The position numbers and the translations under genes are program-made. A model generated the notes under the pieces. It ran no database searches. It saw only the letters and a program-made list of their open reading frames with translations, and was not told the origin of the DNA. A stretch of DNA of 64,000 nucleotides from Eledone cirrhosa. Lineage: Eukaryota. Below are positions 1 to 64,000 of this stretch, piece by piece (position 1 is the first letter of the stretch; every line of letters begins with the position of its first letter). The stretch spans positions 90,582,001 through 90,646,000 of the forward strand of contig OZ024742.1 of assembly GCA_964016885.1 (NCBI GenBank), in the 5' to 3' direction.

Positions 1-624
1 TTTTTTCGTTTTCCTCAAGCTCAAGAGGGTCAACAAGGGGACCGGTTTTCTGGACATGCGAGCCATGAAGAGATCGGTGAATAGGGAGCTATGGGGAAAC
101 CTGGGAGAAACCTTACGGGAGTGTAAGGAGGTGTGGTGGAGAAGAATGGGGAAGTGTGTTAGACTCCCGGAGGATTATTTCAAAGTGGACAACATTTTTT
201 TGTAATTTTTTCTTCTTTTTTTTGCGTCCCCAGTTCTGTTTCTTTTCTGACACAATTCGTATCTAGATGTACACAAGTATAAATATAAACCTTATCAAAA
301 TAATACATCTGAAATCTAACAAATGAACACAAACAGATAGTAGTAAGTTAACCCAGATAAGATGTTTCTTATAAACCTCCACTGTTGCTGTTCAGTGTAG
401 CATGGGTAGTGACTGTATTTGTTTTATAATTCTGATGTGACAAATGTAATAGCATGTATTTATCATATATACATATCAATTGGTGTGGTAGATGTCATGA
501 TATTGCATTTTTACTGTACTGGTAACTTTCATTAGGTCATACAAACATATACGCAAATTATTCATGTACTTACACTGATACACTCGAGCTCACACAAACA
601 TACACACAGACACACACTCACACA

Positions 625-806
<182 letters not shown>

Positions 807-812
807 AATTTG

Positions 813-863
<51 letters not shown>

Positions 864-874
864 GTATGTATATC

Positions 875-1193
875 TGTTGGCTTGTTCTTCTTTTTGGTAA
901 ATATCATCTTGGTTAAGAGAGTGGGACTGGCTTTGTGCAGTGCCTTTGCTCACTATAAAAGCTTCACGGCACAGGCATTGCTTTATATCTGGAGATCTCT
1001 CTGCACTTGTCGTCACATGGTACCATGGGCCCAGCACTATGTGTCAATAATTGTCACAAGTGTAGTGTTTGTACCAGAGTTTTCAAGTCGCTGGCTGGAC
1101 TAAAAAGTCACACTCGTTCAGCGCATCGGTAGGGGTTCTACTACATGGATATAAAGTAGTGGCCGTACTCGAAAACGAGTTGGCAGCCACCAT
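875..1193 (+). mobile_element. Partial non-autonomous RTE-derived element, copy of 46090-46408
   Basis: Near-identical to 46090-46408. Ends with an RTE-like C2H2 remnant and the hairpin GTGGCCGTACTCGAAAACGAGTTGGCAGCCAC. Flanked by (TATG)n and (TA)n. Confidence 0.7.
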
Positions 1194-1499
1194 ATATATA
1201 TATATACAATTAGAATGTTATTTCTCGCCCTAGCACAGCTGATAGGTGTGCATACTTACATTTATATATATATATATATATATATATGATTCGTTACAAC
1301 CGTGGTATATACAGGTTATTCACCCCAACTCATTCAGTCTGTCATATAATTACAAATGGCTCCCCACAGCTGAGATTTTAGAAAATATAGGTAAGTTCTA
1401 AGGATAGGTAATCCCAAAATTATCTATAATTAGACAAAGACGTTCAGTAATGTAAGTGAAAAGGGATTGACTATATTAAACAAATCAGGCAACTTGTGT

Positions 1500-2060
1500 T
1501 TTACAGGGAGCCCAGGGGTTAAGTTAAAAAGTCGAAGAAAATAAATTCAAGTAATCCAGTCTAGACCATTTTTAGAACACATTTTGGTTCATGGAGACAG
1601 CGACTGAAGCATTCGAGGTTCGTATTTTAGAAGCGTTTTCCGGAAGCCAGTTGTGGGATTATATACCTCATCTTCGAGTTACACAACTTGCAAAATGTCC
1701 CATTGACGAAGGGAATGGATTTTTCCAGTATATTCCATATAATGGAAAACGCTGTGCCATTATTCTTGAGGTACTCCACATGGTTTGCAAGTGGAGTGGT
1801 ATGATTTTTGTCAAGATGTCTGAAGGTTGTTTCGTGGTTCAGGAAACGGCTTTTGAATCGTCTCTCAGGCATTCCTAGATAAATAACATTTATAACCGTT
1901 GGAGTCTTGCACTATTGATCCAGCTGGCATGCCTCTTCCTCATCAGCACCTGTAATGGAGACGGCTTTTGTATTTTTGGTGATATGGGATTTCATGTAAT
2001 TAGTGGAAAAGTAGCCCATTTTTACTGTATAGTGGTTGAATATTTACCTGTATTTGAAAG
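1500..2060 (-). mobile_element. Penelope-like element remnant (GIY-YIG endonuclease C-terminal region)
   Basis: Translation ...YLGMPERRFKSRFLNHETTF...LANHVEYLK...WNIL...CKLCNSKMRYI matches the Penelope-type YIG..TE..FK.R..NH / HIW.LK / C.LC..EK pattern. Confidence 0.75.
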
Positions 2061-2133
2061 CCCTTTAGCTATGCATTTTGGAAGCTGACGGTTAACGCCA
2101 TCTAGCGGATTCCACCAGAAAGAGAAGAATATA

Positions 2134-2175
2134 ACAGTCGACGCATTTCAGGTTTAGGGCCGTTATCAAGACAGT
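2134..2175 (-). ncRNA. Minimal type I hammerhead ribozyme, U3-A8 core variant
   Basis: Minus strand reads ACTGTC-TTGATAA-C GG CCCTAAA CC T-GAAAT GC GTC-GACTGT. Stem I is GTC/GAC and the cleavage triplet is GUC. Confidence 0.6.
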
Positions 2176-2452
2176 GCTTCCCCCACTCTGCTCTCTGCTG
2201 GAATGTAATACAAGCGAAAATATATAATATTTTACGACTATGTACATGGACTGATTAGCCTAATTTGCATATGGAGCTGTCAGGCCGGCTCGGCTTGAAA
2301 ATAGAATTGGTTTTAGCTCTGATATACTTGTATACATATAAGTATGTGAATAGATAAAGGGCTTTCAAATATTTATTCCCAAACACACCGTATATCATTA
2401 TATACACAAAATTCACATACTTCTATGTATACAGCTATGTCGGTGCGAAAAC

Positions 2453-2504
<52 letters not shown>

Positions 2505-2565
2505 CATACACATATATACACACAAATATATACACTCACTCACACGCACACACACACACACATAC

Positions 2566-2610
<45 letters not shown>

Positions 2611-2617
2611 AATACAA

Positions 2618-2656
<39 letters not shown>

Positions 2657-2681
2657 CATATATATATATACATATATATAT

Positions 2682-2730
<49 letters not shown>

Positions 2731-3549
2731 CATACATGTGATAGAAGGTACATGCCATTATATCAGTTCATGGCTAATGACGTATATAAGCAGAAGGTTC
2801 TGTGTATCATTTTCAAATGCATAGATATATAAATGTACATATATGTAAATGTGTGCTTGTTAGTGTATAAATGTACATATATGTAAATGTGTATGTTTTC
2901 AGATTTATTACCATTATCTTATCAATTAACGAAAACATAAGCTGTGGTCAGTAAGTGTATGTGTAAATTTTGATGTTGTCCTTTTTTATATAACATTGTT
3001 TACATTGCCTCATATATCTCCGGCTATAAATGGGTAAAGAATGAAATGCTGAATTTACATAAATTTATGATAAGCCTAAAACAAGGAATACTTTGTTGTA
3101 TGCGAAGGCATTTAATGCTTGGCAGGCACTAAATGTTTGTCAAACGTACTTGAATTTCTTCGAGGTAGACCTCTTCAAAGATATGATTTTATTATTTTAT
3201 TATTATTGTTATTATTTTTATTCTGGAGGAAGCAGCTATTTATGGCATTTATGTTATTAGTGAACACCTACAACTCAACAGTGAAGGAATAACATGTGCA
3301 GGACAGGAATTCCATAGACCTAAATTCCCTGTGAAGAAAAAGTGGGTTTGTTTATCACATATCCACAAAACTTATTTTATAATAAACCACAGAAAATTCC
3401 TTTTGTAGTATATCGACCTACAGGAAATAGTAGCTAAATCCACCAACGTCATATCCTACTGTTTTAGAAAACACGCTATATTTATAATTTTTAGATCCAT
3501 TGTACCGGAAACAAACTGATTATCTAGTATTGAAAAATATTATTATAGT

Positions 3550-3740
3550 AAGGGTGGTGGATTGGCAATATCGGTAGAGGGCCGGACGCCATGCTTTGAC
3601 GCATAGAGTTACGGCCCTTTACGATCTGAGTTCAAATCCCGCCGAGGTTAACTTTGCCTTTCATCCTTACGGGGTAGATAAAATAACGTACCAGTAATGC
3701 ACTGAGATAATTGCTGGCCTTGTGCCAAAAGTAGAAACAA
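3550..3740 (+). mobile_element. tRNA-derived SINE (dominant family in this window)
   Basis: A-box-like TGGCAATATCGG and B-box GAGTTCAAATCCC, then the shared core GAGGTTAACTTTGCCTTTCATCCTTACGGGGT. Many copies in the window. Confidence 0.85.
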
Positions 3741-5125
3741 TTATTATAGTAACAATACCTATAACATACGTGTGTGTGTGTGTGTGTGTGTGTGTGTATC
3801 CTATGTGTGTGTGTGTGTGTGCGTGCGTGTGTGAGTTGGTGTATACATGTGTGTAGAATTATTTGTCTTAAAAATTTTGTATTTACACTTTTTCCCCCAT
3901 AATAGTGTTCATATCTGTTTAGAGTGTACAATCCACACACATTCTCTCTCCTGATTAGAGGAAAGAATTATAATCATAATTTAAAGCACAGTACCTTATG
4001 TGTGTTAGGTTCCTGGTGGAGTAGTATGGATGCCATCATAGCTACATTTAAACCAAAATGAAACCATCGCTCTTCAGATCGGAACAGCCAATTTCTTCCT
4101 GAGAAATAATGTGTGAAAGAGATGCAGAGAGAGAAAGAAGTGATATAGAGAGAGAAGTGATAAATAATTAGGCACCGTTTGGAACTAGTACATAACCTAT
4201 TGACCTCGAAATGATGAAAAACAAATTGTCCTCAGAGGGATTTAAGCTCAGATGACCTGAATACCGTAAGCATTGTATCCGACGTTCTAACGACTCTGCC
4301 ACTTGTCCGTCTTTTAAATCAAAGATAGTTTCCTTGTCTTCTCTACTAAATACTTTTTAACTATTGTTTAATTAAAGGAAACGTGGATATGTGGCTATGT
4401 TGTCAATAATTATGCATATATATATATCCTTATTTTATTGGCGGAAGAAGCAATTTGGATATTTTATTGCAAATTCTATTTTATAACACCTATATGTTTT
4501 TACACTTAACTGAAGAAACATGCTTTATAATGTCAGTTTTGTGAGCTTGCATGCCATTAGTTCAGTCTTTTCTGTTATAAGTTTATTACGATCATGTTTT
4601 ATATTCACTGAATGTAACATTTGTGGATTAATGATCCAGGGATTCTGAAACTTTCTTTTTATCATACTTTGACTATTTATCATTTGGGAACAATTGAGAT
4701 GCATCAGAAAAAATACTCGTCAACAACGGAACTCCCAGTTAGTTAATGTTAAGCCATTATTTGATAACACTATTTCGTAAATATTACTTGAAAGCAATGA
4801 AAATCACTTTTGTCCATTGTGTCAAAGTTGTTTCTTCAACATTCGTTCAAAATCCCATAACAGTAGTTGAGCCGTTGGCTTCATTACATAACCCAGAATG
4901 ACTAATAGAACGAACCTCTCATAGCATAGAATGAGTCAGACGCCTTCATAACAGCTGGCTCCCTCGCTACTCAGCAGAGCCGCGTTGGAAGGTTCAAAGG
5001 TTTCTGCACTTGTGAAACTTTAAGTAATGGACAATCTGCTCGACAAACATTACTCTGTATGTTGAGCAATGTTAATGCTTGTCGAACTCTGTTTAGGGAC
5101 ATATACATTATACATTTGTTGCGAA

Positions 5126-5232
<107 letters not shown>

Positions 5233-5441
5233 TGTCAACATGAATGGACCTGTTATTTTTATCTAAAGACATTTTTTTCCAATTCCATCCCGCCCGTCTC
5301 CTCAATTTATTTTATTTCTCATTCTTTCTTCTGATGAAGGACTAGCGTCCTTAACCTAATATATACCTTCCATATACTGTACCGATTGTGTTGTTATTTC
5401 TGTTTACCTTTTACATACACACACACACAAACACACACACG

Positions 5442-5526
<85 letters not shown>

Positions 5527-5851
5527 TCACACACACACACAGATATAATATTTCAGCTATTAATTGATACTTGCTATCACCTTTCATTTTAATATTTTTT
5601 CTGACATCTAATGCATCGAAATGACCCTGTTGACGTTATGTCAATATGAAAGAATATGAATCCACTCCAATATAAGACATTTATCTGTTATGTATATAAT
5701 GTATTGCAATTAGATAAACATATAGATTTAGAGTGATAATAAATTCAGCAAAGCAAAAATATACGTAAGACTATATACCGAAATTAACATAGACATTGAG
5801 ACTTTGATATTATTACAATCGAAAGCCTTGTAATTCAATTAACTTAGAAAA

Positions 5852-5975
5852 TAATTGTTTCTACTATTGGCACAAGGCCAGAAATTAACCAGTACATTAC
5901 TGGTACTTTATTTTATCGACCCCGTAAGGATGAAAGGCAAAGTTAACCTCAGCGGAATTTGAACTCAGAATGGCA
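5852..5975 (-). mobile_element. Partial SINE, same family
   Basis: Contains GACCCCGTAAGGATGAAAGGCAAAGTTAACCTC and the reverse B-box ATTTGAACTC. Confidence 0.8.
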
Positions 5976-6768
5976 AGAAAATAATGGTTTCCAAATTATG
6001 CAAAACAACACAAATGTACGTAGAGTGAGCAGTTGATTAGATCGCTACCTGTACCTGACTGTGTTAGTTTATCAACTTTGTAAGGAGGAAAGTACATTTG
6101 ATACCGGTTGATTTAAACTCGGAATATATAATCTGTTAAATAACGAAATTTAATATGTTCGACACACTAGTCAGAGGAGGAAAGGCATAAGTCATGAACT
6201 TTTCCTCCGAGAGTGAGGGGCATGATTCATGATTCTTAGGATGATATCCTGACCGAAAACCTGGTCATAGTTCTTCGAGCTTTTGTTTTCGTTGATGTGG
6301 AGCAGAAGTATAATGAAAATCATTCCAGACGTGATCATCACTTAATTTTTGTGTGCAGGAAATCCAAGACCATATTAGCGAACGTGTCTCCTTATAAGAT
6401 AATAGAGTGTAAATTGAGTGAAATATGGCTGCTATTTCCAGCAGGATAAACAACAACGCAGTAGTGCCCTAACGCCTTGATCCTAATGCTTGAAACTGGT
6501 AGTGGTGTTGGACAAGATGACACTTTAAATGTACCATCTACAGTTAAGTTTAACATTTTAATATATGAAGTAATAAATAGACTGTTAAGAAATTTAACAG
6601 GTCTTTTTCAGATTCTAGACATAACAGAAAAATTTGGCCAAACGTATATGAATATACAGACAAGCATATAGACACTGAAATATACCTAAATATATCCGTA
6701 CATGCAGAAGTACATTACATATGTATGCATGCATGGACACATAGACATGCGCGCGCACATACATACAT

Positions 6769-6917
<149 letters not shown>

Positions 6918-7776
6918 CGCAAATTCTCAACCTCAGAAAGGATAACGGAAACGCTAACTCCAGTAAGATTTGAACATAGAAAGTAACTGAATAGAGCGAC
7001 AGAACCATTTAAAATGGCAATTATAAAAATTGTTTTAATTCCACAAATAATTGTGTAGAAGGGTGCTTATTTTAAAAACTGTCACTTATTTCAATGAATC
7101 CGAAAACTCTCTTTCGGATTTGAAATCAGAAATAATTTGTACAATTACATTACTATTCTCTGAATAATTTTCGTAATTATTCTTTTCTGTTAGCGGTGGT
7201 GAGGTTTATCCCTAGGTCTGCTCTAATTCAGACGACCTATGATCGAAAGCATACCAACCACGACTACCCTATCTCTTTCCTAAGTACAGGTAATCTAATA
7301 CCACATTAAACAATATATCCTTTTCTAAGATAGTTTTATGTCATCAGAGAGAGATTTCGCTGATATTTATAGCAGGTTGAGTAACCACACTGAGGCTCTT
7401 TCATTGCCTCGCCGAATCCTGCTTGAAGTTGATATATAAATAGTAGAATCCCTTGTGTGCTGAAGTAAAGACCTTGAGATATCCGGTTACACACTTCTAC
7501 GATCGGAGCTCTAATTTCAATTGACTTTGCATTTCTTCCTTCCAGATTCGATATAATAAGTAAAGTAAGTACCAGCCAAATACTATGATCGATTTATTCG
7601 ACTGTGCATTTCCCCCAAATCTGTGGCTTTGAACTGATGCTAATATTCATTATTAATACTATATATTAAGTGTAACTTTCATATCCTGTCTTCCATCACA
7701 GAATACATGTTACGGCTTGTTTTAATTTTGCAATATGATCAGATTTCAAAAAGAGCAAGAGCGAACACACACAATA

Positions 7777-7821
<45 letters not shown>

Positions 7822-8444
7822 TGTATGTATGGATAGATGTATATATGTGTGTGTGGTGTGAGTCATTAATTTGAAATATGATTGTATTTCAAAAGCACTC
7901 ACATATATATATATATAATGCATATAAAGGTGCAGACTTCACATTTCACTTAAGAAATCCAATAGATTCACATACATGCAGTTTAGGCACTAATATACCC
8001 ATAATCATACACTCATACACAGTAGAGCAAACATACACAAGCACGCACATATATACGTGCAGATAAACCTCGATGAGAGTTCATTAGTTAAGACTTGCTT
8101 TATCGAAAATTAGTAACCTTTACATTACGTGCTCGAGAAAGCTATCACAAAACAATAAGTAAAATTATGGCAAAATACCCTTATAATAAGAAAACCTCAT
8201 TATTGTTATTTATTTATGTGGCTCCTAAGTTGAACTAGTTTCCAACTACTCGGGGGAGAACTTCATAATCTCCTCTAATTTTGTTCAAATAAATTATAAT
8301 ACTTATGACCATTGAATTAATATTTTATAGTAAACTTCATAGCATGTCCCTCTAGAGAACATCGGACTATCGGTTGAGTCAAGAAAGAAATAATTGTGGG
8401 GACTGTGAAATGTGGAATTATTCTTTCAATTGTTAAAAGGTGAA

Positions 8445-8493
<49 letters not shown>

Positions 8494-8506
8494 GGTGGAA
8501 CACTGT

Positions 8507-8556
8507 CCATCACGAGCTGAGGATCCGCTAAGGTGAAACCATTGTTCTCGGTATGG
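8507..8556 (+). ncRNA. Minimal type I hammerhead ribozyme
   Basis: CCATCA-CGAG-CTGAGGA-T CC GCTAA GG T-GAAAC CATT GTT-CTCG-GTATGG. Stem I is CGAG/CTCG, extended by CCAT/ATGG. Triplet GUU. Confidence 0.75.
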
Positions 8557-8645
8557 TGAACTAACTGCTGTGTAACCACTTCTACCTAACTCCTCCCATG
8601 GACTGAGTGCTCTACCACTACGGATATTACCTTCCAGTGTTCTAC

Positions 8646-8697
<52 letters not shown>

Positions 8698-9037
8698 ATA
8701 CGGTATATTGCCAAATATACTATACATACATTCATGTATACATCGCTATTTCAGGGCACCAATCCTAATACCTCATTTTTGCTGGACCGGCAATCGCTCT
8801 GTATAATCAGCTCTTGATTATTACTGGAATTCTATAAGAATCCAGCTTCTATGATTTTCGGCAAAGGCGATGAGGATAACGAACAGTGTGAAACAGACTC
8901 TGTTAGCTTCTCTCCCTTCTTTTGCCGAAAAGAAGAAGTAAGTGACATAGTCACTACTTTAAAAATGATAGCGCAAGGTCTTCAAAATGTTTTTAATTAA
9001 ATATACGGTATATTGTCAAATATACTATACATACATT

Positions 9038-9097
<60 letters not shown>

Positions 9098-9219
9098 AGG
9101 GAGAGAATTGGGAGTGTGTAACACTCCACTTATCAAATAGGCAGTATATGGTTAGCTCAATGTCAGAGGACAGAGCCGTAATACAATTAACAACAAAGAG
9201 CGCTTAGAACATAGGTATA

Positions 9220-9279
9220 TCTTTAATTGCTAACAGTGTTTCGTCCACACTAGAAGTGGGACTCTTCAGAGCATAAAGA
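9220..9279 (-). ncRNA. Hammerhead ribozyme (left arm)
   Basis: Reverse-complement copy of 11341-11400 with one loop substitution. Confidence 0.85.
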
Positions 9280-11340
9280 GTAAATACATAGTATACAAGC
9301 ATTGACAAAGCCAAAACAGAAGAATATATGTGGGGATACCATAAGTTGGGAGGAGTTTAAAGAGTAAAGTAAAAGGAGTAAAATAAGAAAAGAAGTAAAA
9401 GTAAACATAAAAATAAGAATAAAAATAAAAATAAAAATAAAAATAAAAATAAAAATAAAAATAAAAATAAAAATAAAAATAAAAATAAAAATAAAAATAA
9501 AAATAAAAATAAAAATAAAAATAAGAAATGTTATCATTCACAGTTGGGCAGGGTTCCGTTAACATACAGCTACATACAAGTATATGCATAAGCATGAGCA
9601 CCCGCATACACCTACACACAAGCACCCGTATGCAACACATACAGTATACACTAATACAAATAACATATCATAGACGGATGGGCACAAGTTAAGAGATAGA
9701 GATAGATAAAAAAATAGATAAGAGCTGGATAAAAAATAGATAAAAAATAGATAAAAACATAGATAAAAAATAGATAAAAAAATAGATAAAAAATAGATAA
9801 AAAATAGATGAGAAATAGATAAAAAACAAATAAAAATTAGATAAAAGATAAAAAATAAAATAAAATAAAATAAAATAAAGTAAAGTAAAGTATACACCAG
9901 AAGATAAATAAAACAATACACCAAAAAAAATGGAGTAAAATATACACCATAAAGGAAGGTGTGGGTAAAGATAAGACTGGCAAATGCATAAGCTATCAAG
10001 CTATGTTCAACAAGTGATATACGTACAACATATAAAATACACAAAATTATATATACAAAAATATATATAAAAAATATATATAAAAGAGACGCATATATAA
10101 GGATATATATATACATATATATACACATATCAGTACAAGTAATGCATATTTATAAAGATGTAACTGGGGGTAAAAAGATGTAATAAGGGTAATCAAGATG
10201 GTAATTATTAGGGCATGTAATAATAATATTATTATAGAGATCCTAAGGTGACACTAGTGTTGACCCATGGTGATATATGGAATATATCAGGAGCACACGA
10301 ACGCCTTAGGTGTTGCAGTTAGCCGCAGTTCAGCAATAGAGTGTTCGAATGAGATTTTTTATTTTTTATGAACAGATGCTATGTCCGCACTAGATTGAGT
10401 GGACCATTACAATGCAATGGAAACATCCCAGGTTGGACAGTCCCAAAAGTTCACACTCCAAAGTTCAATCCACAGGTGTGCAATCATAGAGTTGAGCGGT
10501 TGGGCAATCCGAAAAAGTTCACACTCCAAAGTTCAATACACAGATGTGCATTCATAGAGTTGAGCACTCAGGCAAGAATTAATTGGTTAACAAGGTATAT
10601 CCATATCACAAGCAAAAGCATATGCTGGGAAGGTTGCAGGCAAATTCATATACAGCAGCACGAACATCAAGAGGCAAATAACCAGAGGCAAATAACTGAG
10701 GCGCATATTAGTGAGCAGAAGCAGGCAAGTGCAGGTGGTAAAACACAGTCAGGTGAAGCAGGTTATTATGCATACCATTTAATATAAGAAAACCCAACAA
10801 CAGTGCATAACAAATAGCTTCCAAAGCCGATAACCACAAAATCACAACAAGTCTACGCGGATATATTACACAAAATATCTTACCCAGCTAACAAAAGTCA
10901 AAAACCCATAACAGTTGCTCCCACTGGTCGCAGATAATGTAGTTTCACAGTAAATTAGCCAGAATAATCACGATTAATATTCAAAATACAACCTTATTAG
11001 GAGATGCGTATTCCCACGTGTAGTCACCAGATTCAAGTATAAGTGTGTAGGTGTATGCGGGTGCTCATGCTTATGCATATACTTGTATGTAGCTGTATGT
11101 TAACGGAACCCTGCCCAACTGTGAATGATAACATTTCTTATTTTTATTTTTATTTTTATTTTTATTTTTATTTTTATTTTTATTTTTATTTTTATTTTTA
11201 TTCTTATTTTTATGTTTACTTTTACTTCTTTTCTTATTTTACTCCTTTTACTTTACTCTTTAAACTCCTCCCAACTTATGGTATCCCCACATATATTCTT
11301 CTGTTTTGGCTTTGTCAATGCTTGTATACTATGTATTTAC

Positions 11341-11400
11341 TCTTTATGCTCTGAAGAGTCCCACTCCTAGTGTGGACGAAACACTGTTAGCAATTAAAGA
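11341..11400 (+). ncRNA. Hammerhead ribozyme (right arm)
   Basis: TCTTTA TGCT-CTGAAGA-GTCC CAC TCCTA GTG T GGAC-GAAACA C TGT T-AGCA AT TAAAGA. Canonical core, GUCC/GGAC stem II, 1-nt loop III, triplet GUU. Confidence 0.88.
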
Positions 11401-11573
11401 TATACCTATGTTCTAAGCGCTCTTTGTTGTTAATTGTATTACGGCTCTGTCCTCTGACATTGAGCTAACCATATACTGCCTATTTGATAAGTGGAGTGTT
11501 ACACACTCCCAATTCTCTCCCTTATATATATATATATATGTAAGTATGCTAGGGCGAGAAATAAAATTCTAAT

Positions 11574-11624
<51 letters not shown>

Positions 11625-11818
11625 TTCAAAGAAACAACAAACAGAGGTACAAAAATATATGATATGAAAAATATGCCCTTTATATGAAAAAGGGGAAAGA
11701 AAGTTCGATGTGTCTGACTGGCTTTAGCTCTTCTTCAGGAGTATATTGATCGTCTGCGGTAGTGGAACTGGGAATACCACAAATCAAGGAGTACTCAATA
11801 TATTGTATTATGTAAAGT

Positions 11819-11891
<73 letters not shown>

Positions 11892-12735
11892 CATGTTGTC
11901 TTAAAGTAAGCTGTTTCGACGTAAGTTTTTATGTCTATGAAAATACTCGAAATAGTTGGACATATATGCCCCGAGAGACGGACAAAATAGACAGTATCAC
12001 CTATTAGAATCGAACTTACAGCAAATGTATATTGAAATAGAGAAAGGAGAGGAGATAGATAGATATAAATATACATATATACATAATAAAAAGGGTGATC
12101 GTTTCTTCACTCGCTTTAGTAATTTGAAGGCGACCATATCATTCCTAACAGATTGTGTGAATGAGTAGAGGTTTCCGTCATTGTCTAGTTAGTTGCTCTT
12201 TTGTTTATGTTATTATGCCGATTTGAAACGGTTATTGATTGATCTTCTTGTATATATCGTTAATACAAAAATTTTGTATATGAAAAATAAACAAGCAGCC
12301 AAAAACATTTTCCAATATCATTTTTTAATACTGTTTTTATTTCTTTTATTTGGCATTATATTTTTAAGAGACCCTTTTGTTTCGCTTTCAATTAACGAAA
12401 AACAAAAACAGAAAACTTTTTAAAATGGCATTCATAGAATTTTTGTTTTTAGTCGTGTTTCTGGTGATTGTAGGGTTTGCTGTGTTTATTGTTTTATGTT
12501 ATATTTACTTTGTATTTGGCTGTGTGTAAATGTGTATCCGTGAGTGTCTTCTTTAGATTTATATGCCTGTTGCCTTCGGTTGCAAAGACAATGTGTTGCT
12601 CTCGTTGCGGTCTTCACAAACCTTGTCGGTTCTTTATATTCTAATAATTTAATGAAAATGTCGGAGAAATCCTGTAAATTCACGATGCTTCTGGGTATTA
12701 AACATCATCAATAACAAAAACAAATACAATAACAA

Positions 12736-12810
<75 letters not shown>

Positions 12811-12818
12811 CCCTTAAG

Positions 12819-12879
<61 letters not shown>

Positions 12880-13189
12880 TAAAATTTTTAATAAAAAAAA
12901 TTGGAACTGAATAGTTTTTGTATTAATTATTTATTTAGAACGTTATGTGTGTTTTCATTTGCAATCGGAGAATACGGAGAGACATGTTCCCAAAGTAAAG
13001 TTCTCTGGCTTCTTAAAAGAAGCAAAATTTACAATTTGTATAGAAGTAACAAACAAAATGGACACATTTTCTCCCACTCACTAAATCTCTCTCACGCACA
13101 CACTCTCCTTCTCAATCTCTCTTTTAATTCATAATATAAAATTCAAAGACGACACACAAGGACAGACGCTAACACATATAAAACAGCAA

Positions 13190-13253
<64 letters not shown>

Positions 13254-13256
13254 TTA

Positions 13257-13316
<60 letters not shown>

Positions 13317-13319
13317 TTA

Positions 13320-13405
<86 letters not shown>

Positions 13406-13408
13406 TTA

Positions 13409-13458
<50 letters not shown>

Positions 13459-13497
13459 CATATACACATATATAATACATATACACATACATATGTA

Positions 13498-13571
<74 letters not shown>

Positions 13572-13585
13572 GAGTGAGAGAGTAC

Positions 13586-13690
13586 GAAAAGAGTCAGGAC
13601 CCCTACGGCTGAGCTCCGGCCGTTTCGACAGCTAGATCCGACAGCTGTCGAAACGACTGGAGCTCAGCCGTCGGGGTCCTGACTCTTTTC
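13586..13690. repeat. GC-rich ~48-bp-arm fold-back hairpin, related to 58044-58101
   Basis: GAAAAGAGTCAGGACCCC...TTTCGACAGCT pairs with AGCTGTCGAAA...GGGGTCCTGACTCTTTTC. Confidence 0.85.
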
Positions 13691-13772
13691 CTATTACCCA
13701 CTCTACTTCCCTAAGTATTGAGTACACTGGTGCGTTGTAGTCCACCTGGTATCTTACCACACTCTCTTTGTG

Positions 13773-13840
<68 letters not shown>

Positions 13841-14585
13841 CACATACACATACATACATATATACACATATATATATAAATGTATAAATACATATGTAAA
13901 TATATATGTACACACGCATATACATTTGGCTGTCTTACTATCTCTATTTCACTCTCTCCTCTTTATCACCCTCTCTCAACTATTTTCTCACTCACCCAAA
14001 TACTTCGTTATCATTCTTCTTTCCTTTCCAATATCTTTCTAATGCAAACCTTAGTTAAATTTTATATTTCTTTGGTCGAATCTTTATTACAAAAGAACCC
14101 AAATAAATAAATACATAAATATATAATGTAAACTATAACAACATCGACCAAAAGAAAAATTAATAAAAAGATACGCAAACCCTTTCCTTCCCTTCTCCAA
14201 ACGAAATGAAATACCATTGTGAGATAAATTTTTCATTGGACTAAGACAATCAGATAACCTCAAGCTATCATATCAACATTTGTTTCTCCTTTATAGAATA
14301 TGTTCATTTTTTTTTTTTTTCAATTTTGATATATTTAGTTAGGAGGATTTCTTTATAATTATGTTCTATGTTTTTATTATCTTTCTTTTGTTTTCATCTA
14401 TTTTCTTCTTTATTTTTTCAAAAATGTATTTCACTGAGCGAAAATAAATAAACCAAATCAATTTCTTACCACTAAACATCTCTAGTCTCACCTCTCCTCC
14501 TCCTTTCTCTCTCTCTTTCTTTTTCCCTTTTCTCTCCCTCCCATTTTCTCCCTCTTTCTCCCGATCTCTCTCTCTTTCTCTCTCT

Positions 14586-14675
<90 letters not shown>

Positions 14676-15179
14676 CCACACGCATATAGATATACGAATA
14701 ACACCTTTAATAAACTCACTTATCCCAGGCAATCATTGTCCACAACCCTACATCCACCGTCATTCCTGTTAACACGGGTCTCATTTATTGCAAATAGTAA
14801 AAGCATTAATTCATAAAACTTACCTAACCTAAATCGCCTTGGACAAACTAACTATAATATTAGCAACATATCTAGTATAACCAAAGCTACATCTGTCCAC
14901 AAATTTAAATATAGCTTCCTTCACAACATCAATATAAGAGAAGGCTGAAACCCACAGTTTAACTATAAAGCAGCCATAATATCAAACTATCACTTAACCA
15001 AATTCAAGCGACTTCTTCTTTATAACACCCGCCATAACATCGAACCGAATTTCAATATCCGAAATAATATCTTAATGATAACTTCAACACCAACTTTATC
15101 GACACTTTTATCATAACTTCAACCATAACATGAAACCTCACCGCTATTAACACCAAAACCACAACAATGAGCCAAGAGA

Positions 15180-15620
15180 CAATTACTGCGAATTGGCATA
15201 AAACTTAGAACAGTATTTCTGAATTAAGTGCAGGAGTTGGTGCAGTAATGCGCCAGCTTCAGCAAAGTAGCCGTAACAGCTAAACTCGCTATCTTCAATT
15301 CAGTATTCGTGCCAACCCATACCTATGATAATGAATCTTGCGTAATGACCGAAAGAATACGATCGCGAAAACAAGTGGCCGATAAAATGCGTAGCTCAGG
15401 AAGAGCCGCTACTTCTCCGATCACAGCTCCGATACTATGGACATGTGGTGAGAATATCCCAGGAAAGAATCGCTGGACAGATTTTACGGGAAAAACCAGC
15501 CGGTAGGAGACTCTGGGGGTAGATCTCAAGCTAAATGGTTGGATAACATCCATGATCTAGGCTGGCCTCGCTTGGAGATCCAACCGGATTAGTTTGAGAC
15601 GGTTGTTTCTGACAGGACCA
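15180..15620 (+). mobile_element. Degenerate RTE-clade LINE 3' ORF remnant
   Basis: Fragments read TYDNESCVMTERIRSR, then frameshifted LRYYGHV and KP.GRR..GR...W.DNI. Confidence 0.6.
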
Positions 15621-16319
15621 TAACCAAGAGCATAATCCAGAACACTAACTTCCATCACAGACACGAATGGAAAAATTAGTTGAATGCTCTATCTGCTAAA
15701 AGTAGTACCTCAGTTCTTCTCAAAACACACATCAGTCTTTGAAAAATGAGGAAAGATTGTGCAATGTAGTTTTAGATTTACAAAAGGACTGGATGATGAC
15801 AGCTGGCATGCCATTGACCATAAGTCTGATCAATCCTCGCCCACCTAGGGATACATACCAATGTAACCATATTCAAACCAGCAACTTATCACAACTATCT
15901 TATGCGCAATTATTATTTCGACAGCAACTTGAGCCACAAAAAACAAAAGTAAAATAATAAGCCCTACGTTTACATAAATCCTCAATAAATTCCTAAATAT
16001 GAGGTTTTGTCTGAAAAGTTCATATTCTGACCAAGATATTCTAATGGAATGAACAAATGAGGCTTACACAAACATGTATACATACACATGCACGCGTACC
16101 CCCTCCCCCTCTTCACACATGTGCATACTAGTGCACAAGTGCCCAAGGCCACATATGAACACATACACGCACACACACACGCGCGCGCGTATACGCCTTG
16201 TTAATTGGTGCAGGAGAGGTAAACTATTTTGATAGTATTTTTATCCGAAACGTTTCATTATTTGGTTTCCAAAAAACTTAGGATGGTTCCCCGGTGGTCT
16301 TAGATCATGTTATCCGTTG

Positions 16320-16990
16320 TCAGGATGTTTGGTGACAAAAACCGGAGAATATATTTTGTTCTATGCAAGCATGACTTACATATTTCATTTCTCGAGTAAA
16401 GGCATGAATTTGGATCCAGTACATTTTTCCATATCACTCGGTGTTGCATGGTACACAACTCTTAGAACCATTGACATAGGGTTTACATTTTTCTCGTACC
16501 TTCCATCTGGTGTTGTAATCAATAGAGACCTCTTTCAGCTTCCATATATGGCTGGAGATCCTGGTGATGTACTTTTTATCATATTTTCAAAATGGCGTCC
16601 CATGGTTGTTGCAGCGTTCTTTAAACTGTCGTTCCGTTAGTGGTGTGGTCTAGGTTTGAGTATTTCACTGTTACCTCGTACTATAGCCTCTGTCTTCCAT
16701 GCCCCTACAGGGCATAAATATCTGATCCTACATGACCATCTGGCTAGGTTGGGTTGTGATGGCTTACTGGTTATAATTGATTTAATGTTAAGCATTGAGC
16801 TAAAACTGACTTTAAGGTTGTGCCTGTTGAATAGTTCCCTGTAACGGTGGCTTGGTGGAAAGTGTTTATCTACTAGAGCTAGGAATGTTCTGCCGATGTT
16901 TGTCTTGATGTTCAGAGAGAAGAGAGGCATGAATCATATTGTTCTTCGGGCTTTGTTGTTTTTTTATTATTATTATTTTCTTCTTTTTTT
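16320..16990 (-). mobile_element. Penelope-like element remnant (RT thumb-linker to GIY-YIG)
   Basis: PLFSLNIKTNIGRTFLALVDKHFPPSHRYRELFNRHNLKVSFSSMLNIKSII is a typical Penelope linker. Confidence 0.8.
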
Positions 16991-17527
16991 TGCCTTTTCT
17001 GGTTTAGTTAATTATCTCCTTGAATCTGCTTGCTTCTAGGTCTGTGTTGTGGGTGGGATCTCAAACGGATGCCTAATCATAGATAAAACTTCTCGCCATG
17101 TCTAGAGAGAGGCGAATTTTAACTGGCCATGCGCCCGTGTTCGACTAGAACTGCTGAAGAATTTTTTATATTGATATAGCTCGTTGAACCTCCGTCGTTT
17201 CTGAAGGTGAGTAATTAAGTTGTTTGACCAAAGAAAGAGGCTGTTCTGGAAATTAAAGTGCAAGTGACTGAGCATTCCACAGACACATGTACCCATAACG
17301 TAATTTTCGGGTGAATTCAGCGTGATATAGTGTGTGGCAAGGCTGACCCTTTAAATCACAGGTACCTTTTTCTAACCAGCGCAAACAAAAAACAAAATAT
17401 AACGTCTTGATCAGGGATGCAGCGCGCCGCCGGGAATCGAACTGAATATCGTACAACCTAGAGTGACACACACTAGCCTTCATGACACGCACCTCTATAT
17501 TTCTCCCTCACACTCTCTGTCGTCACA

Positions 17528-17633
<106 letters not shown>

Positions 17634-18579
17634 TTATATCCATCCATCATCCCTCCAGCCATATATACATACATATATACAAACATACATACGTACGCAC
17701 ATAATACATACATACGTACATTCATACATACATACATACATACATACATACATACATACATACATACATACATACATACATACATACATACATACGAAAG
17801 GTGTATCAATAATACTCTGTCAGTATAGGGCAGAGGAAGGTGATGAGCAATCTGCCCTGTGTCCATTATATATTGTGTTATATTCGTGGATGAACAGAGA
17901 GAAACAAGAACTGAAAAATAACAGAATCAAAATAAAACGTATACAAGTTAAATTACAAAATGAATGATCGAAACCTTGGATGTCTGTGCATCTGAATGTA
18001 TAAACATGCATGTGGTTCATTGCACGTTTAAGGGCGCTTGCATAATTAGATGTATACGAGCATTTGAATGAGTGTTTATGTGCAAGTATATGTATATATA
18101 TTAATGTGTGCGCCTGAGATAATGTGGGTTTCTATATGTGCTTGTGTGTATGTTTGTATGTATGTTTTGTGAGTTTCTATGTAAATCTTTCTTTCATTTT
18201 TCCCTCCCCAAAGAATTAAATGATTTTCCTTTTTGGCCCTTCCTACACTATTAAGATTGTTTTCATTTTTTAAAAATATTTTTATGGCATTAAATCATTT
18301 TTTTTTATGCTGTTGCTGTTGTTGTTGTTGATAACGATGTTGTCTTTGTCGTTATCATTGTTATTGTTGATTTTGTATAATTATCCATTAACGCCATCTT
18401 TTTTTAACTTCCTTTATGTTCAAGTTTTTGTTTATATTGTTGATATACAACAGCCACATTATTATTTGCCATTGTGCACTTTTACTCGACCTTATTGTAA
18501 ACCCTCACTGTCCCTGTCTTTGTATTGTCCCCTACATGTCGGCCCTTGTGGCCAATAAATAAAATTATTATTATTATTA

Positions 18580-21250
18580 TTGTTGTTATTACACTTTGAG
18601 TCTCAGTCATTGATGTTAGTTAACTGGAAAGTTTGTTGAAATGAATATCAAGCCACTACCTGCAGCCTCAGATATTCAGGACGTATCGGAGGGTTATTGC
18701 TGTTCCCAGCAAGCATGCCATTTGAAGCGTTCCAAAAAGCGTGGCGAGGCCAATTTTCTTTAACCATCCCTGGAAACTTTTTGAGATAGTCCCTAGTGCG
18801 CCTATGGCAATCGGGATCACTTTGACTTCATGGCAGTTGCAAATCATTTTTACCTCCCACTTTAAGTCCTGGTATCGGTTAATTTTCTCCCTTTCCTTCT
18901 CTTGCACTCTCGTGTCGAATGGGCAGGCCACATCCACAATCAGGCACGATCTTTTTTCTTTGTCCACAACCACCAGGTCAGGTCTATTGTGTTCCAGTTT
19001 CTTGTCCGTCTGTATCCTAAAATCCCACAGCACCTTCACCTGATCGTTTTCTATCACCGCCTCTGGCTTATGCTCATACCACTTCTCAGAATGTGGTAAA
19101 TTGTTTACTTTGCATAGGTGCCAGTGGATCACCCTGCCCATCACATAATGTCTCCAGCCCTTTTAGTGAGTCTGGGCTAGGTGTTTACACTCGGATACAA
19201 TGTGAGCCACAGTCTCCTCTCTCTCTCCACAGATCCTGCACAGTGGGCTAGCCTCCTCCTTGTAAATATGGTGTTTCAACCACTTCGTTTTGAGGGCCTG
19301 CTCCTGCGCAGCCATTAACATTCCTTCTGTAGCCTTTTTAAGGTCTCCTCTTTTCAACCAGTTCCATGTCTGTGGATCTCTAAATTCAGTTTTCTCAAAG
19401 AAGGTACTATGAAGGGATTTTTCCTGAAGGCTGCTCTTTCTCCTTGATGTTATTGATTGGCAGTATCGGTAGAGGGTCGGACGCCATGCTTTCCAGCATA
19501 GTTACGTCCCTTTACGATCTGTGTTCAAATCCCGCCGAGGTTGACTTTGCCTTTCATCATTACGGGGTCGATAAAATAAAGTACCAGTAATGCACTGGGT
19601 AATTGCTGGCCTTGTGCCTAAAGTAGAAACAGTTATTTCCTCCTTGGATATCCCCTGGCCTATTGTCCCCTCCTTCAGTACAGTCCTGAGCATTGGCTCC
19701 TTACTATCAGTCACGTATTTGTGTAGGTTGTTTTTCTCCATCAGAACACAGTCATCTATGCTGATAAGACCTCTTCCACCTTCAGATCTCCTTAAGTAGA
19801 GTCTATCGACATCACTCCTCTTGTGGAACATGTTGTAGATAGTCAATAGCTTCCTAGTCTTTCTATCCATTTCTTTTTGTTCAGCAACATTCCATCTCAG
19901 AATTCCCGCACTGTACCTAATAATAGACACAGCTCGGGAATTTACTGCACTTATGGCATTCCTACTGTTCAGATGTGACTTTAATACGCTCCTTATTCTC
20001 CGAATGTATTCAGTTCTTATCAATTCCTTTATTTTTTTTTTGTTCTTGATGTCATCAGCCTCCAGAACGCCCAAATACTTGTATCCTTCTTCAGAGTCAA
20101 TTTCCTTTATCATCTCACCTGTTGGTACCTGGATTCCGTTACTTCTGCTCAACTTACCCCTCTTCATCACAATGACTCCACACTTACTAATACCAAATTG
20201 CATACATATATCATTGCTGAAAATACGGACAGTGTCAACAAGCACACCCAACTCCTTCTCACTCTTCCCGAAGAGCTTAAGATCGTCCATGAAGAGGAGG
20301 TGATTGATGGTAAGCCCTCCCTTTTCCAACCTGTATCCTGCTCTCACTTTTCGCAGTACACTCGTCAGGGGCATCAGGGCAAGGACAAATAACAGAGGGG
20401 GCAGACTATCTCCCTGGAAGATACCTCTCTTGATCTTCACGCTTCCCAAGGATTCTCCAGTTGATGTTAACTCTGTTTCCCAGGACTTCATACTTTTGCC
20501 CAACAACTGTCTGATGTTATCTGCCACCTTGAAGATCTCCAGGCTTTTGGTGATCCAAGAATGAGGCACCGTGTCAAATGCCTTTTTGTAGTCTATCCAT
20601 CCCATGGCAAGACCAGTGTATCAATAAGTAACTGGTCCTTTGTACCACGTGACTTCTTTCGGCATCCTTTCTGTTCGTCCGGTAACAAGTTGTTTGTGTG
20701 GAGGTAATGGTAGATTTCCTCAGACATAATGCTTGTCAACAGTTTCCACATTACGGACAGACATGTGATAGGTCTATAGTTGGTAACATCATTACCCTTG
20801 ATTCGGTCTTTCATTATCAGAACTGTGGTACCTTTTGTCAACCACTCTGGTACCTCACCTGACATCAAGCAGTCATTGAACATGGTTGTCAGTTTCAGGT
20901 GGAGGGATGTAATATTTTTAATCCAATACCCCTGCACACCACCTGGGCCTGGTGATTTCCAATTGGTTAGTTTTTTGGCCTGCCCCTTAAGAGTTTCAAC
21001 TGTGATACTCAAATCAGTTTGTTGGTGTGCCTGTTCACTAATCTCCTTCTGTACTGTCTCAATCCACACTGCCTGGTCATTATGTTTAACATCCTGCTCC
21101 CATATTCCTCTCCAGAATGTTTTAGTTTGTTCCGCCTCAGGGATCAAGTCGTTGCCTCTTTCTTTCCCTTCAAGCTGTCCAAACAGCATCTTCTGGTTGT
21201 TGTGGAACATGCGGTTCTGTCTATACTGACTGACTCTGTTCTCGTTTATT
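18580..21250 (-). mobile_element. 5'-truncated R4/Dong-clade LINE, family A (RT, CCHC zinc finger, restriction-like endonuclease), frameshifted
   Basis: Motifs YRPITCL, WIDYKKAFD, GIFQGDSL, LFMDDLK, CRICGEREETVAHIVSEC and NRPDLVVVD...DVACP...EK..RYQDL. The 3' end abuts a (TAA)n tract. Confidence 0.88.
19458..19633 (+). mobile_element. Full-length SINE inserted in the Dong-A ORF
   Basis: Same SINE family as 3550. It interrupts the RT-to-zinc-finger linker. Confidence 0.85.
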
Positions 21251-21255
21251 ATTAT

Positions 21256-22098
21256 CCCAGATTTTGCCCGCCTGCAGGACGGGACAACAATCCAACTAAT
21301 GATTGACGGAAGAAGGCCACGCTGCTTCGTTTGCGGGGAAGCCACGCATCTTCAAGCCTTCTGCCCTCAGCGCAAAAATGCAGGGGGTCGCAAACCTCCT
21401 TTGTTGCCAACGCCAGTGTCAGCACGGAAAGCTGCACCACCACCACCACCAAAAACAACATCAACAAAAACACGGATACCAACATCAAAAGCAGCCGGAT
21501 CACCACCAACACCAAAACCAATCCAAGGAGAAAACGAGGAAAGCTCTCCCACTCCCCCTACCCCCCCCCCCCAACTATATACATAGACAAAAAAAAAATA
21601 AACGCACACACAGACACAGAGACACTCACAGACACAGACCCTTTATCTTCCAGCAGCGAAGATGAAGGAAAACCCCAAAGTGCAAAATAACAGAGAACTC
21701 ACAAAAAAAAAAGCCCCAACAAAACACAAAAACACACACAACAAAAAATACAGACACCACTAACGCAGACACTTCCCCAATAACATCAGCACCATCAGCA
21801 ACATCGACACCACCTCCACAATCCCCGAAACGCAAACAACCTAAACAAACACAAGTACAAATAAACACACAAATACCTGAAATTGCATACACCACACCTA
21901 CAACAAACATAGGGTCGTCCACCCCCTATCGGGGAATTTATTTTGTTATATTTTGCATAGTTTATTTTATATTTTTATATTTTCATTATTAAATTAGTCT
22001 TGCCATTGTGCACTTTTACTCGACCTGTTTGTAAACCCCCACTGTCCCTGTCTTTGTATTGTCCCCTACATGTCGGCCCTTGTGGCTAATAAATGAAA

Positions 22099-22100
<2 letters not shown>
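21256..22100 (+). mobile_element. Internally deleted Tx1-like element (ORF1 fragment fused to 3' UTR)
   Basis: IDGRRPRCFVCGEATHLQAFCPQ is homologous to the ORF1 knuckle at ~26580. The 3' UTR CCCCCTATCGGGG...GTGGCTAATAAA is followed by (ATT)n. Confidence 0.8.
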
Positions 22101-22129
<29 letters not shown>

Positions 22130-22132
<3 letters not shown>

Positions 22133-24322
22133 AGTTGCATTTATCTTGCTTTATGTTCATACGAGTTATCACCAAGTCACAACCAGTGACCTCAAGAGAC
22201 AACAAGGTCCGCCATGTTCAAGAAAGAACATACATACTCACACATGCATCTTTAGTGTTTAGACTTGTGATGTACTTATATTGACAGAATCTTCCTTAGT
22301 ATATGGGCAGTTCCCATTAGTACTATCTTTTGTATTTCTCCTATACGCGGGTTTCCTGGGATTTGCGATAAGTAATCATTAGACCCCTTAGGTATCATTC
22401 CCAGAGCGCCTACAACTACTGGTATTGTTTTAGTTCTCAATTTCCACATTTTTCCAATTTCTATCTCCAGGTCCTTATATTTGCTCAATTTTTCAAATGT
22501 TTTTATAGATACATTCTTGTCTATTGGAACGGACATATCAATTAGCAGGCATACCCTCTTTTTAAAGTCCTTCAATATTATATCAGGTCTATTTGCATCT
22601 ATTTTTCGGTCTGTTTGGATGCTAAAGTTCCACAAAATTGAGATGTGATCTTTTTCAAGTATGGGAGGTGGTTGATGCTCCCACCAATTCTTTTGATGGG
22701 GCAGGTCAAAATGCTTACATATTATCCAATGTATGTATTGTGCAGCTCTGTCATGCCTGTTTAGGTATTCGGTTGGAGCTATAGGACTGCACATTGAAAT
22801 TATATGGTCAATGGTCTCTGGTTGTTTTTTGCATACACAGCATAATGGGCTGCATCCATTTTTTATTATGTTGGCTTGGTAATTTTTTGTTGGCAGACAC
22901 TGATCTTGTGCTGATATAATCAGTCCTTCAGTCTCCGATTTCAGTCCAGAGGATGCCAACCACTGATGGGTTAAACTTTTGTCAACATCAGGATTGTTAG
23001 CTCGTTCTGGGTATTTTCCATACAGAGACTTTTCTTGCCATTTCTTAGCCAGTTTCTGTAGCAGTTCTTTCTTTGCAGTTACTTTTACCTGCTTTGCTTT
23101 TTCTGTGTTTTCCATTTCAGCAGTAAATGGAACTTCTGAAATTTGTAGTCCATTACTGTATCTTTGTGCATCTTTTGTAATGGAATATGATCTTTTGATG
23201 CTTTCGTGTTTACAAACGTGTATGATCATCCAATCATGTGATTCCCTTAGATATGTAGATAATCTAATTGTTGCAGTTTTTGAACGCAATGTCTAACTGG
23301 ATTAACCCACGTCCTCCTTCTTTCCTAGGGAGATATATTCTATTTGTATCTGCCTTAGGGTGATGCATTCTGTGCATGGTTAAGAATTTTCTAATTTTTG
23401 TATCGAGCCTACGGATCTCTGTGCTTGACCAGTTGATGACATTGTAACTGTAGGTTACTACTGGTATGGCAAGCGTGTTTATGGCATCGATCCTATTCCT
23501 TGCATTCAATTCCGTTCTTAAGATTGCTCTTACTCTGCGGTAACATTCCTTCCTTATCCTTTCCTTCATTGTCGAGTGCTTGATTCCGTCTCCTTCACAA
23601 ACACTTAGATATTTGTAAGTTTTTTCTTGATCAAGTTCTCTTATCACGTTCCCCCGATCAAGATTAATGTCTGAACTCTTCAGCAGCTTTCCTCTGGTGA
23701 ACGTTGCTTTGGCGCATTTATCTAGTCCAAACTCCATTTTAATGTCATCACTGAACTGCTCCACAGTGGATAATAGCCCTTGCAATTGTTCATCATTTTT
23801 TTGCAAATAGTTTCAGGTCATCCATGTAGAACAAGTGATTAATGGTCTTGTCATAGACTTTATATCCATGTTTTATTTCATTGAGCATTTTATTTAATGG
23901 TATAAGTGCGATGCAGAATAAAAGCGGTGATAAAGAGTCACCCTGAAAAATTCCACAATTAATATTAACTTCTCTAGCTTCCAGTGATTTTGTTTCACTA
24001 TTCAAAAGGAGTGTCGTTTTCCATGTCTTCATACTGAATGACAAAAACCTCCTGACAATGGGAGATATTTTGAAAATCTCTAAACATTTTTCAATCCAAC
24101 TGTGTGGCAAACTATCGAATGCTTTTTTATAATCTATCCAAGCAATTGATAGATTTTTGTGTCTATTATGACAATCTTCCAGTATCATTTTGTTAACCAA
24201 AAGCTGATCCTTACAGCCATATGAGCCTCGTTTACACCCTTTCTGCTCAATGGGAAATAGGTCATTTGTTATCAGGTGGTCATATGTGTATTCAGTTAGG
24301 ACTGATGTTAAAATTGTATACC
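22130..24322 (-). mobile_element. 5'-truncated R4/Dong-clade LINE, family B
   Basis: Motifs EQKGC, WIDYKKAFD, GIFQGDSLSP, FYMDDLK, a CCHC remnant and NRPDIIL...DMSVP...EKLSKYKDL. Flanked by (TAA)n. Confidence 0.88.
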
Positions 24323-24334
24323 TTATTATAATTA

Positions 24335-24375
<41 letters not shown>

Positions 24376-24377
<2 letters not shown>

Positions 24378-25275
24378 AGTTGCATTTATCTTGCTTTATG
24401 TTCATACGAGTTATCACCAAGTCACAACCAGTGACCTCAAGAGAAAACAAGGTCCGCCATGTTCAAGAAAGAACATACATACTTACACATGCATCTTTAG
24501 TGTTTAGACTCGTGATGTACTTATATTGACAGAATCTTCCTTAGTATATGGGCAGTTCCCATTAGTACTATCTTTTGTATTTCTCCTATACGCGGGTTTC
24601 CTGGGATTTGCGATAAGTAATCATTAGACCCCTTAGGTATCATTCCCAGAGCGCCCACAACCACTGGTATTGTTTTAGTTCTCAATTTCCACATTTTTCC
24701 AATTTCTATCTCCAGATCCTTATACTTGCTCAATTTTTCAAATGTTTTTATAGATACATTCTTTTCTATTGGAACGGACATATCAATTAGCAGGCATACC
24801 CTCTTTTTAAAGTCCTTCAATATTATATCAGGTCTATTTGCATCTACTTTTCGGTCTGTTTTGGATGCTAAAGTTCCACAAAATTGAGATGTGATATTTT
24901 TCAAGTATAGGAGGAGGTTGATGCTCCCACCAATTCTTTTGATGGGGCAGGTCAAAATGCTTACACATTATCCAATGTATGTATTGTGCAGCTCTGTCAT
25001 GACTGTTTAGGTATTCGGTTGGAGCTATAGGACTGTACATTGAAATTATATGGTCAATGGTCTCTAGTTGTTTTTTGCACACACGGCATAATGGGCTGCA
25101 TCAATTTTTTATTATGTTGGCTTGGTAATTTTTTGTTGGCAGACACTGATCTTGTGCTGATATAATCAGTCCTTCGGTCTCCGATTTCAGTCCAGAGGAT
25201 GCCAACCACTGATGGGTTAAAGTTTTGTCAACATCAGGATTGTTAGCTCGTTCTGGGTATTTTCCATACAGAGGC

Positions 25276-25276
<1 letters not shown>
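24376..25276 (-). mobile_element. Dong family B 3' fragment (second copy)
   Basis: Near-identical to 22130-23030. Flanked by (TAA)n. Confidence 0.88.
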
Positions 25277-25337
<61 letters not shown>

Positions 25338-25546
25338 GGCGACCTACGTAGTAAATCGTATCATCGTGAGCTCCGCAAAGGTTTGTTATTTCCGTTTGTT
25401 AAAAATTGCCATTTATGGAAAATTTTTATTGTTAACCATGTATAAGCGCACATACATTGTTTTACGAAAAGGACACCCAAAAAGATTGGGGCCTTGTGCC
25501 CAAAATTTAAACTTTTATGATTATCAAAAAATTTCTTTGAAAAAAA

Positions 25547-27529
25547 ATGGCTAATTCACCTCTGCACCAAGCAGCTGAAAGCCTTTCTCACAAATTAACA
25601 CCTCACACCGACACCACCATTGTAAATGTTACTACGTTTGCCAACACTACAAAAAATATAAGCAGTAGCAATATTTTAAATTTGTCTCAGGCAGACATTC
25701 ATTTCCCGCCATTACCAATGACTGCAGGTGTTAAAGCCCCCACCACCACCACCACCGCGACAACCACCACCCCCACCACCACCGCGACAACAGAAACAAA
25801 AGAAGAAAAAAATAAATTAACTCCTGATGTCGAAATGAAATCAATCAAAATGGACTCTTCCCCACCAAAGACGACTGACGTCACCACCACCACAACTTAA
25901 ACTAAAATTAATATTAACACAAATAACGATAGCAACAACAACAACAATGACATTATAAAAACCACCCTCAGTTTTGCCAGAGTAGCAAAACAGTTCGAAG
26001 CATTTACGGTAACTCAGGAGGATTTAGAAAATGCCAAACAAATGGTAAAGAAAGATGGGTAAAGGGTCAGCCTCACCCCCCCACCTAATAAAATGGAGCA
26101 TCGGCGCCTATGCACCGTGTCGTATCGAACAATAAATGTAAAATCGCGCGGAGTGAAACGGGCATCCGAGTCCCAAATCCAAAAAGCTTTGGGACATGTG
26201 TGGGCAAGAAAAACCCACATCAGACGTGGGCAGAAGTATGGAACCGTGGACGTGTTCTTTGAAACACCAGAGGAGGCTAGAGAACAGTCCATGGCCCCAT
26301 TAAGAAGTGACGACTTCACACTCGTCCCAAGCTATTGTGGCCAGAGTCTCGTAAAGATCAGGGTGACCCACGTTCCACCGGCCATCGAAATTCCCTGGCT
26401 AATAGCAGCCGTCCTCGCCGGCATCGAAGCCAACACAAAAATAATAGCAATAGCAAAAGAAAAGCAGGAGAACTGGTCCGGATCTGGGATGGAGCTCCTG
26501 ATCCAAGCGGACCAAAATAGCATTGAGGAGATCCCAGAGGTAATAGACCTCACTGACGGCAGCTACCTCACGGTAATTGTCGAGGGCAGAAGACCTAGGT
26601 GTGTCGTTTGTGGTGAAGGAACCCACCTAAGGGGTTTCTGCCCTCAGGCTAAAAGGTTGAGGCCACCTCTCCTACCCACCCCAGTGACACAACCATCAAC
26701 ACCACCAGTAACAGAGATGGCAGCAACAACTGTAGCAGCAACAACAGAAGCAACTATAACAGCAACAACCCCAGCAACAGTAGCAAAACCAACACCACCA
26801 CCACCACCAGCAAAACCAACACCACCACCACCCAACACTTCAGAACTAGCACCAGCGCCTACACCATCCACCACGCCACAAGCAAAACTAACGCCTGTGG
26901 AGGATTTTCCACTCCCCGGCCTATCACAACTGGAGACAGATTGTGACGACGAGGAGTGGGAAACGATATCCGGAAAAAAAAAAGAAACCAAAAAATGAAA
27001 AAATTCTCTTCCTTCCCCCTCCAAAAACAAAATACAGAGGGAAACAAATAAATTAAGAAACAAAAAAGTTAGGACAGATATGCCACCATCCACACCAGCA
27101 TCACCAACCCCATCAACCCAAACACCAACACCATCACCATCATTAACCCCAACACCACCATCACCTACACCACAAAAGTCACCAAAATGCGAAACAGAAA
27201 CAAACCCACAACAAACGCAAACAAAACAAAACAACCAAAACGATACACACTACACAGCATTAAATTTGAACAACAAGCAATTATTACACTACATCCAACA
27301 CAACACCAGCATCACAGAAAAAGACTACACAACAAACCCAAAATTCACACCACCTCCACACATACAAATCACTCGCATCACACAGAAAACGTACATGACA
27401 CTAAAACAAAAATTCCCCAAAGACATCGGAGACTTCCGACAAGCACTCTCCAGGAGGATTTATCCGGAGGAGGCCACAAGCAGTGAAAAGGATGGAGAAA
27501 CCATCCTTCCTCTACGAGAAGTAAGGTAA
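25547..27529 (+). pseudogene. Tx1 ORF1 (gag-like, Pro/Thr-rich), disrupted
   Basis: Pieces at 25547-25900, 26093-26998 (CVVCGEGTHLRGFC) and 27080-27529. Confidence 0.75.
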
Positions 27530-27563
27530 GTGGTCTTTCCCATCATTTCCACTCCATTTCAAT

Positions 27564-30500
27564 ATGACCTCACTCAGAATAGGCAGCATAAATGCGCGTG
27601 GCTTGGGGTCGTCATGGAAGCAGGGCCACCTGCTCAAAGACCTTAGGTCACTAAACATAGATGTAGTGGCCATCAGCGAGACCAGAATCTCTGAAGCACG
27701 GGCCTTGGCACCGATCTTCGGCGGCTACGATGTGTACGCATCTCCCAGCCGTCCTGGATCGGGGGGGGGGAGGTCTTGTTGTGCTTTTTCGAAGAGGTTT
27801 GGATCTCGCCATACGGACCATCTTCCTGGACCCAGAAGATAAGTTGGTGGTGCTGGACGTGACCAGCGAAGACGGGCAAGCTTTCAGGCTAGTGGCCGTC
27901 TATGCCCCGACAGGAGCAGGGCGGCCTGATTTCTTCCGGCGTCTGGAGACCTTTCTTGGAACGTCCCGCTCTTTAGTGTTAGTGGGAGACTGGAACGGGA
28001 TCCTAGATGCACGCTGGGACTGTGTGGAATTAGCGGATAGGGGAGCAGGGTGCAAGAGCCTCACCAACCAACTCAGGCGTTTTGAACTGTCTGACAGGTA
28101 CCGATTGGATTTCCCGAATGTGCCAATGTGGACTTGGACAAACCGCATAGGGTCATGCAGATCATATCTAGATAGAGTATTTTGTAGGGAAATAGATAGG
28201 TCTAGCATAGGCTGCCCAAAATTCAAGATAGTCAGCTACATGGACCACAAATTTGTGATCTGTGTGCTTGACTTAGATAGGCTTCATAGACGAGGACCCG
28301 GCTACTGGAAGCTAAACGCGTCCTTACCAGCGCGCATGGCCTACAGAGACCGGATTAGCGAATTAGTTAAGCGGGCGTTGACGGGGGCCATCGTCAACAA
28401 CAAGTGGTGGTTTGCTCTGAAAAGAGCGATTTGAATAGAGTACATTAGGTTTAGTAAGGCTTTAGCAATAGAGAAACATAGAGCAGAGAGAGAACTAGTT
28501 AGAAAATTAGACGAGGCGCTTAGCAAAGGCATCGCGACCGACGTACCTGCGCGAAATTGGACCTTGACCAATTCTTCAATGCAAAGCACGAAGGCTGTGT
28601 TGTCAGAGCTAGGGTGCGTGCTCTCAGACACGACGGGACGAAAGCCGTTCAATGGACCCGAGTGGCGGACGGAGGCACGTCGTGGCAACAAAGCCACGAT
28701 CCGGTCTTTGGTGGACCACGACGGGCGCATGCTACTCGATCCCGGGCAAATGTGTGAAGCTTTTCAGCGACACTTCGCTCAGCTGTTCGGGGGCAGCGGC
28801 GGGCCGGATCGAGGGATGGACTTTAGTGTCTACCTCGACGGACTGCCGGGGCTCTCTGCCACTGAGGCGGAGTGTTGCGAAAAGCCGATAACAGCCGCTG
28901 AAGTACGGGAGGCAATGACTGGCTGCACAAGGGGTAAATCGCCTGGTTTGGATGGTCTGCCCTATGAACTTTACGTACAGATGCTAGACTTGTTCGGAGG
29001 CCTCTTGGCGGACGTCTACTGCAACTGGCAACAGAACGGGAGAATTCCCAGCTCTGTGAGCCGAGGAGCTGTGGCGCTGCTGAGAAAGGATCCGAACAAG
29101 GGGGATAACATAGATAATGTCAGGCCCATAACTCTGCTAAACACAGAGTTCAAGATGTTGGCCAAGGTGCTAGCAAATAGATTAGCGCTTGTCGTTGGTG
29201 GTCTGGTGGGAGAGGCGCAGACATGCGCCATTCCCGACAGATCCATCCACGACAACCTCCACTTCATGCGATACATCGTGGAGAGGGTAGCTAAGGAACC
29301 TGGCACGGCTGGGTCTTTGATCAATTTAGATCAGTCGAAAGCTTTCAATAGGGTCGACCATCTTTACCTAGCCGCAGTCCTGAGGGCGGCTAGCTTTGGG
29401 TCCGTCTTCAGAGGCTGGACCGCTGCCATGCACAGCGACATCTGCTCTGTGGTGAGAGTGAACGGTCACCTTTCGGAACCGTTCAACATCATGCGCTCGG
29501 TCCGCCAAGGATGTCCCCTCTCGTCCCTCTTGTACGTATTGACACGCGAACCATTACTGCACAAACTGGAGACGTTGAGGGGCGTCCCGCGCGAACTAGG
29601 ATGCGGAAGATCCGTGTCAGCCTATGCGGACGATGTCACCGTAGTGATGTCGAACGCCAAACACATCGAGGCGATCGGCACTACACTAAGAGAATACGAA
29701 GCGGTGACAGGAGCTATGATCAACCAGGAAATGTCAGTGGGCCTGCAACTCGGCACCTGGAGAGGCAGATCCATGCCGTCCAACAGCGCCGGTTAAATTG
29801 TTAGGGGTCTGGTTCGGTCCGGACCTCCAGACGGATAAAAACTGGAACGAGGTGACGAGCAGGGTGGCTTCTCTCACCCAGAAATGGGCGGACAGGAAGC
29901 TATCCCTGAAAGGTCGAGCGGAGGTGGCTAACGCGTACATCGCGTGCGTCATCTACTACCGCCTGACCGTCATACCTTGTCCTAAGCCCCGCCTGACTGC
30001 GCTGGAGCGTTTTCTCTTTCGCTTTCTGTGGAAGAGATGCGCTCCGATGGTCAGGCGGTCCATCTGCTGTCAACACCCGCTACGTGGAGGGATTGGGCAT
30101 GCCGTGGCTGATGATCCGCAGACATAGGCTCAGGCTACGACATCTCCACCTGTTCCTCGACGGTGATCAGGTGTGGTCGCCATTTGCTAGACGCGTCTTT
30201 TCCCAGCTTGTCTCCTTGATGGAGCTGCAGTCCTGGGTCAGGCGAAGACCGAGGGGGAGCGCTTGGAGAGTGGAATGTCTACAGGCGCTCACAGCCCTCC
30301 GCTAATCGGGCAATGTGATCAGTGGAAACTCCACCTTGGCGTTCTATAGAGGATTAGTGGAGGGGAAGAGCGACGACGTACTTGGGGAAACTCTAGGCGT
30401 CGACGAAAATCAACTATCCAATCTCTTCGGAAGAAATTTCGGGCCGGGTCTTATGGACAACTTCCAGAAATCCCTGGTCTGGCAGTGCTACCGAGGAGCC

Positions 30501-30941
30501 TTGCCAGTTCGGGATAAACTCTACAGGCATGGAGGTGCCGTCAGCCGGGCATGTCCGAGATGCGCGCAGGGCGACGAAACCGTCCTGCACGCACTCGTCC
30601 AGTGTCCGAGAATTGCTGACTTGTGGGTTTATTTCGAACACTTGCTGTCGCGTGTAGGACGGATCCGGCTATCATCTGAGTCCATCGTGAGGATTGCCCC
30701 GCCCTCTTCCTTTAGCCGGGAAGGGCAGGCAGTTTGTATCTGTCTGGTGGCCATGGCGAAAGAGATAGTATGGTGGACACGTTTGAAATGGTTGAAGACG
30801 AGCATTTACCTCTTCGGTGATGCCCTGATTGACTTTTTCAAATTTCATTTGAAAATGAAAATCAGGGTAGAGAGGGAAGTGCTCTCTTCCCAGTATTTTG
30901 TTGAAAGATGGGTGAGAGAAAAAGAAGAATGGCCCGAGTGA
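27564..30941 (+). pseudogene. Tx1 ORF2 (APE endonuclease, reverse transcriptase, zinc finger), disrupted
   Basis: Motifs SINARGL, ISET, VGDWN, YLDRVF, MDHK, YWKLN, KSPGLDG, RQGCPLS, YADD and CPRCAQGDETVLHALVQC. Confidence 0.9.
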
Positions 30942-31229
30942 ATACTCTGAGTATGTGTCTGTAAATTAAAGGTGGAAAACTGGGAGAGGGCACTTGCCCT
31001 GGTGGTCAGGGTCACTGTGGCCTTTTAATGGGCTTTCGCCACAAATGTCCCTCCGAAGTCTCCCCCCTATTGGGGAATTTTCCATTGTTATTTTTTTATT
31101 ACAGCCTCTGTTTTTGTTTTTTACACGCAGAAATGCCCATTTGTACCGTCCTGTATTGTCCTGTATTGTCCTTAATGTCTACTTTATGTAAACCGTTGTG
31201 GTTAAAAAAGAAAGTGTTATTATTATTAT

Positions 31230-31786
31230 TACAGTTGCATTTATCTTGCTTTATGTTCATACGAGTTATCACCAAGTCACAACCAGTGACCTCAAGAGAC
31301 AACAAGGTCCGCCATGTTCAAGAAAGAACATACATATTCACACATGCATCTTTAGTGTTTAGACTTGTGATGTACTTATATTGACAGAATCTTCCTTAGT
31401 ATATGGGCAGTTCCCATTAGTACTATCTTTTGTATTTCTCCTATACGCGGGTTTCCTGGGATTTGCGATAAGTAATCATTAGCCCCCTTAGGTATCATTC
31501 CCAGAGCGCCTACAACCACTGGTATTGTTTTAGTTCTCAATTTCCACATTTTTCCAATTTCTATCTCCAGGTCCTTATACTTGCTCAATTTTTCAAATGT
31601 TTTTATAGATACATTCTTGTCTATTGGAACAGACATATCAATTAGCAGGCATACCCTCTTTTGAAAGTCTTTCAATATTATATCAGGTCTGTTTGCATCT
31701 ATTTTTCGGTCTGTTTGGATGCTAAAGTTCCACAAGATTGAGATGTGATCTTTTTCAAGTATGGGAGGTGGTTGATGCTCCCACCA
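31230..31786 (-). mobile_element. Dong family B 3' fragment (third copy)
   Basis: Same endonuclease domain and 3' UTR as the 22130 copy. (TAA)n lies at both ends. Confidence 0.88.
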
Positions 31787-31840
<54 letters not shown>

Positions 31841-32147
31841 GTTCAGTCTTTCAAGACGGGCTTCACTTCGCTCCTGTAAGTTTGTTCTATTTTCACTGTT
31901 ATTCAACATTTTGCATTGAAATTTTGATATCGTTTTGAAGTCAGTATCCTTGTGAGCTGGGTCGTTTAGCTCCACTTGAAGCCATTAGAGGTCAAATCTG
32001 TGTTTGTTTTTGAAACACGCCACTCATTTTTCTACGAAAATTAAGATGGCGGACAAAAATATTGCGTGCGCTAAACAGAATATCGAGTTATCCATAGAGA
32101 GGAATAGCCATAATTATGAAAGCAATCACAGCAGCAGCACAACTATT

Positions 32148-34591
32148 GTGCGTGCTCTCAGACACGAGGGGTCGAAGCCTTTCGATGGGCCTGAGGAGTG
32201 GATGTGCGTCGTGGCAACAAAGCTACCTTTCGGTCTTTGGAGGACCACGACGGGCACATGTTGCTCGAACGCGAGCAAATGTGTGCGGCCTTTCAGCCAC
32301 ACTTTGCTCAGCTGTTCGGGGGCTGCGTTGGGTCGGATTGCATGATGGACTTTAGCTCCTACCTCGACCGACTGCCGCGGCTCTTGGCCACTAAGGCGGA
32401 GTGTTGCGAAAAGCCGACAGCAGCCGCTGAAATACGAGTAGCAAAACTGATTGCACGGTGGGTAAATCGCCTGGTTTGGATGCTTTACGTAAACATGTCA
32501 GACTTGTTCGGCGACATCTTGGCGGACGTCTACTGCAATTGGCAGCATCACGGGAGAATTCCTAGCTCTGTGAGTCTAGGAGCCGTAGTGCTGCTGAGAA
32601 AGGACCCGAAGAAGAGCGACAAGATAGATAATTTCAGGCCTATAACTCTGCTAAACGCAGAGTTCAAGATTTTGACGAAGGTGCTAGCAAAGAGGTTGGC
32701 GCTTGTCGTCGGTGGTTTGATGGGTTAGGCGCAGACATGTGCCATTCCAGACAGATCCATCGACGGCAGCCTCTGCCTCATGCAATACATTGTGGAGATG
32801 GTAGCTAACAAACCTGGCAAGGAAGGGGCCTTGATCAATATAGATCAGTCGAAAGCTTTCAATAACGTCGATCATCGTTATCTGGCGGTGGTCCTGAGGG
32901 CGGCCGACTTTTAGTCCGCTTTCAGAGGCTGGATCGCTGCCATGCAAAGCGACATCTGCTCTGTGGTGAGTGAACGGTCACCTTTCGAAACCGTTCAACA
33001 TCATGTGCTCAGTCCGCCAAGGATGTCCCCTCTCCGTCCCGTTATACGTATTGACTCTCGAGCCATTACTGCACAAACTGGAGACGTTGAGGGGCGTCGC
33101 GCGCGAACTGGGATGCGGGATAACTGTGTCAGCATATGCAGACGACGTCACCGTAGTGGTATCGAATTCCAAACGCATCGAGTCGACTGGCATTTCATTA
33201 AGAGAATATGAAGCGGTGACAGGAGCAATGATTAACCAGGAAAGGTCGGTGGGCCTGCAACTCGGCACCTGAAGAGGCAGGTCCATGCCGTCCAACAGCG
33301 TTGTAGGGCGCTAGACGGATGGATCAGTCAAATTGCTAGTTGTCTGGTTCGGTCCGGACTTCCAGACGGAGAAAGCTGGGACGTGCCTTGTCCTAAGCGT
33401 TGCCTGACTGCGATGGAGCGTTTGCTCTTTCGCTTTATGTGGAATGGACGCACTCCGATGGTCAGGTGGTCCATTTGCTGTCAACACCCGCTACGTAGCG
33501 AGCGTTGACAGGAAATGGACCGCCTGATGATGCGCAAACATGCGCTCAGGCTATGGCATCTCCACCTCTTCCGCGACGAAGATCAGGTGTGGTCGCTGTT
33601 TGCTAGACGCGTTTTTCACCAGCTCGTCTCCTTGACGGAGCTGCTGTCCTGGATAAAGCGAAGACCGAGAGGGAGCACTTGGAGTTTGGAATGTCTTCAG
33701 GCGCTCACAGCCTCGACCAACCGAGCGATGCGATCGGTGGAAACTCCACCTTGGCGTTCTATAGAGGATTAGTGGAGGGAAAGAGCGACGACGTCCTTGG
33801 GGAGACTCTAGGCGTCGACGAAAATCAACTAGCCAATCTCTTCGGGAAAACTTTCGGGCCGGGGTGCATGGCAACTTCCAGAAATTCCTGGCAGTGCTAC
33901 CGAGGTCCTTTGCTAATTCCTTTGCTATAGGCATGGAAGTGCCGTCAGCCGGGCCGTCCGAGATGCACGCAAGGCGACGAAAACGTCCTGCACGCACTCG
34001 TCAAGTGTCCAAGCATTGCTGACTTGTGTTTATGTCGCGTGTAGGACGGATCCAGCTATCAGCTGAGTCCATCGTGAGGATTGCCCCACAGTCTTCCTTT
34101 AGCCGGGAAGGGCAGTCAGTTTTTATTTGCTTGGTGGTCATGGCGAAATAGGTCGTGTGGTGGACGTGTTTGAAAGGGCTGAAGACGAGCACTTACCTCT
34201 TCGGTGGTGCCCTGATTGACTTTTTCAAATTTCATTTGAAAAGGAAAATCAGGATCAAGAGGGAAGTGCTCTCTTTCCAACAATTTGTTGAAAGATGGGT
34301 GAGAGCGGCCCGAGTGAATGGGCCTGCTCTGAGCATGCGCCTGTAGATTGGAAGTGGGGAACTGGGAATAGGTAATTGCCCTGATGGTCAGCGTCACTAT
34401 GGCCTTTTTAATGGGCTTTCTCCAAGAGAGTCCCTCGGAAGTCTCCCTTCTATTGGTGAAGTTTCCTTTGTTTCTTTTTTTATTTACTTTGTTATTATTT
34501 TTTCTTTACACGCAGAAATGCCCATTTGTACCGTCCTGGGTTGTCCTTAATATTATACTTTATGCCAATGCTTGTGGTTAATAAAGAAAGC

Positions 34592-34592
<1 letters not shown>
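32148..34592 (+). mobile_element. 5'-truncated, more decayed Tx1-like LINE
   Basis: Homologous to 28613-31215 (FRPITLLN, RQGCPLS, YADD). Ends in (ATT)n. Confidence 0.88.
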
Positions 34593-34619
<27 letters not shown>

Positions 34620-34622
<3 letters not shown>

Positions 34623-34885
34623 ATATATTTTATATTTGTATATTTTCATTGTTAAATTAGTCTTGCCATTGTGCACTTTTACTCGAGCTTATCGTAACCC
34701 CCTACTGTCCCTGTCTTTGTATTGTCCCCTACATGTCGGCCCTTGTGGCCAATAAATGAAATCATTACTTTTATTATTAATACTAAAGAAAGCATTATTA
34801 TCATTAATACTATTATTATTATACACGTTGTATATGTAAACCCCACTGTCCCAATCTTTTGTATTTCCCCTATATTTCGGCCTTA
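34620..34885 (+). mobile_element. Tandem Tx1 3' UTR fragments
   Basis: TGCCATTGTGCACTTTTACTCG...GTCCCCTACATGTCGGCCCTTGTGG also occurs at 18467-18562 and 22001-22100. Confidence 0.75.
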
Positions 34886-34959
34886 AAGTACCAGTAATAC
34901 ACTGTTAAATGCTGGCCTTGTGCCAAAAGTAGAAACAATTGTTATTATTATTAATACTA

Positions 34960-35042
<83 letters not shown>

Positions 35043-35068
35043 GTTATTGTTATTATTGTTATTAGTAT

Positions 35069-35103
<35 letters not shown>

Positions 35104-36393
35104 TGAAGTGGATGAGGAGGAGCAGTAATTTACTTTAACTTCAAGAGTTCTTCCTTTCTCGTCAACTTTGTCACCTTGGGCACTCCATAGAAGTGATTTT
35201 GGTGAGGTCGTAATGCTGTGGATACGTTAATTCTGCTGCAGCCTAGCGTGATTAATCAACTTCACCGGAACTAATGAAGCATCAGTTAGTATCTGCTGCT
35301 GCTACTGATGATTATGATGATGGTGGTGGTGGTGGTGGTGGTGAGGAGGAGGAGGAGGAGGAGGAGGAGGAGGAGGAGGAGGAGGAGGAGGAGGAGGAGG
35401 AGGAGGGATGATTGGGGGGGGGGGGTGAGTATTGGGAGGAGGTGTCGGCCTTGTCGTCGCCGCCATGATGAGGAAAAGAAGGATGACGTCGACGATAAAA
35501 TTAATAATTGTTTCTAGTTTTGGCACAAGGCCAGCAAATATCCCAGTGCATTACTGATGCTTTATTTTATCGACCCCGTAAGGATGAAAGGCAAAGTTAA
35601 CCTCGGCGGGAGTAATAATGATGATGAGAAGGAAACGTTTATAGCAGGTATTGAAATGTAGCTCTTAGGATTTCTCTGATATTATGTTTCCTCATCTGTT
35701 GAAGAAATATTCGCATGCTTCTGATAAGTTTCCCGTTTGACCAATGTATATTTCTTCGTAATTCAGGCATTTGATATAGTAAATCAGATTTCTTCGTTTA
35801 CAATTCATATGGCATTTGCAAATATTGTTCATGTTGTTCATTTAAACTTTGCCTTTGTTACTAATTGTTTCAAGTTACTTGACTGTTGTCTGCTTTGAAT
35901 ACGTGTACTCTCAGTAATTATATACTTAATTATTTCAATTTGTCTGATAATCGGTATATTTGGTTTAGTGACTTGAAAAAAATATTTTCCCTATATTGAT
36001 TGTGCCGCTAAAAGATGTACTATATGATGGATTTTATATATCTTTTTTGTGCAATCTATGTTACATGTTATCTCCCTATCACTCACATTGACTTTGTTGC
36101 ACAGCCTTACCTTTTTCAGGGCAATGTCTGCAGGAAAACGGACGGAATAGAAACCAGAATGGGGGCTCACCAAATTTCTTATGGCGGAAGCGAAGGGATA
36201 TGCAATCTTGATAACCAGTAACGAGCGAGAAACGGCCGTCGGTTGCTTCCCTTTGTTTCTCATAGCGAATGGTCTTCAAAATGTTTTAAAATAAACATAC
36301 AGTATATTATCAAATATACTATACTATACTATATATATATATAGTATAGTATAGTATCAGAGCAAACATCACAGACGCTCTATCTCAAAATTA

Positions 36394-36429
36394 TTTTTGA
36401 AAAGCATTAGAAATGCGCAACCGGTAAAA
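36394..36429 (+). ncRNA. Hammerhead, U3-A8 family, with an A13C change
   Basis: TTT-TTGAAAA-GCAT TAGAA ATGC-GCAAC CG GTA-AAA. Homologous to 62785-62822. Confidence 0.55.
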
Positions 36430-36537
36430 CTTAAAACCAAAACTGTATACTAACCAATACTATTACTAATTCTCACTTATTCCTAATTAAACTATTTTTC
36501 ACTGTGAACAATTTGTCAGCATTTTCTTTTCCATTTA

Positions 36538-36628
<91 letters not shown>

Positions 36629-36673
36629 TAAAAGAGTCGAAGTCAGTGTTGCGCATATGTACACACTTTATTT

Positions 36674-36762
36674 GCTTATTACAATTGTTTCGCTATCGAT
36701 CAGCTGAGGGTACAATCAATGTGACGGGGTCCGTCTCTCATTCGACATCTCATCAGATATGC
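36674..36762 (-). ncRNA. Hammerhead ribozyme with a large branched stem II
   Basis: GCATAT-CTGATGA-GA TGTCGA...(GACGG ACC CCGTC)...TCGATA GC-GAAAC AATT GTA-ATAAGC. Confidence 0.75.
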
Positions 36763-37816
36763 GAGTTCATATGTGCAAAGAAACATCTAAAATTGTTGAC
36801 AGAGGTCCTGAGGTCCGTTTATATACACATATTGGTGGGTTTGTAGAGGGTGGGGAGTACGTAGGCTCAGATTTAGAGGGTGGAGTAAAGATAAAAATAT
36901 AAAAACGTAAACGGTAGAATGTGTAACAGGTAAGAATATATTATATTAAAAATATGTATTCAAAAAGCTTAACTGAAATGCTAAAAAAGGAAAGTAAGAA
37001 GAAAGGGGGGGGGCGTGTGTGAAAGGTTAACGAAAATAATAGTAAATAAGTAAATAATAATAGAGAAATATTCGAGTAAGAAATGTACTGGTAAGGGTGA
37101 AGATGAAAAAATAAAATGATAATGATGATGATGGTGATAGCGGTAATAAAAGAAAATGAAATGAAGGAAAAGAAAGGAAAAAATTATGAAAAGATAAGAG
37201 GGAAGACACTGAAGACAAGGTCTAAGAGATTTGTTTTGGTATAGAACTGTGTAACGACATCGACGCCAACAATGACAACAGTCCTAATTGTCACTAAGAG
37301 TGATATTTACAATAGGTGCTTAGTGTGTGGCTACATGTCGTTTTAGTTGTCCAGTTTTGATTCTTTGTGTGATGGAATTATTTATGGGTGCGCTCCTATT
37401 AGTGTCGACAACAACAAATACTACCACCAACAACAGCAATCACTAACGACCTAATGTACCAGTGGGGGTGAAGTTCAGTATCTGGCACATTGATTTTGGT
37501 AGTGGTAATAAAAGGAATAAAGTAAAAAATAATTAAGAGAAAATTGATTAATTTACTTGGGCGGAAGGGCTAACCGAGATGACATGCTGAAGATTCCTTT
37601 ATAAGAGTGTGTCGGCATCAGCGATAACAACAACACGACCAACATCCATAATCGTCCTCAAGGTTGATATTATTGGGATTTACGACGGACGCCTACACAT
37701 TATCGCTACCACCATCAGCAGCGGCGGTCAATGTAGAAGTAGCAGCAGGACTAGAGCAACATCAACGGCCAATACACACACACGCACACACACGCACACA
37801 CACGCACACACACACA

Positions 37817-37901
<85 letters not shown>

Positions 37902-38128
37902 CAAGAAAGATGGGAAAAAATTACTTCAACATTTAATTTTAAATCTTTAATTTTTAGTTTTTAATTCTTATTAATTCTTTTTAATTGTAATACTCAACAT
38001 TTAATAAGATGAATTTTAATAATACATCGAAACCGGTAATACTTTATATACTTTATATACATTATAAAACTCTTTTTTAAAAGAATTGTGCCTCTCATTT
38101 TTTTAATAATGTCATTTTTTCAGTAATG

Positions 38129-38296
38129 TCACTTTGACAAATCAAAGAAAGGAAAACAAAGAAAAACAGACCCTAAAATATATTTTCCGTTACAAAACAG
38201 TGCATATAGAGAAAAGGTGAAGTTGGAAATAGCACGAAAAATATATTTTAGGGTCTGTTTTTCTTTGTTTTCCTTTCTTTGATTTGTTAAAGTGAT
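38129..38296. repeat. Fold-back inverted repeat with ~58-bp arms, adjoining (TA)n
   Basis: TCACTTTGACAAATCAAAG...AATATATTTTC pairs with GAAAATATATT...CTTTGATTTGTTAAAGTGA. Confidence 0.85.
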
Positions 38297-38308
38297 ATAT
38301 ATATACAT

Positions 38309-38403
<95 letters not shown>

Positions 38404-38422
38404 TACACACATATATATATAT

Positions 38423-38498
<76 letters not shown>

Positions 38499-38528
38499 AA
38501 TACACAAGAATCAAAGTTATGTTTAAAA

Positions 38529-38592
38529 CATTTAATCGCTGACAATTGTTTCTTCCAAACCTAGGGTTGTGGTCTTCGGAGCATTATCAATG
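38529..38592 (-). ncRNA. Hammerhead motif with a U4C core change
   Basis: AATGCT-CCGAAGA-CCA C AACC CTA GGTT TGG AA-GAAAC AATT GTC-AGC GATT. Confidence 0.6.
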
Positions 38593-38894
38593 TTTGTACA
38601 TATAATTCAAATTAATATCCGGATATTAAACCGATGAAAATTCTCGCAGCTGAACAACGCTAATCTATAAATATGGATTAAATAACACTAAGTTACAATA
38701 CATTACAATCCATTACTATAACAAACATTCAATACGAATATATCGTAACTTACGTAATGGATGTGAAATCTGTCACTTTCTTTTTCTACACACATACAAA
38801 TTTGAACTATACAGAAAATATCCTCGCATTGCAACCACCATAATACACTAACATATTCGCTTAAAGTGTGTGAGTGTGTGTGTGTGTGTGTGTA

Positions 38895-38928
<34 letters not shown>

Positions 38929-39047
38929 TAATTATTACAATATGTATAATATATTAATAATTATTACAATATGTATAATATATTAATACATATATGTTAA
39001 TTGCATACACACAAACACACACACATATATATATATATACACACAAC

Positions 39048-39157
<110 letters not shown>

Positions 39158-39182
39158 AGGGAGAGAGGGAGAGAGAGAGAGA

Positions 39183-39249
<67 letters not shown>

Positions 39250-39591
39250 AGGAAAATGCGAAGTTGCAGTTGTTAATGATTCCTTTAATAATAGAGCCAT
39301 TATACATATTTCAATGACGATTAATATCGTGATATCACTAGACAGCAACATTGAGTAAAAGGTAACATTTCCGAGGCAATTATGAGTGGAAGGGAGCGGT
39401 CTAAAAAACATTTATACTTTTGCTTTTTTTAAATTTTTAGTCCGCTCCCTTCCACCCATAATTGCCTCGGAAATGTTACCTTTTACTCAATGTTGCTGTC
39501 TGATGAAATCACGATATTAATCGTCATTGAAATATGTATAATGGCTTTACTAATAAAGGACTCATTAACAACTACAGCTTCGTATTTTCCT
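39250..39591. repeat. Fold-back with ~160-bp arms, each carrying a hammerhead motif
   Basis: 39250-39409 is the reverse complement of 39435-39591. Confidence 0.85.
39495..39545 (+). ncRNA. Hammerhead ribozyme
   Basis: GCTGT-CTGATGA-AATC ACGAT ATTA ATCGT CATT-GAAATA TG TAT A-ATGGC. The inverted copy at 39296-39346 has a mutated core (CTAGTGA). Confidence 0.75.
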
Positions 39592-40359
39592 CTTTCTAAA
39601 TATACTCCGTTATCCATATTTTGAAGAAGTAATATGACGTCGAGTGCTTGAATTGAATTCCATCCTTGTGTACCGAATATATATATATATGAATTCATAT
39701 TACATCCGCGTTAAAATAACCCGTACAAAAAATATAGGAATTCTTTTGTTTGAGTAAATATTTAAATTCTTAGTTATTATTTCCTTGTTAGTCAAGACCA
39801 AGATGATCCTTTTCCTTCCCTTACAAATTTGAGATGGGAGGGTATGAGGAAAGTATCCTCAAATGGAGTGCGCTGAATGCTTGCAGCTATCAGGTGCTGG
39901 TATTAAACCTGGAAATGGATGAAGTTTTCCCCTCAATTAGTTTAATGTGATTTGAACTCAGAAATCAAACATCTTGAAAAATGTCGCAAACCCTCTTGCC
40001 GGATGTTCTAATAATTCCGCATTTCTCCCGTGAGACTGCAGTTTATTTACCGCCTCAGTAAAGGTCAAAGTCAAAGCTAACCTCGACGGTATTTAAATTT
40101 AGAATGTATTTTCCAGCTTACAATATTCCATTACTCTTTTGTTTTCATGTCCTTTTCTTAGGAGAATATTCCAACAATATAATTTACTAAAACAGATACT
40201 CAAAGACTGTCAATTTTTGTCAGAATGTTACTGCCTTTTGATTACTTCCGTTTCGTCATGTGTAGATGCAAAATACACATACAGACATAGATACACCTAC
40301 AGACATACACGTTTAGTTTACAGAATCATAAACCACACTATTTTTACATAACACTAAAG

Positions 40360-40690
40360 TTCGTTGTTCTGACTTCCATGCATCTTCGAAAGACTACAAT
40401 GTAGTCTCTGATTGTCACAGCTAGATTTTTAGTTCAATCCCACTGCATTACACCTTGGTAAGCGTCTTCTAACATAACCCTTGATTGACCAAAGATTTGG
40501 GAGCTTAACTTTCCACATAGAAACTGTGTGAAAAGCTCTGAGAGAGTCCATTCCTCCTCCTAGATTTAACACCACCAACCTGCGCTTGAATACTCTTAGC
40601 GGAGCCAATCTTTTGGCAAGCTTTCTGGTCACGTCTCGAGTATCTTATTTCCACCAATGTCAGAGATCATGAAACAGATCACAGGCCTTG
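40360..40690 (-). mobile_element. Possible decayed CR1/Jockey-like LINE 3' remnant
   Basis: Weak resemblance only: TRKLAK.....R..F and a WN.LP-like C-terminal pattern. Confidence 0.3.
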
Positions 40691-42099
40691 TTCTTTTTCA
40701 AATTTGTTTAAAAGAAACTTTTTAAAAACACAGCAACAATATAGAATGTTACAGATCTTGTCGTGATTTCAGTGCAACACCAAATACTCTGCAATGGTTC
40801 TTTACATTAAACCTAAGATCTGAATTGTTTATGATTACGGAAAAAAACATCATTTGTGTGAGACGTGTTTGTTGTTGCTATTTATCTCATTCGAGTAAAT
40901 ATTTATGAATGATCAAATCATTGCAATTACGACCATCTTATATTTCTACTTCAGTCATTTATACTCCCTGGATTGAAGTAAAAATGACAAATGACAATAA
41001 TTTGAAATGAAGATGGTTGGCTGTCGATTATTAAACATTGCGAGTTGCGACCGTTTCCTAACAGGCATATTTAAATATCATATTTTCTGAGTAGATATTT
41101 AGGAAGAGCTACACATCACAATAGTGTATAGTCGTAGAGTGGTTTCAGTTTCCATTTATGAAGATAAAATCATTTAATTCATACTTTTATTGTCCCTCAT
41201 AAAATATTGGAGCTAAAATGAAACAAATGTTGTCTGAAACATACTCTTAGCTTTAATGAAGTTTTAAGTGTCTCTAATCTAAATGGGAAGGCCCAATAAT
41301 TCAAAGCATCTCGTCAATAATAGTGCAATCATGGAGTAATTTAGTGAGGTGTATCTCTCCATCTAACGCGGCGAATTGACAGTGTCGTTAGAACGGCGGC
41401 TTAGAATGCTTTGCGGTATACGTTTCGAATCTCTTCTCTCTGAGTTTGTCTTTCATCCTTTCGAAGTCGATAAAAAAAGTACCAGTCTAGTACTGGGTCG
41501 ATTCTTCCTCTATATCTCTTTTTCACTTAAATTCTCTCACTCTCTCTATCCTTCTCTAGAAGAAATCTGCTGTATTCAGACCAGAAGAGGGATCGGCTCT
41601 GCCAGGTTTTAAAAATGCCCTAGAAACGCCGTATGTCAATATGGCGCCCCTACGACTCCTTCAGAAGTTACGGGACCATGTGTGCATGCAACTTATCAAT
41701 TGTATCTCTTTACTTATAACTTGAGTGGTGTTTTAGTGAGATATAATGCAACGAATATGGATCCAGCCTGTCATTTTGAGAATGTGTCCTTTACCATAGA
41801 GTCAAGTCGATTAAAACCTTGTGTGAAATCGGTTTGACCAACATTTTGTGGAATCCAATCGGGTGGACTGTATTTGCAATTCAAATGTTCAACCTTGCCA
41901 GAAAGATTGACACGCTGAATCTCCAGATATTAAGTTATGGCTATAACTGTCTGTGGAATACCCAGTCACTTACTAAGTTGTTCAGTTGATCGAATAATTG
42001 AATTTTCAGCGTCGAAACGCGCGGAGAATCCTTCATTAGTTTACTTCGTACCAAAGTTGACCGTGCCGTTCATTCATCATATAGAGTCAATAAAAAAAA

Positions 42100-42450
42100 A
42101 CAAATCAGGCCTTGACCACGATGACAGCAAGCGCCCCGATGGAATTACCCTCTTCCCATTCGAAGATGGTAGATCCCTCATCTGGGATGCCACATGTTGT
42201 GACACGTTCTCCACCTCCAGCTTAGCCGCACCGGCCACAAACCCTGGCACTGCGGTCCGCAATGCAGAGGAAAGGAAGATAAATAAATACCGGGGATTGT
42301 CCGAGACTTCAGGCGTACTTGGACCCCGTAGTGCCGAGCTCCTCCGCAAGATCAGAACGTCTGAGGATAGAGCCCCGTGAGGTGGGGTGGCTGTTACAGA
42401 GGGTGCCGATGGCCATTATCCGCGAGAATGCTTTGCGGTCTTGTCCGCAG
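42100..42450 (+). mobile_element. CRE-like non-LTR element, restriction-like endonuclease fragment
   Basis: DDSKRPDGITLFPFEDGRSLIWDATCCDT...AEERKINKY...ETSGVLG...LLQRVPMAI. An inverted partial copy lies at 43205-43340. Confidence 0.75.
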
Positions 42451-42900
42451 GGCGCAGCCCCATTACTGCCGCGCCCTGCGCCCAGAACCCCTCCCCCTCC
42501 CCATTCGTTTGTGACACTAAAGCCCGTATCTTTTCCTTCCTTTTCCGTGTTTATATTTTCTTATTTTATATTCCATTTTTCTTCTCATTCTCTCTTTTCT
42601 TTTTCTATTAAATTGTTTTTATTATACAGGTCTTAAAATAAGAAGGACGTGCCTTCCCCTAAAAAAAAAAATGTTTAATGTATTGTTCAAATTATATACG
42701 GAGGTCAATATAATCAACTGTTCACCCTGCCCAAAATTCCGCGGTCATGTGTTTATAGCGGGAATTTTTTCTTCGTTTTATTAATTATTTATAATTATAT
42801 TTTATTTCCTTATTTATTTATAGCTCAAGCGAAATTTACAATCCATCAACTTTTGCATATTTTAAAAAAAGCAAAAACAAAACGGGAAAAGAAAAACATT

Positions 42901-42951
42901 ACTGTCTGATGAAATCACGATATTAATCATTATTGAAATATGTATAATGGC
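42901..42951 (+). ncRNA. Hammerhead, same family as 39495
   Basis: ACTGT-CTGATGA-AATCACGAT ATTA ATCATTATT-GAAATATGTATA-ATGGC. Confidence 0.65.
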
Positions 42952-43977
42952 TCGAGGAATAAAGGACTCATTAACAACTACAACTTCGCATTTTCCTTAT
43001 TCTCTCTCTGTCTGGGGGGTGGGGGGTGGGGACTGCTTACTACACACTCATTCAAAGCTGTATATATCAGCTGCACCTAGCGGACAAAACCATAAACAAA
43101 TTGCTGCAAAGTATAGTCAGTGGCTCCTGCTGCACCAGTCCTTTTAAACCCACGGGCTTTTTAATCAGGTGGGGTGCATTCCTCTTGATTTTGCAGAGGA
43201 TAATTGCAGTTCGGGGACCGAAGACACAAGAGGTCTCAACAACAACTTACAGGGAGAGGAAGCGGTCCGTGAAATCCCGGTATTTATCTATCTTCCTCTT
43301 CCCCGCGTTACGGACGGCGGTGCGCAGGTTTGTGGCCGGCTAAAACTATTATTATACTTGTTGATTGTTGTGTTCATAAGTCAGCAGTTGCTAACACTTC
43401 AGGCTGACTGGTAGGCGGGGATGGTTTTATGTTGTAGTCAAACAATCTAGCTTGTAAAAGGTGGTTGTTTTAATAATCAGCTGGGCGTGTGATAGGGAAA
43501 GGAGGCGTAAAAAGAAAGGAATTACAGAAGTTAGCAATCGATGCCAGATGAGGATGTGGGAGATGAATAATGAAAATATAGTGTGTAGATAAACAGAAAA
43601 AGGAGGAACAGACGAGGGAAATAGAGGAAAAGAAGAAGAAGGAGCGGTTGTGAGCAGGAGGAAGGTAAAGACAATGAGAAGGAGAGAGAAGAATTAGAAA
43701 GCGTTAAATCAAAGAGAGAGAGAGAGAGAGGAAGAGAGTAAAACGAAAAGTAAGGGGATGGTATTTGACAATACAAGAGAAAGGCGTTGAACATGCAGTA
43801 GATATAGAGACTGAGGTGGGGACGGTGTGCTTGAAAGGAAAGAAAGTAGAAATTGGAGGTGGGGAGGAATAAAAGGTGGTAGAAAAGAAAGAGGGTGGAG
43901 ATTATGTTGTGTAATGAGGCGGAGGGGTAGGAGTATTTAAGGGTGGAGAGAGAAAACAATGAGATGTTTGACAAATA

Positions 43978-44160
43978 TAATTCTTTCTACTTTTGGCACA
44001 AGGCCAGCAATTATCCAGTGTATTACTGGCACTTTATTTTATCGACCCCGTAAGGATGAAAGGCAAAGTTAACCTCGGCGGGATTTGAACTCAGACCATA
44101 ACAGGCCGTAACTCTTTGCTTGCAAAGCATGGCGTCCAACCCTCTACCGATACTACCGAC
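43978..44160 (-). mobile_element. Full-length SINE
   Basis: Reverse complement of the 3550 family. Confidence 0.85.
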
Positions 44161-44209
44161 AAATATGATGAGAGAAAGATAACAGTAGTTGAGGTGGCAG
44201 TTCAGCGAC

Positions 44210-45090
44210 GGAGGTGGTAGTTGTGGTGGTAGTTGTGGTGGGGTGGTGCTGGTGCTGGTGGTGTTTGTGGTGGTGGTAGTGGTGGTGTGGTGGAGGTGGT
44301 AGTGGTGGAGGTGGTAGTGGTGCTGGTGCTGGTGGTAGTGGAGGTGGTAGTGGTGGTGGTGGTGGTGTAGTGGTGGTAGTAGTTGTAGTAGTGGTAGTGG
44401 TGGTAGTGGTGGTGGTAGTGGTGGTGTTGGTGGTGGTGGTGGTAGTGTTGGTGGTGGCTGTGGTAGTGGTGGTGGTGGTAGTAGTGGTGGTGGTGGTGCG
44501 GGTGATCATAGTGGTGGTGGTGGTGTTGGTGGTGGTAGTGTTGGTGGTAGCGGTGGTAGTGGTTGTGGTGGTAGTGGTACTGGTGGTGGTACTGGTGGTG
44601 GTCTAGTGGTGGCGGTAGTGGTCGTAGTGGTGGTAGTGGTGCTGGTGCTGGTGGTGGTAGTGTTGGTGGTGGTAGTGGTGGTGGTAGTGGTGGTGGTGCT
44701 GGTGGTGGTAGTGGTGGTAGTGGTGGTGGTAGTGGTGCTGGTGCTGGTAGTGGCGGTGGTTGTCGTGGTGGTGGTGGTGGTATTTTGTGTTGGTGGTGGT
44801 GTTGGTATTGGTGGTAGTGGTGGTAATGGTGGTGCTTTGCTGGTGGTTGTGGTGGTGGTGCTGGTGATAGTGTTTGTGCTGGTAGTGTTGGTGGTGCTGG
44901 CCTCATGGTGGTAGTGTTGGTAGTGGTGGTAGTGGTGGTAGTGGTGGTAATGGTGTTGCTTTGCTGGTGCTGGTGCTAGTGCGGGTAGTGTTGGTGGTGT
45001 TGGTCTAGTGGTGATAGTTTGGGTTGTGGTAGTGGTAGTGTTGGTGTTGGTGCTGGTGGTTGTGGTCGTGGTGGTTTTGGAGGTGGTACC
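44210..45090. repeat. Compound (GGT/AGT/GCT)n low-complexity tract
   Basis: Seen directly in the sequence. Confidence 0.9.
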
Positions 45091-45321
45091 GGCGGTGTTA
45101 GACTAAATGATTAAGTATTCTGTACGGTGTGGCGGCATATATAGGACAAGAAAGAGAGGGATTGTGGAAGAGGGTGTGAAGTAACAATAATGGTGGTAAG
45201 AGAGAGACTCTAGTATTACGTCGACTGTACATGTAAGAGTATGTAAGAGAAAGAATACGCGTGCGTTAATGTGTGTATGTATGGCTATGTGTATCCATGC
45301 ATGAATACATACATACATACA

Positions 45322-45727
45322 TGTTTTCTCTTTCTCTTAACTTCGAGTATATTTTTTTTGACCGGACACCTTCCTGGTGGCAAGGTTGTAAAAGAAAAGA
45401 AATTGTCATCCCTTGAATCGCAAGAATGTTTTGCAAATTTTGAAGGTGCCAGCTATCGCAGCCATTTGTAGACTATGAATTAGGGAGCTGCGCTTTTTGT
45501 CCGCAAATCCAAGTTCAGTCATACTTTGGTCCAAGCGGGTTGGTATATAACCCGTAGCACCAATAATGATGGGTATGAAGCTAAAGGTGTATCTTGGATA
45601 CTGGATTTGTAAACTCCTCATCAATGGTCCGTAGATGCCCTCCTTCTCCTGTATTTTTCTGACAACGTTTACATCAAGTGGGCAGCTGATCTCCACAACA
45701 GAACACGTTTTCAATGTGTGGTCCCAT
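45322..45727 (-). mobile_element. 3' fragment of an RLE-type (R4/NeSL-like) LINE flanked by (CATA)n
   Basis: WD...CSVVEISCPLDVNV..KIQEKEGIYGPL...FIPIIIGATG. Confidence 0.7.
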
Positions 45728-45799
45728 GTATGTATGTATGTATGTATGTATGTATGTATGTATGTATGTATGTATGTATGTATGTATGTATGTATGTAT

Positions 45800-46408
45800 G
45801 TCAGGTCACCACTTGGTGCTACTGGTAACATATATCCCAGTACAACCTGTCTCATGGTCGGGTCGTTGGCGACTAAACTGGCAACCCCACCAAGGTTTCT
45901 TGGTGAGGAGGGTGACTTTGGACATCCTGCAGGACTAAAAACAAAACCTGTCAAAGGGCAAAGGAGCTCTTAAGAGTCAATGGCCATCCAAAATCACTGG
46001 GAGAGATGACCCCTTAGCCTTTGTCAAGGCAGAATTCTAGGAGAAGGAAAACTCTGATATAACACCTGCAACCCTGATGGTATCCAATGATGTTGACTTG
46101 TTCTTCTTTTTGGTAAATATCATCTTGGTTAAGAGAGTGGGACTGGCTTTGTGCAGTGCCTTTGCTCACTATAAAAGCTTCACGGCACAGGCATTGCTTT
46201 GTATCTGGAGATCTCTCTGCACTTGTCGTCACATGGTACCATGGGCCCAGCAATATGTGTCAATAATTGTCACAAGTGCAGTGTTTGTACCCGAGTTTTC
46301 AAGTCACTGGCTGGACTAAAAAGTCACTCGTTCAGCGCATCAGTAGGGCTTCTCCTACATGGATATGAAGTAGTGGCCGTACTCGAAAACGAGTTGGCAG
46401 CCACCATG
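45800..46408 (+). mobile_element. Non-autonomous bipartite RTE derivative (5' UTR plus 3' end) with an (ATGT)n tail
   Basis: RTE-like 5' UTR is joined to [17 protein letters not shown] and a 3' hairpin. Another copy lies at 875-1193. Confidence 0.65.
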
Positions 46409-46466
46409 TATGTATGTATGTATGTATGTATGTATGTATGTATGTATGTATGTATGTATGTATGTA

Positions 46467-47010
46467 CATTAGATCTTGACATCGTAGCTTTATCTGAGTC
46501 GAGGTTAGCTGGAGATGGTCATCTTACAGAATTTTGTGGAGAATATACATTCTTCTGGAAAGGAAGAGATGAAGGAACCAGAAGAGAGGCTGGGGTAGCA
46601 TTTGCTGATAAGACTGCTCTTGTGGATAAATTAGAAGAATTCCCAGTGGGGATTAGTGAGCGTCTTATGTCCATGAGAATTCCGCCGGACAAAGAAAGAT
46701 ATGCGACCCTGGTCAGTGTGTATACTCCAACTATGAATTCTGTCGATGAAGGAAAAGTGTCCTTTTACGTATGTACATACATACTGGGAGTGAAGGGCCC
46801 CTAGCCTTTGCCAGGGTATTTCTCTAGGAGAAGGCAACTCCGCAAACTGGGTTAACTCCGACATAAAACCTGCGGCTCAGTAGTTACCGATGATGTTGAT
46901 CTTTCCTTCTCTTCGGGTTATAGCTACTGTCGCTCAGACAGTGGGATTGGCTCAGTGCACAGTCTCTCCTCACTTTAAAAAAATCTCCACGCACAGGCAT
47001 TGCACGATAG
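46467..47010 (+). mobile_element. RTE APE-endonuclease fragment followed by an RTE 5'-UTR-like fragment
   Basis: LDIVALSESRLAGDG...YTFFWKG...EAGVAFA...ISERLMSMRIP...VSVYTPT. Confidence 0.75.
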
Positions 47011-47471
47011 AATTAATAAATAATTATTAATAACGTTATATTGTGCAATGGCCATACTCGATAACGAGGGAGCAGCGATCATGTATGTATGTATGTATGT
47101 ATGTATGTATGTGGGTAGGTAGGTAGGTAGGTTGGTAGGTAGGTAGGTAGGTAGGTAGGTAGGTAGGTAGGTAGGTATATACGTATGTATGTAGGTAGCT
47201 ACGTACGTACATACCTAAGTGTGTGCCTTTGTTGCGCATGTGTTCATTGTCGTCGCAAATATCTTCTATTCTCATGCATTTACTGTATATTAATGTGTGT
47301 ATCTGTATTGGAGCTAGTGCATATGCGATTATGGGTGTGCGTGTTCCAGGTTTTGTTTTGTATATGTGTAACGTTGTGGTTATTATATGCATAATCGCAT
47401 ACGTACTCGCTCCAATACAGGCACACACATAACTATAGAGCGAATGTATGAGAACAGAAGATATGTATATA

Positions 47472-47528
<57 letters not shown>

Positions 47529-47529
<1 letters not shown>

Positions 47530-47970
47530 TAGCAGAGGTACCCGGCGTTGTTTGGGTATTAAATAGCAGTTGTGTATACCATTTATGTCAATACTTCAGT
47601 GCTACTTCGAAAACTATACTTTTACAAAATCATCGGCTTTTTCCAAAAGAGGGTTCCTGCCCCCAGGGATCTCCTACTCAATTGTGCCAATTCTGAGAGT
47701 TCACATTCATCTGTAGGACAAACGTAGCCCATGTGTCAAGTTTTGTGAAAATCGGTTGCGAACTCCAGAAGTTATGACGTTTGTTGCATTGCACTGCAGT
47801 ACTTCATTCGACTCCAAGGAAGTGGTTAAAGGGGTTTATCTGCCGGGAGGCCCTATAATCAATATCTGTAAAAATGAAAGTGCCCATGACCATCCGGAGT
47901 ACATAAGTAACCTATATCTTAAGTTTGGTGAAAATACTGTAGAAATGCATAAGGTTTATACACGCGCGCG

Positions 47971-48015
<45 letters not shown>

Positions 48016-48016
48016 T

Positions 48017-48064
<48 letters not shown>

Positions 48065-48075
48065 TGTGTGTGTGT

Positions 48076-48120
<45 letters not shown>

Positions 48121-48678
48121 TGTGTGTGTGTTTGTGTGTGTGCGTGGGGGGGGGGTATGTATTTGTGTGTGCGTATGTATGTCCGTCGGGGCATGCGTAT
48201 GTACTGGCCTAAATCTTCACTATTTACTTTTACTATTTTATTTTTCAATGTTATTTACATCATTCTTAAACTCCGGGGCTGGAAATCATTCTGTTATGTT
48301 AAATAGAATATTAGTCTAACGACTCCATTTATACCATTTATAACGACGTATTATCCTCGCCTTTTTTTCCCGTTCATTGCCAGGGAACGTCTTCACGAAC
48401 CAAAATATCGTCTTCCTGTTTTCGTTCCGTTGGAACGTTTCTCGAAATATTGACTTCTGCGTTCACAGATTACTCTCAGTTCAATTTGAATGGGAAATTC
48501 CTGTTTCATCGATTTTCTCCGTAACCATGGAAGCTTGTACCCTAAAAATCGGCCCAATGTATCTTCGGGTCATTCTGCATAGCTGTGTAAATTTTCGCTG
48601 CATTCCACCAAGCCGTTTCGACGTTTATCCGACTACACCTACTTACTTAAATCGACCACTTCCAATTTATATAGTAGA
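47529..48678 (-). mobile_element. Non-autonomous Helitron with an internal (TG)n tract
   Basis: The minus strand begins TCTACTATATAAA and ends with the hairpin ACCCAAACAACGCCGGGT followed by CTAG. It is inserted between A and T in (TA)n. A related partial copy lies at 51230-51583. Confidence 0.7.
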
Positions 48679-48843
48679 TATATATATATATATAAAAGAA
48701 AATTTTCGCTCTACATGACGGAATACAATAAATGTAATCTGAGTTTTTCGAATTTTAATAATAACATTCGATTCGTTTGCAATTATGCAAACAAGCTTCA
48801 ATTTTATAGCCATGTCAGTAGAATGAACCTCTTGTGTTGGCAT

Positions 48844-48909
48844 GTGAACAGAACTGCAGACACTAACGTTTCTGGGTATCACACTTCATCAGTACAGCTC
48901 ACTGTTCAC
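48844..48909 (-). ncRNA. Hammerhead ribozyme with a long stem I
   Basis: GTGAACAG T GAGCTGTA-CTGATGA-A GTG TGATA CCC A-GAAACG TTAG TGT C-TGCAGTT CTGTTCAC. Stem II is weak. Confidence 0.65.
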
Positions 48910-49012
48910 CTGCCAAACTGTCAGAGCTAGTGAACATATATGCTATTTTTAAAAATACACAGTGACTGATCGGCCTGATTTGCATATTAGCAGACTGGCT
49001 GATCAGTCAGAC

Positions 49013-49165
49013 ATCATGCTTTGCAGCATGGAGTTATGTTCCATTCCATTCTGAGTTCAAATCCCGCCGAGGTTAAGTTTGCTTTTCATCCTTACGGGGT
49101 CGATAAAATAAAGCACCAGTAACGTACTGGGGTCGATTTAATCGATTTTCCCCTTCCCCCATAAT
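49013..49165 (+). mobile_element. Partial SINE
   Basis: B-box plus the family core. Confidence 0.8.
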
Positions 49166-49637
49166 TACTGGCCTTATGCCTATACTAATTTATCTTTATA
49201 ACTGAGATATCTGATCTCTAATTCCTAAGAATCCCCTACCAGAACCGTACTTTTAGTAATCTGTGACACATAGGGTGGACTCTACAGCTTGGTTAAGGTA
49301 AGCAGTCGAGGAGATAATAAATTCTGAAATAAAAGCCTGAGGTACTTGAAGTTTTTGGTCTTGTTATTCTATATGTTACACCAATGAAATCTATTCCCAA
49401 GAAGTGGTGCAGTTTTGTGAACGCTATATTCACTAAAAAAAAAAAAATATATATATATATATATATAAAGAATTAGTATATCTAGTAACATATATATACA
49501 CAGATGCATACTTATGCTAGCAAATATATAGGTTTTGTCTTAGTAACTTTGTGTTTCAATGCATGGGGTTGCAGAACAATAATATGAGAGACGTAAAATA
49601 AGAAAATTATAAAATTAACTTATTTACTAAAATTTCA

Positions 49638-49718
49638 CTCCCAACTAATTAGTTTCTGAAAGGGAATAAACATACTTTCCGAAGAAGCGTACAGAAAAGC
49701 CTTTCATCATCAGGGAAG
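49638..49718 (-). ncRNA. Hammerhead ribozyme (unit 1)
   Basis: CTTCC-CTGATGA-TGAAAGG (large loop) CCTTTCA-GAAAC TAATTA GTT-GGGAG. Confidence 0.85.
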
Positions 49719-50161
49719 TCTATTCTCAGTTAAGTTTCCAGGCAATACGTGGGCACAGGGAACTTATACAAAAATAATTCAGTGGATGGAAAAAAGCAAA
49801 GCGTGGACTAAATTCCTAGCCATTGAGAAAATCACTGCCTACTGCGTCGGTGGCAAATTTAAAAGAATCAATCACGTGACATCGAGGTCAATCAGTGGAA
49901 AGTGGTTTGTTAAGAAGACAGCAGCCGGACTGTTACTATAGCAGCAGTTTTGGCCAATTTTTGCTCGACAAATAATTTGGAGATAATTATAAAGAATTAG
50001 TATATCTAGTAACATATATATACACAGATGCATACTTATGCTAGCAAATATATAGGTTTTGTCTTAGTAACTTTGTGGTTCAATGCATGGGGTTGCAGAA
50101 CAATAATATGAGAGACGTAAAATAAGAAAATTATAAAATTAACTTACTTACTAAAATTTCA

Positions 50162-50242
50162 CTCCTAACTAATTAGTTTCTGAAAGGGAATAAACATACT
50201 TTCCGAAGAAGCGTACAGAGAAGCCTTTCGTCATCAGGGAAG
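50162..50242 (-). ncRNA. Hammerhead ribozyme (unit 2)
   Basis: CTTCC-CTGATGA-CGAAAGG...CCTTTCA-GAAAC TAATTA GTT-AGGAG. Confidence 0.75.
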
Positions 50243-50780
50243 TCTATTCTCAGCTAAGTTTCCAGGCAATACGTGGACACAGGGAACTTATACAAAAATA
50301 ATTCAGTGGATGGAAAAAAGCAAAGCGTGGACTAAATTCCTAGCCATTGAGAAAATCACTGCCTACTGCGTCGGTGGCAAATTCAAAAGAATCAATCAGT
50401 GGAAAGTGGTTTGTTAAGAAGACAGCAGCCGGACTGTTACTATAGCAGCAGTGTTAGCCAATTTTTGCTCGACAAATAATTTGGAGATAATTATATGTTA
50501 CTAGATATACTAATTCTTTATAATTATCTCCAAATTATTTGTCGAGCAAAAATTGGCCAAAACTGCTGCTATAGTAACAGTCAATCAATAACAACAAGCA
50601 CATAAACACACACTAGTCACCCATCACACAGCAAACAAAACACTATACACACACGCAAACGCATGCGCAAAGAAGACAAAATAAAATAAACAAACAAGCA
50701 AATAAATAAATAAATATATAGACAGACTGAATAAAAAAATGGCGTAGACATACAACACAACAGGAGGAAAAAAATATAAC

Positions 50781-50826
50781 ACCACTGACGATGTTGCAGA
50801 TGTGCAACGAAATATTTATGTAAATT
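50781..50826 (+). ncRNA. Hammerhead motif lacking a good stem I
   Basis: CTGACGA-T GTTGCA GATG TGCAAC-GAAATAT TT ATGT A. Confidence 0.5.
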
Positions 50827-51026
50827 ATGTAAACTATATATATATGTGTTTGTGTCTATATTGTATCTGTATTATTTTTGACCGTCGGTCAGTCAATGGC
50901 AACATTGAGGACCGAGTAAGTTAGATCGCAGATATAAAAGACAGCGAGAAGCGAAAACCAACCAAACAGTGTGTGTTCTGTTATTAATTCTGGCAATATT
51001 ACGCAAATATGACCCTCCCCAAGTAT

Positions 51027-51178
<152 letters not shown>

Positions 51179-51676
51179 ATAATAATAAATTTGAAGACTA
51201 AAATCCAAATAGGGCTCCACATATGACTTATTATCTTCGTTTTTTTCCGTTCATTGCCAGAGAACGTCTCTATGAACCACCTAATAGAATATTAGTCTAC
51301 GACTTCTTTTATACCATAAACGTGGTTTTGTCTTTGCGTGTAATTGTTTTTCACCGCTCCAAATAATTACGTATATTCGTTTCATCCCGTTCTTTGCAAC
51401 GTTTTTTGAAATATTCACCTCTGCGTTCACAGATTGACTTTGTTAGTTTCAGAAGATCCCATTAAGGGATATATAAAATATATATAACATATGTAGATTC
51501 GCGAGTTGTGTCGGGGTGTAACCGCAGTTAAAAATATGTACTCAGTACGTTGGTAGAGTATAGGCATCTTTATTATATATAGAAATGACTTCTACATGAC
51601 TAGAAGTGTTTCATTCGTTTTCATACGAATGAATCAGTTCTAGTCCTGTAGAAGCCATTTGTATATATATATATAT

Positions 51677-51678
<2 letters not shown>

Positions 51679-51713
<35 letters not shown>

Positions 51714-54406
51714 CCGTTTTACGTCCGTTCTTCCATGCTAGCATTGGTTGTCCTGTTGTGGGCAGTGTCTGGTCGGCTGACCATGCCTTGCTCATACAGG
51801 AACTGATTTTGGCTTGATTTCTACAGCTGGATGCCCTTCCTAACACCAACTTCATTTACATTGAGTGGTGGCTGCTTTTTCCGTGGCGCCTACACGTCCA
51901 CTTTACAGTGTGGGCTGGATGCTTTTTGCCGTGGCACCTCCACGACCACCTTGCAGTGGGAGGGTGTGGGGGCATATTGTCTATATGCTTCAGCTTGTAC
52001 CCATGGGAGGTCGGGTACTCTGTATTACTGCGTGACGCCAGAGGTCAGGGTCGTGTGTCATCGCCTTTGAGAGGTGTAATTGGGTAAGGTCGGCTTTTAT
52101 CACCTCATCCCAGGTCTTCTTGGGTCTCCCCACTCCGCGGTTTCCATTGACTTCTAGTGCTCTGCACATTTTTATGCAGCTGTCATCCTTCATACGCATC
52201 ACATGTCCATACCAACGCAACCGCGTCTTCTGCACACAGCATTTGATTTCTCTTATGCTCAGTCTCTCTCTCAATTCATTTATGCTTTGTCGTTCGCGTA
52301 TATTACTATTACACATCTATCGGAACATTCAGGCTTCGTTTCGTTCTTCCACCTTCAGTGCCCAGGTCTCACTACCATGTAACATTGCTGTTCGGATACA
52401 CGCATCATACAGTCTGCCTTTCATTTTGAGGGAGAAGCCTTTTGCAGCTAGCAGTGGCAGTAGTTCCCTGAACTTCTTCCATCCCGTTTTTACCCTAGTT
52501 ATTGTACTTTCTGCTAATTCGGTCACCTAGGTAGCAGAAGCTGTCTACTGTTTCTACAGAGCCCTCCCAGAGATTGGTGGTACTTGTTTCCTGTGGCTGT
52601 TTGCTGCTTGCTGTCGCAGCACAGCTGCTACATGTGAAGCCTGCATTCTTAATTAGGCTCCGTGAGATCCTGCTACATCTCTTGTGTACCCATTGTTTGC
52701 ATTTGGGGCAGAGAATGGAGTTCCTAGCTACACCTTTCGTACATACTGAGCAAGGCCATTTCCCGGAGGGTATCTGCGTTCTGTTTTCTTTTCTACTTAC
52801 AAAGACCTTAGTCTTTGTCGTGTTGACTTTGAGACCCTTTCTTTTTAGTCTCTGCTTCCAAGTTTGGAATTTCTTCTCTAGTTCTACCATAGATTCAGCT
52901 ATAAGTGCGAGGTCATCAGCATACAGGACTTCCCATGGGCATTCGGTCTTAAACTCCTCCATTATTGCCCGCAGGACTATGATGAACAGGAGAGGGCTAA
53001 GAACAGAGTCCTGGTAGACACCAACCTGTACGCTAAATTCCTCGCTATACTCATTGGTAATCCTAACTTTGCTGACTGCTCCCCTATACATGGCTTGTAC
53101 ATCTTTCACAAGCCATTCATCTACTCCTAGTTTTCTAAGAGTCCACCAGATTACAGCACGTGGAACTCTGTCAAAGGCTTTCTCGAGATCGACGAATGCC
53201 AGGTAGAGTGGCTTACTTTTAGCTAGGTACTTTTCCTGTAACTGCCTCATAAGGAAGAGGGCATCAGTGGTGCCTCTTCCTGGTACAAACCCAAATTGCA
53301 TCTCATCTAGTTTCACCCAGTCCCTAATCAACTGTGCTATAACTCTTTCTGTTACTTTCATGACCTGGTCCATCAGCTTTATACCTCTATAGTTTCCTCT
53401 ATCTAGTGCATCATCTTTACCTTTGTAGCAGTTGACAATGATGCTACTGCACCAATCTTTTGGTATGACACCTTCTAGTATTACCTGGTTAACAATAAGT
53501 GTGGTTATAGTGTGACCTACAGACCCAGATGCCTTCAGCATCTCGGCAGCTATACCCGATGGACCAGTTGCCTTCCCCATATTCATATCTTTGATTGCCT
53601 TACTTACTACGCTACTGCTGACTCGTACTGCTGGCCCCTCTATAGCGTCTACTTGGGGTAGGGTCTCTTCTTCCCATGCATTCTCCTCATTTAGTAATCT
53701 ATCATAATGGCTCTTCCATGCATCTTTCTTCTCAGAAATTGTGAGGGCAAGCTCACTTTTATCATTCCGGATACACTTCTCTCCAATGACATCACAATTC
53801 TCTCTGACACACTGCCTCGCAATCTTGAACACCTCATGTTTCTGGTCCTCACGTTGCAAAACATGCTTGAATTTTCTATCCTCTGCTTCTCTCCTAGCTA
53901 AGTATACTTGTCGCCTAACTTCCCTCTTGGTCTCTATGTAATGTACCCTGCTCCCCCCGTTCTTCCATTCTTTCCATGCCTGTCTCTTGGCCTTAACTGC
54001 CTCATCTACCTTATTGTTCCACCACCAAGTCACTCTCCTCCTGCTTGTGGTCTTACTCCAGCCACAGATCTCATCCGTCGCCTCTAGTAAGTTATTTTTT
54101 AGGAACTCCCAGTGCTCTTCTACATTGAATGTCTATATCTGTTCTTCTTTACTGTCGTAGGCGTTGAGTAAAATATCTTTAAATCTGTTACTGGCTGAGG
54201 GGTCTTTCAGCTTCCAGATCTTTCTTCTCCAGGTTGGCCTCTGTTTCCAGGTTCCTCTAGTTCTGACCGTGAGGTCGCTGACAACTAAGCTATGTTGGGA
54301 GGTACATTCCTCACTAAGGTAGGCTTTTGTGTTTACGACCGTCCATCTGTCACGTCCTCTGATGAGGATAAAATCTATCTGACTCTGATGAGGATAAAAT
54401 CTATCT

Positions 54407-54410
<4 letters not shown>
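51679..54410 (-). mobile_element. 5'-truncated RTE-clade LINE with a (GAT)n tail
   Basis: Motifs SQIDFILIR, TWWWN, NYRGIKL, QFGFVPGRGTTDA, FVDLEKAFD, LYADD, a PHD-like C/H cluster, FCYLGD, RLRWYGHV and GRPKKTW. Confidence 0.9.
52495..54033 (-). CDS. RTE reverse transcriptase open frame (512 aa, part of a disrupted ORF)
   Basis: RT motifs including YADD. Frameshifts follow downstream. Confidence 0.7.
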   Translation of the reverse strand: MTWWWNNKVDEAVKAKRQAWKEWKNGGSRVHYIETKREVRRQVYLARREAEDRKFKHVLQREDQKHEVFKIARQCVRENCDVIGEKCIRNDKSELALTISEKKDAWKSHYDRLLNEENAWEEETLPQVDAIEGPAVRVSSSVVSKAIKDMNMGKATGPSGIAAEMLKASGSVGHTITTLIVNQVILEGVIPKDWCSSIIVNCYKGKDDALDRGNYRGIKLMDQVMKVTERVIAQLIRDWVKLDEMQFGFVPGRGTTDALFLMRQLQEKYLAKSKPLYLAFVDLEKAFDRVPRAVIWWTLRKLGVDEWLVKDVQAMYRGAVSKVRITNEYSEEFSVQVGVYQDSVLSPLLFIIVLRAIMEEFKTECPWEVLYADDLALIAESMVELEKKFQTWKQRLKRKGLKVNTTKTKVFVSRKENRTQIPSGKWPCSVCTKGVARNSILCPKCKQWVHKRCSRISRSLIKNAGFTCSSCAATASSKQPQETSTTNLWEGSVETVDSFCYLGDRISRKYNN

Positions 54411-54454
<44 letters not shown>

Positions 54455-55310
54455 TGCCAGCCAGTTGGTTTTGCCAGTAAAATCTGTCTAACGATTCTTT
54501 TCTGATACATTTTAATAACATGCTCATAGTATCGGAGCTGTGATCTCTCAATATGGAGTAGTAGAGGCTCTACCTGGAGTGACTTTCTGATCTCCGAGCT
54601 ACGAAATCTATCGAGTAAAATTACTTCAAAGACTCTTCAGTGGAACCCCATTTCGGCCACTTTTATTTGCGATCGTATTCTTTCGGTCATTACCCAAGAT
54701 TCGTGACCGTAAGTAAGGATTGGCACGAATACTGAATTGAAGATAGTGAGTTTGGCTTTTACGCCAACGTCCCTCTTCTGATTACTGAATGCTGAAGTTG
54801 GCGCATTACTGCACCAGCTCCCGCAATTCTTGCACTTTATTCAGCCTCTTGCCTTCCATCACTCGTGAACACAGACCTGAGATACTTGAACTTCTCTGCC
54901 TGCTTCAGTGGAACTACATTCACATGTAGCGTGCATGGTGCAGGCTTCCTTGTGAGGACGATTGTCTCAGTTTTCGCAGCACTGTTTTTTATTCCAGCCA
55001 TGCACTATTTGGCATCAAACCTATCAAGTGCAAGTCGGAGATCTACTTCTGTCGAATTAAGTAACACCATGTGGTCTTCGATTTCCAGCCGGCTGATTTT
55101 ACATCCACGAGTCGTGACCCCACTTCCAACCCAGTTGCGCATATCAACTTGTTCATGTAAATAATGAACAGGGGAGGTGACAGTACTCACAACGGGTTGA
55201 ATCTGACCCCCCCCCCCCCACATTGAATGGTTTCGATTTAGCACCATTTATCTGAACACAAGTACTCTGGCATTCGTATAGAGACATCAGGGCAGCACGA
55301 AGCTGACCGG
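54455..55310 (-). mobile_element. Decayed RTE LINE fragment (second family, related to 15180)
   Basis: Remnants reading EKFKYLRSVFTSDGR and SIFVP...YGHESWVMTERIRS. Confidence 0.65.
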
Positions 55311-55519
55311 ATTTTTTTCATTTTGATGACTGAAAGCAAATTTTGTTTGCTTTCAAGAAACCACTGGTAAATGAAATAATTATCTTATGTTGTTTATTAC
55401 ATAACTACATATATATATACAGAAAGAGAGAGAGAGTGTATGAGAGAGAGAGAGAGACATGCACACAAACACACAACAAACGAACACACTCGAACACACA
55501 CACGAGGTCGTTGCACCCT

Positions 55520-56075
55520 CCACCCCCCTACGACTGGCTACACTTCACTTTACCTACCATCCATCCGCGCTGCATCTCCAGAGAGCGATCCTTCCACAGC
55601 CTTCAGTCGAGCCCTTCTACATCCTTCACCTTCCACCTCCCACGCCTCCCCTCCTTGAAGCGCGCACATAACCTCCGTAATCCCCTCGTCCACAGTTCGC
55701 TTCTCCCAGTGTTACACATTCCTGCGCGTACTTATATGTGTGTGCTTTTACATCAGTGCGTGGACGCATCACCACTACTATCACTACCACCACACAGCAT
55801 ATACACACACCACCAACGCCATCACCACCACCATTGCCAGTAGCGCCACCTCTACGCCATACAATCCGTACAATTCGCCCTGGCGGTGCCCACCTAAACA
55901 CTGCACGTCTTCGCCCCTCACTCTGACCCCCACACCCGCACACCGGACCCCCCTCCACCCCCCTATTTTTTTCTTCTGCTTTTTATTTTCCTCGCCCTTT
56001 CTGTTTGTGTGTGTTTTTTTCATGAAGGGCAAATGCCCGATACGTTGAATATGTAACTCACTCTTCTACCTTCAA
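55520..56075 (+). mobile_element. Penelope-like remnant with a decayed 3' hammerhead
   Basis: An LTYHP-like motif and KRAHNLRNPLVHS, then ATGA A GGGC AAAT GCCC GATAC GTT at ~56022-56046. Confidence 0.55.
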
Positions 56076-56142
56076 ACGTGAAACTAATACAACTTTGTTA
56101 TTGCATCCACTTGTTTATTCATTTTTCTGTTTCCTTGATTTA

Positions 56143-56277
<135 letters not shown>

Positions 56278-56584
56278 AAGGTACTCCGTTGGTTACGACG
56301 AGGAGTTTTCCAGTTGAACCGATCAACGAAACAACCTGCTCGTGAAATTAACGTGCAAGTGGCTGAGCATTCCACAAACATGCGTACTTTTAACGTAGTT
56401 CTCTGGGAGATTCGGCATAACACTGAATGTGACAAGCCAGGCCCTTCGGATTACTGGTACAACTCATTTTTGCCAGCTGAGTGAACTGGAACAACGTGAA
56501 ATAAAGTGTCTTGCTCAAGGACACAGTGTGCCGCCGGGAATCGAACTCATGACCTTACGATCGTGAGTCGAATTCCCTCACCAC
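56278..56584 (-). mobile_element. Second tRNA-type SINE family
   Basis: Reverse B-box GGGAATCGAACTC. Related sequence at 17220-17480 and 63760-63960. Confidence 0.7.
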
Positions 56585-56755
56585 ATTTTGTTATTAACAT
56601 ATGCAGGCTATTGTCGTCTCCTTCAACCTTCTCCTTTCTATCTTAACTTCCATTACATTTATCCCCTCACATTCTTACATGTAGTACATTCATTCTCTTT
56701 TCTTTCTATTCCTTCAATGTCCATTCCCTTTACTTTCATTCATTTCCTCCCCCGT

Positions 56756-56830
<75 letters not shown>

Positions 56831-57130
56831 TCTCTCCCTATCTACTCTCTCCATTTTTATCGTCTGCTTCAATCAATTGCTGTTCACACCTTCAAATACA
56901 TATCTGACCCCTCCCTTGTACCACTTCCTTATATTCTCCTTCTTCTCATTCTCCATCTACCAACTCCCCAACCATATTTTATTTATTTCCGCCTATCTCC
57001 TACTCTTTATATTTTTTCCTTTATCAAAATTTATCTAATGGCACTCAAAATTATACTTGCAATTTATGCTTTTTTGTTTCCCTCTAACATTTCCTCTTAC
57101 ATTTGTTCATGCGCGCTGTTCTGTTTATAT

Positions 57131-57202
<72 letters not shown>

Positions 57203-58564
57203 CATTTTATCGTCTGCTTTAGTGAATCCCCTTTCGTACCTTCACTTACGTATCCCATTCTCCGCCTCTTTTCGCACCCCATCGTACTCTTTCTCATTGT
57301 TTTCTTCATAACCTACCTTCCTATCTTTTTCTTCTATTTCACTGATTTACCTCTCACTCTTTCTCTCTTTCTTTCACTCATTCAATAGTCAATCCTCTGT
57401 GTTTAACAAGTCTTGTTTCTCTTTTAGCTTTTACCTCTATCTTCCCATATTTCCACCTTACACCGTATCTCTCCCTTTCTCTGTCTTTCTTTATCTTCCT
57501 ACGTTTTTCTCCACCTTTCATTCTCTCAGTTAATTCCTATCCGTAACTTTCCACCTCCACATTCAGTCGCTCCCTGTCTCCCTTCACTCCTCTACTATCT
57601 CTTCTTATCTCTCTTCTTTTTTTTCAATCATCTCCTTCAAATTGCTTACTGCTCGCTTCTATTCATTTCCTCCGACCAAGTCTCTCTCTCCTTCTCTCTC
57701 TTTCTCTCTTTCACACACACACACAGCTTCTGGCCTTTACTTCACCATCACCTTTCCGCATTCCTTGCTCTCCACTTTGTATACATAATTTTCACTCTGT
57801 TACTCCGCCTTTTTTTTACTTCACTGTTTATCGTTGCGCACTGTTTATATATAGACTCACATTCATTCATATATACCAACATACAATTACGCACAAATAA
57901 ATGCATGCATAAAACACATACACACATACACACACACATATATATATATATATGGCTACATCGTTAAGAATTTCGCTTTGCATATCCGGGTTCGATCCTA
58001 TTGAATACCTTGGTTTTCACAATAGACGAAGTAGAATTCGGTCGTCGGATCTGTACAGAAATCCATCGAAACGGCCGGAGCTCAGCCGTCGGGGTCCTGA
58101 CATTTTTCTTATATATATACATATATATATGGCGAGGGGTATTTGTTTTTATAGAAATACACCCTTGTACCTCTTACACATGCAAGCGTTTACGTAGACA
58201 TATATAATATAAATCATGGATCCTCCGTCGCTTTCGCTGATGAGCATTCTTCTTTTCGATAAAAGTGAAAGTTCTACTCGTAAAGTTAACTTTTGAGTAC
58301 CAGTTAAGTAAATAATTGTCTTTAACATTCCTCCAGATTCTGGCCTTGTGCCAGTTTAGATTGGAATTATTCACTTTCATCGCAGGACAAATTATCGGCG
58401 ATTAGACTGTTTATATATATATTGTCATATAAAAATCAGTATAATGCACAATGTAAAGATTAACAGTAATTGTTCCGATATAATTGTATAGACGACGGTT
58501 TAAAGCGCATTGGAATCACTTTACAGTGCCGCTATCGAAGGCGTTGTTTTCTATATATATTATT

Positions 58565-58850
58565 ATTGTTTCTACTTTTGGTACAAGGCCAGCAATTTTC
58601 CCAGTGCATTACTGGTACTTTATTTTATCGACCCCGTAAGGATAGTTTCTATATACTATTATGCCGGATTGGCAGTATCGGTAGAGGGTCGGACGCCATG
58701 CCTTGCAGCACAGAGTTACGTCCCACTATGGACTGAGTTCAAATCCCGCTGAGGTTAACTTTGCCTTTCATCCTTACGGGGTCAATAAAATAAAGTACCA
58801 GTAATGTACTGGGTTATTGCTGGCCATGTGCCAAACGTAGAAACAACTAT
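58565..58850. mobile_element. Two SINE copies in opposite orientation (58565-58622 minus, 58665-58850 plus)
   Basis: The family core appears on both strands. Confidence 0.8.
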
Positions 58851-58985
58851 TATGCCAGTCTCATTGCTAGTAACACATCGATGCTCAAGGAAAGTATAGA
58901 TGTTATCAATAGATATAAAAATATAGGTAGATGATGATGTAATAAACGGAGAATGTATACGTGATATCGGCTCCCTACATATATA

Positions 58986-59062
58986 CAGGGTGTCCCCCAA
59001 AATGTATACAAATACTTACTAGAATGCTGTTGAAGTGTGTATATAATTTTTGGGACACCCTG
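58986..59062. mobile_element. 77-bp Tc1/mariner-type MITE
   Basis: TA|CAGGGTGTCCC...GGGACACCCTG|TA, with inner inverted AAAATGTATACA/TGTATATAATTTT. Confidence 0.8.
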
Positions 59063-59257
59063 TATATATATTTACGAATTGAAGAATATATATATATATA
59101 TATATACGATATTAATAAATGGAAACTATATTTATAAAACCATATTTATTTCATTATACATATTTCAAGGATACCATGTTAATACTTGTCGGGTGCTTTA
59201 TACCAGTTATAAAAATATTTGCTTGTTGTATCCCAACAATTTAAATAGAACGTTTGC

Positions 59258-59290
<33 letters not shown>

Positions 59291-59358
59291 AATATATGTG
59301 CGTGTTTAACATATGTGTGTGTGTATATGAGTGTATCTATCTATCTATCTATCTATCT

Positions 59359-60025
59359 AGAGAGGTGTTGTACCCCAGCATGAAAGATGGGTGAAAGTGG
59401 CGAGAATGGCCCGTGTGAATGGGCCTTCTCTCTATATCAACCTGTAGGTTGAGGAAAAAGAGGAGGAGAGGAAAGGAGTACAAACTCTTCGTACTCCTGG
59501 AGATCAGGGTTGCACATTTTTTTTCGGGGGTATGTGTTACCCATATGTAATGTCTCCCCCTATTGGGGAAAATCGACTAATTTTTAAATTGCATTTGTGA
59601 TAATATTTTACACGTTTTTATTGTATGTAAACTTTCCCCTTTGTATTTGTCCCCTTCTTTAGGTACCACTTTAGAAGGAGAATCAGAGTGGAGAGAGAGG
59701 CCCTGCACCCCAGTAAATTTACTGAAAGGTGGGTGAATGTAGCAAAAATGGCCCGAGTGATTGGGCCTTCTCTGTATATAAACCTGTAGGTTGAAGAAGA
59801 GAGCAAAAGGAAGAAAGGACCACTTGCACAACACGCTCCTGAAGTTGAGGGTTGTTCTATCGACGGGGTATTAAACAACCCATTTGTGCCCCACTCCCCC
59901 TATTGGGGATTTCGATTGTTATAATTGTTTGTTTTATATTTTTTTAGATGATTGTATGTAAAATCCCCTGCATGTCTTTGTTTTGTCCCCTTTTTTTGTG
60001 CGCCCTTGTGGCTAATAAAGAAATA
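59359..60025 (+). mobile_element. Two tandem 3'-end fragments of a Tx1 subfamily, flanked by (TATC)n
   Basis: GAAAGATGGGTGAAAGTGGCGAGAATGGCCCG and CCCCCTATTGGGG match the Tx1 3' ends at 30900-31100. Confidence 0.7.
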
Positions 60026-60204
60026 TATCTATCTATCTCTATACATATATATGACTGGCGGTCATTGACAGTCGGTTTTCATGACGATTTCCTTTGAATG
60101 AAACAGTTCTAGTCTTGTAGAAGCCATTTCTACATTAAATATTTATATTCTACTATATATTGAGTACCTTACTTACTGTGGTTACCCCCGATTGAACCCG
60201 GGAT

Positions 60205-60239
<35 letters not shown>

Positions 60240-60816
60240 ATTTATATTTATATATATATATAATATATACTATATATGTATATAATATATATATGTATAT
60301 AATAAGTATATAATATAACATATACATATGTGTGTGTGTGTGTGTGTGTATAGATATAATATTTATGCATGTGTGTATATATATATATATGTATGTATAT
60401 GTATATATATATATATGTATATGTTTATGTGTATGTATGTACATACATACACATATACATATACATGTGTGTATGTGTGTGTGTGTATATACTTAGAATA
60501 TATACATAATATACATAATATATCTATTTATATATATATATATAATATATGTATATATATATTATAATATATATATATTATATTATATATATATATATGT
60601 ATATATATATATTATATTATATATATATATATATAATATATGTATATACATACATACATACATACATACATACATACATACATACATACATACATACATA
60701 CATACATACATACATACATACATACATACAAATATATATATATATATAATTAGGATAACTTGAACCGTTTAGGTATATTATCCTTGGTTATGTCAAATAT
60801 TTATAAAACATTTCGT

Positions 60817-60875
60817 ATTTTATCTGATGATAGCGTACCAAAATTTTGATACACTTGAAATATATATAATTGAAT
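60817..60875 (+). ncRNA. Hammerhead ribozyme
   Basis: ATTTTAT-CTGATGA-T AGCGTACCAAA AT TTTGATACACT T-GAAATA TA TAT A-ATTGAAT. Confidence 0.65.
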
Positions 60876-60915
60876 AAATATTGTTTTATAAATATAGTTT
60901 CCATTTATTTAATAC

Positions 60916-60957
<42 letters not shown>

Positions 60958-60967
60958 TATATATATA

Positions 60968-61050
<83 letters not shown>

Positions 61051-61168
61051 ATATAATATATATATATACATATATATGTATATATAATATAATATATATA
61101 TATATATAATATAATATATATATATATATACATATATATACATATATATATATACATATATATATATA

Positions 61169-61256
<88 letters not shown>

Positions 61257-61374
61257 ATATAATATATATATATACATATATATGTATATATAATATAATA
61301 TATATATATATATAATATAATATATATATATATATACATATATATACATATATATATATACATATATATATATA

Positions 61375-61457
<83 letters not shown>

Positions 61458-61522
61458 GAATAATCGAGTATCGAAAAATCGAGATAAATATACATGGGTG
61501 CGTATGATTGTGTATAGAAGAT

Positions 61523-61823
61523 TATATTAATAAAAGGAATTCAAACTTTGTCTGATTTACTCGTTTTATTTACAATCCTTTAAAATTTATAATGGTATTA
61601 GAATGAAATAGTATGGTAGAATATTCAACTGTGAAAATTGCAAACTTGACTGTCACCACACATTATGAACCTGAAGATTGCGAAAGCATGAAAGTACTTG
61701 TTCAATTAACACTTAACATTTAATATTCTACCATACTATTTCATTCTAATACCATTATAAATTTTAAAGGATTGTAAATAAAACGAGTAAATCAGACAAA
61801 GTTGGAATTCCTTTTATTAATAT
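61523..61823. repeat. Fold-back with ~100-bp arms and a hammerhead in the loop
   Basis: 61523-61626 is the reverse complement of 61722-61823. Confidence 0.88.
61666..61704 (+). ncRNA. Minimal 39-nt hammerhead ribozyme
   Basis: TGAAC-CTGAAGA-T TGC GAAA GCA T-GAA AG TA CT T-GTTCA. Palindromic stem III, GAAA tetraloop, triplet CUU. Confidence 0.85.
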
Positions 61824-61881
61824 ACATATATATATATAATTATATATGTATATATATAATATAATATATATATATATACAT

Positions 61882-61922
<41 letters not shown>

Positions 61923-61931
61923 GTATATATA

Positions 61932-62117
61932 TAATTGTTTCTGCGTTTGGCACAAGGCCAGCAATTACTCAGTGCATTACTGGTACTTTATTTTATCGAG
62001 CCCGTAAGGATGAAAGACAAAGTTAAGCTCGGCGGGAATTGAACTCAGAATGGCAAAGGCCGTAACTCTATGCGTCAAAGCATGGCGTCCGACCCTCTAC
62101 CGATACTGCCAATCCAA
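61932..62117 (-). mobile_element. Full-length SINE
   Basis: Reverse complement of the 3550 family. Confidence 0.85.
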
Positions 62118-62126
62118 TAATATATA

Positions 62127-62162
<36 letters not shown>

Positions 62163-62274
62163 TATATTAGAAAGATCGAGTATCGAAAAATCGGCGCACG
62201 AGTTCACGATAAACAAAATTCGAAATGAGCGGCAGAGGGCTCAATAATTCAGATGAATCAGAGATATATATATG

Positions 62275-62356
<82 letters not shown>

Positions 62357-62658
62357 CCTTGCTCACTTTTGATGGTCTTTTGTCTCTTGTTCACGATTTC
62401 ACCGAGTTTATATTCATAGAGATCTGGGACTTGTCTATTTCTTCTCACTTTCCGTTGCTTAAACTTTTTTGTTTGTTACCCTGGCCTCCCCTTTGTTTAC
62501 GTGTCCCAACGACTTTTTTTAGCACCAACCTGAGGCATATGGCCCTTAAAGCGATGAAATGCCTGGGACGGTTGGAGGGTCACTGATGAAGGACCTACTT
62601 TTTCACATGCCCCACCATTTGCAACGGGCAGCCTATTATTTTCATATATATATATATA

Positions 62659-62898
62659 TATAAAGAAAAAGGGATGAAATCGAAAATGCAACTGAAGTCT
62701 TATTTTTTTTAAAAATATATATATTTATTTGGTTCCTTTACATCTGAGATGTGAGAAAAACCACAGACCCTCCATCTCAACTCACCTTTTGAAAAGCAGA
62801 AGAACTGCGAAACCGGTAAAGGAACCAAATAAATATATATATTTAAAAAAAAAATAAGACTTCAGTTGCATTTTCGATTTCATCCCTTTTTCTTTATA
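62659..62898. repeat. Fold-back with ~83-bp arms and a hammerhead in the loop
   Basis: 62659-62741 is the reverse complement of 62816-62898. Confidence 0.88.
62785..62822 (+). ncRNA. Minimal hammerhead, U3-A8 core variant
   Basis: CCTT-TTGAAAA-GCAG AAGAA CTGC-GAAAC CG GTA-AAGG. Confidence 0.75.
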
Positions 62899-62953
62899 CT
62901 TCCACTCGTGTAGGACACCTCGGTTATTTTTCATTTTGTAAAAAAAGCCTCAC

Positions 62954-63008
<55 letters not shown>

Positions 63009-63054
63009 GTATATATATAATATATATATGTACCAGAAAATTACATTGACAGTC

Positions 63055-63105
63055 GGCTTTCTGATGATTTCCTCCGAATGAAACAGTTCTAGTCCTGTAG
63101 AAGCC
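63055..63105 (+). ncRNA. Type I hammerhead with a normal stem III
   Basis: GGCTTT-CTGATGA-T TTC CTCC GAA T-GAAACAG TTCTAGTC CTGT A-GAAGCC. A degenerate copy lies at 60074-60125 and half copies at 51582-51660. Confidence 0.8.
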
Positions 63106-63145
63106 ATTTCTATATTAAATATATATATATATATATATATATAAT

Positions 63146-63229
<84 letters not shown>

Positions 63230-63288
63230 TATATATATATATATACACATATATATATGTTACTATATATATATGTTATTTATTATAT

Positions 63289-63320
<32 letters not shown>

Positions 63321-63407
63321 GAGAAATAGATATCTTATGTATATAATGTATATACTTTATGTATATATATATACACACACACACACACACATATACAGAC
63401 TCACATA

Positions 63408-63469
<62 letters not shown>

Positions 63470-64000
63470 TGTGTATATATATATTTATACATATATATAT
63501 GTACATATATTTCCAAACCTAGGTAGGTTATATTTGATGTGTCTCTTCGTTTTAGGTGCATTTATAAACCTTTATCGGGCGGCGATTTTGCAGAGCCGTT
63601 AGATCATCGGATAAAATGCATCATTATTCGTTCAGGGTCGCCTCACGACCAAATGCTGTAGAGGTTATTTTTACCTTTCACCCTTTCAAGGTCGATAAAT
63701 AAAGAAATACTCCAATACTGGTTCTATATGTCTCTCACTTCTTCTGTATTACTTTATCTCCTTCAAACGTGTACTCTGAAGATTGTTTGCAGAGAGATTC
63801 AGTGTGGCTTGACGTGACGACAATGCTGTCCCTTTGAATTATAAGTACTTTTTAAAACCAGCTCAGTCGACTGGAGTAACGTTAAATAGTGCTTTGTTCA
63901 ACCTGCCGCCCGGAATCGAATTCTTGATCTTATGGTCGTGAGTCGATTCCTTAAACCCTAAGACAAGCACAAATGAACTCACACACACACACACACACAC

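Follow-up and report, generated by a model that had tools for sequence, protein, structure and literature searches.

A U3–A8 hammerhead motif in the terminal repeats of two Penelope-like retrotransposon families of Eledone cirrhosa, one of them with a fixed A13C core change

The window analyzed here is a 64,000-nt stretch of the Eledone cirrhosa genome (GCA_964016885.1, OZ024742.1:90,582,001–90,646,000, forward strand) that contains two related sites, locus A with a core at 62789 and locus B with a core at 36397, which belong to repeat families A and B, respectively. Based on sequence comparison, we identify both sites as 5′-truncated 3′ ends of two young, autonomous families of Penelope-like retrotransposons (PLEs), each carrying a minimal type I hammerhead motif with a U3–A8 core and a palindromic stem III. 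Neither site is a free-standing ribozyme gene. The first-pass annotation of this DNA had described them as members of a ribozyme family, which misses the retrotransposon context; it was right that they are homologous (62756–62820 vs. 36364–36428, 78% identity over 65 nt, E 1e-10) and that a TTGAAAA core is present at 62789 and 36397. The family A site is a 3′ end composed of a pLTR with its tail at 62742..62960 (+), which ends in (AT)n and is 96% identical to the 3′ end of an ORF-bearing family A copy (L156). An inverted, tail-less second arm of the same insertion lies at 62659..62741 (−) and adjoins (AT)n; it is a copy of 62816–62898, with which it forms an 83-nt inverted repeat of 98% identity. 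The family B site is a pLTR at 36356..36540 (+), followed by (AT)n, that is 87–94% identical to both ends of a full-length family B unit (L144). The window also contains a decayed copy of a related U3–A8 family, family E, at 37932..38056 (+, 74% to L227), with a core at 38001–07 in which G5 is changed to A and a palindrome at 38032–37.

Using the conventional hammerhead position numbering, the family A motif at 62785..62822 (+) is composed of stem I (62785–88/62819–22), the 5′ half of the core, U3-U4-G5-A6-A7-A8-A9 (62789..62795), stem II (62796–99/62805–08), G12-A13-A14-A15.1 (62809–12), and the palindrome ACCGGT (62812–17). Both the sequence and the fold prediction, the latter for the dimer, follow the type I order of stem I, core, stem II, GAAA, stem III, NUH, and stem I, and locus A has G12-A13-A14, an A15.1–U16.1 pair, and an H17. 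The family B motif at 36394..36429 (+) has the same layout, with stem I at 36394–96/36427–29, the core at 36397–403, stem II at 36404–07/36413–16, and the palindrome at 36420–25, except that positions 36417–20 read G12-C13-A14-A15.1. This core change was hidden behind a dot in the consensus given in the earlier reading; it makes catalytic activity of locus B doubtful, and we file family B as a hammerhead-derived motif rather than a proven ribozyme. An alternative register for family B, which uses the GAAA located in loop II, was rejected by eye, as it has neither a stem II nor an A15.1–U16.1 pair. The Watson–Crick 3–8 pair is U3–A8 at both loci and in the related families D, E, and F, which are introduced below. 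The stem differences described earlier are present, stem II being GCAG/CTGC in A and GCAT/ATGC in B and stem I CTT/AAG and TTT/AAA, and the cleavage position proposed earlier, after A62818 (GUA), fits the motif layout, the equivalent predicted cut in locus B being after A36426.

Stem III of these motifs is possible only as a 2-bp helix in a monomer or as a 6-bp helix in a dimer. The palindrome ACCGGT is invariant in 14 of 14 aligned rows, and dimers that pair through it are predicted. Small dimeric variants of PLE hammerheads with a reduced stem III have reportedly been described by Lunse, Weinberg, and Breaker to cleave as dimers. Taken by themselves, the short motifs do not fold more stably than shuffled sequences (z −0.8 for A and +0.4 for B), whereas motif plus upstream hairpin does (z −3.0 for A, over 62742–62830, and −2.3 for B). 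In family A, this predicted hairpin lies just 5′ of the hammerhead motif at 62745..62779 (+); homologous hairpins are found in families B and F, and its base is the site of many 5′ truncation and inversion junctions, a pile-up that is partly due to the query used. The predicted family A dimer has a minimum free energy (MFE) of −22.5 kcal/mol, with stem I and the palindrome paired between molecules, and the designed active dimer lies 2.4 kcal/mol above its own MFE in family A versus 5.9 kcal/mol in family B (−10.8 vs. −16.7 kcal/mol). In the family B monomer, a hairpin at 36385..36400 (+) is predicted to pair U3-U4-G5-A6 and thereby hide the core: the probabilities that these four positions are unpaired are 0.01, 0.01, 0.01, and 0.11, and the competing hairpin pairs U3-U4-G5 with a probability of 0.99. 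Stem I of family B consists of three A–U pairs.

We searched the 3.0-Gb genome using DNA searches and exact motif patterns with control counts. The full-length unit, 4,726 nt in family B, is composed of the motif, an ORF1 of 455 aa, an ORF2 of 784 aa, an approximately 0.9-kb UTR, and a second occurrence of the motif, and the first ATG of ORF1 is located ∼190 nt 3′ of the predicted cut. ORF2 contains a reverse transcriptase (RT), a CX4CxxC linker, and a GIY-YIG endonuclease: Pfam RVT_1 and GIY-YIG domains are matched in both families, the linker (of the CX2-5CxxC form) precedes the endonuclease in both, and a CxxC that lies between LIY and YIG and is followed further downstream by His residues identifies a GIY-YIG domain with CCHH. 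ORF1 has no Pfam match and overlaps the start of ORF2 by ∼65 nt in another frame (L144:5299–8948); this overlap, together with an ORF2 frame that opens without a Met, suggests a programmed frameshift. Longer family B copies extend 5′ into the end of the GIY-YIG ORF among the matches listed. For family A, 30 loci were selected through the upstream UTR; the endonuclease ORF end is found at 14 of them, and one locus has an open frame of 845 aa. A descriptor search finds one motif per family B unit; Rfam searches of three ORF-bearing loci detected no ribozyme, and thus no second one in B, and a metagenome scan with the end of family A ORF2 returned no relative. Given that the motif lies in the terminal repeat of an element encoding an RT and a GIY-YIG endonuclease, as minimal PLE hammerheads do, we are close to certain that it is a PLE terminal hammerhead motif.

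Most copies are ∼200-nt pieces that end in (AT)n and often form inverted pairs, and many are young: family A copies of 99–100% identity and family B copies of 97–100% identity are common among those scored (40 of 451 and 40 of 416 candidates, respectively). Among 117 family A copies, 65 have a long 3′ end, 40 a short one, and 12 another form. These features, together with partial tandems, inverted truncated arms, a tail, and (TA)n targets, are those of the Neptune/Nematis-type EN+ PLEs described by Craig et al. (2021; PMC8557442), whose account likewise includes partially tandem copies, inversion of arms, insertion into (TA)n, and 3′ ends of two classes. This is a likeness by features rather than by a tree, and the elements described here differ from the published description in the separate ORF1 that overlaps ORF2, in a 3′ UTR of about 1 kb, and in a family B terminus and ORF that have different nearest relatives. 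Poseidon PAc of Anolis (PMC11167929) also resembles families A and B in its pLTR hammerhead, its two 3′ end classes (with a tail), and its AT-rich targets; unlike A and B, its core is described as a canonical C3–G8 core that overlaps the ORF start.

One U3–A8 pattern that covers both families is found at 26,477 exact places genome-wide (control 0), whereas the canonical CUGANGA pattern with the same stem III is found at 4 (control 1). Rfam reports no hammerhead family at either locus with E values up to 10, which is weak evidence because it is expected for variant minimal cores, and the matches listed for the whole window are simple-repeat and hairpin noise only. CUGANGA and Rfam searches therefore overlook tens of thousands of such motifs in the E. 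cirrhosa genome. The suggestion that CUGANGA searches would miss a selected U3–A8 family is thus borne out in number, but such motifs in PLEs were published in 2014, and the U3–A8 swap itself is not new. Cervera and De la Peña (2014; PMC4209133) used a U3–A8 descriptor that gave ∼1,300 matches in Schistosoma, listed the UUGAAAA core, and reported U3–A8 hammerheads in Cercyon pLTRs that have low in vitro activity even as dimers. That U3–A8 is an accepted substitute for C3–G8, as the first-pass annotation held, agrees with its description as a natural variant in this source and in a survey in which U3–A8 is active among other natural core variants (PMC3088659). In a mutational scan of another hammerhead, the 3–8 pair was rescued by a C/G swap only (PMC9901934); given this result and the low in vitro activity of PLE minimal hammerheads, U3–A8 may be slow. 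Like Cercyon of Schistosoma mansoni (PMC4209133), families A and B have a U3–A8 core, a short stem I, and a palindromic stem III that needs a dimer; the motif lies in a terminal repeat; and most copies are single and truncated. Unlike the published Cercyon motifs, stem II in A and B is 4 bp with no extra base after A9, stem III contains a 6-nt palindrome, there are ∼26,500 copies rather than ∼1,300, and the C13 of family B does not occur in the part of the published alignment that we compared.

A looser pattern, found at 4,089 places (control 78) that include mutated A and B copies, revealed the additional families D1, D2, D3, E, and F. All five keep UUGANAA and GAAACCGGUH, and their stems have changed yet still pair. 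Between family A and families D/E, four-fold degenerate sites are 0.31–0.36 identical, versus 0.28–0.37 expected at random, and no alignment is obtained for the upstream flanks (z up to 3.1). That the core persists between families whose flanks cannot be aligned and whose synonymous sites are saturated supports selection, and on this comparative evidence we conclude that the U3–A8 hammerhead clade of PLEs is real, selected, and very abundant. The covariation proposed for the two loci is weak when they are taken alone, given that they provide only two double changes; across six related U3–A8 families, it has support. In an alignment of 14 representatives, two per family or subfamily, with one misaligned row and some entries that are single decayed copies, the score for covariation is 0.287 versus 0.115 ± 0.033, a value that 0 of 500 shuffles reach and that exceeds all six slid controls; however, the two measures least sensitive to relatedness are not significant (161 and 240 of 500). 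The outer pair of stem II is dispensable, as family A copies with U·C or C·C at this position exist, and an A·G mismatch at stem I pair 4 is present in about half of the family A depth in one sequencing run. The 10.1–11.1 pair, which is usually a fixed G–C, is U·U, U–A, U·C, or A–U in families D and F, and the families with an altered pair still have many copies (D: L219, L212, L237, L235; F: L243–L261).

These weak or mismatched 10.1–11.1 pairs are among the observations that would fit a reading in which neither motif usefully cleaves and catalysis is vestigial across the clade, the fold being kept for RT binding, an internal promoter, or dimerization. Such a reading would also fit the success of family B with C13, the proliferation of Naiads that lack canonical hammerheads (PMC8557442), and the report that catalytic mutants insert normally in vitro (PMC11167929). 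We consider it unlikely, given that every catalytic position, including the compensating 3–8 pair and NUH, is kept across families at saturated synonymous distance and that family A insertion junctions cluster at the predicted cut.

Family B is probably a mosaic, as its ORF2 is nearest to those of D1 and D2 (72% aa identity) and its terminus is A-like (z 10.8); a swap of 3′ ends between PLE families is the likely origin. The loci compared for this assignment were L144, L156, L225, L226, and L227. The A and B ORF2 sequences are 57% identical, with saturated four-fold sites (31/107). Families A and B share a more recent ancestry in their termini than in their ORFs, so the A–B comparison is not a clean test of selection, and we dropped their synonymous saturation as a proof of it.

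The C13 of family B is a fixed feature of the family rather than of the window copy. Among 11,542 places genome-wide with the B-type stem, C13 occurs in 11,383 and other bases in 159, and C13 is present in the best 30 of 30 family B loci. Open frames of 784 aa occur in 21 of 150 scored family B endonuclease matches, and the C13 (GCAA) motif is present in 12 of 12 fetched copies with an intact ORF2. These 12 copies represent a subfamily whose loop is 6 nt long, whereas the loop is 5 nt long in the subfamily of the window copy; a long copy of the latter subfamily has an ORF2 94% identical to that of the former. Because A13 is kept in families A, D1–D3, and E and in 19 of 20 family F copies, C13 is likely derived. 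Mutants of A13 are strongly impaired in hammerhead cleavage. Among the natural core variants that we compared from PMC3088659, there is no A13 substitution, and our literature search for A13C or a GCAA core found no precedent, although an earlier variant survey or supplement may hold one. What appears to be new is an autonomous family that thrives although a further core change, A13C, is fixed in it, a closely matched family whose core is intact, and the family A junction signal discussed below.

Across three B subfamilies, one represented by four copies, 19 of 127 flank columns vary, but none of the 31 positions in the core and stems does (P about 0.007), so the B motif appears to be still constrained, for cleavage or another job; this conservation argues for a retained function, possibly cleavage. 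It is one point in favor of the reading that both motifs are working ribozymes and that C13 is tolerated, for example through its amino group, which would stand in for that of A13, or by protein rescue, which would make B an active U3/A8/C13 variant. The substrate half and stem II of B are intact, PLE hammerheads can be protein-assisted (PMC11167929), and some natural core variants retain low activity (PMC3088659). However, A13 is kept in all other families, in F with the one exception noted, and in the published alignment as far as compared (PMC4209133), and the three A–U pairs of stem I, the 99% paired core, and the unfavorable active dimer of B described above also argue against it; we regard an active B variant as doubtful, though a serious contender. 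We lean, by a narrow margin, toward family B cutting much more weakly than family A. A further reading, that B serves as a trans substrate for an intact core of A or D via the shared ACCGGU palindrome and that its own catalytic half is relaxed, draws on the presence of the palindrome in all families and on predicted A–B pairing through it. We consider this very improbable, given that a cross-family stem I would have only ∼2 bp, that the A–B MFE structure has no stem I, and that the catalytic half of B is still conserved.

Insertion junctions provide a possible genomic trace of family A cleavage. A pattern in which an AT run is followed, after no more than 6 free bases, by the 18 nt immediately 3′ of the predicted cut gave 170 overlapping matches; those listed represent, by hand count, 54 distinct places, all of family A. 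The insertion starts at 0 to −2 relative to the predicted cut at 52 of these 54 places, a count that does not include positions downstream of the cut: 30 start at 0, a further 22 start at −1 or −2, where the AT flank makes them indistinguishable, and the remaining 2 start at −3 to −6. When the count is limited to junctions preceded by one out-of-phase base, position 0 has 7 and positions −3 to −5 have none (binomial 6e-5); of these 7, two may stem from a single event. Each of the 23 places that were checked, mostly of the position-0 class, runs on into the family A 3′ end, and three of them are short duplications that start at the cut. In a set of 125 arms assembled for different purposes, a start at 0 is seen just once. 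Microhomology between A/T and (AT)n favors positions 0 to −2, and stalling of the RT at an RNA structure could give a similar step. Overall, we think that family A probably cleaves in vivo. For PAc, by comparison, Frangieh et al. (2024; PMC11167929) report no RNA-seq ends at the cut site of their own element, so that no in vivo trace of cleavage is described there.

Considering the window and the genome together, our preferred explanation, in which we have good confidence, is that both loci are truncated PLE ends, that the family A motif likely self-cleaves after GUA, and that the family B motif, with A13C, is predicted to cleave weakly if at all. We propose that the endonuclease would nick (AT)n targets and that target-primed reverse transcription would start within the RNA, 80–140 nt 3′ of the motif. 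The RT would usually copy uncut RNA through the motif and often stop at the upstream hairpin, which would give short copies. The 6-nt palindrome would pair two motifs, in tandem units or in two RNAs, into stem III, possibly with help from the protein of the element, and the family A motif would self-cleave as a dimer or with the aid of protein. Cleavage of a tandem read-through transcript would generate a 5′ end ∼190 nt before the start of ORF1, and a minority of family A insertions would derive from cut RNAs. In family B, the fold would be selected, yet cleavage is probably not needed for jumping.

In its strongest form, this proposal states that A cuts in vivo and leaves cut-site insertions, and that B reached more than 11,000 copies, with intact ORFs, after losing catalysis through A13C while its fold remained selected; we offer this form tentatively, as less probable than not. 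If true, it would demonstrate on the scale of a genome that it is the structure of the hammerhead, and not its cleavage, on which Penelope elements depend. The role of the hammerhead in PLEs is described as unclear (PMC8557442, PMC11167929), and Frangieh et al. find the PLE hammerhead to be protein-assisted and catalytic mutants still to insert in vitro. Those PAc mutants were engineered (PMC11167929); family B, by contrast, would be a catalytic mutant of natural origin. Families A and B allow a direct test of the need for the hammerhead with short RNAs and one genome, as they form a matched pair of closely related families, one with an intact core and one with A13C, and as family A offers a countable, possible genomic trace of cleavage.

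Given that most A and B copies are only ∼200 nt, we also considered that they might be non-autonomous tandem retrozymes, that is, circular RNA replicons, rather than ends of an autonomous element. The same genome does contain a true U3–A8 retrozyme-like repeat, family C, a 316-nt tandem. Non-LTR retrozymes also share with A and B a type I hammerhead in a PLE-related repeat; unlike the ends of coding elements, they are described as short non-coding tandems (PMC7229834; bioRxiv 10.64898/2026.07.22.740005). Copies of A and B do not form short head-to-tail tandems of 170–400 non-coding nt, and their longer copies reach RT–endonuclease ORFs. A retrozyme identity of A and B is contradicted by these ORF-linked full-length copies, and we consider it almost certainly wrong, retaining the assignment of both loci to PLE ends.

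Family C itself, as a non-coding head-to-tail tandem of ∼316 nt with a full type I hammerhead and a U3–A8 core (C2:207685000–207723000, L200–L202), looks like a non-LTR retrozyme by its sequence organization. It is also found at L198, L199, and L204–L207 and has a 4-bp stem I with a distal stem and a longer palindromic stem III. We left it out of the covariation count as a relative of A and B, as its flanks and architecture differ. Directly 5′ of locus B, at 36202–36246, the window contains another U3–A8 hammerhead-like motif (core 36208–14) with a 6-bp stem I, a broken stem II, and the palindrome CGGCCG; it is followed at 36262–36343 by a sequence 77% like the family C unit, and a further family C-like unit (71%) lies at 8739–9039.

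Canonical CUGANGA hammerhead-like motifs are present in other repeats of the window at 39500 (+) and 42906 (+), at 11345–11395 (+) with an inverted copy near 9269 (−), and at 63055–63106 (+), where stem II is degraded. Long inverted repeats at 39244–39597 and 50432–50582 give spurious matches to miRNA families in Rfam, and the former, which contains the 39500 motif, may be another inverted PLE end. Pieces of non-LTR retrotransposon ORFs with RVT_1, Exo_endo_phos, zf-RVT, and PHD domains, unrelated to the hammerheads, are located at 19502–23292 (−), 27667–29796 (+), and 52495–54132 (−).
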